The notes under the pieces: model-generated
What the model saw: the letters and a program-made list of their open reading frames with translations, nothing else
What the model was told of the DNA's origin: nothing
Database searches by the model: none
Shown: piece after piece, positions 1-64,000 of the stretch
Layout of the letters: each line of letters begins with the position of its first letter
How positions within the stretch are numbered: the stretch's first letter is position 1
Assembly (NCBI GenBank): GCA_029953675.1
Contig: JAMWBK010000003.1
Span: 2,790,001-2,854,000 of the forward strand
DNA: 64,000 bases
Reading direction: 5' to 3'
Source: Rhodosorus marinus CCMP1338
Lineage: Eukaryota > Plantae > Rhodophyta
Position numbers and translations under genes: made by a program

Positions 1-1750
1 TGAGCTGGCGAACCTCAACCTGGCTCAAACTCAAGGACTCTTTCAAAGGCTCGATCTCATGGTCTTGGTTGACAACCTGAGGCGCGGGTGTACTTTTCAC
101 TTGATCGCGGTGGTGCGACTCCTTTTCTCTCCGGGTTCCTTTTGGAAAGCGCTTGGTAGCATGGTTTCCCGGTCGTCCTTCTCCGTACGCAGGTCCTTGA
201 GCAGGTCCATGTCCTTTGTAGTGGTCAGACGGCTTCTCTTTTCCATGACGTTTGGTTGCAGCTGACTCCTTGGTTTCCGTTCCAGCTTGCGCCCTTTCAG
301 CTGACTTCTCATCCCTTTTCTGCCATCTTTCCTCCTTCCTCGACGAGCCGTCCTCCCTTCGAACATGACTATCTCTTCTCCCAGGAGCATCCTCCCTCCT
401 CGACGATTTATTTTCCTTTCTAACCGCAGTTTCCTCTCGCTTCTGACTGGAAACTTCCTTTTTAAGAGGAGGCTCCTCCCTCCTGGCCAGATGCTCTTCC
501 TTTCTCACAGCACCAGCGTAACTCTCATCCTTTTTCACAAATACCCCTTCCTTTTTGCCTTGAGTATCGCCCCGTTTAGGATGAAACTGGGCGTCCTCCT
601 TCCTTGCTGCTGGAGTATGCTGTGAAGACGGTTGCTGCGAAGTCGATGAGCTCGATGTTTGTTGCGCTGGCTGTGGTGGCTGTGCATGTGGTCTCTGGGC
701 ATGCTGTGGTTGTGCCTGTGGTCTTTGTACTTGTAGCTGCTGCGCCTTCGGTTGTTGCGCCTGCGGTTGCTGCACCTGCGTTGGTTTGGCCTGAGTTGGT
801 TTTCCCTGCGTTGGTTTTGCTTGCGTTGGTTTTGCTTGCGTTGGTTTTGCTTGCGTTGGTTTTGCTTGTGTTGATTTTGCCTGCGTTGTCTTTTCTGTCG
901 ATGGCTGCTGCTGCGGTGGCTGCTGTTGCGGCGGTGGCTGCTGTTGCGATGGCTGCCGTGTCGGTGGCTGCTGTGGCGGTGGCTGCTGTGGCGGTGGCTG
1001 CTGTGGCGGTGGCTGCTGTTGCGGCGGTGGCTGCTGTGGTGGTGGCTGCTGTTGCGGTGGCTGCTGTGGCGGTGGCTGCTGTTGCGGTGGCTGCTGTTGC
1101 GGTGGCTGCTGTTGCGGTGGCTGCTGTTGCGGTGGCTGCTGTTGCGGTGGCTGCTGTTGCGGTGGCGGCTGTTGCGGTGGCGGCTGTTGCGGTGGCGGCT
1201 GTTGCGGTGGCTGCTGTTGCGGTGGCGGCTGTTGCGGTGGCTGCTGTTGCGGTGGCGGCTGTTGCGGTGGCGGCTGTTGCGGTGGCTGCTGTTGCGGTGG
1301 CGGCTGTTGCTGTGCCGGCCGATGCGGTGGCTGCTGTTGCTGCGCCGGCTGTTGCTGCGCCGGCTGTTGCTGCGCCGGCTGTTGCTGTACCTGCGGTGGA
1401 AGTACTTGCGCTTGCTGCACCTGATGTGCCATCTGCGCTTGGTGTGCCAGCTGCGCCAGCCTTGCTTGCCTTAGCTGCTCATGTTGCTGCATTTGCTGCA
1501 GTTGTTGCAGATGTTGCGGATGTTGCAGATGCGCAGCAAATTGAGGAGGATACGGCATGTGCTGCGGCTGTAGCGGATACTGCATTTCTGGCACTGGCAT
1601 TTGGGCCTGCGGTGGTGCCCGGAGCGCAGGAACCCCCGGATCCTCGGGGGCTACGGGCTTCTTCGGTATTGGCCTCCATTCCTCGGCACCGGCCCTTCCA
1701 GCAAACTTCGAATGCCCCTTTTGAGATTTTCTTGCATCCGACTCCGTCAT
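1..1750 (-). CDS. Uncharacterised low-complexity P/Q-rich protein; 3' end lies beyond the left window edge
   Basis: ATG at 1750 (MTESDARKSQKGHSKF...). The minus-strand frame was open in the segments I translated by hand down to position 1: (PPQQQ/PPPQQ)n, (QAKPT)n, a charged K/E/R region, then a coiled-coil-like ending EIEPLKESLSLSQVEVRQL. It is absent from the ORF track, probably because there is no stop inside the window. Confidence 0.8.
   Translation of the reverse strand, partial: MTESDARKSQKGHSKFAGRAGAEEWRPIPKKPVAPEDPGVPALRAPPQAQMPVPEMQYPLQPQHMPYPPQFAAHLQHPQHLQQLQQMQQHEQLRQARLAQLAHQAQMAHQVQQAQVLPPQVQQQPAQQQPAQQQPAQQQQPPHRPAQQQPPPQQQPPQQPPPQQPPPQQQPPQQPPPQQQPPQQPPPQQPPPQQPPPQQQPPQQQPPQQQPPQQQPPQQQPPQQQPPPQQPPQQQPPPQQPPPQQQPPPQQPPPQQPPPQQPPTRQPSQQQPPPQQQPPQQQPSTEKTTQAKSTQAKPTQAKPTQAKPTQAKPTQGKPTQAKPTQVQQPQAQQPKAQQLQVQRPQAQPQHAQRPHAQPPQPAQQTSSSSTSQQPSSQHTPAARKEDAQFHPKRGDTQGKKEGVFVKKDESYAGAVRKEEHLARREEPPLKKEVSSQKREETAVRKENKSSRREDAPGRRDSHVRREDGSSRKEERWQKRDEKSAERAQAGTETKESAATKRHGKEKPSDHYKGHGPAQGPAYGEGRPGNHATKRFPKGTRREKESHHRDQVKSTPAPQVVNQDHEIEPLKESLSLSQVEVRQL
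770..1395 (-). repeat. Coding 15-bp minisatellites (QAKPT units, then PPQQQ/PPPQQ units)
   Basis: The + strand shows (GCGTTGGTTTTGCTT)n at about 770-890 and (GCTGCTGTTGCGGTG)n at about 905-1390. Both are in frame with the minus-strand ORF. Confidence 0.9.
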
Positions 1751-2879
1751 TCCAAGTCTTTCGGAGCGAAACGAGAACAGACGAAAACCCGAAAAAAGCC
1801 TTGCCTACCCCGCACCCTCAAACTTGAGTAGAAAGAAACCCCTCCGAGGCAATCAACCCAAGTGGAACAACTCCTCCCCGTTTCCGTTTTTCCAAATCAG
1901 AAACAATACTCCTCCTTTCTTCAACGTCCAAGCAAGGACTGTAACTCCGTTCGAAACTCCTCAAACTCCCTTTTAGCCTTTAAAACGCTAATCTCTTGCA
2001 TCCGTCTTACCTCTTCTTCTCCAGAAAGCTACCCAGAAAACCTGAACTACTTGGCATGCCACCGAGGTGCCCGTCATTTAGAAATGGCACGAAGAAACCA
2101 CCACGAGCACCTAGGGAATCCGTCTCAGAAATCCTCCATAATATTCTCATTCAATTCCCAGACGGAGGTCAATCTTCTGAAATTGTTTACCAATCAATCC
2201 ACCCGAACTAAATATTCCTATATCTGAAAAATATGGGTGAAATATTTTGCCCGTACTTCGAAAGATCCAAATCACCAAACGTATTGAAATGAAACCTGCA
2301 GAAAAAAACGTTCGTTTTAGTCCGTATTTTTGACTATTACAAGTAAAATATGAGTAAAACTCAGTGTGGCCCGGACAACCAATTCGCTCAGATTCGAATA
2401 TCAGCAGGGGCTACCTTTTGGAGCTTTTTATCAACCCCCCCTGCCCTTTACAGATTTGTCCGCAAGAAAAATTTTAAAAAGCATTGAAATTCATCAAACG
2501 TGGAATTATCACTATGAGCAGATGTCCCGGGTCAGGGGCTGACAGGCTAGGGTTATTTTTTTTTTCCTGCGAGGGGCGGACAAGATTTTCCCCACCCTGC
2601 AGATTGTGCGATTTATTTTTAAATGTTTTAGATCGAAGTCCGAGAACGGAAAACACCCAGTCCTTATGCTATCCCTCGGATCCGTCGTGAGAATTTGCAA
2701 AGGCGATTAATCAAAACACCTTTGTTCATTCCTGATTTCCTCTTCGATTCCCGGGGTGGGGGAGAAGAACGCTTTCGACTGTTAAAGAGTCCTCAATTTT
2801 TTTACAAAACTCTTTTTGATCGAGGTCGTCTGCATCGTCCATATGCCTCCTCACCCTCAGGAGATATTTTCATTTGATA

Positions 2880-3560
2880 TGTAGTTCATTTTGCAGGTTG
2901 GGGAGTCGTCATAAGCAGACTGCTCGTGGGTGAGGGTCGAGCTTCCGTTGGATCCAATTCGGCTAGGTCCGAGACGCTAGATTTTGATGGCATTGGTGCG
3001 CATCGTGTCACGGCGAAGGCTGCCTGGCTCATTTGCTGGTACTGTATGTAGTTGATTTGAGGTTGCTGGGGAGCCGTCCTAAACAGGCTGTGCGCGGGTG
3101 CAACCTGAACTTTTGTTGGATCCCAGTTCGGCTAGGTCAGAGACCCTAGTTCGATGGCATTGGTGCAGATCGTGGTGGGGAGAAGTCTTCCTGGCTCCCT
3201 TGCTTTTGGGTACTGTATATAGTTGATTTGAGGTTCCCGAGTCATGCTCAGGATTACTGCTCGCGCCCGCTGGTTGAAGCTTTTGTGGCATTAGTGCTGA
3301 TCTCGTAAAACCGAAGTGCTCCTGGTTCCCTAGTCAGAGACCTTAGTTTGATGGAAAACTGTTTTTTCCCTTGATTTAGATTGCTGTATATAGTTGATTT
3401 GAGGTTGGATGGTTATCTTAACGAGGACTGCTCTTGAGCGCATCTTCGTTGGAATCCGTTCGGGTAGGTCAGAGACCGTACTCTGATAAAAAACTATTGG
3501 CACTAGTGCTGATCGCGTCAAGGCGAAGTCCTGCTGGTTCCCTTGCTTTTTGGGGCTATC
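2880..3560. repeat. Degenerate tandem array, ~171-bp unit, about 4 copies
   Basis: The anchor TAGTTGATTTGAGGTT occurs at 3049, 3220 and 3391 (171-bp spacing), with a degenerate copy at 2882. GGCTAGGTCAGAGACC-like segments recur in phase. Confidence 0.8.
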
Positions 3561-5056
3561 GTCAGCTCCTCCACGGTTTTCGTAGTCAACAGGGTCCTCG
3601 CTACCACTTGACTCTCCGAAAACCCTGGACGTTCAGCTCTATTTCTACCCCAGGCTTCGTTCGCGAAGGACTCGTGAATCGCCAGCATGAACGGGATCAA
3701 TGAAATATCAGACCCACCTTGGGCAGTGGCACCCAATCTTGCGAACTGGCAGGGGTATAGCTGTACGCAATGACTAACATTAACAAGCCGAGTCTGTTAT
3801 GTGAGAGAACCTGAATCATTTTGAGTAATCGAGTCGACAAGGATCAAGCTACGACACATTTCTTCTCCACTGGGAAAATCGTGCATGAGAGGTCATCAGA
3901 GTTTCATATCATCTACGATGACAGGACAAATATCATAAGACGATTTTGCTCGAATCGCTACTCAAAACTCCTTCCACTGGGAGGGTCCACTGGAAAAAGG
4001 AGTGACCGACACTAGAGCTTCCCTGTATTTGATAATGATCAATTGAAAAGGTTTACTCGCAGTCTTGCTGGCCACATCCCTCTTTTCCTGGACAAGCTCA
4101 GGTGTGCCGACTTCTTTTACCCGAAGTTGCCAATAACCACTGCTCAGATCGATGACACTGAGGTACGTGGCGCTTCTGAGTGCATCAAGGCAGTCGTCAG
4201 TCGTTTGTTAGCCGGGTCCCGCTCTATGACATATGCAACTGGAACGTTAGCAAACCAAACAGTACAGAAACCAAACAAAGAGATTTCCCGCGAAAAAAAA
4301 GAAGTGGCAGAAGCTGATTGCCAAAACAGCGTAATCTATTATAGGATTCGTATTTTTCTGCTTTTCTCTCACCGCTTTTCGCGGTTACACAAGATTCTGG
4401 TTTCTTCCCCCCCCTCTCGATCTGATATATTTCCATTCCCGTACCCTCAATATATCAAACCAATACAATTATTTTTCCATATAGATATTCTGGATACCCC
4501 CCCTGGGCTACGATTGAATTTCCGCTCACCTCATTCCCAATTGCATGCAGAAACGAATTCCTGCCCCGCTGGATAACTTTATCAAAAAACACATTTCAAT
4601 TGAGTTGGATTTTTGGTTGGAAACGCTTTGCTTTCATTTTGATGATTTTTGAATAAATGCTGATTTTAAACCCTGCGGCAAAGGATATGACTTGGGACGT
4701 CTTGGCAGGTGAATCTCGATCTTGGCCGATGGTACAATATAAAGTCCGCGCCCTTTTGGGATCTGGAAGAGACTCGGTTGCGATTTAAGGGCAGAGAACT
4801 ACGAACAGGTCGAGTACGATGTAGGACAAGGGGAGGACGTTTTCGTTTTGTTTTTTTTTGGGAGAGGTGTATTCAAGACGTCTAGCTGGATGTCTTGGGA
4901 ACTGGCGACTCTGGTTCGAGCATGTGAATTCAGCCAGTCGAAAGCGTTCGTGATTCGGGCTAAGAGTGTGGGAAGGTCAGCAGGAGGAGTCAGAGGGTAA
5001 ATTTTCGTCAACGGTGTTTCGCCCGTTCTTTGGCAGGTCGACTTCAGTTCAGTAAA

Positions 5057-8000
5057 ATGTCAGGGAACAGAATTCTGAGCTCGGCCATTCGGATGAGCAT
5101 GGCCGCGTCTGTTAGAGGAGTGGCAACAATTCCCTCCGGTTCAAGGGTAGCGGCTGTCGGCGTGGCATTTCGAAGTCGAGGTAGCTACTGCCCGTGGGCA
5201 AGACTTTGTTATTCTAGCCACGTGTTCTTATTCGAGTTTCTCCTTCGTACTTCGTTTTCTGCGCTGGGAAAGATGCCACGGGAAAGACTTTGAGGGGGAA
5301 TGCGGTTCACTCGCATTCAGGTAACCTCTGCTAGCATGTCAGTTTGCTGCTGGCCTAGCATCCGCTTAGCTTCTGATTCGTATGTAGGTTCCTGTCGATG
5401 CTGCTCATCAACATCTTCATATTCACGTGGTGATTGCGCCGCTCCTTCCACTGGCTACAATGAGATGGCGGAATCTGCAAAGCCTGGGGCGGATGAAATA
5501 TACACCTCAAAGCACTTTGAGGTTCAGCCAGGACAGGTCCATGACTTGCTGCGGAGGCACGATATCGAGTTCAGGGAGACAGCTGATGGTATCTCCGTAA
5601 AGGTACAGACTGAGCAAGTATCTAGCCGCCGGGAAGGACGGTTTTGGGCCTTGGAACTTAAGCTTTGATGTGGATTATCTGGTTTGTTATCTTTGTCTCT
5701 CTCTAGAACTGCCCTTTTTGCCACCCGATTAACAACAAGCGCGAAAACCAGTGGAAGCTGTCTATCAACAGTGCGAAAGGAATGTTCATGTGTCACAGAT
5801 GCTCAGCGAAAGGAGGCTGGTAAGCGCATTTTTTTCATGTTCGCAATTCGATGTCATCAGCTAGTTCACCACTGAATTTCGATTCGGGGGGTAGGTGGAC
5901 TCTGCGGAATAAGTTGTATTCTTTAGCTGGCAACGAAATGTCTAGTCAAGGAAGTGGAGGCTTCTCAATGGGCATAGAGGCTAACCCACTTGGCGGCAGC
6001 TATGAGCGAAGAGGAGGATCAGTCATGATCTCTGGGGAGGAGCAGGAGAAATGGGTTAATGTGCTCAAGGACAGTGCTGCTCTGCAGCACTATATGCAGC
6101 AAGTTCGGGGCCTTAAACCAGAAGTTCTTGAGAAGTATGCAGTCGGGGGAGCGAATTTTCCGTTTCTGGTACTATCCCAATGAGCTTGTAAACGTTTCGC
6201 AATATTACCGTGTACCTGACATTCCGATTCCCTTCTTTTTTTTTGCACTAACGCAGACTGAAGGGCGGAGAGTTCACAAACTGTGTTTCACATTTCCGAT
6301 GATAGATGAATCCGGTTCAGTTGTTAGAGCAAAAATTCGATCAATGGAAGATAAATCTTCCCAAATGTTGCACCCAAAAGGTTGGCGAACTTTCCCACGC
6401 TGGCAGACGGACTGAAACTCCAGCACCGGTCTAACGAGCTGGTTTTTGTTTGGTTTACGAGCAGGTGGTAAATGGGGACTCTTTGGACTGCATACAGTTC
6501 CCGAATCTGCAAAGGAAATAATCCTTACTGAAGGGGAATTTGATGCGATGGCGGCGTACCAGGCAACCGGTGTTCCAGCTGTTTCACTTCCCAATGGAGC
6601 AAATTCGCTCCCGGTTGAACTGCTTCCGAGCCTTGAAAGATTTGAGAAGATCTATTTGTGGATGGATGATGATCATGTGGGTCGTGAGGGAGCCCAGGCT
6701 TTCGTCAAAAAACTCGGTATTCGTAGATGCTATCTCGTGAAAACGCGTGGGGGAACTGATGTCGGACCGAAGGATGCAAATGATGCTCTGCGCGAAGGAG
6801 TCGACATGAAGGCGCTCCTGGAGAAAGCGGGACCAGCTCCAAACCATGCTATTGTTCAGTTCCGAGATATGATACTTGAGATATATGATGAAGTGAAAAA
6901 CCCGAAGCGAGTTGCGGGCACGCAATTCGATTCGCTCAAAGGTCTGAATAGCACTCTGAAAGGCCATCGCCGTGGGGAATTGACAGTCGTCTCTGGTCAT
7001 ACTGGGGTTGGGAAAACAACTATCATGGGGCAGATATCTCTCGACCTGTGTATGAAGGTGAGTTTCTTGCGAGATTGCACCCGTTGCGCAATGCTCCTGT
7101 CTAAACTTCGATATTGGGCTCTGCTCCCGTCCCTTGTGGTAGGGAGTGCGTACTTTATGGGGTTCATTTGAAATCAACAACGTTCGGATGGCAAAAACGC
7201 TTTTGGGGCAGTTCTACTACATGAAAACTGGACGCTACCTGCGACCGAAAGATATTGACTCCCTTGAAACTTTCGAGGAGCTGTGCGCTGAATTCGAGTC
7301 TCTGCCCCTTTATTTCATGAAGTTCTATGGGTCTTGCCCTGTTCCGAAAGTCATTGAGACTATGGAATACGCCAACTACTTACTTGATACAACACATTTT
7401 GTTTTGGATAATCTTCAGTTTATGCTCTCCGGCCAGGTACGTAGGAAACGCCTTTTCTATTTTTCTTACCAAGTTTCCTTACGATTGGATACTGTTTCGT
7501 CGTGCAGGCAAGAGGCACGAGGAAGTTTGACCTCCAAGATGAAGCAATTATTGAATTCCGTAAATTCGCAACCTCTAACAATTCGCATATCAGCCTCGTG
7601 ATGCATCCAAGAAAGGAGCAAGATGATGAGCTATTATCGACCTCGTCAATCTCCGGAACCGCAAAGGCGACTCAGGAAGCGGATAATATACTTCTCGTGC
7701 AGCGTGGTGAAAGACATCCATTCCTCGACATCCGAAAGAACAGATATGATGGCGGTGTTGGGAGCGTTCCGCTTGCTTTTGATCCAGAATCAAAAGTGTT
7801 TAACGAGCTCCCCAGCTCAGCCCTCGAACAGAATTCTCTAATGAAATTTAGCGGTAGAGAGTTCCCGAATCCAAGAAGGGGACAGTTTACAAAAACGGGC
7901 GCGTTCCCGAAAGGCCAAAGTACGCATAGCGTGACCTACCAAGTTGCCTGATCTCAGGGCTGAATGCTCTTTTGTTTGTCTTTTGGCCACCTTGGAATCA

Positions 8001-8159
8001 GGTTTCTTTGCGGCCACTGAGCAAATGCCAAATTCAGAGAAAAAGGCAAATGAGCAATTGTCTAACCTCTTCGATTTCACGGAAACTCCAAGCTCAATTG
8101 GGCGGGCAGCACAGGCTAGGAAGAAAAACGGTGACGAGAAGCCGCCAGTGTCCAAGTGA
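5057..8159 (+). CDS. TWNK: Twinkle-type organellar primase-helicase (spliced)
   Basis: N-terminal R/S/A-rich presequence (MSGNRILSSAIRMSMAASVRG). Zinc-binding CPFC...CHRC, TOPRIM motifs (IILTEGEFDAMA, LWMDDD), Walker A SGHTGVGKTT, VLDNLQFM, HPRK and QEADN. The last exon is inferred from a GTACGC...CAG intron and ends at the stop at 8159. Confidence 0.93.
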
Positions 8160-10092
8160 TTAAGTCAGCAGTTCAGGGAGAGGAGGCGTATCTCCTCAGT
8201 TTGGACGAGGAATTTCCGCTCCTACGCGGTACACGGGGTTGATATTGTACGAAAGGTCTCGAAAGGTGAATAAAAAGAAAGTTTGTTAGCGCGTGAGTCT
8301 TTCTTCCTCCAGGCCAATAAAGGCTGCCAAGTCAGTGAGGCAGGAGCTTTGTACTTGTGCGGGATCAAGCTACTTCTTTTTCGAAGTATTCCATTCTAAG
8401 TTTCTTTGCCTTCGCGAAATATTCGCTCCTCTCAAGGCACAGCTCAATTTGTTCAACACGAATAAGCGATAATGGTCTGAGCGATTGAACCTCTCCGCAG
8501 AAGAATCTCTACCACGACCAGGAATGGAGCAGCCAGGAAAAGCCGCACAAGAAGACAGTTGGAATCTAGGCCAAGCGCTCAATCGTAACAAATGTCGTTT
8601 CTTCCGCAACTGCTCGGTGGGGCAGTGCTTGGCATTCCCTGGCCTGAACGAATCTTTGCGCGATGACAACATTTTGACTAGATGTGGTGGAAGCTGATAG
8701 ATATGAAGAAGGGTAGATATCAGAGACAGGTCCCATCCGTCTTCGTAATTCTTCCCAGCCATCCCGAGCGAAAATGCGAAGGCCTCGTTGGTACGCAAAG
8801 CAACTGCAACAACTTCCAGTGTCCAACCGTTTCTACAACTTCCGATCCAGCAAAGTTTAGTAAGGACAGCTTGTCCATTGCCCTAGACTCCTTTTTCCAA
8901 AAAAATCCTGTATCTGCTCCTGACACCATTACAAAAAGAAATAAAAATCATTGAACTCAATCTTCTGCAATTCTTTAACCGAATTCATAAATTTCCGTCA
9001 ACATCAACAAATGAGGGTTTTCCAAATATATATATTCATAAACAAGAATTCTTCAACTCTTTTATTCATCCCGAAAAAGAAATATCACATCCCCCTTTGG
9101 AGATAAAAAATATACCGAATTAGACCTTTCTTCCCGGAAACTCTTTAAAGTTTATGAATAAATTGATTTAATGTCACCATCCAATCCTTACGGTGAGGAG
9201 GTCATTGGTCTCGACAAAACGGCCCACTGGGATACAGAAGTTTGCTAGAAACGTAATAAATGGTGGTGGGACCAAGACCTATGATTTTCTATAATTTTGT
9301 GGATTCTTTTTTTACAATTCATGTTTCCTCCATGAGAAAACATTGGTGGATAATCGCTTCATGACTTCGACGTTTGGATGAGATATTAATATTCTATCCA
9401 ATCGTAAACTTTCACACAATACATAGCCAATCATTATTTATTAGCTTCCCGTTTGTGACCACTGCTAGTCGATCCCCAAACCCCTTGTGAAGAAGGATTA
9501 CCAATGAATCCAATCCAATCCCTGTAGTCATCTTTCCTGATAATCATTCAAAAAAGTGCCGAAAAAGAAACCTTTCGGATTGTTTCCAATGGAAGACACC
9601 GCTTCACCGATTAGGCATCCTCTAGCTAGATCGGACTTTGAAGCAATCGTTTTAAGTGTAACTATTTAACTCAGTCTAAACAATCCAAATAAAGACTGAA
9701 TATTCATTTATAATTTAATTATTTGAATATAGATCAATCAAATAATATTAAATGACTGATTATATGATGACGCTTAAACGGGAATACCCAGCGAGTTGTG
9801 TGAACGTGTGTCTTTGATGAGGCTGTTGCTTGCAACAGTTTGCCTGTATTTCCTTTTTTCTTTTTTTCTGCCGTTTTTGTTTTATTCTTGTTGGGCTTAC
9901 TTAGACGATGACATCGGCCATTCGGTCTCTTATATGCTCAGCGTACCTTGGGAGGGGAAGAAGCGATTATGTTCGGCGGTAGATGTCGGACTTTGTACTG
10001 AAAGCTTAGTGGTTCCCTTGGTACTTCGGTCGGTGCTTTTTATGTTGGTCGAGTGGGAGGTTTGGTTGGTGATTTTTATGTAGGAAGTCGAA

Positions 10093-12325
10093 ATGGGTGG
10101 GGAAGTTGGTGTTAGGGTTGGAACTGGATTTGTTGGCCCAGTATGGAGTACGAAGCGGGTGGCCTCGGATCGGGACTCGCGAGCGTGCAGGAAGCCACGG
10201 ATGATGGCGCATGGCGGGGAGAAAAAGCATAGGACTCCCCTTTTGGATGGAGTCAAGCTTCCTCGGGACTTGAAAAAATTTAGCGTTTCCGAGCTGCATC
10301 AGTTGGCGACCGAGTTGCGATGGGATACAATTCAGTCTGTGGCTTCTACGGGTGGCCATCTTGGCTCGTCCCTAGGGGTCGTGGAGTTGACCGTTGCATT
10401 GCATTACGTATTTGACACTCCACAGGACAAGATCATCTGGGACGTTTCTCATCAATGTTACCCTCACAAGATTCTGACGGGAAGAAGGGATCAAATGCAC
10501 ACTTTGAGGAAGAGAGAAGGGCTTTCCGGCTTCACGAAAAGGGATGAGTCGAAATATGATCCGTTCGGAGCTGGGCACTCGTCAACATCGATTTCGGCCG
10601 CCCTTGGTATGGCGGTAGCGAACGATTTGGACAAGAAGAAAACCCACAACATTGCAGTGATAGGGGATGGCGCAATCACAGGAGGTATGGCCTATGAGGC
10701 GATGAACTCGGCCGGGTACCTTAGAAACCGGATGTTAGTAATTCTAAATGACAACGGACAAGTATCTCTTCCAACTGGGCATAACTCCGCCGGTGGTGTT
10801 CGTCCTTCCGGCGCACTTTCTGACTACACCGCGAGGCTGCTTTCATCAAGCAGATTTTTGAGCGTCCGAGGCATGGCGAAGTCAATGTCAACGCAGCTCC
10901 TTCCTGGAGGGCTCCAGGAACTGGCAAAGCAGGTGGACACGTTTACAAGGGGGATGATCAACCATGGGGGAACCCTCTTCGAGGAGCTCGGATTCTACTA
11001 CATCGGTCCTGTAGACGGGCACAATATCGAAAGTCTTGTAAGAGTCCTTGAGAATATTAAGAATCTCGACGGAGACAAGCCAATCTTTTTGCACGTGAAA
11101 ACGGAGAAGGGAAGGGGCTACAGTTTTGCGGAGTCAGCATTTGACAAGTACCATGGGGTCGCGAAATTTGACGTCGAAAGCGGAAAGCAACAGAAGAGTT
11201 CCTCGAACACTCCCGCGTACACAAGCGTGTTCTCGGATGCTCTCATCCGAATGGCTGAACACGATTGCAAGGTTGTCGGAATCACCGCTGCTATGCCAGG
11301 TGGAACTGGAATGGGCAAGTTCGGTGACAGGTATCCTGAGCGGATGTTTGACGTTGGTATCGCTGAACAGCACGCTGTGACTTTTGCCGCTGGCCTAGCG
11401 TGCGAAGGATACAAGCCGTACTGTGCGATATACTCGACTTTCCTGCAGCGCGGATACGACCAGTTGGTTCATGACGTCGCTCTACAGAAGCTCCCAGTTC
11501 GATTCGTGTTGGACAGGGCTGGCTTAGTCGGCAACGATGGTGCTACCCACCAGGGAGCTTATGATCTAAGCTACCTGGGATGTATACCGGGACTGGTTAT
11601 CATGGCGCCGAGTGATGAGGTTGAGATGAAGAGAATGTTGACCACCATGAACGACATTGATGATCAACCGTCTGTTATTCGCTTCCCGAGAGGCTGTGCT
11701 TACGGAGAGGAAGCGCTTGCTGAAACTTTGGGATACCCCATGAATCAAACAGATGAACCTGGAAAGCTTCCAATCGGCAAGGGAAGAATTTTGCGGAGTA
11801 CTAAAGGGAAGCCAGATAAGGCGAGAGTATGTCTCTTCTCGATCGGTACGAGACTTGTTGATTCGGTCAAGGCTGCAAAAGTTCTGGAGGTAAGTAGCAC
11901 TTTTGAAGACGTCCATGTACGCCCTTCATCGTCATTGACAAGCTCTTCATTGCCGTCTTGAACAGGAGCAAGGGTTCTCTGTGACAGTCGCTGACGCTCG
12001 CTATATGAAGCCTCTGGACACCGAACTCGCCGGGCGCCTTGCCACAACCCACGACGTGATGATCACAGTAGAGGAGGGCTCGATAGGCGGCTTTTCATCG
12101 CACGTACTCCACTTCCTAACTTTGGAGGGGCTGATGGACTCTGGCAAGCTCAAGTTCCGGTCGATGGTGATCCCCGACGTGTACATCGAACATGCCACTC
12201 AGACTGAGCAACTTGAACAGGCGGGGCTGAACTCCTCGCAGATCGCGGCAACGGCTTTGAAAGTGGGTGCTAAGCAGGGAGAGTTGCAAACACCGGCGGA
12301 GATGGAGAGGATTGTTGCAATGTAA
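10093..12325 (+). CDS. DXS: 1-deoxy-D-xylulose-5-phosphate synthase, plastid-targeted
   Basis: Motifs [53 protein letters not shown] and DARYMKPLD. One intron at 11890-11965 (GTAAGT...AACAG) restores the frame. The N-terminal extension resembles a transit peptide. Confidence 0.97.
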
Positions 12326-12775
12326 CTTTCGACTTTTTTAAAGTATCTGACTATTAACGAGGTGAGGCACCGCGATTCTCCGTTGGTCTCCACGTGCAGC
12401 AATAGTGAATGTGCTGACCCTTGGAAGCAATGGTGAAGGAGAGGTTGTACCCGGATTCGTTTGCTTGTTTTCGTATTTTCTGATATATCCGCGGGTTAGT
12501 ATGTCGGCGCCGTGACTATGAATAGCTTTTTTTCATGAGATACGTACTCGCTGCAATAGCGCAATGTATAGTTTTCCTGTTCTTCGTCTTTGGAATTTTT
12601 AACAGCCGACTTTCTTTCGCAATAAGAGGAATACATGTAGTCGAAGCTGAACTTCTTCAATTTCGAAAATTTTCCGTTCCCCACGACGTCGAAAAGGCTG
12701 TGGAATATTTCGGGCTACGTGCAATAACTCTACTGTTTTCAGTTCCGTCGATGTAGGCCTTTCAAGTAGACTCGT

Positions 12776-13781
12776 TCACTCACGCGCATCGACTATCTCC
12801 ATACTGAACTGGCTCAGTTGAGACGCATGCGGAGACTCATTCCTCACCAGCTCATCGAGTTTGGCGGACCTCAGCTGAACTTCTTTTCTCGTCACGGTGC
12901 TCAGCTCTGATACTATTTCCGCTAGCAGCTTGTCCTCTTCCGCAACCACCGCGAGCAAAGCTTTGCTGTTCTGTTCCGTAGATTGCATTGAAGGTCCATA
13001 GTCGTGTACCTTTCCATAGATGTCACTCTCGGCGACAGCCAGATTTGCCATCACGTCGTCAATACCTGTATTAAAGAAGCGGCCGTGGGCAGTGGGCGAA
13101 GCAGTGTGAGGACATGAACTGATTTCAATCATGTTCAGAGAGAAACCAACCTGAGCCTTTCACAGCACTCTGGACTCTATACTGCCCATCGCTTAGTTCA
13201 AGCACTTGTGCGAGGTGCGCGTTGACTTTTTCTGCCTCGTCCAAAGTCGAAATGAACGATTCAAGTTTGTGAAACACATTATCATTCACGCACTGAAGCT
13301 TACGCAAAATAGAGTCTTCTCTCTGATCTACCTTCCTGCGTGCGGCCTCTTCACGGGCTGTACATAATTCGCTGGAAAGTGCGTGCAGTTTTTTGCAATC
13401 ACGCTGCTCATCCGCTTGAACTTTCTTATTGTACCGTGCGTTGATCGCGTACCATTGAAGAAGCCTTGTTCCTAAATACATGATCTCCCTGCTTCCATCT
13501 GAGAAGTCTCCACTCGCAATTGACCTAGGAGCTAGGGTCTGGCGTTTGGTGCCTGAAATATGCGTATTAATTGTAGGTCTACTAACGCTCGGCTTTGTAC
13601 GGGCAGCCCGGAACTCCTTTTTTTGCGTCCCCAACTGCCCAACCCCGTTTCCCCTCTGTATTCCATGACGAGGAACGTCCTGAGCAGACTTCTTCGTGTT
13701 GATTCCTGTACTGGGAATCGGTTCACGGGCTCCAGACTCATTACCAGATGAAGAAATCCCACGGCCGTACCCAACTACCAT
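12776..13781 (-). CDS. Coiled-coil protein, possible augmin subunit 8 (AUG8/QWRF/HAUS8)-like
   Basis: An S/T/R-rich N-terminal half is followed by RLLQWYAINAR (resembling the QWRF-family RLLQWRFANAR) and long coiled coils. An intron at 13066-13150 joins the two ORFs in frame. The start codon is uncertain. Confidence 0.45.
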
Positions 13782-15432
13782 GTCCCAGCCTTGTCCCAAA
13801 CCAAGCGAGACCTCTTCCCGCACCTCATCAGCTCACACCACGGCCTCCCTGAAAACAGATAGCAGACTCACACGCAGCGAAATACGACTAGAAACCGCAA
13901 ACAAAAAGAACAGACGGTCTGCATCCCAGATATGTGACTAAACCAAACCCTCTCCCCACATCGACTCTACCAAACCCGCAATAAAAAAAAATACTCGCCG
14001 TTCAATATTAGCCCAAACATTTAAATTTCAAAAATCGTAAAAACAACCTCAACTCAATCATTAAATTTATTATTGATTGAATTTATATTGACTAGACTTG
14101 CCCTAATAATGATTGATAATATCATAGGCGGAAATGTTTTTGGCGGGAAAAGCAGCGAGCAAATCCGTCAGAGTTTCCCAAGAGGGTCAATAGCTGCCGC
14201 ACTTCACTCCTACATTTGTTCTCGAGGGGATCTCGGAGTCAGCCCTGTGTCCGTTTTTCTTCTTCTGGAAAGATTTACGTTACCAAAACCCTACAATGGC
14301 GGTTGACCCAGGCTTTTTGGGGGGTGGGGGCCGGTGGGTCGGAGGGTTGTAACCTTTGTTCGAGAGAATCCATTTGCGTGCATTCTCTGTTGGAAAAAGC
14401 GGACAAGTTCGGGAATCTGAACTCCTCTCTTACCCCCCCCTCCCCACGCACACACACACCTTCTGTAGGTAGTCGTAGGATGGACTTTTGTTCCTTCCCT
14501 CGAGACTTCGGCGAGCGGGTTTTTGGAGTTCTCCAGTTGGATCTTGCGGGAGCTCTGGATCTATCGCTACTGTTGAACTGGCAAAAGAAAAAATAGCACA
14601 CACAGCAACAGCAAGCCCTCATCCTTCATTTAATAGTGACCTCGGGACTGACACGTGAGACGTGTGTAAAAGAGTGAACAGATGAGGGCTGCTACTTCGC
14701 TGTCGTGGGTACTATGGGCAGCATGCTGTTTCCTACTCATTTACGGCCAAGACGTGCTCCTGTGTCATCTCCTAGGTAGGTATCGAATTGCTATACCTCG
14801 GACCTCAGTAGGTCACTAACCGTCAAGAAAAGAGCAACCAGGCAATGCTGGGTTCGCAGGAGCGTTTTCAAGTTAATCGGAGAAAATCTCGCAAGCAGGA
14901 ATCGCTTAGACCAATCCACCACCCAGCACTCTTGACGTTGATGCAATAACCGTGACCTGCTCTATGAACACCCAAGTCCTACTGGAAGCTGTGAATCGAT
15001 CCATCGCTCATAATGCTTGACATTGATTCAACAAACCCGACCTAATTCCTACCACAAAGTCCAACAGCAAGCAGCCACTCGTTTCGATCAGAGTTTTCAA
15101 AAGGGCGATCAAGTCCGCGATTCTTAGACCTGCGAAAGCAGTTCGCTGCCCGAATTCAACCCATCTGTGGTGAGATGACTAACAACCATTCCGTCGATCG
15201 GTGCATTGAAAATGGGGGTGGACATGGCCGAAGATTTCACGGAGGCGATGGGAGTAAAGGATCCATCGATGTGACATCTGAAGAAGGAGGATCAGTGATA
15301 CACCTGAAGCTTTTGAAAAGCTTGTATAGTGAAAAGTAGTATTGAGGACACACAACGTGGGGGTGTTCTTCTGCAGTCTTTGTGTTGGCGTTGAGTTTTG
15401 AGTTGAGCTGAGGCCGTTTTGGGTCGTCGGAA

Positions 15433-17930
15433 ATGGAGGGTTCTGATGATAACAAGAACTTTGGCGACGCTCTGAGGGATGCGAAGAATGCATTGGCAAA
15501 GGTGGGATACGATGGTCTTGGATTGCATCACAACAAGGATGTGAAAGGTAGGTTTTGGTCTTCTTCTTTCCCTCTACCCCTTCTCGAGTCATCTGGTTTG
15601 TGCTTTTTGTGTTGCCTTTTTCAGCATTTCCTGAAGATCGATGCTCATTTCCGGTTCTTCCTTTTGTTTCAGGATCGATTCATGGACTCGGGCCAGTTCC
15701 AGTGGCTACCGCTCTGAATCAACTTAAAAGTGCAGTTTCTACATTGGAGAAAGTAGCTGAGAACAAGGATGTGTGGACTGATAGATTCTACTATGAGCTA
15801 GGAAAGCTGAAAGGTACTCTAACGAAAGAAGACACAGCCCACCGCTTAGCATGAACCCACGTCCGAACGAAAAACTGACATAAGCGCGCAAAAAAAAAAC
15901 AACGGCAGGTGAACTCTCGCAACAGAGCAAACGTGTTGAAGACATGAAGAAAGCCCTCACCAACGCGGCGGAAACATGCGCAAGAGAAGACCCATTCGCT
16001 CCTCCTGGTTTCCGGTTATCCCGTAAGGTGCGCCTGGCTGCTGAAAAGGCGGGGCTGCAATGGGCAGAGGAAGCATCTCCAGATTCCGTATCAGTTCCAG
16101 AACTATCGATCTACGGAAAAACATTCCTTGTCGGTATTCAGTAAGCCAACTCCCACATCACCATACGCGGGGGGCTAGTACTGCTTTCTCCGTCAAAGCG
16201 AGAAACGCTTTGGTCCACGCCGGAAAACGCTTTTCATAGTTGCGGACACGGTATCTGAGCAGCCAGAGGCTTGCGGTTTCAACCACGATGAGCGGAGTTA
16301 TTCCCTGCTCGTCGTTCTCCTCAGACTTTGTCTTTTACGGACCTCTGAGCGGAAACGATTTGTCTTTGTCCTTGTCATGCAGTTTCCAACCGGATAGTAA
16401 TGCGACCGACGTCAATTTCGTCAACGTTGTTGGAGACAAGGAAGATCCCGCAGATATGGCTGTGAACCAGGATATTGAGAGGCTCTTGGAGGAAGAACTC
16501 ATCGATGAGGTATGGAACAGACAACTGCTTATTCGCGGGATTTTGTTGTTCCCAGACTCGGTTGTTGTTAGGTCACCGGTCGCGAAGTTGCGATGGATCT
16601 CTTCCGCGTCCCGTTTGGCGATGCACACCCGGGGCTTGTCTTGAGAATCGGGAGGTTAGATCGTCCGACTGAAAATGAATATCGCCTTTTTTTGCTGCTT
16701 TCGTCGGCTTCAGTTTGAACGAGTCTTGAGGACCCTGTTGGAGCTGGAATCGCTGGAGACCAAGCTCGGAGAATTCAAGCTGAAGGATTCTTTGACAGGG
16801 TTTGAGGAAGACCTGCTCGCATTTCAAAAGAGCGAAGAAAACGCGGGTGCGAGTGTGGTGCAGAGAATCTGTTTGGGCCACGGGTTGATAAGGAGAACAG
16901 CAGCTGGGCTTCAGATTAAATACCATGCGACTGCTGCCGGGATGGTAAAATTGAACAAGCAGGCGTCGTTGGAAGGCCCTGAGGTACCTCTTGAGCCCGA
17001 TGAAACGTATTCCGCTGATGTTGGAGTGGATGACGCGACGCCGCCCAAGGCTATAGCGGTGGGTTCGCAGGGAGTTGGTACTGCGCCGAGCGTAGTTCCC
17101 AGCCTGCCGTTGGAGTTCACCTTTGCGTCTGAGTCGACACAGACCGTGGCCGCAATCTATGTCCTTCATCTCAATCCCCCAGTAGTCTGCTCAAGTTCCT
17201 TAGCCACATCTTTGGCGTCTCTTTCAACTCCATACTCAAACGAGGCGGGAGTCCCATGGACTGAGAAAGGAACCGGACTTCAGATGCTGCTGAGTCCTGA
17301 GGCGTTTGACCAAGGCGGAGTGGATGTGCTCAGAAATTGCAGTCTAAGGGACGGAAGCGTTGTTGCCTTCTCCCACCCAGGTAATCGGTATTTGGGTGCG
17401 ACTGTCTCAAGAATCCCAGTTGTTCATCCGCGCGACCTCAACGTCGCGTTCAGACTGCTTCGACAACAAGCTACATTCAACGAACTGTTCACCTCATGCT
17501 GTCAACAAGACATTGATTCTGCAGATTTGTCAAAAGAAGCCAGAACCGTGTTGTCTGCTGAGGTACGTTATTAAACCACTCACGACACATCTATGAGCCG
17601 GTCATCGTTATTGGGTGCTTCCAACACTGAAACCGTGGTTACTCTGCTCATCTTGTACCCTTTCTCGGCTTTCGCTTGACCTAGGTGGTTCTTTCCGACC
17701 CGCCGTCTTTTCTTCAAGTGGATATCTCGAATAAAAACGAGGAGACTGCTGTACTGACAATTGGTATATCTATTGCAGAGGGAGGGCAGATTCATGTTAC
17801 TCTGCAAGGGCAAAACCCATGGTGCTCGGACGCGACAGCTACAAAGTTGCTTCGAGCCTCTAGGAATGTCCCACTTTCTATCTACTACATGAGAAAGGCA
17901 GAACAGGGGTCTGGTGCAATGGCAACTTAA
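15433..17930 (+). CDS. MED1: Mediator subunit MED1 (spliced)
   Basis: Med1-domain-like motifs YGKTFLV, IPVVHPRDLNVAFRLLRQQATFNELFTSC and C-terminal CSDATATKLLRASRNVPLSIYYMRK. Several exon ORFs are separated by GT-AG introns. Confidence 0.8.
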
Positions 17931-17955
17931 GGGTACGCCTCCACGTGTTTTAATT

Positions 17956-20764
17956 TCACCACGTGACTTTCTTCAAGAGTCTTGTCGCCCATTGTGGTGG
18001 ACCTCCCTCAAGCCCTTTGAAAGTGTAACCGAAACGGAAGGCGACCTTCAACGGCCACAAGAGTATTCTGGCAAGCCACAATGGAACCGTACGTGTTAAG
18101 CACGATACACTTTGTGGTTTGAGACAGTCATCAATTGAGAAAAGGGGATGATTCAGCAGCGACGAAGTGACAACCCAAACGCGTTAGAGCACAAGAACGA
18201 GGGGATAGTGTCAAACAACGCTCACCGTATGCCGTCCACATACAGGACATCGTTGAGGGTATGAGGATGGTATACCCCCATCCTCCTCTCTCTCCTGATG
18301 CCGGTGACGACCTTGTCACTATACAGCGCATCACCAACGGACAGCTCCTCGGCCAATATGAGCTTTTCGGATTGCCCGACTAGGTAGTGTGATGATGCTA
18401 CTGAAAGAGATTCGCCTGATTCAAAGCGAATTATCATATAAAGGGAACTGTCCTTTTGCATCCGTCGTGTGAACAAAAACACGGGGGTGAACTCTGTTTC
18501 CGATGAGCGCACACGATCCCCGATATCCAGGAGGTCCATAGGCTTAAAAGATCCATCTGCGCCAGTGAAAATACGCACAAAATGGTACTCAGAGATACTC
18601 TGAAGACAACCCCAGGAAGATCTGGACGCTACCTTCAAGCTCGACGGTGGAAGAACCTGGAAAGCAAACTTCTTCTGGAGCTGGCGGTTGTTCCCCGGCC
18701 GTCCTGGTAAGCGCGAGGAAAAAAGGACATACATCAGCCCTTTAACGTCTGCGGACGGCGATGGATCTGAATGGAATCGTTCCGTACCCGCTGTGTCTGA
18801 TAGCTATCAGTTCGTTGGACGAATCTGAGGTGTACAAAAGAGTACCATCCTTGAGGAAGATACCATCAACTGGCCTCACTTCCCGGGTTTCTAGGAAGTC
18901 GTGAATCAGTTCGTAGTCATCGCTGCTTGGCATTCCGGTTGAACTGCGCATGACACAAGGATTGGATCTGTTAACGAGGATATCCTAGTCGTCGCCCGAG
19001 CCGGGTGACGGTGACATACGAGTCAAACTTCACTCTGGCAACAGCATATCCAGACGGTGGGTCTCGATTCCAGCTGCCATGGCTGAACACGATCATGTCG
19101 CCCTCACCGTCCGATGGGAAGGGAAACTCCATATCATCTCCGGACGGGGGCTGGAACGCAAAACCTAATGGAGCCCAATGAGCCGGCAAGCAATACCTGT
19201 TTACGTTTGCACGACAAGCTAGGTTCAGTGATTTGCTGAAATGAGAATATCAAGAGCACAGGGAAATTCTCCCCGGGCTGCTAAACCTTCTGGCTACTGA
19301 AACGCCCGGAACTCCAGATAAGCGCGTCACCCAACGCAAGATGGTACGGATCTAAACTGAGACAAGAAGAAACTCACGCTGGGCGTTGGACGAGTTCTTC
19401 ATTTCTGCAATCCTCGTCTGTAAAACTCGCCTCTGGGAAGGTCTTGGGCCATGCCCACTGCGTCGTCTTCCCCTGCCCAAAGCCGTTGTCAAGAATTCCC
19501 TCAGAGAAGCAGTAGGGATATCCGTAAAATTTGCCAGCGCCGGTGAATTGGTTGATTTCCTCGCAAGGGTTGTCGTTATGAATATCTCCTCCAATGTCAT
19601 CCCGAACAAGCTGGTCAGCTGCATTCTCAACCCTGAAAACCGGTCCGAGGGAACCCATTGGAGTCAAGCAAACCAATGTCAGAAAACAATGGTAGACAAA
19701 AATTCTCCCTACGCTTTAGGACTTTGATGTTTTGAATTCCATGTTCTAAGGAGCTGATCAAACACCTCGACGGGTTCATGTTCGACAGAACGACGACGCA
19801 GATGCGTTGACATTTCTTAAGCCCTCTGGCTGCGACATGAGGCGTTTGATCATGTTCTCTTCACGTTCAAGAAGGCAGGACCTGCGCTTGGTTCGGCCAC
19901 CTACCCCCATAAGACGCCTCGTGAGTCAAATCCTAGGCCAACTTCGTTCCGAAGACCAGAGGCGAACAATTCAAGTGTGTCCCAGTCGTTGTTGCCGGCT
20001 TCGATGGCATCCTGCGAAACTCGCTTCAAGTTGCTTCGAACTGGAGTCGGATCCACATTTCCTAACGATCCGGTAGCTATGTACAGTCTGCCCCTGAGGC
20101 GCGGAGAGGAGGACGAGCGAGGGCAGACTTTAGAAGTGGTCTTCGTCATATTCCTTGGCTTGTCTTTCTTCGCAGCTGGCTTACTGGTCGTCTAGAGCAA
20201 GGCTCCTCGTGAAATGTCCTCCCCGTGGAATGTTCTTGACAATCACGTGCTGGGATTCGGCCATTTTCTCCTGTGAGTTGTAGATGTATCTGTACACTGT
20301 GTCCTCAGTTGAGACGAACGCATACGGACCTCCGGAAGCAACGGCTCTCTCGCTCTCGTCGATCAAGACTGCATGGTTAAGGCCCAGGCCTTGTATCAAA
20401 ACCACCTTTTTTACATCCTGAGCGGCCAACCATATAGTCAGTAGGGAAAGGATGCCAAGCCATCTGCTGGATACGAAAATACTTCGGAGACTACCTCAAC
20501 GGACTGATCTGAGTTGGGAGGGGGATAGAGTAGCACCAGTGATCCAGTGCCCTTCTCGATGACCAAAATATTTCCTTCAGAATCCTGCACCAAGGACCTC
20601 GCGCTCTCTACCTCCGCGTACTTGAAAGCGCAGTATCCCTCCCGAATCGCCCCGCCGGCGATTGCAAATCGATGTCCGCACGCACTGTCAACTTCATGAC
20701 AGTAAACAAGCGAGGAAGAACAGAGAACAACCAGACCATAAAGAATTAACTGCGTTCCAAACAT
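17956..20764 (-). CDS. Secreted PQQ-dependent sugar dehydrogenase (sorbosone DH/AA12-like beta-propeller) fused to a C-terminal Hedgehog-type Hint domain
   Basis: Nine-exon model: 20764-20495, 20417-20185, 20093-19905, 19632-19378, 19196-19020, 18943-18788, 18703-18633, 18556-18226, 18109-17956 (1836 nt, 611 aa, all GT-AG). It has a signal peptide MFGTQLILYGLVVLCSSSLVYC and propeller motifs SGLRNEVG, GVENAADQL, DNPCEE, YGYPYC, PAHWAPLG, SHGSWNRDPPSGY and RPVD. The Hint domain starts CFPGSSTVELEDGSFKPMDLLDIGDRV and contains SSHYL and VYHPHTLNDVLYVDG. Confidence 0.88.
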
Positions 20765-23700
20765 TCGTGCTAACCTGCTCCAGGCTAGTGGATGGATCTC
20801 ATAGCCTCTCCTAGGTAACTTCCTCACCCCAATAAGACAGCAACTCGAGGCAAGCGTCCTTCGCGAGTCGAATTTTGTTGTTAGGCTTGAGATGTAACAA
20901 ATTTACATCTAAATTCTTCGAGAGTTCTATATTCCAATGTTTCCTTCTGCTGGGGTTGACAAATGGTTTTTGATCTAATTGTTTTTGGAAAAGTTGCTGG
21001 AGTTGGAGGGGTTTGGTTGACGTCATTTTTATGAATTAAGAATGTTTTTAGGTGATTTTTGTATGTATTGGTGATGCTGAATGTGAGTGCTAGCTGTGAC
21101 TGACGAAGGAAGTGGAGCTATAAGTTATAGTATCACCCAAAGCTGTTTTGGACGATGCAGCGTTCTAGTTAAAATGACAGAACCCCACGTGTCCCTGTGC
21201 AGCTATTTGAGCGTCAACATTTGAGCTACTAGAGTGTCTAGCGCTTTCGAGGCGCCAGTGCACTGGAACCTGATATGTCAGCTCCTAGCGAAAGCCTGAT
21301 TCCGGTTATCCTCCAGCACAGGCCAACTATATGAGTTTCTCTTGCCCCTTGAGGAGACTTCTGCTATTTATCGTTGGAACGTGTGCTGTTTTAGCTGCTC
21401 ATTCTTCCAGACTCCTTTTCGTAAGCAAACTTCGTGAAGTCGATTTGTCAACGGGAGCCTCGCCTACGATGACAGCTGAATCAAGGCTTCTGCTTTTGGG
21501 CAGTTTGTAGTCATGAAATCAACGGAAGGAGGATTTGTTGCAGTCCTAAGATCTGTTTGATCGAGTTTGGGATGTATACCGCGGTATCAAAAGTGAGCTA
21601 TTAGTAGTTTTGTTTACGTACTATTTTGAATTTCGAATTAAAAATGGTTTATTCATCGGAGCGTGTTCTCCGTAGCTTCTCTAGGTCGATAGACGTCCCT
21701 CTGACTGTCTCAGCCGACGTTTTCTCCTTTCCTCCACTACGAATTGCTGCCCCTTCATTAACACCCATGCGAGGTGAAACTTTCTCTCGGTCACCTGAGG
21801 AGACAAGGTGAGCACGAATTGAGTGATTGCAAGGGCTTCACTTAATTGCGTTCGGCGGCACTTGTAGAAGCAACGTTTTCCCTTTGTAAGAAAACCGCCG
21901 TACCTTATCCTTCAGGAGCTTGTTCGCATCCCTCATCCTGTTTTTATTTTCAATGGCCCTCGCTGTGGCTTGCAGCTGAGAGACTTGCAGTTGGGCGTTC
22001 AGAGCTGAAAGCGTTCCAAGTTGTTCCTGCAGCCGTTCAACATGTGCACGTTTCTTTTTTCTTAAACGCGCAGCAGCGATGCGATTGTTCTCGTTTCTGT
22101 AGAAGACAACATGGACGGAAGCATTGATGATGAGCTCTCCTGGATTTTCACATGGTAGTAGTGAAGGCGAACGGAATTACCTTCGAGCTTTGGCACGGGA
22201 TGGGTGGTCGTTGCCTGTCGACACGTCGCTTTGATTGGGTGTTATCGATGGACTTGTAGACCGAGGTTGACCTGAAGGTTGGCATGCCGGCACCTTGATA
22301 GCCATAGTATCGACAGTCTTGCCGCTGAGCGACTCAGTCTGCGAGCTAAAACCACAGCTTGCATTTGGATACTAGCCACAAGGATGGGGCAGGACTTCAT
22401 TAGTTTGTTTATCTTTTCAGAATGGCCGTGGAAGCATTCGTGAGGCCATTATACCTCTGTGCTTCCGCTATGGCCTTCCCCTACCCTCTCAAGGAGGGCA
22501 TCAAGTTCCAGGCGACCACGCTGCAATTCTGAATTGTCTCGTGCGCTCGAACACTCTTCGTTCGCTGAAACCAACTTATCACTCATGGGTAAAGGCGCGC
22601 TCAAAGAACATAGGTCAAGGCTCTCACTATCCGGGGATGGACTTCCAAGAACTTGCCTGGTATTCTGCGATGTCTGGTATAGCTGGTACCTCCTCGTATT
22701 CTCTGAAACCAGAAATAGAATTAGAATCTGGGTACAAAGCGATTTGGGAACCTACGAGTTCATCTTGCAGTACTCACCATCGTCCATACTTCACACAAAG
22801 CAACAACAATCTGATTACCTTCATTAACACTCTATTTGCCAGTGCGACCTGAATCCTCGGGGAACCTGCTCGCTCACATTCGTTCCGCTTATGGGCGCTA
22901 CCTTTGACACAGAACTCATCAAATCGAGATTTATTCGGACAGCCGCCTACCTAAAGACGCCAACTACATGTGTAATGGCCAGAAAACAGAAGGAAACTAA
23001 AGAATCGAGTTCCTCCTGTTGCCGACAATCCATACTGCGCCGACCAGCCGAACCTGCGGAGGCCCCGCAATCCGTCACACTGCTGGGCGTTGGTTTTCGT
23101 TTTTTGTTTTTTTTCAAGCAACGAATAGAAGAAATAATAAGGAAGCGAGAACAAACAAAAACTCCTACCATCAAAGCGAACAACAATGAACGTTTGATTC
23201 ATTGAACATCGCCTCCGAGCACTCAACTTCCCTTCTACTGCCATACATTTCAAGTCTGCTGCAACTGATGCGCTCACAACCTATGGAACAAAGTACAATC
23301 TACAAGAAAACATTATTGATCATCGTACGTCTGTATGTAATTGACGCTCAACCGATGAAAACGAATTATAATATTACGAAAAAAATCATAATAGATGATC
23401 ACTAGTCTTTTGTAATTGACACTTAATCTATGAAACAAATTACATTCTACAAGGAATAATCATTGATGATCATAACGAAAGCCGCTCTTTCCAAAAATAT
23501 TGATAATTCTATGTATCCCGTATTTGAAAAACAAATAGATATTCATGGCCTTCCAAAAAAGAAACAAAAACATGTACAAGAACGACACAATGTTTTAACC
23601 CCTTGCAAATTATGTTCTACGTTTGTTTGATCTTTTGTGCAGCACCCCCTAGTGATCAAACGCTATGGAATAAGACGATAAGACCTTTCATCTATTTTCT

Positions 23701-24859
23701 TAAATAGTAATACTTGTATCGATTAATTCTTCTAAGACCAGTCAAGGGCTTTTGGCGTTGCCGAGGTCTGGAACGAAAGCTTACCCCCCTCCACACTTAT
23801 CATCGAGGGGGTGTGCTTTTTCGATGGGCAAAAAAACGGATATCTTTTCAATTTTCCAAAAAAAGAGAGACAAAATTAAGAAATTACGAACATCCGAACC
23901 CCTAACAGTTAATATATCTTTTAGTTTTAACCGCTTTAATTGCTGATCCTGTGAAGTGGCATTTCTATGCATTTACTGGGAGAAAATACTTGAAGGAGAC
24001 GGAGATTGTTTTTGGCCGTACGTCAACCGGTGGCGTTAGTCTGGCCGATCCCTCGTGCGGGTTGTTAGTGATGAACTATTTTGAACCTATCTATAACGGC
24101 GAGAGAGAGGGCGACACGGAGACGTCCTAGACTGGCCTTTGCTGAGTTCGCAGTCGATGGCCTTCCAGGTAATTTACCTTTGTGTTGTATGTATTGAGCT
24201 ATACTTTGTCATTCAACAATCTTCCATGTTTTTTTGGCCTTACACTTGAATAAATGTGTCAGTTAGTTATTGAGAAGTTCCCAACGAATGAGCAGCCCGA
24301 CCACAATGCTACTTTCTGGGCGGCCGATGACCATGGTCTATCAAGTCCTGATTTTACTGCCTGAAATTTCGGATAACGTACTGGTCAACTCTTTCTTTTC
24401 AGAGAGTAGAAAAGTATTTGCTGTAGTAGAATGACATTTGCTAGCTTGATATGGAAGGCTCCTTTTCACCCACACCTCGGCGGAGCGTTGCGTTGTGTGC
24501 GCCAGACCAATACTGTGAGGGTAGAGAAACGGATTCGCGTGTGTCGGTGTAAGTCTAGATTCAATTTATGGAACAGTGGTTGAGCTTTGAACAGGAAACA
24601 TCTATAGTGTCTCCGTCCAAATGTTAACTGTGGTTGTTCTTTTTACTTAAATCAACATTATTTCCCGACATATGTTTCCGGACCTCCATACCAGGTGATT
24701 GTTCAAAAATTCGGTTCCGCTTCGCAGGGGGTGTTCAAAAAACACTCTCCCGGGGTGTCACCAGCACGCCTTTGTGGTGTTAACTGAAGATACATCGCAG
24801 GAAGCTGTAGACTGCGCGAGAGTAAAGATCGGCGGGTGGGAAAGGCTGTGGAATATGGA

Positions 24860-25560
24860 TGAGGGGTGGCCCAACGCAGGACCACGGGAGCTAGGTAGAG
24901 ACGAAATGATCTTGAGTATCAGAACGCTGCTAGGTCTACCCCCTCCGGGGCTAGCATGGTCGTACACGTGCACCGTTTGTGAACCGCCTCACGACGCAGG
25001 AGGAATTCAACGCCTTCACAGTGCCGGACCGCATCAGATATGCGAACAACACGCCATGATGAGCTCAAAATGGAGCTGAGCCGATGAATGCACCTGTGGA
25101 GTTTTGAGGACCTGCAAGCCCAGTTCCGGGGCTTCCTTGCCGGGTCAGGGATTCGTCCTGACATGTAGCAAGGCACACGACAAGCGGACATGTATACGCG
25201 CTGGATGTAATGGTGACGTCCCCACTGCAACGCCATCAAATTGAGGCATACCAGCTGGAGAAGCGGGTATGCCGCGGAGAAAGCCTAACAGGATAAAATG
25301 ACCATAACCCACTCGAGAAGGTAATATCTGCTGAACGAAGGGAGGTGATCCTAGTTCCATTTATTGTTGAGACGTAGGGGGGCTCAGCCAAGCATGCGTG
25401 GAGTTTCTCCGCAAGGCCACCGCCCATTTGCACGATCGTGAAACACACCTATCTTCGGCGAGATGCCAGTTGAACCGGCTTATATGGCAACACATCCCCC
25501 GGCTAGTCCAGCATGCGATCGAGAAAGGACCGCGCCGACCGGCCAATATTTCCGTCAGCT
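24860..25560 (+). mobile_element. Decayed 3' end of an RLE-type (CRE-like) non-LTR retrotransposon
   Basis: Motifs occur in the expected order across frameshifts and stops: EMILSIRTLLGLP, CTVC...C (zinc knuckle), TTRHDELK, GIRPDM, YALDVMVTSPL and ILVPFIVET*GG. These are typical of restriction-like endonuclease domains. Confidence 0.78.
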
Positions 25561-26374
25561 AGTTCTTGGATTAAACCTCTGGACGGGGGGTTCTGGGTAC
25601 GTGTAGACGGTACATAGTGTTGTAGTGGTGCGCGTCGGTATGTTGCTGACGAACATAAGGCGACGGGGTCATAGCCATGATAATACATCAATAAGGAATC
25701 CTTATTATTGGCCGACAATTATAGAATATACGTATAAAAATCGCCTTAGCTCAAAACATTTAGCTATACAATTTAATATTTTATCCAATGAATAAACGTG
25801 AATTTTAATTGTTAGCCAATCATTCAATTCCCCGCCAATTCAAAACTGGGGCTAGGGAAGGTAGGCTTTAGTCTCCGAAGCATAATCGAATCCGGTCAAT
25901 AAATAGCGGTGGGGAGGGGGGCGATCTTGATGCGGTGGGGAATAGAGGGGGAATTCGACTATCCGTTGACGAGAAACGTTTTATCTTCATGTACTACTGA
26001 GCATGGGGAAATGCTAAATATTCTCAACCTGTATTTGCCGGTCCGGATGGGGAATTCTTTTATGCCTGTTGCACGCTACAAGTTTCCACTCGGAAAATTC
26101 GGTCCATCTTTACTTCAAACTTACCCAAAAAGCCAAGCCTGCCAGTCAGGGTTTTATAGCTGTTTGCTACTGCCTGTGGATGACCGAGTGTTGCCCCCCT
26201 GATCGCTCTTCCCTTGCCTCATACCGTGGAAATAGCTTCCCTTTTGCTGACTCGCATACATTCCTTAATAGATCACCAAAACTGCCGGCGGACTTCATTG
26301 TCGAGATGTTGCCTTTGGGTTGTTCCTCTTGCTTGAGGTATTTTTTTCCAGTCATAGGTTGCTGGGCCTCTATG

Positions 26375-26517
26375 CCATTGAGCACACTGATTCAGGGTTT
26401 CAGTCCCGCTTCGCAGAGACTCAAGCCCAGTCGCAGTTTTGTTGAGCGACTACACACACAGCTTATTGTGACCCTCTGCGAAGCGGGACTGAATTCCTGA
26501 ATCAGTCTGCTCAATGG
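26375..26517. repeat. 44-bp inverted repeat with 55-bp spacer (MITE-like or hairpin RNA)
   Basis: Arms at 26375-26418 and 26474-26517 match at 41/44 positions. The spacer contains a nested AGTCGC...GCGACT stem. Confidence 0.85.
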
Positions 26518-26551
26518 ACAGTGGGTCTGGACGTCTTTGTCGACATGTTGA

Positions 26552-26584
26552 CTCAGGGCTGTTTGGCTCTGAACAAACGGATGA
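26552..26584 (+). repeat. Copy 1 of a dispersed 33-bp motif
   Basis: CTCAGGGCTGTTTGGCTCTGAACAAACGGATGA; 28/33 identical to the copy at 55631 and 27/33 to the copy at 56101. Confidence 0.7.
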
Positions 26585-28138
26585 CGACAATGAAAACCTC
26601 TGATTCTGAATTAACACGGTCGGATTGGATAAAATCCGCGTTTCTGAAATGAATCAGATTAAATGCATAAAAGGCCAATCCCCGAAATCCGGAAAAATGG
26701 TATTAATCCAGCCTTGGTTGTTGCCGACAGCTCTGAAATCTTCGGTGAAGCTGGCGGTCCTCACCACTGGTCGTTAGCAACGTACAGACCTACGTACTAC
26801 AGCAGAGACTCTCAGGGTCTCGTGATGGTCCTCTTCTAGTTAGTTGAGATTTGGGATGAAAATGTGTGCGTCTCAAACGTGTATTGCTGCATCCAAACGC
26901 TCGGAAGAAGATCTGTATCAGACATTGTGTTGAAGGTCTACTGGCACACCAAAGAGCGTATGTCTAGCGTGTAGTCGGCATAAGCTACACGACCACCACA
27001 TTAATTCGTGGCTACCAGAGGCTCCTGGATCCGGACCTCTGGTACGGTTCCCATTTCGCCGGTTGGCATGGTGGCGCTGAAGTTTAAAGAGAAGCCGGAG
27101 GATGGGCCCATTTATCAGATAACTGGTAATGCAAACTAGTTTTTGCACCTTTCGTAATCGTCTCCTTCCTTCCCTGTCGTTACAGACCAGAAGGTCACTG
27201 CACCGACCCCCTCAATCGAACGACCTCATGGAGGAACTCCAAAAAACAACCAATCGATCGGTGCTCAGTCAGCGCTCAGTCAGTGAACACTTGCACTCGA
27301 GTTTTGAAGTACAAGGGCAAGGACACTAAAGATCATAGTAGATAAAAGACGACGCTCAAATCTCGTATTCTTCTCCTCCCTCCCCCTTCGCTCAAGAGAA
27401 GAGCGTCATACACCAACCGTTGACGCACCGGCCCATCAACCGGACTTCATCAATTACCGCCGATGAGCAATGGACAAAAGATTTCATATCACTTCACCTT
27501 CCACCGCCCGTCGCACTGAAGACTCATAAAGATAGATCGGTGCGCCGAAGACCATAGTACATAATACACACTCATCTTCGTACTCCTCTCCCCCTCTCCT
27601 ACTCGCCCCAAGACGATAACGTCATTGCACCGTTCCCGTGAACACAAATTCATCAAGTAGTCCAAAAACGATCGGTGCAGGCGCCAGTGAGCACCGCATC
27701 AATGGCGTATCGAGTTACCAAGGGGGGGGCGAAGATACTGAAGCTCAGATTCATATCACTTCACCTTCGTTACAAGTCCACTGAAGACCAGTCGTCAGAG
27801 GATCGATCCCCCAATCCCCACCACCCTACCAAGCGATGCCGATCGGGTGCACCGGCGGTGAGAGATTCCAAAGAGGAGTATTGGGAAGGGAAAGGGAGGG
27901 CATCATCATTGCCGTCACTCTTCTTTACGGAGACGAAAGTGGACCTTCTGGACTGGAAGGTTGACCACCCAAGTGGGATTTCTAGCTTGAGGAAGACGTG
28001 TCAATGGATGCGTTGAGGTGGTTTGATTGATCGCGTATTCTTTGAAGGTTTGCTTGCTGGTCGAGGGTGATTTTTGGGGGTGGGTACTTAAAGAGGGTGT
28101 GGAGCTCGGACGGGAGGAGAAAAAAGTTCTGGGCAGCA

Positions 28139-30192
28139 ATGAAAACGAATAGGGAAAAAGGTGGCGATGATGGTGGTGAGGAAGAGGAATCGACTGATCA
28201 AAAGGCCCCCGTGGCGAAGAAGTTGGTCGTTGGGAAACGGGTGACCACGTTCGCCAGGGCGCTTGCGTCGAGTCGGAAGAAGGTTGGTTCGCAAAACTGT
28301 CTATTATGACGTCCCTGGGATTGTAGATTAGCGGGGAGAAATTTGACTAAATCTGCAATCCCCCGGCTTCGAGAGGCTTTTCTATGTATCTGAAAACGCT
28401 CGACCATGCGTATTCGTCCGATTCTGATGCGCAGGTGAGAGATCTCGCGTTGGAGGCGCTGCAAGTCTGGCTGGAGAAACACGATGACTTGAGCGATGTT
28501 GAAATGCAGAAGTTGTGGAAAGCTCTGTTCTACTATATTTGGATGGCGGACAAGGAGAAGGAAATCGAAAAGGTAAATTGCTGCACTCTCTCCAGATACG
28601 AATGGTAAAGCTGAGACTACCGAATCACGGACGCGCGTGACAGGTCATCGCCAGGGTTGTTGGGCTATCCGATATAGCAGGAATGCCGTTTATTCGGGGA
28701 TTGTTTAAGTGCATGGTCAGAGAATGGCATGGAATCGATCGACTGCGAATTGATAAGTACTATTCACTGATCAACGAAGCTCTAGACAAGTCCCTTGAGA
28801 TCATCCTCAGCTCTGGTTCCAAGGAGCAGTTGGCCAAGACCTTGTCGGAATTCGTTACGATTCTGGACGAGGAGGTGAGAGAATATCTCTGCTCAGTGAG
28901 CTATCAAACTAAAACCCGCGAAAAAGCAACTTACTTAGCAATAACTTCTTCTCTGGTCCATATTCCAGGTCTTTTCGAAGTCCGGAAAGGAAGGCAAAGG
29001 GCTTACTCTGCACCTGCTTGAGAAATGGACGGACAACATCCTGAAACCACTTCTAGATCGCCGGCCAAAGTCTACGACGGAAATCCTCGCTGTCATGATT
29101 GATCCGTTGTTCGATCTTCTGAGCTCAACGGATGTGTCGAGTCCGAAGAAGGCATCTCAGGTCCTTGACTCCGTTCTTAACAGTTGGATCGAAGCCGGAG
29201 CAGGGGACGCGGAAACAGGTTTGTCCTTCTGAACGAACGAAGAGGTCCACGATCGACCTGGTTGCAAAGAGCTGAGATAACCCATGTGAATTCCCCAACT
29301 TTTCACCCGCTGGCAGCGATCAGACCTCCCCGAGCGGTCCTTTTGTTTGCCGTGAGGACCAAGCTGTTCAACATGGCATCGGACAAGGATGCTCCTGAAA
29401 ATAATCGAGAAGTGCTGTATGCCCTTTGGACCAAGAGCAAACGCTCTTGTGATCTGCTGGCTCCAGAAGAAACCAGTAAGTTGATGAAGTGGAAATAGTT
29501 CAATTGAGCATTACCTCCGTCGAGAGACGGGAATGTATCCAACCTCTTGCTGAGAAATATTCGCGTCCGTGTTTCCCAACCAGAAACGCACCCAACCAGA
29601 CCGCTTCCAGACCCATCCTCGAAGGCATCACAGAAGAAAAGAAAACTGGAGGCCAAGAAAAAGAGAAAGCAACAACGGCAAAAGAACAGTACTCAACAAC
29701 GGAAGGGCATAGAGAAAGAAGGTAGGCAAATGAGAAAGGTTCCCTAGCACGAGCGTCGAGGCTGGATACAATGACGTTAAGTTGCGGCGAAATTTCCTCC
29801 AAACCATGTTCCTTCCATAAACACGGATGAAGCCAACGTGCACGCGAAAACTGAGTCCTCGTCCGATCGATCTTCGACCCAGCAAGGTGTCCGCAGTAAA
29901 TCTCATGAAACTGAGAAGGAAGGTAGGCAGCTACCCAAACCATGCTTCCTACGGTCGCGCTCTTTTTGGACACTTCCTCTATTCGAACACTCTCTTGCGT
30001 GAAGAATCCTCATCGTCTTTGTTGTCTGGGCGAAACGTAGATGAATCAAACGGTGCTGAGAAAGGAAGACGATCTCCCGATGGACCCCCGAAAGAGAGGA
30101 AAACGGTGCGGTTCTCCTTAGAGGACAATCAGGTCCATATCTTACCGAAGACCAAACGAAAACGGAAGGTCAATAGATCGCTCTTCTTCTAG
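28139..30192 (+). CDS. RRP1: Nucleolar rRNA processing protein RRP1/NOP52 (spliced)
   Basis: FARALASSRKK is joined across an intron to VRDLALEALQVWLE, followed by LWKALFYYIWMADK and REWHGIDRLRIDKYYSLI. The C-terminus is K/R-rich and contains KTVRFSLEDNQV. Confidence 0.9.
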
Positions 30193-30826
30193 CTGACTGC
30201 TTGGACAGCGCAAGTCTTGTATCTACTAATTTCTAATGAAACTGGAGCTCAATTTTGTCTTTCGGACCATTTCCGAACTATAGGAGCCCTAGCTCGTTTC
30301 TCACATAGCGGTTTGATTGCCCTGATTCAGCAACCTCGTGTTCCCATTTTGGGAAAGGACGGGCTCGACTTTGTGGGTTGCTATCAAGACTCGCGATGAA
30401 GGCGAGTTCGCGCCACCAGGCGATTTTGGATTCCGTCCGCGCGTTCAGATCGGTCGACGCCAGTAACTCCTTTAGAAAAGCATTGAGACCAGACGGTCTT
30501 GTGGTCCCCGCTTCGAAAAAGCTGTCCAGCTTCGATTCTCAGTCGGGATCCATACACCATGGACACATAACATACTTTACATTGCTTTGTACAAGAATCG
30601 ATAAGGAACTTTCAAGCTGTGCAGTATGGCGGTATCTTTCCAAAACATTTACAATACGACCATTCTGGAGTTAAGGTTTTGGCGCAACGGTTCTCCTGTG
30701 GTCCAGTCCATCGCCCATGAAATCTGGTTTCCAAAGACCGCCGCTAACCACAGAAAGTGACATCCTTGCGAACACCTTTCGGACGATTTGTCCGGATTGC
30801 ATAATTACATATTTGGTCCTCTTGAC

Positions 30827-32403
30827 CTATTCACCAGAACCGTCGGCCAAAGGCGCAGGGAAAGTAGTTCCTACAACATTCGACGCTCTCCCGACTCCCG
30901 GGGACATTAAAGTAGGTGAAGCCAGTAAACCACCAGGAGACATGAATGGTGACGGTGAGAAAACTCCCAAACCTCTTCCAGGCGATATCGGGGGCAATCC
31001 GGTCGGCGTCTGCATGTTCCAACCGGAGAAGGCACCTAATGCACTACCAGTCAACCCACCCCCGCCGCCAGGCATTCCAGGCGTGGTCCCTGTACCATAG
31101 CCAGGATGAAACGGACTTGGCACCCCAGTGACAACCATTGGAGACATTGCGGTGAATCTATCGGAAACCTTCGCCTTGCTCGGGTTGCTTCGCTTAACGG
31201 CGGCTTCGGCGAAACGAATTTCCTTGCGTTTCGCTGAGCCCACATCCGCTCGATCGGCATGTTTTGAATCCTCATCATCAACATAAAAGTCGCCGAGATC
31301 AAGCTCCAGCGATCTGATATGTTCGTTCAGGTCGGCACCACTCATGAGCGCTTGCTGTTCCTTCTCGTCCATCTGGTCCAGTTGCGAAACTGTCGGCAGT
31401 GTCTGCGCACAGAGCAAAAAGATGGAGGGTATAAGGTTAGACAAAGCTGACAAGGACCTACATCGGCGCCGCAATGTACTGCATCCGAACAACCGCTTAC
31501 CGCGCTTGCATCTCTCGTAAGATCAGCAAAGTTGACTTGCTTGGCTAGAAGCTCCCTCTTCACGTCGTTTTGGTCCACGGCTGGGCGAGTACCATTGGTG
31601 CTCCAGTCGCTCTCTACAGGCATCCCCATCCTCTGCGTTGGTTCCTCAACCGATCCCATGGACTCCATGAAGCGGTACGCGCTCTCATTATGTTGATCAT
31701 TCGAACACCCTTGATCCCCTCTATGAACGGCTCCACCAGCCGCGTATCCCGGACCCGCAGTTTGCTTCCTCTCTCCCGACAGGAATCTCGCAAGGTCCTG
31801 GGCTTGACTTGCCTGCTGTTGTTTGGTTGCCTCGTCCTTCCCCATCCAAGGTTGGGGTTTTCCTGCGGGGGGGTAAGCTTGCGGTCGTCCTTGAACGGCA
31901 GGCGCCGTCTGTTGTTGTGTGTTGCCTATGATTTGATCGAAAGAATACTGCTGATTCTGAGGCATCCTTTGTGCCTGCATTCCATCGTTGCGCATGTTCA
32001 TCGCTCCCTGACCCTGTTGGTACGCCGTCCGTACGGAAGGACTGTTCAAGTACGCGAGGATGTTTGAATACGACGCCGGATTTGCAGGTTCACTGCTAAC
32101 ACTTGCAGCGCCACCGTTAGTTGTCTGGGTCCTACTAGCCGGAGCATCTCCTCCGCTGATTTGCTGTTGGCTCGCTAGACCCTTATGCGCAGCAAGATGG
32201 GAGATCCACGATGACCTCCACATGAACGTCTTACCGCAATCGGCATAGTTGCACTTGAAAGGTTTCTCCCCGGTATGCATTCGAATGTGCGCCTTCAGAT
32301 TATAGTTTTTCCCAAAGTCCTTGTTGCACCCCTCGAAATGACAAGCATATCGCTTTTTCCCTTTGCGAGGGGCAACGGCCTGCTTGCTGATCCTCCCCTC
32401 CAT
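30827..32403 (-). CDS. C2H2 zinc-finger transcription factor (two fingers)
   Basis: YACHFEGCNKDFGKNYNLKAHIRMHTGEKPFKCNYADCGKTFMWRSSWISHLAAH, a Q-rich middle, an intron at 31403-31500 (GTAAGC...GCAG) and an S/P/G-rich tail. An additional upstream exon cannot be excluded. Confidence 0.88.
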
Positions 32404-34656
32404 TTCCTTCCAAGAAAACAACTCCTCGACCCGCCTCTTAAATGAGTCCCTCCCACCCACCTACCTAATCCACGTACAACACGGAGAAATCTTCTCTCCT
32501 CTTCCCCCTTCACAATCCACTCCCACCTTCTGCACTTCTTCTCGACTTAACTGTACCTGAATTTGACGATTCCAGGGCAACCATTGCTCATATGCCCATC
32601 ACGCTACCCTTAAAATACCAACACTTTTGTGTTCGTCACTCCCAGCTCCCTCAATCCCAGCCGGGCAAAACTGTCCACAGCAACCCAACGATGAAACAAA
32701 CACTGATACTCGATAAAACACCGAATACTAACAAAACTCTCTACCTTAAAACATGTCCAAAATCCCTAAACCACTCCAAAAAAACCCCACTCCGCCCCCC
32801 CCCTCCCGCCCACCTTTCCTCAATACCACAACCTCTTAACAACCAAACATCTACAGCGCCCACCTCCTATGACTACACAACTTTTTATCCAAAAAATACA
32901 AAACAACCAACACCACCATCTCCGGCCCCGGCCCGCCCCCTCTCCGGTTCTGGTTTTTTTTTTTTCACTCAACACAGACGCTCTCCTCGGCAGATCTCCA
33001 TCGAGCACAAAACGCTTTCCTTAAGTTAACCCTCTTTCGAATGAAACCCACCACTCCTAATCATCCCCCAAGACCCTTTTACTTCAAAACCTTCAAGACT
33101 GACCGTTCTCTCACGTGCATCTCTCTAGCGAAAGCCAAAGCCCACTCTACACTTCATGAAACCCCCAAAACGTACAAAACTCCCGCAACACCTTCCGCCT
33201 TTCTTCCCCCCCTTCCATCACATAACTCCTTTCCAACAAGAAAAACCAAAAAAAACCATTGACTTCTTTTATTCTCCCCAGCCCCCCTCCCGCCCGCCCA
33301 CCCCCCCCTCCTCTTTGACTCTCCACCTTCTAATCCTAAGAAAACCATTTCTTCAGATTATCAACCCCCTTTCTTAAAAAACAACAAAACTAAACCGCAA
33401 GTACAAACTATGTACTATATAGTTCTTAGTTTTGCTCAATATACTTAAAATTAGAATCTAATTATTTTATAGTTTATTGTGGTAGGAAATACCTACCCCT
33501 TCTGTTTTTTTAAATCATATATTATTAATAATATAGAAAAGAAAGGGGTAGGGCAAATTGGCATGCGTTTAAGATAAAGTCTTTTATATTGCCCCGAAAC
33601 GGACAGAATATGATCGAATTGAAATATTGTTATTACGAAGCCCATTTAGATTTTTATACCGGGGGTTTGGGAGCGGGAAATATGGGGAATGCAGACTTTT
33701 TTGCTTTAGAGTTATGGACAGCTGTTTATGGAGTGCTAAAATTACCCCCTTGGTTTTTTAAAGAATATTCTAGGTGGACAAGGAGCAAAAAGAACATTGT
33801 GCTTTTTCGTAGTAAGAAAAATTAAGAAAAAGTCAATCCGTTTTTTCTTCTTCCGTCATCTCACCTTATTTTTTTTCTTTAAGATATAATCTACATCGGT
33901 TTCCCGGGAAAAAGGCGGTAAGAAAAAGAAAATCCGGGAATTTCTGGTACGAACAAAATACCCACGCTCTCCCCTTCCCTCGTAACTCCCTTCGGCTTTC
34001 CCGCCCCCCCCCCTGATTAATTTCTTTGACTGAGCTATAAGAGAGGTATAATTTCAAGAAGATTACGTACTCGTTCAAGAAATATTAGATAAAGACTTTT
34101 TTGACCGTTAAGGACAAGAGTTGGAATGGGGTAGATTTTTTATTTGTTGTTCGTTGAGGTTGAAGGGAGAAGGGAACGGGGGGTTACTACTAACTTCATT
34201 GTATAAGTCACGGGTTCTATTTTTAACAGAAAAAGGAAGCTTCTCATGTATATCTTCAAGATTTCAGCTAAAACAGGAAAACGAGCAAACGGAAAATGTG
34301 CTCACGAAAAGGGTCAACCCCCTTCTATGGGAAAATATTTTGTACAAGAAAATAACCGTCCACTATCGAATGCAGCGTATGTTTCTGGGGTTGTCTATCA
34401 GGTCATCCTCTATAACACAACAACACGTACCCCCCTCTATCTACTATGGCTATTATTTGAAACATTAAGAATTCATTTTAATAGGTTTAAAAAAGGGGTA
34501 TCCAATCGTAAACGCGGTAACGTCATCTACAGGGGTATGAAGAGAAGAAAATATATGGTCTAGACAGAACGTAGCATCATTTCTATCGTATATTTGTAGT
34601 GTTTTATTATTGTTTTCTTGTAGTACTGCGTTTTTCCTGGGGCTTCAAGGAACCTA

Positions 34657-35901
34657 TCATCTTCTTTTCCAGGTTTTCCATTGATAGATAAGTGCTGCTG
34701 TCAGGACCGCGCCGGTTGCAATGAAGAGGGTAGGAACAGCTACACGGTTAACGAGGAGATTGTACCGTTCGGCAGATTTTTCTGCGTTCAGCAGATGTTG
34801 TTTGGTATCGTCGCTTGCCAACTGGAATGGTGTTTCTCCCTCACTATCTGGATAGTGCATGTGAGCGCCATACTTGACCAGGAGGACGGCCGTTTCTGCG
34901 TTGTGTTTTTTTTTTTGTTTGGTGGGTTCGTTTGCCAATAGTGCGATGAGGAAAGTGAGACGGCCGTGGATAGGGTCAGGGCCAGCGCGAAGAGGTGATT
35001 TACACGGGGGAAGGAATAGGGTAGGGGGATTCAGGGACAGTGAGCACGTGCGTCTGGGCTGAAAGTTTGCTGGGATTTCCATGGACTGTTTGACTCACCG
35101 ACGTGGTCGCAAAGGACGGCGTAGTGCAACGCAGTTTGGCCTTCCATATCACTGTCGTTGGGAAGAGCACCGTTTCTGAGTAGGTAGAGTACGATATCTT
35201 TGTGATCCCGGTCGGCTGCACATATGAGAGGCGTCATTCCGTGGGCATCCACATAGTTTGAAGATACCTTCTGGGCTTTTACGCAGTGAACGAGCGATTT
35301 CATGTCACCTTGGGATGCGTAGAGGCAAATGTCCGGAGGTACTTCACCGGTCCCTTAAGCACATGGCACAGAAGAAGGTCCACCCTTAGATCTTTATATC
35401 CAGACGTAGGTTGGTTCCTGTAGAGCGCTTCATTCACTTCTCACATACCACTTTTATGCTCATCGTCCACCGCAAATCCCAATGGACGCTTATCCTGGAC
35501 GTTGGTTTTCACCCCTCCAGAACCGGCTGCCAGACGTCCAACGATCTCAATGTACTCCTGCATAGCGTCCTCCCTTGATGTGGAACAAAAAAGAAAGGTA
35601 AATTCAGCAGCAAACGTTCAGTACGAAACTTTTGATCAACATCTTCCCCCTGGCCAAGGGTTTTCTGGCTTTAGCAGTAACATTCCATGTACCTGGCTGT
35701 TTCAGAAGCATCTTTCCATGCGTCATATTTAGCTTGTTTGCGAAGCTCCCATGGACCAGGCCGTGGACCTTCGCAGACACCCTTCTTCACGCGCGTATAG
35801 TAACCATAGAGTTTTAGCTGATCCTCCTGCGAGCTAAGATTCACGCCCCCGGATGAAACGCTGTTCACAGCTTCATCAAACTGCTCCTCGAGACTCGTCA
35901 T
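34657..35901 (-). CDS. ACBP: Acyl-CoA-binding protein with ankyrin repeats and C-terminal transmembrane anchor
   Basis: ACB domain (DQLKLYGYY, KQAKYDAWKD, EDAMQEYI). Ankyrin repeats (GMTPLICAADRDH, GQTALHYAVLCDH, GETPFQLA). Hydrophobic tail VAVPTLFIATGAVLTAALIYQW followed by KTWKRR. Confidence 0.88.
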
Positions 35902-36796
35902 TAACAGTTACCCAGACAATCACTAAACACGTACACCTCCTAAAATTCCGCGAAAAGCTTTCTACTTGGCTCATACACCGTACCAACTACGCGGTGAAGC
36001 ACCAGACCCAACTATGAATCCTCTTGGTAGTCAGCAGTGAAGCTACCACGAGGAACCCCAACAAGGCATTCACTCCAGAAGTACCGCAGAGCACCAAGCA
36101 AGTGCGGGTTGCCCTCAGAAAAGCTTTTAACAAACCCGAACGAAATTTCGATGTGATGGGCGTGCCTTGAAGAAGGCGATAGTAAGGCCTTGCTCAGCTC
36201 AGCTCTTGCATTCGCTCCACGAGCATATTCATGGACTCTTCTTTTTTCACGGAGAGGGATGACCAAGCCATATCACGGCCTGGCCAAAAAAGCTTTCTGC
36301 TCCGGTGAAAGTCCCTCTACTTCTTCTGAGCAGACGGAGCTTTCGAACTTTATCTATGGTTTTGTCCATGTACTTCTCCAGTGAAGAAGGCGGACTACTT
36401 CAAGCTGTGAAAATACTGGTCCAAAAATGAACCCTCTTCAGTATCCGACTGGATCAATCAAGTTTTACACTGTAGCTGGCAATGGTGAGGAGAGGGTGCT
36501 TCCAATGACTTAGAACTGAGGCTAAAATTCCCATATGATCAGCAGGCAGAGGGCCTCGAGGCTGTAGATATCTGTTGCTACTCGGTTTAAAAAGCTCGTA
36601 CCCAAGACTAAACCTGAAGCGAAGCGTGATGGTGTGAGATGGAGGTAGATCGCGGGTAACCGCTACAAGCATTCTTAAAATGTCCTAATCTAGAATCCAA
36701 CGAGGGCTACCGGAGGTGAAGGACAGAACTCTTCTCCTCACACGAAAAACATGACACTCTTTAAATTTATACAAGACCCTGTCTCCAGTATTTCCG

Positions 36797-39700
36797 TTAT
36801 CGACGAGATACCTGTTTGCTCTTGGACCAAGCCTTGCCCTTTCCTTGTTTTGAAGGACGCGGAGCACCTCCCTTTCCCGATTTCATCTCCTCTAGTCGAC
36901 GCTTTTTGGATTGGACTCTGTCCTCCTTGCTTGCTGCCTTCGTCCGATGCTTTCTAATTTGGTCCCGGGATCGCAGCTCCTGGGACTGCCTTCCCTTGCC
37001 TCTGTTTCTTCCACCTGACTGACGTACGCCGCCGCTGCCGCTAGCCTCAGTTGATCCCCCAGCGCCGCGGCTCCTCTTTACCCATCGCTTGTACGTTTCA
37101 CCAGAGCTCTTGGAGTCAACATGGATCCTTCTTCCCGCTTCGTTCTTCTTCACACGTTTACCTGGCGTTCCGAGAAACAGGTCACTCTTTGAGCGGTGTC
37201 TTCATCTGCCGAATTTTAGCGGGCTGGTGGACCGCTGCTTCCTTACCTAAACTGTCCAAAGCTCCGGCCCCTACGTACTTCTTCCGTTTTCTGTCCCAAA
37301 CTTTCCTTGTAGCGTTTTTGGCTCTTAGGTCATCAGCGTCCTCTCCTGGTGAACACGGAGGCGAGAGCGTGTGATCAATTTTTGGTAGATCTACGCAAAA
37401 ACAAACCGCATGCAACAAAGATGCGATATACATCACGGAGTAGCGTCCAAACCTGTTAGATCCAGAACTGCAGCATTCATCTGGTCACGCTCATTGCCCT
37501 CCTTATCCAGTTTCATCGCATTTTCCTTTGTCGATGTTCGAGATGCAGCGTACTGAAGGGGAAGAAAGAACTCCGTCTTCTGGGCCTCGATCAGCTTCTG
37601 TCTCTTGCTCGACGCCCCCTTGACATTCCCGGTGTTGGTGCCAAGGATTTCATTGGCTTCGCCGGCTTCCAGCTCCGGGGCCTCGTCGTCCTCGTACTGT
37701 GAAGACAGCTTTTCCGATTCGGCTTTGTTGTGCTTGTACTGCTCGACGTTCTTCCTTATTCTCGTTGATGCCGCAATCTGGGATTCCTTAGGCCGCCACT
37801 TCGAGAGCATCCGTGATGCAATGTCGTGTGCATCGTCCGCATCCTGCTGGAATCTGGAAAAGGATGGGTGCCATCCGTTAAGCTACTTCCAATTACATTG
37901 TGCCTGGGGCATTAGCTGAAGCAATTCATCCTACTCTGAACCACGGAGCCACAGATGAACAGGCAGCATGTCCACTCCACCCGCCGTAAGTTCTTTTACT
38001 TTGTGTACAGACAGTGAGCTTGGTCGTCCCCTCGTTCTGGTGTAGAGCTTGTGCGCATTCACGAGGCTTTGACGTTGAGTCGTGAGCTCATCACCAGCAG
38101 CAAGCGTCGCTCGAATCCATTCCTCCTCGTCCTCAAGCGGGGTGGATGGAAGGCGACCAAGACAAAAAGAGCTTCGCAGAAGCTTGAGAAAGTCCGGTCG
38201 AGTATCTTCTGGCACACCCTCGGGCCTAAGACAATCAAAAGAGAGGTTAACATCGATTTAGTCCTAGTTCAAAACGCAACGCACATCAAACGAAGTTTGC
38301 ATACTTTTCATCCCTCTCCGTAGCAACGTCATAGCCCTGAAACAGGAAGGTATCCACCATGTACGGCATCTGGATTTCAAAGACAGGCAAGAAGTGGTTC
38401 AGCCAACGGGTACGATCGTCCAAGTTGCTCCCATGATCAGAACGCCCATTCCTACCTCCTCGGGAGTAACAAGGGAGTACGCGGTGCCGGTTCTGTTGGA
38501 ACGGGCAACTCTTCCCACACGATGAACGAAGAGTTTTGGATTGCATGGGTAGTCGTAGTTGACGATTGAGTCAAGCATTGGAATGTCGATTCCTCTTGCG
38601 GCGACGTCGGTTACCACAAGGATCCGACTACGGCCACTTCGAAACGACGATACGGCGTTCTGTCTGCCGACTTGATCCATCGAGCCGTGCACGGAAGTGA
38701 TGCCTACACCCAACTTTGCTCGTTCGAGGAGCATCACCAAGTACTCCACGTGGTGTCTTGTCGCCGAGAAGATCACTGTGCGATGAAAGGGCGTGCGCAG
38801 GATTTCAGGGTACAGTAAGACACCCAGTCTGGTAGCAGACCTCGCAACGCACAGAAAAATTTCGAACTGTTGAAGAGCACGCTTACCGACATTCGCCCTC
38901 GGCTTTGAAAGGATTTGGTTTCTGAGTATAAACAACAGCGATGCGTCTTTGTAGTCCGGTTTGACCGCGTAGAAGGCAGTAGCCAGAGTCGGAGAGAACG
39001 TCTTCTCCACATCAAGCCTCACAAACGCGTGACCAGGGCGTAGCCCAGCTCTACTGAACTCGGCAACGGAGCTCGGTAAGGTGGCCGAAACCAGAACAGA
39101 CTGTCGCGATGTCTGTACACCAGTATGTGCATCTCCTCCCATGCGTTTTACGATCTCCATCAACTAAAACAAGAAGGCGGGCACATGTTAAGGCTATACC
39201 ATTGCCGATAGTTGTTCGAGGCACGATCCTCATCCATTTTGTGGTGTTCGTAGGCTACGTACATCCGCAGACAACGTGCCTTCGAAGAGACGGTCAACTT
39301 CGTCGTAAATCACGAGTTCTATCCCTCTAAGAGAATAATGCTTCATTTCATCGAGGACCTGTAAATCCGGTTGGATTGTCAGTTCTTAGGCGGGGTGTGG
39401 GGGTGTCTTTCTGGGTTTGCTGGTAGTTCCTGGGAGGTCCTACCTGAAGCAGTCGCCCTGGTGTAGCGATAAGAACTTGCGGAGATTTCGTCAGTGCCGC
39501 GAATTGTTTCTCAATAGAACCTCCACCAACAATCAAAGTCGCACGCAGTCCGGTGCCTCTTGAGTAGGATCTGTTTTAAAGACAGGCGGAATGTTCAGAA
39601 GGTATACTCTAGCACTCCGAGATGGCGGGTGAGTAGAGCAACCTGCGCAGAATGTGCTGGCCGAAAATCAAGTCTCACCTGAAAAACTTATGTGTCTGGA

Positions 39701-40390
39701 TGGCGAGTTCCCTGGTTGGGGAGAGAACAAGCCCCCTAGGAAGTTCATCTGAAATACTTCCAGCATTCCCATCGAGACTGCTACGCTTCAACAGAGTCAA
39801 AAGTGGAGCCAGAAAAGCACACGTCTTACCGGAACCGGTGCGCCCCATTGCGACTACATCTCTTCCCGCAATAATCTCTGGTATAACCTTCCGAATATTG
39901 ATATAGAAGGAGCTCCGTGGTTAGCTAGAGCGGAAGAGGGCGGGTCAACTCGTCAAAATCTAGTCTAGCTGAGGATTTCGAGTGTCCGCAAAGGTTTGGG
40001 TAATCCAGGCAGTTTTCCATTGGGCAAAAACCCTTATTGAAACCAACAGGGGATTTGACCGCCGACCGAACATGCGCAAACCTTGCAAAGAAAAAGGAGC
40101 GTATCTGAATCGACTCATAGATTCCATACCTTTCTCTGAATAGGAGTAGGAAACCTGTACCCATTCTTCACGAGGGACCTGCGAACCTGGTCGTCAATTC
40201 CAAGCGCTTCGAAACTTCCTTCTTTCAGTTTTTTCTTCTTCTTCTTCGAAACATCGCTCTCCTGCTTCAGGTCATCAGCATTATCATCGCGCTCATCCCT
40301 GTACACTTCCCCATTCTCTTCCACGAGCTGCAGGCCATCCTCATCGGACTCAACTCCAGGAAAGTCCAGGCCAAAATCATTCTCATCCAT
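36797..40390 (-). CDS. DBP10: DEAD-box RNA helicase DBP10/DDX54 (spliced)
   Basis: Q motif [48 protein letters not shown] and [10 protein letters not shown]. The basic C-terminus has the DBP10-type WDRKRKKYV and YKRW elements. Confidence 0.92.
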
Positions 40391-41039
40391 CGCGAATTAA
40401 ACAGAAAACGATTGCTTTCTTACAGGACATAAAGACATAGACAAAACATCTTTATCAATACGTATATACCCAGCGCACAACTGTATGCCTTCGCCATCTT
40501 CGCGACGACATTCAACCGATGGCTTCGACATGGCCGCCGACCGCAGTAGTCTTACTCCTCGTGTTCCTCTTCGGGAAGCTGAGGTGAAGACGAATCAAGT
40601 AAGCGTGAAGCTTGTCTTCTTACAGAAGATAAGGCAGTCGTTGCGTAATGCTGGAATCGATATGTATATAAGAACCGTATGCCTTCGTTCAGTAGTGTTA
40701 GGTCTTCCCTCTGTCGGCAAAGTTTTCGGGGCCATACGGAGTCTGCTTCGGGGCGGTGAAGGCAATAGATAAGCAGTGAAGAAATCAGCTGTATGGAGAA
40801 GAGCATATCTATGGATCTGTATGTTAAATAATCATATTTATGTCTTCCTGCTGTGATATGCCCTGATAGAATCTCGTTCTCGTCCGTCGACGGGAAGTTC
40901 AGGAGGAATCGATTACTCTTTTTCTACCAGGCAAAAAGAAAAGTTTCGTAGACGTAACGTCTAAACCCTACATATACGTGTAAACCATTTCAATGTCTTC
41001 GTTCAGTAATCTTATGTCCTCCCGTTGTAGTGCTCAACC

Positions 41040-42115
41040 CATCCACCCCAGCGATGCCGTAGTTCGCGGAGAAGATGTTTCATATAGAAAACAAAGACCG
41101 ATCTCAGTAGCATCTACATCTTTATGTATATAAAGCATGTCTCTGTATTCGTCCTGGTCATGCATAGTACGTCATCCATAACTTCGCCGTGGACGGCAGC
41201 ACCTCACTCCGCTTGGACGACGACCGTGGTTGGTGGGGAAGGTGTAGAAGCGATGCTTCGTATAGAAAACAAAGACAGGCCTAAGTAGTATCTACAACTC
41301 TATGCATCTAAAGCATGTCAATGTATTCGTCCTGGTCATACGTAGTCCGTAACTTCGCTGTGGATGGCAGCACCTCACTTCGCTCGGACGACGACCGTGC
41401 TTGGTGGGGAAGGTGTAGAAGCGATGCTTCATATAGAAAACAAAGACAGATATAAGAATAGCTACACCTATGCCTATATAAAGCATGTCAATTTTTTCTT
41501 CCCGGTCATAGTACGTCATCCATAACTTCGCTGTGTATGGCAGCCCCTCACTTCGCGTGGAGACGACCGAAGTTGGTGGGGAAGGTGTAGAAGCAATGCT
41601 TCATATAGAAAACAAAGACAGATCTAAGTAATATCTACACCTATTCCTATATAAAGAATGTCAAGTTTTTCTTCCTGGTCATAGTATGTCATCCACAGCT
41701 TGGATGGACTCACTTCCCTTGGCGACGACCGAAGTTGGTGGGGAAGGTGTAGAAGCAATGCTTCATATAGAAAACAAAGACAGACCTAAGTAATATTTAC
41801 ACCTATGCCTATATAAAGCATGTCAATTTTTCCTTCCTGGTCATAGTACGTCATTCATAACTTCGCTGTGGATGGCAGCCCATCACTTCGCTTGCCGACG
41901 ACCGACGTTGGTGGGGAAGGTGTAGAAGCAATGCTTCATATAGAAAACAAAGATAGCTCTAAGTAATATCTACATATAAACATATGTAAAGCAGGTCAAT
42001 TTTATTTTCGTCCTGGTCATAGTACGTCGTCCATAACTTCGCTGCGGATAGCTTAGCCCATCACGTTCTAGTTGGACGACGACCGTAGTTCGTTGTGAAG
42101 GTGGGTAGGCCAATC
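41040..42115. repeat. Tandem array, ~171-173-bp unit, about 6 clear copies plus degenerate copies back to about 40650
   Basis: GGTGTAGAAG anchors at 41241, 41412, 41584, 41746 and 41919 (spacings 171, 172, 162, 173), plus a degenerate copy at 42100. CATATAGAAAACAAAGAC and CTGGTCATAGTACGTC recur in each unit. Confidence 0.93.
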
Positions 42116-42389
42116 GAAAAAGTACTGCTTTCTAGAATTTGGATTGGAATGATTGGGGGAGGAGGACCTTTTGATTGAGATGAAGGAGTCGAAAGACTGT
42201 TGGCGATTCGATTAAGGTTTAGGTTGCATAGCCACTGTGGCTATTCTTCGTTTTGAGATCTTGAGATAGAGAGACTCCTTGGAAGACGCTCCTTTTGGGA
42301 ATTGTCTTGGGAGTGGTAGGGCGAGGAGAACGAGTATTAGTTTGTTTTTTCTTTCGGGTTTTTTGGTGTTTTGGTTCGAGGGTTTTGAG

Positions 42390-42878
42390 ATGGTTTATTA
42401 CAAGGATTGGGATAGATTTTATGAGGCTTCACTTCGCATGTTCATAAAGGCTCCTGAGAAGGTAAGTTGTAGAATTTTTTTTTTCCGTTTGCGGGTTTTG
42501 AGGTTTTGTGAAGGTGGACTGATGGCGTTCTTGTTCGCCGTTCTTTCTGATTTCTTTGTGTTGAAAAGACTCGTTATTCTTTCAAGTATCGCGGAGTAAG
42601 GAAAATACTTGTTTTGACAGTCACGAACAGTAGCAAGGTGGGGTATTTTCTTTGAAAAAATCTTCGGGACGTTCGCCGACGAGTTTTTCAGTTTCGCTGA
42701 GTGTTTCATCTTCCGTCTGAACCCCCAGGTGCTCAAGTTTCGCACAGACCAGAGAGCGGACATCAGGAAGATGGAGAGGTTGACAGAATGGATGCTTTTG
42801 AGAATGACATCGCCGCTGACCAAAGAGGAGATCCAAACAGAGTTCGCTTCGTTGCTGGAAGGAGAAGCCGCGAACTAG
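42390..42878 (+). CDS. SRP9: Signal recognition particle 9 kDa protein
   Basis: Exons 42390-42461, 42569-42637 and 42729-42878 give MVYYKDWDRFYEASLRMFIKAPEK-TRYSFKYRGVRKILVLTVTNSSK-VLKFRTDQRADIRKMERL, a close match to the SRP9 pattern. Confidence 0.93.
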
Positions 42879-43265
42879 CGATCTGTTTCAATAATCGTTA
42901 TCCTTCTTTGGCAAAAACAGCTCTCTTTTATTAACTAGGACGACTTTTAGGTGCTTGAAAAGAGAGTAGTATGGGAACTTCCGATCTCTTCGAGGCGGAG
43001 ATAGGCTTGCTTTGTAATAGCGGTGTCGATGCGCTTGCTAGAATTCTGGCCTTCGGTTCTTTCTCTCTCTTTTTCTTCTCTGTTCAATATCCTTACCTAG
43101 ATAGAGAATATTTACGTGTCTACCATTACAAGCTAGGAGCACGAAGTCGGTTTTTTGATCGAACCCTAGGGATTCTGCAAAGACCTCTGTGTTAGGCCGC
43201 GCACCTTCCTTCGAGAAGGGACGGTGAAGTGGACGAAACGATAAAATGAAGAGAATAGAAAACTT

Positions 43266-45831
43266 CTACACAATATTCTGAACCTGTTCTCTGATTCTCT
43301 CAATTTGCTCCTTGATCATCACGCAGAGCTGACTAACAGCAGCATCGCTTGCCTTTGATGAAATCGTGGACACCTCCCTGTTCATCTCTTGTACAAGGAA
43401 ATTGAGCTTCTGTCCAATCTGTTTCGTAGAAAAGAAGCTCAGCTCAAAGACGGAGATATGAGATTTCAGCCGTACGAGCTCCTCAGAAACATCAACACGC
43501 CCTCCCATGAGCTGCTCAGATACGGATGATAAATTAACATCCTTCGCTATAGAAATGTTCTCGCTCAGCTCGGCCGCCAGGTTTCTCGCGTTCGCCTTCT
43601 CCCGTTCTACAATATCAGGCAACCTGAGTTCGATCTGTTCAACCCGCCATTCGAGGGGCATAGATCCAGATCCTCTGTTAGCGTGGCTGCGCCGAGTTTC
43701 TTCCCTGGAAGAAAACTGAAATCCGTACCTCTTCACAAATCTCCAGAATTGCTTTGCTCCTCCTCAGCAAGTCAAGCTGAAGCGCGTATCCTTCACGGCG
43801 CCGGGAAAGCTTCAGATCGTTCACAGCCGCCCGCACCACCTTTTCAACGAGCGTATACACACCATCGCTATTCGTCGGAGCACAACGTCGTGGAGAGAAC
43901 GTAAGCTCATGTTCGTGAGGGAAGAACCCCAAGCAACCGGGAATTAATTCTCCTTTACGCAGACTTACTCTACGTTACCGTTCTCCTTCTTCACGAAAAC
44001 TTCAGAAAACCTTAGAATCTGGTCCAGTGTCGGTGTGACATCAAGTTCAGAAGCTTTCACCACATCCTCGATAAGGTGCTTCGCTGCTCGCACAGCGTCT
44101 GCATCAACTCGAATGGGAAGTACGAGCATCTCCGAATCCTTACCATCGGAACGGAGAACAAGAAAAACAGATATGAAGTTCTTAGCATGAGTATCGACGG
44201 AGTAGTATCAAATTTGTATAGAGCTTGTTGAACCACGAGGTACCAGCGAGTGGGCTGAGGTGCTGGCATTGGTTTGTAATGCGCATACGCTGGAATGCGT
44301 ATTGCCTGAAGCCGGTGCGCTTGGAAGTCGTTAAAGTAGGTCCAACGAGCCTTACCTTAACCTCTATAGTAACCATCACCTTCCCTCGAAGTAGTTCTTG
44401 TCGAAGATGAGCCGAGATCTCACGTTCATGGGCGGCCAAGTATCTCGGGGATTTCACCTTGTGATTAAGATAAGAAGGCGGCTCGTGTGAGCCCACACGA
44501 ATCCGCTGTTGATGCGCGAAAGGGGAATGCTCTCGCGGGCTTACCGAAAGATCAAAATGCCTCGAGTTGATTGTTCGGATTTCTACCTTGACGCTCAAAC
44601 TTCCTGAGGTTTGCATTGCCGTACCGAAACCAGTCATGCTAGACGCGCCGACTGCGGTCGGGAGGTCACTGGGTAGTTCGTCGTTGATATCGTTCAGATC
44701 ATCGCCTGACCCAGCCCTCTCCTCCCGCTCACGCAGCAACAGAAGTCCTCGAGGTGAATATTGTAGAAGCTCTAGTGCTTGTCGATGAAGGTCAGCCGAT
44801 ACTGCTGCAAGTACAGTCCCATCCGATTCCAATCCCAGCTGCTCGCCTTTTGAAGTTACAAAAACAGCGGAGAAGATAATACGCGTCAACTTCTTAAACT
44901 AGATTCAACGTCCATTACGACGACTGTCGTTTAGACGAATCTTCCAGGCTGAGGCCGAAGTTTCTAATTCACACAGCTCGCGCTCGGTGTTCTGTGTTTT
45001 TCGTTATGCTTTTTGGGTTTCTCATGCTGGAGAGATCGTACCTCTCCAATCTGTAATAACGCCTCCCGCTTCTTCTATGACGGGAACCAGAGCTGTATAA
45101 TCCCAGGGTTTCATATCCGCTTCGCAGATGATATGGACGTGTCCCATAGCCAGGAGGGCGTAGGCGTAGCAATCGCTTCCGAAGTTGGTATATTTACAAG
45201 CCGCTTGAAGTTCTTCGAAAGCCATACGTTCGATGCCAGTAAACATTTCGGGTGTTGTCGCGTGCAAATTTGCTGCTGATAGTTTCGTCGGGACATCTTC
45301 AGGGATCTTGACAGGTTTTCCGTTCAGCGTAGAGCCTCTTCCATGTACACCAATCCATCTTTCACCGGAAATGGGCTGATCGATGATTCCTAAGACAGTT
45401 TTAGGTCCATTCATCAATCCAATGAGGGTCCCGAAGGTTGGCTTCCCCGTTATGAAGGCTTTCGTTCCATCGATTGGATCCAGAACCCACGTGTAATCCG
45501 ATCCGGTAGACGACTCGCTCGTGCCAAATTCCTCCCCAACCACGTGATCATCGGGCGCTTTGTTCTTTAAGATCGTCCTCATCGCGTCCTCCGCGCCCTT
45601 GTCCGCGACCGTGACTGGACTCTGATCGGACTTGAAATCTGTGGAGACACCACCAACCCTCCTGAAATACGGTCTGATTGCATTCCCAGCAGCATCTGCC
45701 AGCTCCTTCCCAAGAACCACATAATCGTCGGGAACTAAATCTACGCACATAGCCAGCCGGTGACACTTTCGGCTTCTCAACATCTTTCTACATCCTGGAA
45801 CCGGTACATTCCAAACAAACCCCATGTCCAT
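43266..45831 (-). CDS. hisN-yicC: Plastid-targeted fusion: histidinol-phosphate phosphatase (HisN/IMPL2) + YicC/YloC-family endoribonuclease
   Basis: Exons 45831-45042, 44846-44545, 44457-44356, 44138-43969, 43867-43729 and 43634-43266 (1872 nt, 623 aa, all GT-AG). HisN part: DQSPVTVAD, GEEFG, WVLDPIDGTKAF, GSDCYAY, MKPWD and ITDWRG|EQLGLESDGTVLAAVSADLHRQALELL. YicC part: SMTGFG, VEIRTINSRHFD, RGKV, RRREG, DVSEELVRL, KLNFLVQEMNREVSTISSK and IREQVQNI. Confidence 0.87.
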
Positions 45832-47074
45832 ACGATTCTTACCGATACATAGAATCTAAAAACATATTGCAAACTATGTCCATTACTCCTCCTTCCTAGG
45901 ACCAAACCAAACCCATAGCCTCTGCCAACCCACAACCAGTCCTCCTCAAAAAAAACCTAAACTGAGATCGTCGATCAACTAAATCCCAAACCCCTTGTTT
46001 TTACTGGCGTTTTTAATGTTTATTCCCAAGCGGATTCTCAAACCGTTGTTCTCGTTATCAATTTCAATGTTTCTAATGGATTTATCATGACATGCTCAAA
46101 ACCGCAGTTGTGGTCAATTTCGATGCTTATAATGGATTTATCATCCTACTCTCAAAACCGATGTTTTCATATTGTTTTAGCGGGCTCGCTTGTCGTTCTA
46201 TGTTTGAGTTTCTAGTATCATATTCGCAATATATTCCTAATAGATCAGGGATTGGGATCCACACCAACAAGTGGTGATTTTGATATCATTTTCAATGTTT
46301 ATTTTTCAAACGGGATTGAGATGATTAGGTTAGATTTCCACCGGTTGAGTGGATGCGTATGGAAAAGGAGTTGACTGCTAGGAAGGTTTACGTGACTAGT
46401 TTGCCATGTTGTTTGTCGCCGGTGGAACTCATACCTGAGCAGTTCAAAGAAGGTCGAGGAATGATGTCGTCATATCGATTCCACCAATGACAGAGGCGTC
46501 GTTTTATTCACAGGTCCCACGCGATAGGGTGGGTGCATCCGTCATGGTGCGGAGGTGGACTACCTCGGATGGGACTCAACAAGACTTCATCCAGGAAGGG
46601 CTTTCAACCTCGATATCGTGATGTATCAAAATAATCGGGTTAGATGAAGGGAGCATTCGGGAGTTCTAGTTCACATGGCGCTTCGGGGCTTTCATTTCCT
46701 GCTCTTCATAACGGAACAAACTCAGCCCCGGACCACCTTGACATCGTACATAAAAAAAAAGGGAGCTAGTTTTGCTGGCTTTGTAACGAGCCCGCCCAGT
46801 CAGTAGAACTCGTCAGAAGAAGACCATTGCTAGGTTGGGGGCCGAGCAGAATCTCGACATTCAGGTCGAACGCCTTTCTGTTCCACGCAAAGTACAGCGC
46901 CAAAGTTAAATTACACATTCAGCACAGCCGTCACCAGCACATTATAAGACCCTCCTCCATTGCGCTCTTATTTCTCAATGACGTCCCCTTGGAACTAATC
47001 AGCGAGGATTCTGGGCACTACGTTGCCTTTTCACAGGACTTCCAAGAACTTACAGCGGCTTCTCGGCTCTTTGG

Positions 47075-47716
47075 TCACCAGTTGTCATTGACCTGCTGTC
47101 TTATGTCCGTAACCTTGTGTCGAACGTTCGTGTGCCGAAACAAGGCGTGTAGACAGATAACTGCAGTAAACGTAGAAGACACAAATGACAGTGAAACACG
47201 TATCTGAGTTCTTCATTCTGTTATCCCGCTGTTACGAGGCAACAGCTGAAGTTCTGATGAACGATCTATAAACGTACTTGAAGTGATGACAAGGAAGTAC
47301 ATGAAAAAGGCTCTGGTCACTCCTGTAATAGCCGGCAAAACAAGTGTGACGACGCACATGAAATAGAACTTTTCTTTCCTCCGAATTTTACGTCCGCTAA
47401 TTATGACCGGTTTCATCGATGTTGCGAAAACCCAGCCTGCAATTATTGTTCCTACGACGAAGAGGCTCCATCTGTGTCGGAGGATAAAGAAAATGACTGT
47501 GAACGCAACCATCACCACGTAATTCGTCTGATAGTAATTCAAGTTCAAATACATCCTCGAACCAATAGTTCGAGCATCCCTCTTTGGTATAGTAAACTTC
47601 TCAAACAGCTCCGACCATGGCCTCGGTGGAATTCGCCACTCACGATTCATCAACTCCTGGGCAACCTCATTACTCCAGAGCCGGACCTTAACGAAAAATT
47701 CCTCTCCGCTCCCCAT
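47075..47716 (-). CDS. PRA1: PRA1 (prenylated Rab acceptor) family membrane protein
   Basis: PRPWSELF, RMYLNLNYYQTNY and two hydrophobic hairpins. An intron at 47161-47277 supplies the C-terminal ICLHALFR...NDNW*. Confidence 0.88.
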
Positions 47717-48142
47717 CGCTCCTCCAGAAAAATCCCAGCTCCAAGACTAAGTAAGCCACCACATCAAACAACCTGAAAGTACAACAACACCCTCCCCCCC
47801 CCAAAAAAAAGACTCCTTCACTGCGTTAACCAAGCAAAAGAGTGCAGAGAACCGTATTCTTATCAAGGAAAACCTCAGAAGCCTCTGACAGACATCTTCT
47901 CAAAGCAGTCAGCACACCAACCTTCTCTAGCGCCCTCCCTATGATCACAACTCCCCAAATTTCTCACGGTCAAGAACCGGGACAGTCCCATTTTGGAACA
48001 CATTACGTCCCATGCAAGAATTTATGTTTAGTTCTAATAATTATCAAATTTTTTTCAGATGGTTGCTCGTAGACGCCTGAGTGAGATTTTGTGAGCGGGG
48101 CCTCAATGGCCTTGTTTACTTCCCGAATGCGAGCAGCTACAT

Positions 48143-48194
48143 GGACACTAATTAGATCGCACTAAAAATTTTTAGTGCGACCTAATTAGCGTCC
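48143..48194. repeat. 52-bp spacerless near-perfect palindrome
   Basis: GGACACTAATTAGATCGCACTAAAAA|TTTTTAGTGCGACCTAATTAGCGTCC; 24 of 26 positions pair. Confidence 0.9.
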
Positions 48195-49130
48195 GTGTTT
48201 TCCGCGTGCGGTGGACCCACTTCCTTCGACATTGGCTTCGTCATCTACGTCAGCTGCTGCGGAAGTTATCCAGGTTAACCTGCAACCCCGGAGGTATGTT
48301 TATCAACGCTCAGGTGGAGTCATTACGGGCTCGCTTACAAATCTTACTCACTAGGCATCTGTCCCTACCGCAAAAATAGCCTCAACTCTTTCAGCTCTCC
48401 CCCATCTGGAGCCAACCGATTCACCAACTCCAGATCGGTAGGGTCCCAGCTCTTCACAGGCGAGAGTTAGACGGTGCTCTAATATAAGTTGAACCATTTC
48501 AATATCGGTGAGTCATGAAATCCAGTCGTGAATTTCAAGGCGACTGCCTCGTTCACCCTTTTCGCGAATTGGCAGTTGGATGAAGTTCTCGCTGAAAATT
48601 AGGCAGGAGCTGTTCACGCTGGATCTCTGGATTGTTTCGGTTTCGATCCGAGTCAACGGTGAAGAGGTGGATCTTAAGAGTTTGAATGTTGCTCTCATCG
48701 CTCTCAGCCAATCATCGAAGGGGCCGCATTGGTAATGCCTTGTTGGATTCCATCGCCCCGCGCGTCACGTCTCAAGGGAGTGAGAATGATATATGATTTT
48801 CGGGCGGCTCCGCGAAGCTCCTGTTTGGCTTGCGGCGATTTGATTCGTAAAGCTTTCATCAGTATATTTATGCAACATAGCCTACGACCTCCAGACAAGA
48901 GAACCCATGTGAACTGTGCAGTTGTTAAAAAAAACATGCATACAGAGGGACTAAGCAAACCGAAACTAGGGCTGACGAAAACACCCGCTAGAAGACAACA
49001 AAATAAAGAGTACGTTTCGCTCGCCTTCGCTCGCTTCGTACCGTTTCGAGATAAGTTACTGCAAAATGCAACTTGACGGGTTCAGCCAATCTCGCATCTA
49101 GAATGTGAACTTCCACCTTTCTTCACCGTC

Positions 49131-52100
49131 CTAACGAGAATTGGCGCCAGGCAGACTGCCCGATGCGGGTTCCCCCGGAGATGACACATTAGCAGCCGCA
49201 GCAGCCGCGGCTGCTAGTGCGCGCTTCTCCGCCCTAAGCTTCGCAGCTTGTCGCTTAATCTCCCTTGCCTTGCGCCTAGCCTCTGCTCTATCCTGAGCTT
49301 CTGCTTTGGCTTGGGCCCTCGCCTCCCGTCGGGCCTCGGCCTTGGCTCGGTTCTCGGCCCTCAACTGCTCTCTTGCTTCTCTAGCTTTCGACTTTGCGAT
49401 GCCGGGGAACAGTAAAGCCTCCAGCTTGTCCGCTTGCTCCTGGTCGTATATCTCTTTGAAAGGCTTCAGCATAGGCAGCATTGTCTCTGTAATAAACCGT
49501 CTTTTCTCCGGCTCACTCCTATTCTCATTCAACCACTTTATAGTGGCCGCCGAGGTCTCCTCCCAATCCTGATCATCCCTGCGTTAGGCAACGGAGTGAT
49601 TACGCTAAGTGTCCAATTTGATAAATCTACACAGCTGCAGAACGTGAAGTGAACGTACTGGAAGAGCTTCTTGATACGATCAACGAAACCCTGTGCAGTG
49701 TCTGCGATGGTAATGTGCGGTCCTTCCCCGAATCCTTCGGCACCTAGCGTTGTCGAAACCACGGGCACACCAGCCCGCATCGGGCTTATTAACCTTCCGT
49801 TGGAGTCTATACCGGATACCATAGGATTCAAATACACTCGAGTCTCACGCATAATCTAGTTGAAAAAACGCAGATTGAAGGATTCTCAGCACAACTCTAC
49901 GATTCAGGGCTTCAAAGCGGAACCCACAACGTACTGAGATGAACACGGTCTCGTTAACTGAGTCCATGCAGTCGGCGTCACTGAGTTTGAAATATTCCCA
50001 CGTGTTCCCTTCCTGAAGATAATTACAAATGGGACCGTAGAATCCAATCTTCACATTTCCCAGCTGCTCCTTAACCTTTGGGAGCACCGTCCGCATGTAC
50101 CAAATTGCACCCTCAACATTTCGAGCGCTTTCTGTTCCGACGAAGACGAGTCTGTTCCTTCCAGCTGCCTTCAGCGGCGTCCTGTAGCAAAACCCCCGGA
50201 TTAGCAAACGAAGGTGAAGGCGAATGTCATCATCCGAGATGCCTCTCGGCTACTACTTACTCGAATGGTAGAGCGTCAATCGACGCGACCTTGGTGACAA
50301 ACCCGGTTTTGTCCAAGAAACACTCTTCTGCCGGATTTTCACCATCCCTCTGTTGTGCCTCGAATTTGTAGAGTGTTCCGCACCAAATTGACCGCGCCTT
50401 CTCAAGGTATTGATCCGCAGTAAACAGAACCAAGTGCGACTTCCTCGCATCGTCTCGCTCATACCAGTACAGCCGCTGGAGGAATCGCCGAACAAAGGTA
50501 AGCTATCATGAAATGAACCAGCACAGAAACGCCCGGTCAGGCGGTAATCTTCACTCACCCCGAGGTCCTCGCGGAACAGTAACAACTCATCAAAATCACG
50601 ATCGATTTCAATCAGCTCGTTGAATTTTGTTTTCACTGTGGGAACAACTCCTCCGCTTGCTCTGTTGAGAACCGTTCTAAACGCGAGTTCCTTTGAATAC
50701 GGATAGGTAAGGCGGAATAAGGTTGGCATCAACAGAACACGTGGTATAGTTGCAAAGTCTTCCAACTCCTCCAGGACTTTCATCACTTCCAAATAATATT
50801 TTTGCCGAATTCCAACCGAATATTCGGGAACCTAACGGTAAACACAACTCGGTATCTTAGCCTTTAGAACATCGCAGCAAGTTCCTTGAGTGAACCGAAT
50901 CCATACCGAGACGACGACATTGAACTGGAGGCATTCCTGCAGGATCAAGAGCTCCTGCTCAATTTTGTCAGGATTACCAGCATCGTTCAAGTGTACAAAG
51001 TGAACGCTCAGGGCCTTCAGAGAAAGTTCGTTCGTAATGGAAGATTTCGCCGTGGGCATTAACGTAAGTACTGTGACTGGATATTGCATCCTCGCTAATA
51101 CCTCTACCAGCTGTAATACACAATAACACGGAGTAATTACCGAATTCGTGTCAGCGAATCGTGTCAGCGGCACCAAGAATTTCTTTCTCCGTCCCCCACG
51201 GTTTCAAAGAATCTGGATATCGCACCTGGAAAATATCCTGATCGTAATGTACATACTGCGAGGGGCTTCGCCAGTATATGAAGAGAAACTTGTATTCCTT
51301 GTTGTGCTGCTGCCACTGCGGCGCTGTGTCACATTTAGTTCGCCGAACGTTGACCTCACTAGCCAGCATTTCGTCTTCCCTGTCGTTGTTCACCATCTCC
51401 AACGAATTGATAAACGTGAACGGTTCAGCCTTGATGATTGGCCTCCCGTTCTCAAAGGTCAACATATCCGCCTCTTCAATGACACTTTGGCGGTAGTACG
51501 GGCGTTTGAAAACTGTCATCTGAAACAAATCGAGCAGAGACTGAGAAGCGTCCATCGCAGCTTTTTCGCGGGCGTACGCAATAGCCTTGGACGATAGTGC
51601 TATTTTTTGTCGAGAACAGAGACAAAAAGAGACTAAGCGACATGCAAGAACGCCATGAAGAAAAACCCTTTTCTGCAGAAGAATTACTTTTCCAATAGTT
51701 TCCGTCCTTGGCGAGCTTGAAGCACGCCCGAGCCAAACTATCAGCATCATTCCCTACAACGATACCGCTGTCAGTCTCAGGGAAGCTGATCCCCCCATAG
51801 GTGGTTGTAACTACTGGAACTCCTCTCGAGAGTGCCAGCCAATTCTTGAGATGTACTCCTGTCCCTGCGATTGCAGGATATGCCAGGACCAAAGCAGAGT
51901 CGAGTGCCTAATCAAAAATATGCCGTCAGTTCCCGTGCTCCAAACGCAAAAGGTAGTTTCGGTCCGTCTGCGTGCACGATATCTTCCGTCCCCACCTCAT
52001 TCAGATTCTTGCCGACGTCTCCGCAAACGACGTTGGCACTATCAGCACAGTTAGGAGAGAATACGACTGCTTCGATATCTGGTATATCGGCGACTATCTT

Positions 52101-53658
52101 CGGAAGTATGCGTTCCATAAAGAACCGAAGATTTAGCCTGTCTACTTCAGATTCTCCTCCGAGGAACACAATCTTCTTTCGCTGATTGAAGGGAGGCACG
52201 GAATCGACGACTTTTTGCGCTAGTTACGAGAAAAACCAGAAATTAAGGTTTCAATGCTTCCCTTTTGCGGCATACTAGTTTCATACCGTGAGCGCCGGGT
52301 ATATAAAACAACTTACGGTTTCCTACGTCAAATACCCTCATGTGCATGAGATGCTTTTCCCTCTCGCAAGCTGGACGTGATTCGCATATGATATCGCCAA
52401 AGTTTTGAATGTCTTCCATACTCGTAAAATACATCCTGTCTGCAAACGAGATAGACTTTTTCTCGATCGAAAATTGCTCCAAAACTTCATTGACATCCAA
52501 TCTTTGCGTGGTTGCGGCTTTCGGAATCCAGGCCGCTCTCTCCAGAGCAAAGTCCTGCAAGGGCCCATTCGTGTCCAAAGCAATTTTCGCTAGATTGAGA
52601 TCCCTCTGCAAGCGAACAGGAAAATTTTTCATCGGGGAACACGTCAGTATGGTACAGAATGGAAAAGGGAGAGGACGAGAAAAAAACTCACAGTTCTGCG
52701 GGAGTATGTGTCAGAGCTGAAGACAACGGCATTCGACTCATGGAGAAAAGGGCGGAGAATAGCCATGGGCGCAACAGCTTCTCGACTCATATGAGTCTGG
52801 ATCAGGAAGAACAGGTCAACTTTCGGCAGAGTGGAAAGAGCAGCTTCCATTTCTCCTCGGGAAGTTGTTGCCGTAGCAGAGCTGATAATTATGACCTGAA
52901 CTCCCAGGTCCTTCACTTTGTGGTAATTGTCCATTTGCGCTTTGGCACCTTGTAGAAGAGTAACCAGCGTCACCTTCCACTTCCAGCCGCGCATTATTTC
53001 CATCATCTATTGAAAGTGAAGATGGGCCCAACGCGTCAGTAATCACACAAACAGCCCAGCCCCGTATTTGTGGACGAAGAGCCGTGCACGCACTTTATTT
53101 ACGTATACATCCGTAGTCTCATAGTTTCCCGGAAATCGGTCGTGCACCAATACAACGTGCGGGACAGTCACTTCAGGCTCACTGAGCATGTGCGCAGTTG
53201 TTAGATTTTCATGTACACCATGCATAGACGATATCTAAGGAGATTGAAGAGATTTGCGTTGGGGGAACAACCACGTTTCGCCAAGTTCAGACCAGAGCAG
53301 AATTGATAATCACAGGAACCCGGACCATTTCAACTCCAACCGGCTTTCCAGTTCCGAGGTTTTGAAAGATGTCACGAGGTCGATCAAAACTGGAGCTTAC
53401 CATGCTGATTAGTCCCAAAACAAAGAAGCAAATGGAAACGGCTTTGACCACTCCTGGAATCCATGATTGCTGCTGGCGCTTCTGCGCCAGCGGATTAGTT
53501 CTCTCTGGTTGCGGTGCTGTCGTCATCTGCTTAGAAGCGCTGTTCCCGTTTCGGAGAAACGCAGGAGCAGTAGCGTGCCACACCTGCTGGACCATTCCAA
53601 AACCGTCAAGAAACAGCGCCGAAAAAAGGTCCTGCCGATCACCTCTCTTCTCCAGCAT
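49131..53658 (-). CDS. Type II membrane glycosyltransferase with two tandem GT-B (GT4-like) modules and an A/E/K/R-rich helical tail (spliced)
   Basis: N-terminal TM anchor (VVKAVSICFFVLGLISMV). Module 1: VVLVHDRFP, IVFLGG, LRFFMERILPKI, GTGVHLKNWLALSRGVPVVTT. Module 2: GAADTIRVLQLVEVL, LVFVGT, AIWYMRTVLPKV, MRAGVPVVSTTLGAEG. The final exon is joined by a GTACGT...CTAACGCAG intron. Confidence 0.75.
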
Positions 53659-55630
53659 CAAGATCGATTACACAAAGGGGCCCAAAACATGCACATGCCC
53701 TCTCCCCTTCCTCCACTACCTCTCTATTCAAACATGCTCCCACAAAGCAAGCCCACCAGCCCACACATAAAGCTACCAAAAAGTCCGCCGATTCACAATC
53801 CACTGCGGGTCAGCCGCACTCACCACGCACTCCCTCCCTCCCCACTCCCACCACAGAAAAAAGACAACCAAAAAAAAAAAAGACCCCCAAATCAAACCAA
53901 GACTTGTCAAAGCGAGCCGAAGCCCTTTCCTAACCAACTCTCTGCCACAAAAACCAAAAAAAAAATCAAAACAAACGCAAGTAGAAGGCTAGCCTGCCGC
54001 TCTCCCCATCAAACCTTTAAAACATTGACAACCGTTTCCGTCTCTCATCACTCGGACACAATTGTCTCGCACAGCGAAAGTGTTTTCCAGTGCTGTTGTG
54101 TGTGTCTCTCTGGTCGAGACGCTCCATGTCCACATTCAAAACCAGAAGAGAAAAAGAAAAACAAAAACACCTTCAAAAAAAAGGTGACCAACGAAAATAA
54201 AAATAAAATAAAATTCATTGTCCATTTTTCAGAGCGGACTGCGAGCCAGAGCAGTAGAAGAAATATATGATATTTCGATTAAAAAACATAGAAAATGATA
54301 CGAAAGAGCTAATAGTGGCTAAATTGCTTTGATCTCACAATATGTTTTCCAATAAAATAATGACCGAAGGAGAAATGAAATTGTACGAGTTGGTGAACTA
54401 CCAAATCGTACGATTTTTATCATCACGGATTACCAATTTTCTTTAAAATGGCGTTCTTCTTATGTTTCTTCTTAAATCAGTTGCCGTGCTGTAGACTCAG
54501 TCATCTCCGCTGGACACGTCTGTCCATCCCCACATTTGACCATAAGAGTTGTAGGGGTATAGAATTTTGTTCTTTTCGATTAAAAAGATTGAAAACGGGC
54601 CTGAAAACCTCCTTTTTTATATATCCCAGCGATTTTTGATGGACGGACTGGGGAACAATTCAGTCGCATAATCAGTGAACGTATAGTGTTAAAACGACAC
54701 GAGCGCTTAAATGTGTAGAAAAAAATTTGTTCTTGTATAGGTAAACTAATAGTATAGTATGCGGTATCGAAATAGACTTGTCACCACGATGGAAGAATCG
54801 TTCTAAGTCTCCTTCGTACTTTGCGTGAGGTTTTTTTTTGTTTTTTAGATCCTCAGCACGACTGTTTCTAGAAAACTTCAGACCGCTTGTTTGTACTAAT
54901 GTCTCGAAGCAGATCGCAAAATGGCAAAAGATTGGAAGACCCCCAAAACAAGGCTATCTAGACGATCGGGAGGGCGTTTTCAGGCTAGCATTCAACAAAG
55001 AGTCACATGGTTTTCAGTTAATTAGGCAAAAAAGGATCTGACTGAGTTCTATCAGTCCAATAGTGCTTAGATTTAGGAATTATTTGATCATTATTTTTTT
55101 TTCCAAAAAGTCAGCTCTTTTCCCGCCCCAGAACTCCGTCAGGACCAAGATCATCATTTACCTTCGTTCCTCCATGAACAAGGAGAGGGCTCCGATGCGG
55201 TGTCCCAGACAAGCAATCAATACAATCAAGTCAGTAGTTTGGGCCAATAAAAGTAGAGTATTACAAATTTGGGTGGTACGTTGTTTATTCCTTGCCAGGG
55301 CATCGGTTTTTTAAGTCCTCATCCGAACTTGGGTGCATCGGTGTTTTATATCCGGTTTTTAAGTCACCATCCGCCAACTCTGGGAATTTCATGATAGCTC
55401 GATTGAGGGCGAAAACAAACTAGCATAGTTACATGAAATAGTGTACCCTAGTGCTTTAACACGACCCAAGCCTTTTCTGATCTTAATATTACTTTCACAT
55501 TCTTTGTAAACAAAGATGGATTATTGTTCAAGATGTCGTTTGATATCGAAGTGATTTGATGGGCAATAGAAGACACTACTGGTATTGCTTTATTGTCGGA
55601 CGCCCGTCAACCGCGTCTTGTTTCTCGCTT

Positions 55631-55663
55631 CTCAGGGTAGTTAGGCTCTGAATAAACGGATCA
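55631..55663 (+). repeat. Copy 2 of the dispersed 33-bp motif
   Basis: CTCAGGGTAGTTAGGCTCTGAATAAACGGATCA. Confidence 0.7.
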
Positions 55664-55689
55664 TCAAACTTAAGGTGGTAATAAGACCA

Positions 55690-55766
55690 TATAGGGGCCA
55701 TGGAGGGATATAGGGCCATTGAGGTATAGGGCTATGGAGGTATAGAGCCATGGAGGTATAGGGCCA
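55690..55766. repeat. 16-bp minisatellite, about 4.5 copies
   Basis: Consensus TATAGGGCCATGGAGG repeated head to tail with 1-2 substitutions or small indels per copy. Confidence 0.85.
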
Positions 55767-56100
55767 GCCCTGTGCAGGTTTCGATAGGGCTCCGCCATAA
55801 TGAAAAACTCGAGGGGTACCCCTCGATTCTGAAGCATTTTCATAGTGCCATTTTTGATGTATTTCATTGCCCTATGAAGTAGATATATTTTCAACTCATG
55901 CCCTATGGTCGTTTCGTTTTTGTTTAGAAAATACGATATTTCGAAGTACATTCGTATTATGAAGAAAAATCATTGCCCTATGTTGTAATGAGTTATTAAA
56001 TTAAAATTCACAATACCGTACGTAGTCTATGAGACCCACATGCTTCCGGAAGAGCTTGGAGGAAAAGTTTGAGCAGAAATTCACGGAACACTAGCTTTTC

Positions 56101-56133
56101 CTCGGGGTATTTAGGCTCTGAGCAAACGGATGA
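56101..56133 (+). repeat. Copy 3 of the dispersed 33-bp motif
   Basis: CTCGGGGTATTTAGGCTCTGAGCAAACGGATGA; 28/33 identical to copy 2. Confidence 0.7.
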
Positions 56134-58219
56134 TGATGAACATTCGACTACATACACGATTGCAACTTTGAGGTAGAGTCAATCGAACCGGGCAACCAAC
56201 GGTTTCACCAGCTCCCAGATCGGAGCAGGAAGACTTGAAAATAAACTCTGGACTAGAAGATGTTGATGAGCTCGATACATCAGCACATCTTGATCCTGAT
56301 ATCTCGGACACGATCTTAGAGGAGAAAGCCAAGCTGGGAGAAAGCGAAGAGATACTGAGCACTCCTTCCGCATCCGCTTCTCAAAGTTTTGCACAGCCCA
56401 AAAAGGCAATATGGAGATCGGACAGGTCCTGAAATAATTCGAGGAATCAAAAGGACTGCAGTAGAAAGTTAACGTTAACTAAGAAAAGCAGAATTCTAGT
56501 AGTACCAACCTCATCATTGTATATTCAGACAACAAGCCTGGGAGCATGAAAACTAAGACTAAAAAGGGGAGTAGAAGAGCTGCTCCGCAACAGAAAGCAG
56601 TGAAAAAAAGGGTCTCAACGTGTGGTAAACGGGCGTGATAAGCCACAAACCAAACATAAACACGCCAAGAAAAAGATGCCGCAGCCTGCTTCTCCGGGGA
56701 AGTTTCGACCTCAACTCTCCTGGTTACAATGACTGCAACAATGAACGTGTTCAGCAAGCACAGTACATCTCAGCTCTCTAAACACGAAGAGCTCTTCGCT
56801 TGATCAAGGGGTCGATTATAAAACAATAGCTAAAACGTCCGATTCGAAACGGCAGATGGATGTACTTCAACCACACCTCCGCCATAGCACTCTTATTCGA
56901 CCATGTTCAGTGTTCTTACTCCACCTCATCCGCAAGGAAGTCGGATCTGCATTTGGATGGAATCTTTTTCTGGCTCCGAGGGCCCCTGTATTTCGCGGAG
57001 CGAACCAACGCGTTCACCTGATCGACCGACGGGCCACAAACCGGATCATTGAAAGCGTTCCCTGAACTCAGGCAGCTGATGACATACAAGCTATGGAGCC
57101 AAGGAGAAAAGAGTTCATAGACGCTTGCTTGTGGCACGCGTTCACCACAATCGTCGATTCGGTTAAACGCGTTGGTGAGGTCGAGCTTGAGGACTACGTC
57201 ATCCGGGCGCGAGGTGGGCTTCCGCTATGTGATGGTGATGATGATGATGATGATAATTTTTGTAGGGCATGCTCGCAGCCACCGGTGACCGAGTTCTTCC
57301 GGGCGGAGAAACTCGCGAAGGGGGCCAGCGACAGAGCAAAGGGCCCACTGGGTGACGGCCTTCCGCAGCACCTCGGGGATCCCGAACGATCGTAGGCGAA
57401 GGTGCTGTCTTCACTGGGCGTCTGACAGGAGTCTTCTTGTGTTTGGCGAAGAAGCAGCTGCTGCACATGGCTTCGAGTAAGACGTAGGAGAAGCTCTCCG
57501 GGGTGGTAGCTGGCTTGCGTAGAAAGTGGAGATCTCGGGTTGGGTCGCAATCGTCACGCAGCTCAAGTGTTCGGTTTTAAAACCGACCATGCGGCCCGGG
57601 GAGGTGGCGTGTGGTAAGCATTCGATCGTTGACAGTAGGCCTTGTCAGAGGCCAGAGAGGGGTCCCAAATGGGGCGATCTGGACAAGTAGACAGCTTCGC
57701 ACGTGGAGCGTCTTCGAGTTCGGGGGAGAGTGGTTTTTAGCTCATGCCGGCCATGCATTCAGATTACTTGACGTTGGAGAACTGATCATAAGACAGGACG
57801 AGAGGAGTCGTGTAAAAGCTGGCTTCAGCAAGTGCAGCAGGTGCATACTGGCATGCAAATTGAACAAAAAAATCGCTTGTCCACTGCCAATTTGGAGTCG
57901 TTTGAAAGCTCTGGCCGTCCTATTACCCAGTCCCAGCGGAAAGCGTCCAGGACGATCTGCTAATTGCAACACAACTAGCGTTCTTGAGCTTTTTGGACGC
58001 AGATCTTGATCAGAAGCAGCTCCGGTTATATCCTCCTTGTTTCTGATTACGTATAGCGTACCAGAAGCATGCACCGTTGCATAAGTCCATTTATTATCCG
58101 CAGATGGCTTGCCGTTCTATCATGCTTCCGACATTAACTGTGTTTGATTAAAAGAAACCCTCTAACTTCCAAGCCTAGGCTCACTGCGTTTTTGTACAGG
58201 ACAGAGCTCGTTCTGGAAC

Positions 58220-58267
58220 CAAAACCGATGCCGTCAACTCTGGCAAAACCGATGCCGTCAACTCTGG
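58220..58267. repeat. Perfect 24-bp tandem duplication
   Basis: CAAAACCGATGCCGTCAACTCTGG x2. Confidence 0.9.
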
Positions 58268-59709
58268 CGGCTAGCTGTTCAATGGCCCAGAACAGGTGGC
58301 GAAACTGCGGATTGACAAGGAGTTCTTTTTCGTGCGAAAAAGAACTCCCCGAGGACACGGAGACCCACTCTGAATATGCACGGAACCGAAACTACGCGAG
58401 TAGAGGAACATTGCGTTGTACCAGAAAGGGATCTATCCTTCTCAGTGCGTATCGTCGAAAAGGAGATCGTTTCACCATTTATGAGGGGGATTTACCAACG
58501 GAAATGGCAACAGGTATATCTCATGTGAACGCCATACTAGAGCTGACGGATGAAACGCTCGCGTGAGAATGCTTCGGAAGTTAACCAGCACTGTACAACA
58601 GGTCACAACACAGCCACTCTATACCTCCAATTCTGCGTTTTTACAATACCGCCGTCACCGCTCCACTTCTCAGACCAGGCTTCCGCTGTTACAATATCTA
58701 TCGCAAATGTCACTTCCAGGCAACCACTGCGTCAAACACTTAGAGGACGCGCATGGCCCCCAAAATATGGCCGTGCCAAAAAGACAGGACTCAAGCCCCT
58801 GACTCAAGGATTCCTACTTGCGGGTGGCGGTCAAGACACTGCAAGTTGCTCCAGCATGACGTTTGGCAAAATTATGAATTTTACTCTATTTTTGTCATTG
58901 TTAATGGTGCCGTTTAGGCCAAAAACTATTTAATCTCTTTTCTCTAACATAGGCCACCTTTTCCCACATCAGCAACCAACGAAAATACAGAAGTCAATTA
59001 TTGTACATCCAATAAAATCGTATAGAATTAAATTTTTACGGGAAGTTTTGTATCCACGAAAAAGTTGACATCGAGCCACCGAGCGTTGCCCACATAAGTC
59101 TAGTGTTTATTTTTGAATTTTTCAAGTCGTTTAAGGATGGAATCTCCTCAAAGATCTTGATTGAACGAGGGTTTTGGGGGAGTGGTTGTTCAGTTGAGGT
59201 GGCAGTTCAGAGGCGGCTGGATCGATGGGATTCATTGGTTGACGGAACAGGAACCTTTTTTTTTGGGATGGTACTCTATATTTTTGTACGGGTATTGTTT
59301 AACGTTTGCTAGTGGTCCGTGTAGTTGATTTGACATATCCCCGGGGCTGTGTTTGTCTACCACAACCTTTGGCCAAGCCAAACTTTGGTTTGCTGGAAAA
59401 CTAACAACTCCGGGTGTGTGTCCTACGAGCGTGAAACGGGAGTCACAAGCGCGCGACTAGCTTACACTTCAGTCGGAAGTGGAAAGGAATATTTTTTGGA
59501 AACAAGTCGCGCTCGGTTGTTTCGCACATTCTTCAACGTGCGTTTTTCTAGGCAGTCCTACTTGTTCATCTCTTCCCAACTGATTGACTCCCTCATTTAA
59601 ACATCGGTTCTAAGAGACAGACCCAAAAATTCATATCCAAGTGTGTTATGCTATTTGAGCAGAACGCGTAGCCAGGACGTAGTCTTGAGAGCACAGGACC
59701 TTTATAGCA

Positions 59710-59990
59710 TGAGGAAGTTTGGGAACACGGGTTCCTCGAATAAACGCTGTCTGGAACAACAACCAAACGCCACCACAAAGCCATCGTTCTCTTCACTAGA
59801 GACCATATACCTCAAAAGTCCAAAAGGTTTTCCTGGCTGAGAATAAGCTGTGGGGAAGTTGGGAACACACATTCCTCGAATAAACGCTGTCCAGAACAAC
59901 AACAAAACGCCACGATAAAGCCAGCTTTTTCTTGACTAGAGACCATATACCTCCAAAGTCCACAACGTTCCCCCACTGAGAATAAGCTGC
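59710..59990. repeat. 140-bp tandem duplication
   Basis: GGGAACAC at 59721 and 59861. Shared blocks TTCCTCGAATAAACGCTGTC, ACTAGAGACCATATACCTC and CTGAGAATAAGCTG. Confidence 0.88.
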
Positions 59991-60906
59991 CACTCCCAAT
60001 AATCCCCGGTCCGTCCCAGTGATTATTATTATTATTAACGTATCCGCATGAACAGGAAAATTCTATCAAGAATTCAAAACAACTCGGTGTGTGCCAATAA
60101 TGCAGCCCAAAGACCAATAAATGTACATCAACCTACCGGGCCAGCTCCATTCATCGCACTAAACTATTACTCAACACCTTCCAATTTCTTCAACAAGAAA
60201 AAGAGACTGTCTTTAAACCACAATCCCTGCTTGCCTTTTCTGAGGACAGTAGAGCATAATTGGATTCGCCAAAATGCACGGCTGACTGCTCCAAGCCATA
60301 ATTTTCCTAAATAACCAAACGGGTCTTCCAAACATCAACATTTCAATCTTTTTATATGAAACTGGGTCCACTTAACGCTGTCAAAAGAGCCGATTTAGTA
60401 GGTTAGGACACGTGGTATACTTCTAACGGATCTACGGAAATCGTTTCAATGCATCGCTCCTTTTTTTATTACCAAGTAAATAGATATTATATTTTATAAA
60501 CATAGTTTTGTAAGGGGTTTGGAATATTTGGATTATATAATAAAATATATGGTCATTGGAATTGTTTTGAGAATGATTTAATGAAATGTTAGGGAATATA
60601 CTGTTAAAAATAATAATAATAAGTAATATATGGGGTGGCTTGTGATCGCATTTCGGTTTTCGAGGTTTGGGTGAGCGGATTGGGAAGCGGATGGGAATCT
60701 AATACACATGGCGAGGGTGCCTGGCAAAGGGAAGAGGGAGGGGTGGGGGGCGGCGGGGAGTAGCAGTTTGGGACGAGACTGTTATGAGGCTTGTACATGG
60801 ACGAGGTTTTTCTGCTTCCAAATCGTTAGAATTTCTGTCGTTTCTCATTGTAAGAGGTTTTTCGAGGGAACAGTTTTCTTAGCTTTCGGACAAGGGTTTC
60901 GGTGCT

Positions 60907-63900
60907 ATGGTGGCGAAGGAGGTGGAGGAGGTGGCCGTAACGGAGACCCCCTCCACTGTATCCTCTGAGGATGCTGATGGACCACCACCTTCTCCTGAGC
61001 CACATGCGAATATTATCTCAAGAGTCATGCTCGGTTGGGCTTTCCCGTTGGTGTTGAAAGGTGAGTATGGAGCAGTAGGAAAATAATTGTGTTATCGTGG
61101 TTTTGCTTCTAACTGGTACTTGGAGGTTTGTTGTACTGTTATTTGTTATTGCAGGTTTCAAAACTCCGCTTCAAGGAGATGATGTCTGGGATCTGAATCC
61201 GAAGAACAGCGCGGAGGTTGTCGCCAACAGGTTTGAGCAGGTTTATGCGACGTATCCAGAGGACAAACCTCGTCTGATCAAGACGATGTTTAGGTTAGCT
61301 CAGTTTTAAGACCCACCGAAATTGGTTTCTTCATGAAGACCTGTATTAATGGAAGTGAGCCTTTTCTCTTCGTTCCTACGCTTACAGAGTTTCTCGCCGT
61401 CTTTTCTTCTACACGGTCATTCTCGAGGTTTGCGAAGAACTACTAGTACCGATTAATTGTTTTGACCGAATGAACTCACCCAAAGGTTTCGTTGCCTGTA
61501 ACAGTTGTTGTTTATAGCTTTCGGAATGGCATCACCGCTTATTGTAAATCGGATCCTGGAGAATGTAGATGACCCTTCTGCGCCCTCAAGCACGGGGTAA
61601 GCGATTCGATACTATTTCGGGAGGGTCGTGCGAATCGTTCTGAGAGCTTCGTTTCCTTCTGATCATGTTACCCAGGTATTTGTGGAGCTTTGGGCTTTTC
61701 GTTGCCACTTGTTTTAGAATCTTAGCGGAAACTCACAAATACTTGGAACTCACACGGGCGAGTTGTACGCTTCGGGCTGAAATTCAGGTATGCTGCTGCT
61801 TAAACTTTTCCTTCGCGTCAAGGCTATCTGCTCACTTTGTAATTGACTTTGTCTGGCATCATTTTCAGTCTGTTGTTTACAGGAAGGCTATTCGCATTAG
61901 CTCGAGTTCGAGGAGTGGCTCTTCAGTGGGCGAGATCATCAATCTTATGCAGCTCGATGCAGAATCCATTGGCAGATTCGCGTTATCCATAAATGCACTC
62001 TGGTCCGCACCTCTGCAGGTAGGAGGGTCAAAGGTCTGAAACGTGTGAACGCTTCGGCACGGATTTTGACTGACTCCATCTTGGCACTACCCCGCTGTGA
62101 ACAGTTGATTATCTCCGTTGGGCTCTTGTACGTATTCATTGGCCCGTCTTCTTTAATAGGCCTCGCCGCGACGTTGCTCACTATTCCAATTCAGAGCATG
62201 GTTGTGAGACGTGTCTTTCTCCTGCGCAAGAAAACCATGAAGGTTACCGATGAACGTGTCAAGCTTTCGAATGAAATTCTGCAGGGAATTAAGGCAGTCA
62301 AGTTCTACGCTTGGGAAAAACCTTTTGGGGTGCGTCCTTTCCTCTTTGCATGTACTCCTATCTATTCTTCTTTCGGAGAAAGACTGACCCAGCGCATGTG
62401 GGGACTCTTCTTTCACGCGCTTGCATTCTTATAGGGGAAAGTTGGCGATATTCGAAAGCGCGAGATGGCAATCCTACAGTCTACCATTGTATTCAGGGCT
62501 CTTTTCGTTGTCGTTATCTCTGCATTGCCAACGCTTATCTCCGTAGTTACGTTCGCGTTCTATACTGGCGTGTTTAAGAATGAATTAGACGTCTCCAGCG
62601 TGTTCACAGCTATCTTGCTCCTCAGCGCACTGCGCGGGCCTCTCTTGAGCCTTCCGTTTGCCGTCACTGCTATCGTCGAGGCGAAGGTACTATACATCCG
62701 TTAAAAATACGCGACCTGTTGCTAAGGAGATATTCTAACCCCTTACTCGTCGCTGGCTGTTACTACGGCGCGTTCAGGTATCAGTGAAAAGAATAGAACG
62801 CTTTTTGGGATTTGAAAATACGGCAACAATAAGCAGAAATGATGACTCTTGTGAGGTTGGCGAAATCAAGGTGGAGAACGGTTCTTTTAAATGGGGAGAC
62901 CCTCCACCGCCACTACCGTCTCGACGGGCGCTACAGCAGCAGAAAGGGGAGAGGCGGGGTCTCTTAAGTAGACTATTTAGACGACGGAAGAAGGTAAGCA
63001 AACTCGCCAAGGACACTTTTATGCGATGCAAGGATCGAGTTTCTCATTGAAACTCGCCATGTGTTCGAAACCAACAGAGTGAAGCCGAGAATACTGAAGG
63101 TAGTTCTGAAAAGAGGCCCTCGGAGAATGATGGAGAAAAGGCGGCAGAAGCTGTGCCCGAGGCAGCAGAGGAGAGTAGTTTCTCACTGATGAACGTGGAT
63201 ATAGACATTCCCTCGGGACAGTTGACTGCAATTGTGGGACCGGTTGGAGCAGGAAAGACATCCCTCTTGAACGCCGTCCTGGGTGAGATGAAAGCGGTGG
63301 ACGGTTCTGTGAAGCGCAACGGCACAGTCGCTTATGTACCGCAGACTGCGTGGATCTACAACGGAACTCTAAGGGACAATGTTCTGTTCGGACAGGTAGG
63401 AACGTTTGCGTTCCTGTGCGCTTCAATGAAAGTCTGAAAAATTCGCGGTGGGGAACTTAAAATGCTTCCCCTTAATTGCAGGCACTCGAGGATGAAAAGT
63501 ACGATATGGTTGTGGAGGCTTCACAGCTGAGAGATGATCTGAGTGTACTTCCAAGCGGACACGAGACTCTAATCGGAGAGAAGGGAATCAATCTTTCCGG
63601 GGGACAAAAGCAGAGAGTTTCCATCGCACGAACCATCTACTCAGATGTTGACGTAAGTTCTTTCCGCTGATGCTATTCATCAATCTGTCAATATTGGTTT
63701 CTTAGATGTTGTGCCCGTGTCTCTCCGCGTCTCGAACAGATTTACATATTTGATGACCCACTTTCCGCTCTCGACGCAAGAGTTGGGAAAAACGTTTTTG
63801 ACGAGTGCATGTCCAAAAATGGTCTTCTGAGAAATAAGACGCGTCTGCTTGTGACAAACCAGCTCCAATTCCTGCCTTACACGGACAAGATTATCGTGCT

Positions 63901-64000
63901 GAGCGAAGGACGCGTACAATCTCAAGGAACGTTTAAGGAACTGATCGAGAAAGACGAGGCCTTCCAAGCTATGGTTAGCGGAATCGTGACCACGGCTCAG
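60907..64000 (+). CDS. ABCC/MRP-type ABC transporter (spliced, continues beyond the right edge)
   Basis: Lasso-like [24 protein letters not shown]|[16 protein letters not shown]1 motifs [12 protein letters not shown] and [27 protein letters not shown]1: [16 protein letters not shown] and DDPLSALD. Confidence 0.93.

Follow-up and report, generated by a model that had tools for sequence, protein, structure and literature searches.

The locus and its gene model

The window, that is the whole stretch of 64,000 nucleotides analysed here, contains on its minus strand a Rhodosorus marinus gene (17956-20764) in which an AA12-like dehydrogenase domain of the PQQ type is followed by a short linker, a Hedgehog-type Hint domain and a helical tail (Table 1). 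The gene was rebuilt independently and gave a CDS of 1836 nt in nine exons, encoding 611 amino acids; all eight introns have GT..AG borders and range from 76 to 272 nt. The frame put forward in the original prediction was thus reproduced, and every motif quoted there could be located, namely GLRN (214-217), DNPCEE (251-256), YGYPYC (267-272), HGSWNR (355-360), the linker (428-439), the codon of Cys440, the tail VPLWLARILLWPLKVAFRFG and the unspliced stop in intron 6. The NCBI counterpart, "hypothetical protein NDN08_003588 [Rhodosorus marinus]", has 597 amino acids and differs from the 611-residue model solely at the last acceptor site; it lacks Cys564, and the transcripts support the longer model.

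The gene is single-copy in the window, where a tblastn search for a second copy or paralogue returned this gene alone, and it sits among housekeeping genes. Its neighbours encode DXS, a Med1-like and a Nop52-like protein; none of them has a link to PQQ, sterols or secretion, and a functional gene cluster was rejected. Eight spliceosomal introns, together with the eukaryotic nature of the neighbouring genes, led to the rejection of bacterial contamination.

Table 1. Features of the AA12-Hog gene, with positions given in the window
Feature	Position	Strand	Remarks
Whole AA12-Hog precursor gene	17956..20764	(-)	ATG 20764-20762, TGA 17958-17956; model and transcripts L003, P0292, P0002, P0285
Exons 1-9	20764-20495, 20417-20185, 20093-19905, 19632-19378, 19196-19020, 18943-18788, 18703-18633, 18556-18226, 18109-17956	(-)	
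Predicted signal peptide, aa 1-22, MFGTQLILYGLVVLCSSSLVYC	20699..20764	(-)	Hydropathy; AF2 helix 4-16
TrAA12-like six-bladed PQQ/Ca2+ sugar dehydrogenase, aa 45-427	18703..20632	(-)	Exons 1-6 and first base of exon 7; introns inside span
Intron 6	18704..18787	(-)	84 nt, GTACGG..CCAG; joins propeller to linker and Hint; retention gives in-frame stop 18744-18742
Pro/Glu-rich linker TAGEQPPAPEEV, aa 428-439	18667..18702	(-)	Val439 is the predicted new C-terminus upon cleavage
Cys440 codon TGC, Hint nucleophile (Hh C258 / C1)	18664..18666	(-)	Aligns with residue 1 of 1at0 and 6tyy
Hedgehog-type Hint domain, aa 440-565	18097..18666	(-)	Exons 7-9; introns 7 and 8 inside span
Arg481 codon CGA, Hedgehog general-base position (fly D303/D46)	18465..18467	(-)	Alignments
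Block-B A504-S-S-H507 (Hh T326-x-x-H329)	18387..18398	(-)	His kept, Thr replaced by Ala
Cys564 codon, motif-J "VSC" (Hh C400/C143, branched-intermediate Cys)	18100..18102	(-)	Alignment to 6td6
ARR/SRR-like tail, aa 566-611	17959..18096	(-)	Amphipathic helix 571-586 (WLARILLWPLKVAFRF), Gly/Pro loop, helix 600-608 (AF2)

Transcripts and the reality of the fusion

The transcript evidence comes from two R. marinus strains other than that of the window. In contig L003, which is about 90% identical to the window at the nucleotide level, introns 1-6 are removed exactly at the borders of the model. All eight junctions are spliced in the transcript P0292 (MMETSP0011, 574 aa), which reads from residue 38 to the stop, while P0002 and P0285 cover junctions 4-8, all of them spliced. 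Whether transcripts end at 18742 or cross the intron at 18704-18787 had been named beforehand as the point on which the fusion turns; the fully spliced transcripts cross this intron, and hence the fusion is favoured, with one isoform that retains it (P0287) existing alongside. That isoform ends at the unspliced stop and would give an AA12-only protein. Introns 3, 5 and 7 are retained in other isoforms, so that retention is seen for most introns, and the ORF of P0291 ends where exon 4 meets intron 4; for these reasons intron retention looks like general incomplete splicing.

It could be argued that two genes have been merged in the model, an AA12 gene ending at 18744-18742 and a separate Hog gene attached to it by a chance GT..AG pair. 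The P0287 isoform would fit such a reading, as would a separate ORF that starts at 18734 and spans the Hint region. However, intron 6 is spliced out in frame in P0292, P0285, P0002, P0289 and L003, which stem from independent assemblies and strains, and its retention is matched by that of the other introns mentioned. In addition, the Hint part has neither a signal peptide nor an in-frame start of its own, and AA12-Hog proteins are encoded as single ORFs in other organisms. An artefact of this kind is therefore considered highly improbable, and the joining of both domains of this nuclear gene is shown at the level of the mRNA.

The dehydrogenase domain

The signal peptide that had been proposed agrees with the hydropathy of the N-terminus, where a 19-residue Kyte-Doolittle window reaches 1.72, the highest value in the protein and the sole segment of transmembrane grade. 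The predicted signal is kept in the other-strain transcript P0287 as MFRTNLFICGLVILCSSSWVYC.

The domain that follows matches the Pfam family TrAA12 (PF22807) over residues 54-427 with E=2.3e-22 and 79.4 bits against a cut-off of 30.9, and a phmmer comparison with TrAA12 chains (6i1q) gave 2.3e-24. An AF2 model computed with an alignment of 91 sequences reaches pLDDT values of about 92-97 here, whereas an alignment of five sequences gave a poor propeller (pLDDT 54.7). With the former model, Foldseek returned 6h7t with an E value of 9.4e-26 and a TMt of 0.80, and 6jt5 with a TMt of 0.77.

Residue roles described for TrAA12 (PMC6881810) were transferred through the phmmer alignment, and the complete active-site set was found to be conserved (R56, H158, R216/N217, E233, N234, D237, E256, Y267, H322 and H355). 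The catalytic histidine (His153 in TrAA12) corresponds to H158, and the Arg/Asx dyad (Arg220/Asp221) to R216/N217. The Ca2+ sites (Glu259/Tyr276, and the Ser240 carbonyl with Asp242) are represented by E256 and Y267 and by the backbone of A235 with D237, and the basic PQQ pocket (Arg57, His330, His350) by R56, H322 and H355. Across 91 homologues R216 is invariant, H158 and N217 are at least 90% conserved, and the same threshold (>=90%) holds for the catalytic, Ca and PQQ residues. The domain is under purifying selection, with a dN/dS of 0.23 in the comparison with strain L003.

Profile, fold, residues and transcripts thus agree on the assignment as a PQQ-type, AA12-like dehydrogenase, and the propeller does match PQQ dehydrogenases. 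One part of the earlier wording has to be adjusted: the fungal AA12 enzymes are the nearest relatives of solved structure (26-27% identity), while the closest sequences, at 40-47% identity, belong to PF22807 proteins of protists and bacteria. Judged by its residues, the propeller is an active-looking PQQ/Ca2+-dependent sugar dehydrogenase, for which a need for PQQ from outside, as in fungi (PMC6881810), would be a reasonable expectation.

The linker, the Hint domain and the tail

The linker appears disordered in the AF2 model, with a pLDDT below 50 at residues 430-442, and its sequence differs between strains. From Cys440 onwards the protein matches the Pfam Hint family (PF01079) with E=1.4e-18 and 67.7 bits against a cut-off of 29.7, so that both profile comparisons suggested for this protein, AA12 and Hint, lie above the Pfam cut-offs. 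The pLDDT of the Hint domain is about 90, and Foldseek placed the Hedgehog structures 6tyy (E 2.3e-9, TMt 0.76) and 1at0 (E 8.9e-9, TMt 0.74) ahead of inteins (2e-6), which bears out a Hedgehog-like domain starting at this cysteine. Its dN/dS against strain L003 is 0.28; since it is under purifying selection, the domain is not decaying.

The N-terminal part is TrAA12-like and gave no HH_signal match in the Pfam search, and a Hedgehog protein proper, composed of Hedge and Hog, was consequently rejected. An intein was likewise rejected: neither a C-extein nor an HN junction is present, and motif J is followed by a helical tail of 46 residues with no downstream domain. As both the C-extein and the intein-type C-terminal junction are missing, the module would be of the cleaving rather than the splicing type.

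The active site combines conserved and altered positions. The CF motif at the start of the domain (C440-F441) is invariant in every aligned Hog, as is His507 of the TXXH block, and the V-S-C564 triplet aligns with the A-S-C of Hedgehog, Cys564 being present in all three R. marinus strains. The general-base position, on the other hand, is Arg481 in the same three strains rather than Asp or His, and His in the 16 other aligned Hog sequences; the Thr site of TXXH is Ala504, as against Ser or Thr in all other aligned Hogs. Rhodosorus is the sole lineage in the alignment with these two changes. The residue preceding Cys440 is beta-branched (Val or Ile), where Hedgehog has Gly.

The tail had been described as amphipathic, and this holds with a hydrophobic moment of up to 0.52 and the AF2 helix at 571-586. 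No transmembrane segment was found in it (Kyte-Doolittle value of 1.22, below transmembrane grade). It shares the WLA..P.R motif with other Hog tails, and its dN/dS of 0.71, calculated from few sites, indicates weak constraint.

Distribution and origin of AA12-Hog fusions

The fusion is rare: an exhaustive profile search of 1.84 billion representatives found it in just three clusters. A word-index query restricted to the Hog part gave three matches and no architecture. Apart from Rhodosorus it occurs in metagenomic contigs (P0049, P0007, P0056, P0079, P0124 and P0298-P0301) that are called diatom-like on the strength of AA12 domains 55-60% identical to named diatom proteins and of eukaryotic neighbours (Myb and NOX-type ferric reductase genes). 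There the same architecture forms one uninterrupted ORF, an observation that shows the pairing to be functional elsewhere. In contigs of this type the same Hog cassette is also joined to a multicopper oxidase (P0266) and to an M43 peptidase (P0246).

In the AA12 tree the diatom-like fusions lie inside a clade of diatom AA12-only proteins (bootstrap 70/100) and not with Rhodosorus. A single origin of all AA12-Hog fusions received a bootstrap of 0/100 and was rejected, and the Rhodosorus and diatom-like fusions apparently arose independently. No description of an AA12 domain paired with a Hint or hedgehog-autoprocessing domain was found in the literature searched, nor any relevant work on Hint domains in the genome of R. 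marinus; within that literature, the pairing is an undescribed variant of known Hog proteins.

Proposed processing and alternative readings

We propose that the gene encodes a secreted precursor which cleaves itself to release the dehydrogenase, and that sterol esterification of the Hedgehog kind is less likely; a probability of roughly 0.55 is given to this reading. The precursor would comprise a dehydrogenase half of about 46 kDa (pI 4.5), the 12-residue linker and a Hog module of 19.6 kDa (pI 8.6). In the secretory pathway, Cys440 would attack the carbonyl of Val439 in an N-to-S acyl shift helped by His507, and the acyl group may then pass on to Cys564, the counterpart of the Hedgehog residue C143, which carries the branched intermediate and is required for autoprocessing (PMC12054796). 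Resolution of the thioester would set free the dehydrogenase with a C-terminus ending in PAPEEV, and the Hog fragment would either be held at the membrane by its amphipathic helix or be degraded. With Arg at the general-base site and Ala for the Thr of TXXH, the expected outcome is not sterol esterification but a probably slow resolution of the thioester, with water or a nucleophile that is small or unusual. The released enzyme would depend on PQQ supplied from outside the cell.

Mutants of the fly protein bear directly on these two positions. In D303R the thioester still forms and thiol-induced (DTT) cleavage is kept or even more efficient, while cholesterol transfer is lost; cholesterolysis is lost in D303A, D303N, D303R and D303E, and T326A strongly lowers cleavage by DTT and by cholesterol alike (PMC9163320). 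Given the loss of sterol transfer in D303R and the greatly slowed processing in T326A, release of the enzyme by self-cleavage is plausible and lipid anchoring of the Hedgehog type less likely. Of the original suggestion of a self-processing, possibly lipid-anchored protein, the first half is made plausible by the retention of Cys440, His507 and Cys564, and the second is weakened by Arg481 and Ala504. Several observations sit less easily with self-cleavage, namely the same two substitutions, the beta-branched residue at -1, the weak constraint on the tail and the mRNA that retains intron 6. Ala504, Arg481 and the beta-branched residue before the cysteine also mean that cleavage may be very slow or absent.

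Two other readings of the Hog module have to be weighed, both of which appear unlikely. The dehydrogenase could be moved onto the hydroxyl of a sterol or other lipid and be held at the cell surface by the resulting ester, as had first been inferred. Red algae commonly contain sterols of the cholesterol type, which is a point in favour of lipidation. The Hog architecture, the helix-loop-helix tail of the SRR/ARR type with its amphipathic first helix, and the presence of both Hedgehog cysteines, including C564 as the equivalent of C143 (PMC12054796), would also fit. What tells against it is that the base which activates the sterol hydroxyl is replaced by Arg481: no residue other than Asp or His is known to function there, every other aligned Hog has His, and the fly substitutions, Arg among them, lose cholesterolysis (PMC9163320). 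Moreover, the tail is far shorter than the Hedgehog SRR and weakly constrained. The opposite possibility, equally doubtful in our estimate, is a silent Hint domain in an uncleaved 65-kDa fusion, whose Hog fold and amphipathic tail would anchor it to the membrane or wall or mediate interactions. R481 and A504 alter two of the four classical active-site positions, a state unique to the Rhodosorus lineage in the alignment, T326A by itself strongly impairs fly Hedgehog (PMC9163320), and purifying selection would fit a conserved non-catalytic role equally well. On the other hand, the persistence of Cys440, His507 and Cys564 across three strains would have no obvious reason in a dead domain, thioester formation is left unblocked in D303R (PMC9163320), and a disordered linker immediately before the cysteine is typical of a cleavage site.

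A broader idea can be offered as speculation, its chances being rather slim. Hog modules might be a repeatedly recruited algal device for covalently tethering extracellular redox enzymes or timing their release, and the Rhodosorus version, which has Arg at the general-base site but keeps both catalytic cysteines, might rely on an acceptor chemistry unlike that of Hedgehog, with an anionic lipid or the hydroxyl of a wall polysaccharide as conceivable acceptors. The cargoes seen so far would be AA12, multicopper oxidase and M43 peptidase domains and the galactose-oxidase-like kelch domains of Cyanidiales. If true, this would amount to a non-animal system of protein lipidation or wall grafting with an easily assayed cargo enzyme.

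Significance

The function of non-animal Hog modules and the adducts they form have been a question since the catalogue of 2008, in which most cargo domains were unrecognisable. For the Rhodosorus cargo both fold and cofactor are known and a simple colorimetric assay exists, which makes cleavage, adduct and localisation directly testable. The separate appearance of AA12-Hog in a red alga and among diatom-like organisms, together with the sister fusions to a multicopper oxidase and a peptidase, suggests that algae have a general way of handling enzymes outside the cell. With this gene, red algae join the hosts of PQQ-dependent AA12-like enzymes; they presumably rely on bacterial PQQ, a point that bears on the exchange between algae and bacteria. 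Finally, the active site is a natural Arg/Ala variant subject to purifying selection, and as such it can usefully test the mechanism currently held for Hedgehog autoprocessing.

Comparison with known systems

The protein resembles the Hogs of protists and red algae (Buerglin 2008, PMC2362128) in that a secreted N-terminal cargo is followed by a CF start, a TXXH-type His, motif J and an ARR tail. Red-algal Hog ORFs have been reported in Chondrus, Porphyra, Griffithsia and Gracilaria (PMC2362128); their N-termini have no recognisable domain and the motif-J Cys is replaced by Ser, Thr or Asp. Rhodosorus differs from these Hogs in that its cargo is an identifiable enzyme and the motif-J Cys is kept, whereas the general base and the Thr of TXXH are changed.

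With the Drosophila and vertebrate Hh-C domains (1AT0, 6TYY) it shares the Hint fold (TMt 0.74-0.76), the equivalents of Cys1, His72 and Cys143, and a helix-loop-helix after the S-C-x loop. In contrast to them it has no Hedge signalling domain, D46 and T69 are replaced by Arg481 and Ala504, and the residue at -1 is Val or Ile in place of Gly; the tail has 46 residues as compared with approximately 60-100 in the Hedgehog SRR.

The fungal AA12 pyranose dehydrogenases (TrAA12, 6H7T/6I1T; CcPDH, 6JT5) have the same six-bladed propeller (TMt 0.77-0.80), catalytic His, Arg/Asx dyad, both Ca sites and basic PQQ pocket, and in both cases the eukaryotic host is not expected to make PQQ. Identity is just 22-27%, and the fungal enzymes carry an AA8 cytochrome b or a CBM1 module where Rhodosorus carries the Hog.

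By description, a further parallel is found in the Cyanidiales proteins that combine a galactose-oxidase-like kelch domain with Hint (Cho et al. 2023, PMC9812998), in which a red-algal propeller annotated as a carbohydrate oxidase is likewise followed by a Pro-rich linker and a Hedgehog-type Hint domain. Their propeller is kelch/AA5-like and that of Rhodosorus GSDH/AA12-like; the Cyanidiales genes form subtelomeric multi-copy families, whereas the Rhodosorus gene occurs once in the window next to housekeeping genes. The diatom-like AA12-Hogs agree with Rhodosorus in the order of AA12 and Hog and in the WLA..P.R motif of the tail. They differ from it in having His as the general base, Ser at the Thr site of TXXH and Ser for the motif-J Cys, and their tails contain an insert of about 19 residues and a C-terminal transmembrane segment.

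Gene model and transcripts

The AA12-Hog gene was rebuilt from the three minus-strand reading frames over window positions 17700-21100, and this independent rebuild gave a protein identical to the one in the original prediction, whose motifs and coordinates all matched on re-reading of the sequence. The model has nine exons (see the table), eight introns of 76-272 nt, all GT..AG, and a CDS of 1836 nt encoding a 611-aa protein. The best database match is "hypothetical protein NDN08_003588 [Rhodosorus marinus]" (P0001, 597 aa, 98% identity), so the window belongs to the nuclear genome of this single-celled red alga; in UniRef the entry is named "Hint domain-containing protein", and the protein is already public under automatic names only. 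P0001 differs from the 611-aa model solely at the last intron (18067-18225), where the acceptor chosen by NCBI (18068/18067) lies 42 nt downstream of 18110/18109 and removes 14 amino acids (VSCLTRTVPLWLA), the motif-J Cys564 included.

Positions of the AA12-Hog gene parts and of neighbouring features in the window
Feature	Position	Strand	Remarks
DXS (1-deoxy-D-xylulose-5-phosphate synthase)	10093-12325	+	DXP_synthase_N 3.6e-107, Transket_pyr, Transketolase_C; a short break near 11962-11980 splits the gene
Med1-like ORF	16675-17574	+	Pfam 6e-7
Exons 1-3	20764-20495, 20417-20185, 20093-19905	minus	rebuilt model
Exons 4-6	19632-19378, 19196-19020, 18943-18788	minus	rebuilt model
Exons 7-9	18703-18633, 18556-18226, 18109-17956	minus	rebuilt model
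Intron 6	18704-18787	minus	if retained, frame ends at stop 18744-18742
Cys440 codon	18666-18664	minus	rebuilt model
Nop52-like ORF	28683-29021	+	Pfam 3e-14

Transcripts of R. marinus and a related strain were compared with the model. L003, a 2.4-kb JGI contig of about 90% nucleotide identity, has the properties of a cDNA from a related strain: introns 1-6 are absent exactly at the rebuilt exon borders, and introns 7 and 8 are still retained. Within the MMETSP/EukProt R. marinus cluster, P0292 (574 aa) has all eight junctions spliced from residue 38 to the stop, and P0285 and P0002 have junctions 4-8 or more spliced. Since all three read ...YVDGIRVSCFTSTVPLGLARILLWPLKV..., the 611-aa model is supported over the 597-aa protein of NCBI. 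Intron-retaining isoforms occur in the same MMETSP assembly, namely for intron 3 (the N-terminus of P0002), intron 5 (P0290, P0297), intron 6 (P0287) and intron 7 (P0289, P0121), and the ORF of P0291 stops at the border of exon 4 and intron 4. P0287, one among several partially processed forms, is 445 aa long and ends at the unspliced stop; an mRNA of this type would encode a secreted AA12-only protein. A transcript of the kind that the original prediction named as refuting thus exists, yet fully spliced mRNA crosses the same junction, and the predicted fusion is therefore real at the mRNA level.

Genomic surroundings

No second copy of the gene was found within the window. Its neighbours are ordinary nuclear housekeeping genes, with no cluster logic around AA12-Hog. 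At positions 775-1385, two tandem arrays with a 15-bp unit (7.6 and 32 copies; matches of about 90%) lie side by side and read on the minus strand as a Pro/Gln-rich repeat (PPQQQ...), which may be a low-complexity coding region; the first 2 kb of the window have a GC content of 57% and an AT skew of -0.44. An AT-rich repeat at 41075-42103 (173-bp unit, six copies, 83% matches) looks non-coding. Strong strand asymmetry, C-rich and G-poor, is seen at 32250-33500 (for example, 107 C versus 20 G in 250 nt), and the GC skew is -0.35 over 32-34 kb.

Domain identity and the dehydrogenase active site

The identification of an AA12-like dehydrogenase joined to a Hint domain was right, as shown by Pfam, PDB-sequence and Foldseek matches to both families. 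Both Pfam matches, TrAA12 PF22807 (E = 2.3e-22, aa 54-427) and Hint PF01079 (E = 1.4e-18, aa 437-590), are well over the curated cut-off. Among PDB sequences, the propeller is best matched by T. reesei AA12 (6i1q, 6h7t, 6i1t; 2.3e-24) and C. cinerea PDH (6jt5; 1.6e-19), and the Hog part alone by the fly Hedgehog C-domain (6tyy, 1at0; 6e-5 to 1e-4). An AlphaFold2 model based on a 91-sequence alignment has a mean pLDDT of 85, with 92-97 in the propeller and about 90 in the Hint domain; it contains a disordered linker at residues 430-442 (pLDDT <50) and tail helices at 571-586 and 600-608. Foldseek against the PDB ranked TrAA12 first (E 9e-26, TMt 0.80), followed by CcPDH and bacterial sGDHs; for the C-terminal part, Hh-C 6tyy (TMt 0.76) and 1at0 (TMt 0.74) ranked above inteins. 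A further match of the propeller model, to the Hedgehog-interacting protein HHIP (PDB 3ho5/2wg4, E about 2e-7), is what a GSDH-like propeller should give; that a relative of the Hedgehog-binding fold of animals is joined here to a Hedgehog-type processing domain is probably a coincidence.

Residue roles were taken from the TrAA12 structure paper (PMC6881810) and carried over via a phmmer alignment; with a chain-to-precursor offset of 27, the expected letters are found at R57, H153, R220/D221, E238, N239, S240, D242, E259, Y276, H330 and H350. In Rhodosorus these correspond to R56, H158 (catalytic base), R216/N217, E233, N234, A235 (backbone ligand), D237, E256, Y267, H322 and H355. R216 and H322 are invariant among 91 homologues, in which the mapped residues other than A235 and E233 are at least 90% conserved. 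Nothing in these residues suggests a dead enzyme. PQQ synthesis is not known from eukaryotes, so that an external source of the cofactor is a fair inference. Fungi, likewise, are not known to make PQQ (PMC6881810).

The Hog domain and its likely action

The Hint domain is of the Hog (cleaving) type, with CF at its start and V-S-C in motif J at its end; neither a C-extein nor a His-Asn junction was found in the Hog region, which has a 46-aa tail after motif J. Alignment to fly Hh-C and 17 other Hog sequences showed that C440 (Hh C258/C1), H507 (H329) and C564 (C400/C143) are kept; Hh C143 carries the branched thioester intermediate and is required for autoprocessing (PMC12054796). R481 occupies the D303/D46 general-base site and A504 the T326 site, both in all three R. 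marinus strains, where the other aligned Hogs have, without exception, His and Ser/Thr, respectively. In fly Hh, H329A is dead, T326A greatly reduces both reactions, D303A/N/R/E no longer transfer cholesterol but are cleaved more efficiently with DTT, and D303H remains active (PMC9163320). By analogy, a thioester could still form, perhaps slowly, but a sterol hydroxyl is not expected to be activated as in Hedgehog. Judged from substitution rates, the Hint domain is not decaying: its dN/dS against L003 is 0.28, compared with 0.23 for AA12 and, from very few sites, 0.71 for the tail. The first tail helix is amphipathic (hydrophobic moment up to 0.52). A hydropathy scan of the whole protein found no TM-grade segment in the tail, the sole such stretch being the N-terminal signal-like segment.

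The preferred reading, to which a probability of about 0.55 is given, is release of the dehydrogenase by Hog self-cleavage. The precursor would enter the secretory pathway, where C440 and H507, possibly relaying to C564, would convert the peptide bond between V439 and C440 to a thioester, to be resolved by water or a small nucleophile. A 46-kDa acidic dehydrogenase would thus be released, and a 19.6-kDa basic Hog fragment would remain at the membrane via the amphipathic helix. Hedgehog-like lipid esterification of the AA12 domain is favoured by both cysteines and the SRR-like tail but disfavoured by Arg481, and is considered unlikely; of the self-processing, possibly lipid-anchored protein in the original prediction, the lipid anchor is weakened by the residue-level evidence. 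It is also doubtful that the Hog domain is catalytically silent and serves as an anchor, as the substitutions at 481 and 504 might indicate, given that the nucleophiles are retained. An artefact of the gene model behind the fusion is excluded by the transcripts and has a negligible probability.

Rarity and origin of the fusion

When 1.84 billion cluster representatives were searched exhaustively by profile, thousands of AA12-like proteins were recovered, but both domains were matched in three clusters only (P0124, P0049 and that of Rhodosorus). Clustering at 90% gives nine fusion clusters besides that of Rhodosorus, every one metagenomic (P0049, P0124, P0079, P0056, P0298, P0007, P0299, P0300, P0301). 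A 34-kb contig encodes P0049 as one unbroken ORF of 683 aa, and the Myb and NOX-type ferric-reductase neighbours of P0049 show it to be eukaryotic; its AA12 domain shares 55-60% identity with proteins of the diatoms Seminavis, Pseudo-nitzschia, Cylindrotheca, Nitzschia, Thalassiosira and Epithemia. In a neighbour-joining AA12 tree, the metagenomic fusions fall within a diatom clade without Rhodosorus (70/100 bootstraps), and Rhodosorus groups with P0004 and P0006, AA12-only proteins ending directly after the last blade. No bootstrap replicate (0/100) united all fusions in one clade; hence, at least two origins of the fusion are most likely.

The diatom-like Hog cassette has a His general base and Ser in TXXH, in contrast to the Arg and Ala of Rhodosorus, and a longer tail with a C-terminal TM segment. 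Nearly unchanged, it is also found behind a three-domain multicopper oxidase (P0266), an M43 peptidase (P0246) and unassigned N-termini (P0251, P0256, P0257), and in tandem (P0235). This pattern suggests a C-terminal cassette that has been shuffled among extracellular enzymes. For the diatom-like metagenomic eukaryotes, this view draws on P0266, P0246, P0251 and P0235 and on L001 positions 10001-12052.

Comparison with known systems

No paper mentioning both an AA12 or PQQ enzyme and either a Hint domain or autoprocessing of the Hedgehog type was found. The pairing is rare, apparently recurs independently and, in the literature searched, is undescribed. A catalogue of Hog proteins covers red algae and numerous protists, where the secreted N-termini belong to no family that could be recognised (Buerglin 2008, PMC2362128), and Hint-domain expansions have been noted in diatom genome papers. 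The closest published architecture is that of Cyanidiales genes in which a Thr/Pro/Ala linker connects a kelch domain, with the annotation galactose oxidase, to a Hint domain (Cho et al. 2023, PMC9812998). What is new in the Rhodosorus Hog protein is the cargo, a predicted AA12-like PQQ-dependent enzyme, and the unusual Arg/Ala active site.

What the first reader, a model, noticed from the sequence alone, without database searches (positions are those of the whole stretch)
43266..45831. HisN fused in frame to a full-length YicC/YloC endoribonuclease in a spliced, apparently plastid-targeted gene
Seen in sequence: the HisN ORF appears to stop at WRGTISPA, but a GTACGA...TGTAACTTCAAAAG intron (44847-45041) splices WRG to EQLGLESDGTVLAAVSADLHRQALELL, the expected HisN/IMPase C-terminal strand and helix. 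With no stop, this frame continues through a ~37-aa linker into SMTGFG and a ~290-aa YicC domain that retains DVSEE and REQ. Established: HisN catalyses the histidinol-phosphate dephosphorylation step of His synthesis (plastidial in plants), and YicC/YloC are oligomeric bacterial endoribonucleases. Inference: a bacterial-derived RNase has been domesticated (four introns within the YicC part) and uses HisN's transit peptide (MDMGFV...). The product could be a bifunctional plastid enzyme linking His synthesis to RNA turnover, or a polyprotein cleaved after import. I know of no description of this fusion.
Basis: partly seen in the sequence, partly recalled or inferred. Interest (0 to 1): 0.88.

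Follow-up and report, generated by a model that had tools for sequence, protein, structure and literature searches.

The report
Red-algal HisN–YicC fusion gene
A red alga's nuclear gene really does join a histidine-synthesis phosphatase to a bacterial-type RNA-cutting enzyme in one spliced mRNA, and the join is ancient across red algae, sits in sequence databases, but was not found described in the literature searched.

Summary
On the minus strand, 45831-43266, six exons and five GT-AG introns encode a 623-aa protein. It has an HisN domain (TIGR02067 above cutoff), a 36-aa disordered linker and a full YicC/YloC domain (PF03755 plus PF08340). Exon 2 alone carries the HisN C-terminus, the linker and the YicC start, so the fusion is not made by joining exons. 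The window is Rhodosorus marinus (JAMWBK010000003.1). The gene is already deposited as NDN08_003595 / UniProt A0AAV8UWZ0. MMETSP and JGI transcripts from another strain and another species confirm all five junctions and a single mRNA. The same architecture occurs in Florideophyceae, Bangiophyceae, Cyanidiophyceae and Stylonematophyceae. In Porphyridium and Erythrolobus the YicC part is still fused but has lost its catalytic residues. In Rhodosorus all 11 residues shown by mutagenesis to matter for E. coli YicC activity are kept, and dN/dS is 0.05-0.10 in every part compared. YicC is reported absent from Cyanobacteriota. The nearest bacterial relatives found are FCB-group bacteria, which suggests a non-cyanobacterial horizontal transfer. 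Plastid targeting (N-terminal Phe motif), dual activity and whether the protein stays intact are inferred, not shown. I found no paper describing the fusion or any eukaryotic YicC.

The parts
43266..45831 (-). Whole coding region of the HisN-YicC fusion gene: 6 exons, 5 introns, 623 aa from Met1. The start conserved between strains is Met3 at 45825. The NCBI model NDN08_003595 starts at Met17, at 45783.
45832..45914 (-). 5' UTR, at least this long; the transcript contigs of another strain reach here.
   Evidence: L083 aligns from 45911, L084 from 45914
45042..45831 (-). Exon 1: N-terminal extension plus HisN residues up to W-R-G (first base of codon 264).
45724..45831 (-). N-terminal extension (residues 1-36, MDMGFVWNVPVPGCRKMLRSRKCHRLAMCVDLVPDD). 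It has a Phe near the start and is net basic, which makes it a candidate red-algal plastid transit peptide.
   Evidence: the F-based motif is described in PMC7038456; dN/dS 0.19
44758..45723 (-). HisN (IMPase-type histidinol-phosphatase) domain, residues 37-293, interrupted by intron 1.
44847..45041 (-). Intron 1 (195 nt, GTACGA...AAAAG). If retained it truncates HisN at ...WRGTISPA*.
   Evidence: (P0127 keeps it)
44545..44846 (-). Exon 2: a single exon that carries the HisN C-terminal strand and helix, the whole linker and the first 34 residues of YicC.
44647..44757 (-). Linker, residues 294-330 (SPRGLLLLREREERAGSGDDLNDINDELPSDLPTAVG). It is acidic, predicted disordered, and varies from about 10 to about 130 aa among orthologues.
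   Evidence: pLDDT 43-48; dN/dS 0.06
43269..44646 (-). YicC/YloC-type endoribonuclease domain, residues 331-623, interrupted by introns 2-5. It keeps M334, N357, R359, R547, E552, E553, F580, R587, E588, R616 and E617, which correspond to E. coli M5, N28, R30, R211, E216, E217, F244, R251, E252, R280 and E281.
44458..44544 (-). Intron 2 (87 nt, in frame, with no stop codon).
44356..44457 (-). Exon 3.
44139..44355 (-). Intron 3 (217 nt).
43969..44138 (-). Exon 4.
43868..43968 (-). Intron 4 (101 nt), retained in transcript isoform P0122.
43729..43867 (-). Exon 5.
43635..43728 (-). Intron 5 (94 nt), retained in isoforms P0124 and P0126 (contig L083).
43266..43634 (-). Exon 6 with the DUF1732 catalytic region (DVSEE, QEMNRE, IREQVQNIV) and the stop codon.
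42390..42878 (+). Convergent downstream neighbour, an SRP9-21 gene. The same neighbour lies on the transcript contig of the 61%-identical relative. It is context, not part of the fusion.

Best explanation
Shown: this is one nuclear gene of the red alga Rhodosorus marinus. It is transcribed and spliced into a single mRNA that encodes a two-domain protein of about 69 kDa. The N-terminal domain is an IMPase-fold histidinol-phosphate phosphatase (HisN, the plant IMPL2/HPP type). The C-terminal domain is a complete YicC/YloC-type endoribonuclease. A variable, disordered, acidic linker joins them. The fusion predates the split of the main red-algal classes and is under purifying selection in every part compared. 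Inferred: the YicC module entered the red-algal lineage by horizontal transfer from a non-cyanobacterial bacterium; the nearest relatives found are FCB-group. It became expressed and targeted by fusing in frame behind HisN, so it shares HisN's promoter and its Phe-type plastid transit peptide. In the plastid the HisN domain would carry out the penultimate step of histidine synthesis. The YicC domain would oligomerise, by analogy with the bacterial hexamers, into a clamshell Mg2+/Mn2+-dependent endonuclease acting on structured plastid RNAs. The two activities would be chemically independent. In Porphyridiophyceae the RNase chemistry has decayed but the fused module is kept, which hints at an added structural role.
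For: Gene model and domains. One exon spans the domain boundary. Transcripts: the complete 621-aa MMETSP ORF P0123 matches the six-exon model; cDNA contig L083 from another strain aligns in blocks that match exons 1-5; and the 2432-nt transcript contig L082 of a 61%-identical species carries the fused ORF without introns. Nuclear context on a 3.35-Mb contig, with PRA1, SRP9-21 and DEAD-helicase neighbours. The three-domain architecture occurs in Chondrus, Gracilaria, Hildenbrandia, Pyropia, four Galdieria species and Rhodosorus. An exhaustive scan of 1.84 billion cluster representatives returns only about a dozen fused clusters before the HisN-only hits begin, and every named one is Rhodophyta. 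All residues whose alanine mutants lose or alter E. coli YicC activity (PMC10793500) are kept, and the HisN metal motifs are invariant. dN/dS is 0.047 for HisN, 0.063 for the linker and 0.098 for YicC. The AlphaFold model has mean pLDDT 82.9 with a disordered linker. Its domains match MtHPP (TM 0.90-0.93) and E. coli YicC 8ver (TM 0.86). YicC is absent from annotated Cyanobacteriota genomes (bioRxiv 10.64898/2026.05.21.726821). The closest bacterial sequences are Rhodothermales, Bacteroidota, Ignavibacteriota and Chlorobiota at 34-39% identity. None of 80 bacterial yicC loci has an IMPase gene within 3 kb. N-terminally SUMO-tagged YicC is active in vitro (PMC11417398). Phe lies in positions 2-8 of 14 of 26 orthologue N-termini, against 20% expected.
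Against: No protein-level data exist: size in vivo, localisation, oligomeric state and both enzyme activities are untested. TIGR00255 scores just under its cutoff (165.7 against 167.5). The N-terminal extension is short (about 35 aa) and poor in Ser and Thr, and no targeting predictor could be run. The NJ tree is weak: red-algal monophyly has about 50% bootstrap support, one long-branch bacterium intrudes, and the bacterial sample was chosen by similarity and capped. The donor is therefore not resolved. Loss of the catalytic residues in Porphyridium, Erythrolobus, P0025 and P0027 shows that the RNase activity is dispensable in some lineages.
Confidence: 0.75

Rival explanations
1. Polyprotein. 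The fusion serves only for co-expression and co-import, and the disordered linker is cut after import, releasing a normal HisN and a free YicC.
For: The linker is disordered and highly variable in length and sequence. The bacterial enzymes work as stand-alone proteins.
Against: No conserved cleavage motif appears in the linker across classes. The Galdieria linker is only about 10 residues. The linker codons are under purifying selection between strains (dN/dS 0.06, but only 37 codons). Tagged YicC is active, so cleavage is not required.
Confidence: 0.15
2. The YicC module is mainly a non-catalytic oligomerisation or RNA-binding scaffold for HisN, even in Rhodosorus.
For: Porphyridium, Erythrolobus, P0025 and P0027 keep a C-terminal extension of 230-260 aa that is still homologous to YicC-N (hhalign probability 91%; Pfam 1e-10 to 1e-12) but lacks the catalytic Glu and Arg residues.
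Against: Rhodosorus and most other lineages keep every residue required for catalysis and RNA binding. This part has dN/dS 0.098.
Confidence: 0.08
3. Artefact: two adjacent genes merged by assembly or gene prediction, or bacterial contamination.
For: None beyond the unusual architecture. Retained-intron-1 transcripts (P0127) would give a truncated HisN-only product.
Against: One exon spans the junction. Independent transcript assemblies exist from two strains and a second species. The architecture is conserved in four or five red-algal classes. The YicC part contains spliceosomal introns, and the flanking genes are eukaryotic.
Confidence: 0.01
4. The protein is not plastidial but cytosolic or mitochondrial, so the RNase acts on other RNAs.
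For: The presequence is short, basic and poor in Ser and Thr. Several orthologue models lack the Phe motif. No predictor or experiment was available.
Against: Phe near the N-terminus is enriched among orthologues (14 of 26, binomial tail 1.4e-4) and fits the rhodophyte F-based plastid signal (PMC7038456). The plant orthologue IMPL2 carries the database name 'chloroplastic'.
Confidence: 0.12

Closest known systems
Plant histidinol-phosphate phosphatase (Arabidopsis IMPL2/HISN7; Medicago truncatula MtHPP, PDB 5eq7-5eqa)
   Same: About 45-50% identity. The alignment is co-linear to the very last residue of MtHPP. The GEE, DPIDGT and WD metal motifs are the same. Predicted fold TM is 0.90-0.93. 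TIGR02067 scores above its cutoff.
   Different: The plant enzymes end at ...LQW. Here the chain continues for 330 more residues into a YicC domain. The presequence is of the red-algal Phe type rather than the green type.
Bacterial YicC/YloC endoribonucleases (E. coli YicC, PDB 8ver/8ves/8hvj; B. subtilis YloC; C. difficile CD25890)
   Same: Both Pfam halves are present over full length. About 23% identity to E. coli and 34-39% to FCB-group homologues. All mutationally defined essential residues are kept. Predicted fold TM is 0.86.
   Different: The gene is eukaryotic, nuclear and interrupted by introns. The domain is fused at its N-terminus to a metabolic enzyme. The papers read treat the family as bacterial and none mentions a eukaryotic member. 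Oligomeric state and activity are unknown here.
HisN-aminotransferase fusions in other eukaryotic transcriptomes (P0083, P0101, P0112, P0119, P0120)
   Same: The same HisN module sits at the N-terminus, with a second enzyme attached to its C-terminus.
   Different: There the partner is a class I/II aminotransferase (PF00155), the family that includes HisC, the preceding pathway step. That makes it a classic same-pathway fusion. In red algae the partner is an RNase with no known link to histidine.
E. coli SuhB (an IMPase-fold protein that also acts in rRNA antitermination complexes)
   Same: It is an IMPase-fold protein associated with RNA metabolism. It appears among the structural matches.
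   Different: Only about 25% identical. The red-algal domain is an HisN orthologue, not SuhB, and its RNA link comes from a fused RNase. Nothing tested here shows an RNA role for the IMPase fold itself.

Membership tests
HisN, IMPase-type histidinol-phosphatase (TIGR02067) | Equivalog HMM score above the curated cutoff over the full profile | tested here: met
   279.6 bits against 275.15; profile positions 4-252 of 252
HisN, IMPase-type histidinol-phosphatase (TIGR02067) | IMPase metal-binding motifs (GEE, DPIDGT, WD) | tested here: met
   E100, E101, D118, I120, D121, G122, T123, W243 and D244 are present, and invariant in 30 of 31 fused orthologues
HisN, IMPase-type histidinol-phosphatase (TIGR02067) | Complete IMPase fold including the C-terminal strand and helix | tested here: met
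   Aligns to MtHPP through its last residue only after intron 1 is spliced. Foldseek TM 0.90-0.93
HisN, IMPase-type histidinol-phosphatase (TIGR02067) | Hydrolysis of L-histidinol phosphate | not testable with these tools
   Needs an enzyme assay or complementation
YicC/YloC endoribonuclease family | PF03755 (N) plus PF08340 (C, DUF1732) above their gathering scores | tested here: met
   107.4 and 102.4 bits against cutoffs of 25 and 27
YicC/YloC endoribonuclease family | TIGR00255 full-length model above its cutoff | tested here: not met
   165.7 bits against 167.5: a near miss by 1.8 bits, with profile positions 4-290 of 291 covered
YicC/YloC endoribonuclease family | Residues needed for catalysis and RNA binding in E. 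coli YicC (M5, N28, R30, R211, E216, E217, F244, R251, E252, R280, E281) | tested here: met
   All 11 are conserved
YicC/YloC endoribonuclease family | YicC protomer fold | tested here: met
   Foldseek match to 8ver_B: E 4.9e-19, TM 0.86 over 291 columns
YicC/YloC endoribonuclease family | Hexamer (dimer of trimers) and metal-dependent endonuclease activity leaving a 3'-OH | not testable with these tools
   Known for the bacterial enzymes; no data for the fusion
YicC/YloC endoribonuclease family | Stand-alone bacterial protein of about 290 aa | tested here: not met
   Eukaryotic nuclear gene with introns, fused to HisN
Red-algal nuclear-encoded plastid proteins | N-terminal presequence with a Phe-based motif at the very N-terminus | tested here: inconclusive
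   MGFVW... from the conserved Met3. 14 of 26 orthologues have Phe in positions 2-8. The motif is described in PMC7038456. No predictor was run
Red-algal nuclear-encoded plastid proteins | Import into the plastid | not testable with these tools
   Needs localisation or proteomics
Genuine gene fusion (single transcript, single ORF) | Continuous ORF across the junction in mature mRNA, and conservation in relatives | tested here: met

The most novel reading that the evidence does not exclude
The two halves are functionally coupled, not just co-delivered. HisN dimerisation and YicC hexamerisation would build one higher-order plastid particle. In it, occupancy of the HisN site, or histidine-pathway status more generally, would gate the clamshell RNase, or the RNase would control plastid transcripts in response to amino-acid supply. 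This would be the first eukaryotic or organellar YicC RNase and a direct physical link between amino-acid synthesis and RNA decay.
Probability: 0.1. Interest if true: 0.8.

Novelty: new variant of a known kind. Interest (0 to 1): 0.55.

Why it matters
The YicC/YloC papers I could read treat these RNases as bacterial, and none mentions a eukaryotic member. This gene shows that an entire eukaryotic phylum has kept one, apparently catalytically intact, since before its main classes diverged. It probably works inside the plastid, whose cyanobacterial ancestor is reported to lack the family. That adds a candidate player to red-algal plastid RNA metabolism. It is also a clear case of a horizontally acquired gene gaining expression and targeting by fusing to a resident enzyme. 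Lineages with an intact RNase half and lineages with a decayed one offer a natural experiment. Finally, the 'histidinol-phosphatase' or 'IMPL2' labels on these proteins hide half of the protein.

Tried and rejected
1. Inheritance of the fusion from a bacterial hisN-yicC operon: rejected. None of 80 bacterial yicC loci has an IMPase-like gene within 3 kb.
2. Cyanobacterial (endosymbiotic) origin of YicC: unlikely. The family is reported absent from Cyanobacteriota. The single 'Synechococcus' MAG hit (L073) sits next to a Bacteroidota sequence in the tree and is probably a binning error.
3. The phosphatase domain trimming RNase product ends: unsupported. YloC leaves a 3'-OH and presumably a 5'-phosphate.
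4. P0135 as a stand-alone eukaryote-like YicC: rejected. It is a fused gene cut off by the contig end.
5. L063, which groups with Galdieria in the NJ tree: it is an ordinary bacterial contig, so this is probably long-branch attraction.
6. Donor resolution by NJ bootstrap: failed. Red-algal monophyly has about 50% support, and the sister group is FCB-only in 35% of replicates.
8. tRNA and Rfam scans of the window found nothing.
9. Literature searches for YicC with red alga, algae or chloroplast, for DUF1732, and for histidinol-phosphate phosphatase with red algae found nothing relevant. The hits for YicC with algae or chloroplast look like chance matches on 'YIC...' word starts.
10. PMC4859000 (the MtHPP structure paper) is not held, so its specificity residues were not checked.
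Full report
**What is in the sequence.** On the minus strand an ORF starts at 45831 and stops at 45022 with ...DWRGTISPA*. A GT-AG intron (45041-44847, 195 nt) joins W-R-G to EQLGLESDGTVLAAVSADLHRQALELLQY. Four more GT-AG introns follow (87, 217, 101 and 94 nt). Together the six exons give a 1872-nt CDS: 45831-45042, 44846-44545, 44457-44356, 44138-43969, 43867-43729 and 43634-43266. It encodes 623 aa. Exon 2 alone carries the end of HisN, the whole linker and the first 34 residues of YicC. The fusion therefore does not depend on any splice choice.

**Domains.**
- Pfam finds Inositol_P at residues 42-288 (7.5e-53), YicC-like_N at 332-485 (1.2e-30) and YicC-like_C at 505-622 (2.3e-29).
- NCBIfam's HisN equivalog TIGR02067 scores 279.6 bits, above its cutoff of 275.15, and is covered to its last position.
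- The YicC model TIGR00255 is covered at positions 4-290 of 291 but scores 165.7 bits, against a cutoff of 167.5.
- The best solved relatives are Medicago histidinol-phosphate phosphatase (1.3e-68), which aligns to its very last residue at query residue 293, and E. coli YicC (about 1e-20).
- An AlphaFold model of the deposited protein has mean pLDDT 82.9. It shows two confident domains and a linker with pLDDT 43-48.
- Foldseek matches the model to MtHPP (TM 0.90-0.93) and to YicC 8ver (TM 0.86).

**Identity of the locus.** The window is Rhodosorus marinus (Stylonematophyceae), assembly GCA_029953675.1, contig JAMWBK010000003.1 of 3.35 Mb. The gene is already deposited as NDN08_003595 (KAJ8907113.1, UniProt A0AAV8UWZ0). 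That record is 607 aa, starts at Met17 and uses exactly my splice pattern. The neighbours are ordinary nuclear genes: PRA1 upstream, a convergent SRP9-21 downstream, then a DEAD-box helicase.

**Transcript evidence.**
- MMETSP transcripts of another R. marinus strain include a complete 621-aa ORF (P0123). It reproduces all five junctions and starts at MGFVW.
- A 1709-nt JGI transcript contig of that strain (L083, about 91% nucleotide identity) aligns to the window in blocks ending and starting at my exon 1-5 boundaries.
- A 2432-nt transcript contig from a 61%-identical relative (L082) carries the fused ORF without introns, and has the same convergent SRP9 neighbour.
- Isoforms that retain intron 1 (P0127), intron 4 (P0122) or intron 5 (P0124, P0126) also exist.
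- No transcript starting at the YicC part was seen.
- In the other strain the first in-frame ATG corresponds to Met3 (45825).

**Conservation and constraint.** The three-domain architecture is found in:
- Florideophyceae: Chondrus, Gracilaria, Hildenbrandia;
- Bangiophyceae: Pyropia;
- Cyanidiophyceae: four Galdieria species;
- Stylonematophyceae: Rhodosorus and one relative;
- many unnamed contigs.

An exhaustive HMMER scan of 1.84 billion cluster representatives lists only about a dozen fused clusters before the HisN-only proteins begin. Every named one is a red alga.

Mutagenesis of E. coli YicC identified M5, N28, R30, E216, E217, F244, R251, E252, R280 and E281 as required for activity, and R211 as affecting cleavage-site choice (PMC10793500). 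All eleven are conserved in Rhodosorus and in most orthologues.

Porphyridium, Erythrolobus and two unnamed sequences (P0025, P0027) keep a homologous C-terminal extension: hhalign probability 91% for Porphyridium, and Pfam YicC-N at 1e-10 to 1e-12 for P0025 and P0027. They have lost these residues, while their HisN motifs stay intact.

Between the two Rhodosorus strains, dN/dS is 0.047 for HisN, 0.063 for the linker and 0.098 for the first 171 codons of YicC.

**Origin of the RNase half.** A recent survey reports YicC in 71 of 81 bacterial phyla but absent from annotated Cyanobacteriota genomes (bioRxiv 10.64898/2026.05.21.726821). The best named bacterial hits are Rhodothermales, Bacteroidota, Ignavibacteriota and Chlorobiota, at 34-39% identity. 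A neighbour-joining tree nests the red-algal sequences within that group. Support is weak, however: red-algal monophyly has about 50% bootstrap, and the bacterial sample was similarity-biased and capped. No IMPase-like gene lies within 3 kb of yicC in 80 bacterial loci, so the fusion arose in the algal lineage. I conclude that a non-cyanobacterial horizontal transfer is likely and that the donor is unresolved.

**How it most likely works.**
- Shown: one mRNA, one ORF, two intact-looking catalytic domains and a flexible linker.
- Inferred, targeting: the N-terminus from Met3 (MGFVWNVPVP..., 6 K+R, 3 D+E) fits the Phe-based plastid signal of rhodophytes (PMC7038456). Phe lies in positions 2-8 of 14 of 26 orthologue N-termini, against 20% expected. 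These sequences are not independent of one another.
- Inferred, activities: HisN would dephosphorylate histidinol phosphate. The YicC half would oligomerise and cleave structured RNA with Mg2+ or Mn2+, as the bacterial enzymes do.
- An N-terminal fusion need not block activity, since SUMO-tagged YicC was the active form used in published assays.
- YloC leaves a 3'-OH, so the phosphatase is not needed to process RNA ends. The two chemistries look independent.
- The simplest reason for the fusion is that the acquired RNase borrowed HisN's promoter and presequence. Its retention after catalytic decay in Porphyridiophyceae hints at an extra structural role.
- Still open: cleavage into two proteins after import, a scaffold-only role, a non-plastid location, and real regulatory coupling.

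**Novelty.** Full-text searches found no description of this fusion or of any eukaryotic YicC. They covered YicC with red alga, algae or chloroplast, DUF1732, and histidinol-phosphate phosphatase with red algae. None of the YicC/YloC papers I searched mentions eukaryotes. The protein records themselves are public and carry automatic Pfam hits, but are named only 'histidinol-phosphatase', 'IMPL2' or 'hypothetical protein'. I rate this a new variant of known kinds. It is real, ancient and moderately surprising, and its biochemistry is untested.

Noticed in passing
P0083, P0101, P0112, P0119, P0120 (one search hits; not in the window): In other eukaryotic transcriptomes (MMETSP/EukProt, organisms not named) the same HisN module is fused at its C-terminus to a class I/II aminotransferase (PF00155). 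That is the family of HisC, the preceding pathway step, so the HisN C-terminus has accepted a fusion partner at least twice.
   Followed up: partly
P0259 (657 aa, Logan contig): A divergent fused copy has lost the HisN metal-binding residues (GEE to ME; DPIDGT to EPLESP; WD to WR). Several YicC residues are also changed (N28P, F244I, R280Q). It may be a decaying or neofunctionalised paralogue in an unidentified red alga.
   Followed up: partly
window 45783-45831: The deposited NCBI model starts at Met17 and so drops the MGFVW... N-terminus that carries the Phe motif. Transcripts of another strain support Met3 (45825) as the first conserved ATG.
   Followed up: yes
window 46058-46165: Two tandem copies of a 52-nt repeat with 56-nt spacing (81% identical) lie about 230-330 nt upstream of the start codon, in the presumed promoter region. 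A looser 29-nt repeat pair lies at 45996-46024 and 46275-46303.
   Followed up: no
window 44458-44544; isoforms P0122, P0124-P0127: Intron 2 is 87 nt, in frame and free of stop codons. Transcript assemblies of the other strain include retained-intron forms: intron 1 gives a truncated HisN-only ORF, and introns 4 or 5 give a truncated YicC. One form (P0125) has an odd 3' junction that removes the catalytic REQVQNIV end.
   Followed up: partly
L073 (CALRIY020000002.1, 'Synechococcus sp. UW140' MAG): A MAG labelled Synechococcus carries a yicC gene that is almost identical in the tree to a Bacteroidota sequence (L029). YicC is reported absent from Cyanobacteriota, so this contig is probably mis-binned.
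   Followed up: partly
window 672-1531: A long 15-nt (five-codon) tandem array, about 32 copies at 902-1385 plus related arrays, lies inside a 407-aa ORF (604-1827). It explains the extreme AT skew (-0.44) and 57% GC of the first 2 kb.
   Followed up: no
window 32001-34000: Strong negative GC skew (-0.35) with no tandem repeat detected. The cause was not examined.
   Followed up: no
window 42390-42878 and L082 1990-2310: The convergent SRP9-21 neighbour is conserved next to the fusion gene in a species only 61% identical. The two genes assemble into a single transcript contig there, so their 3' ends may overlap.
   Followed up: partly
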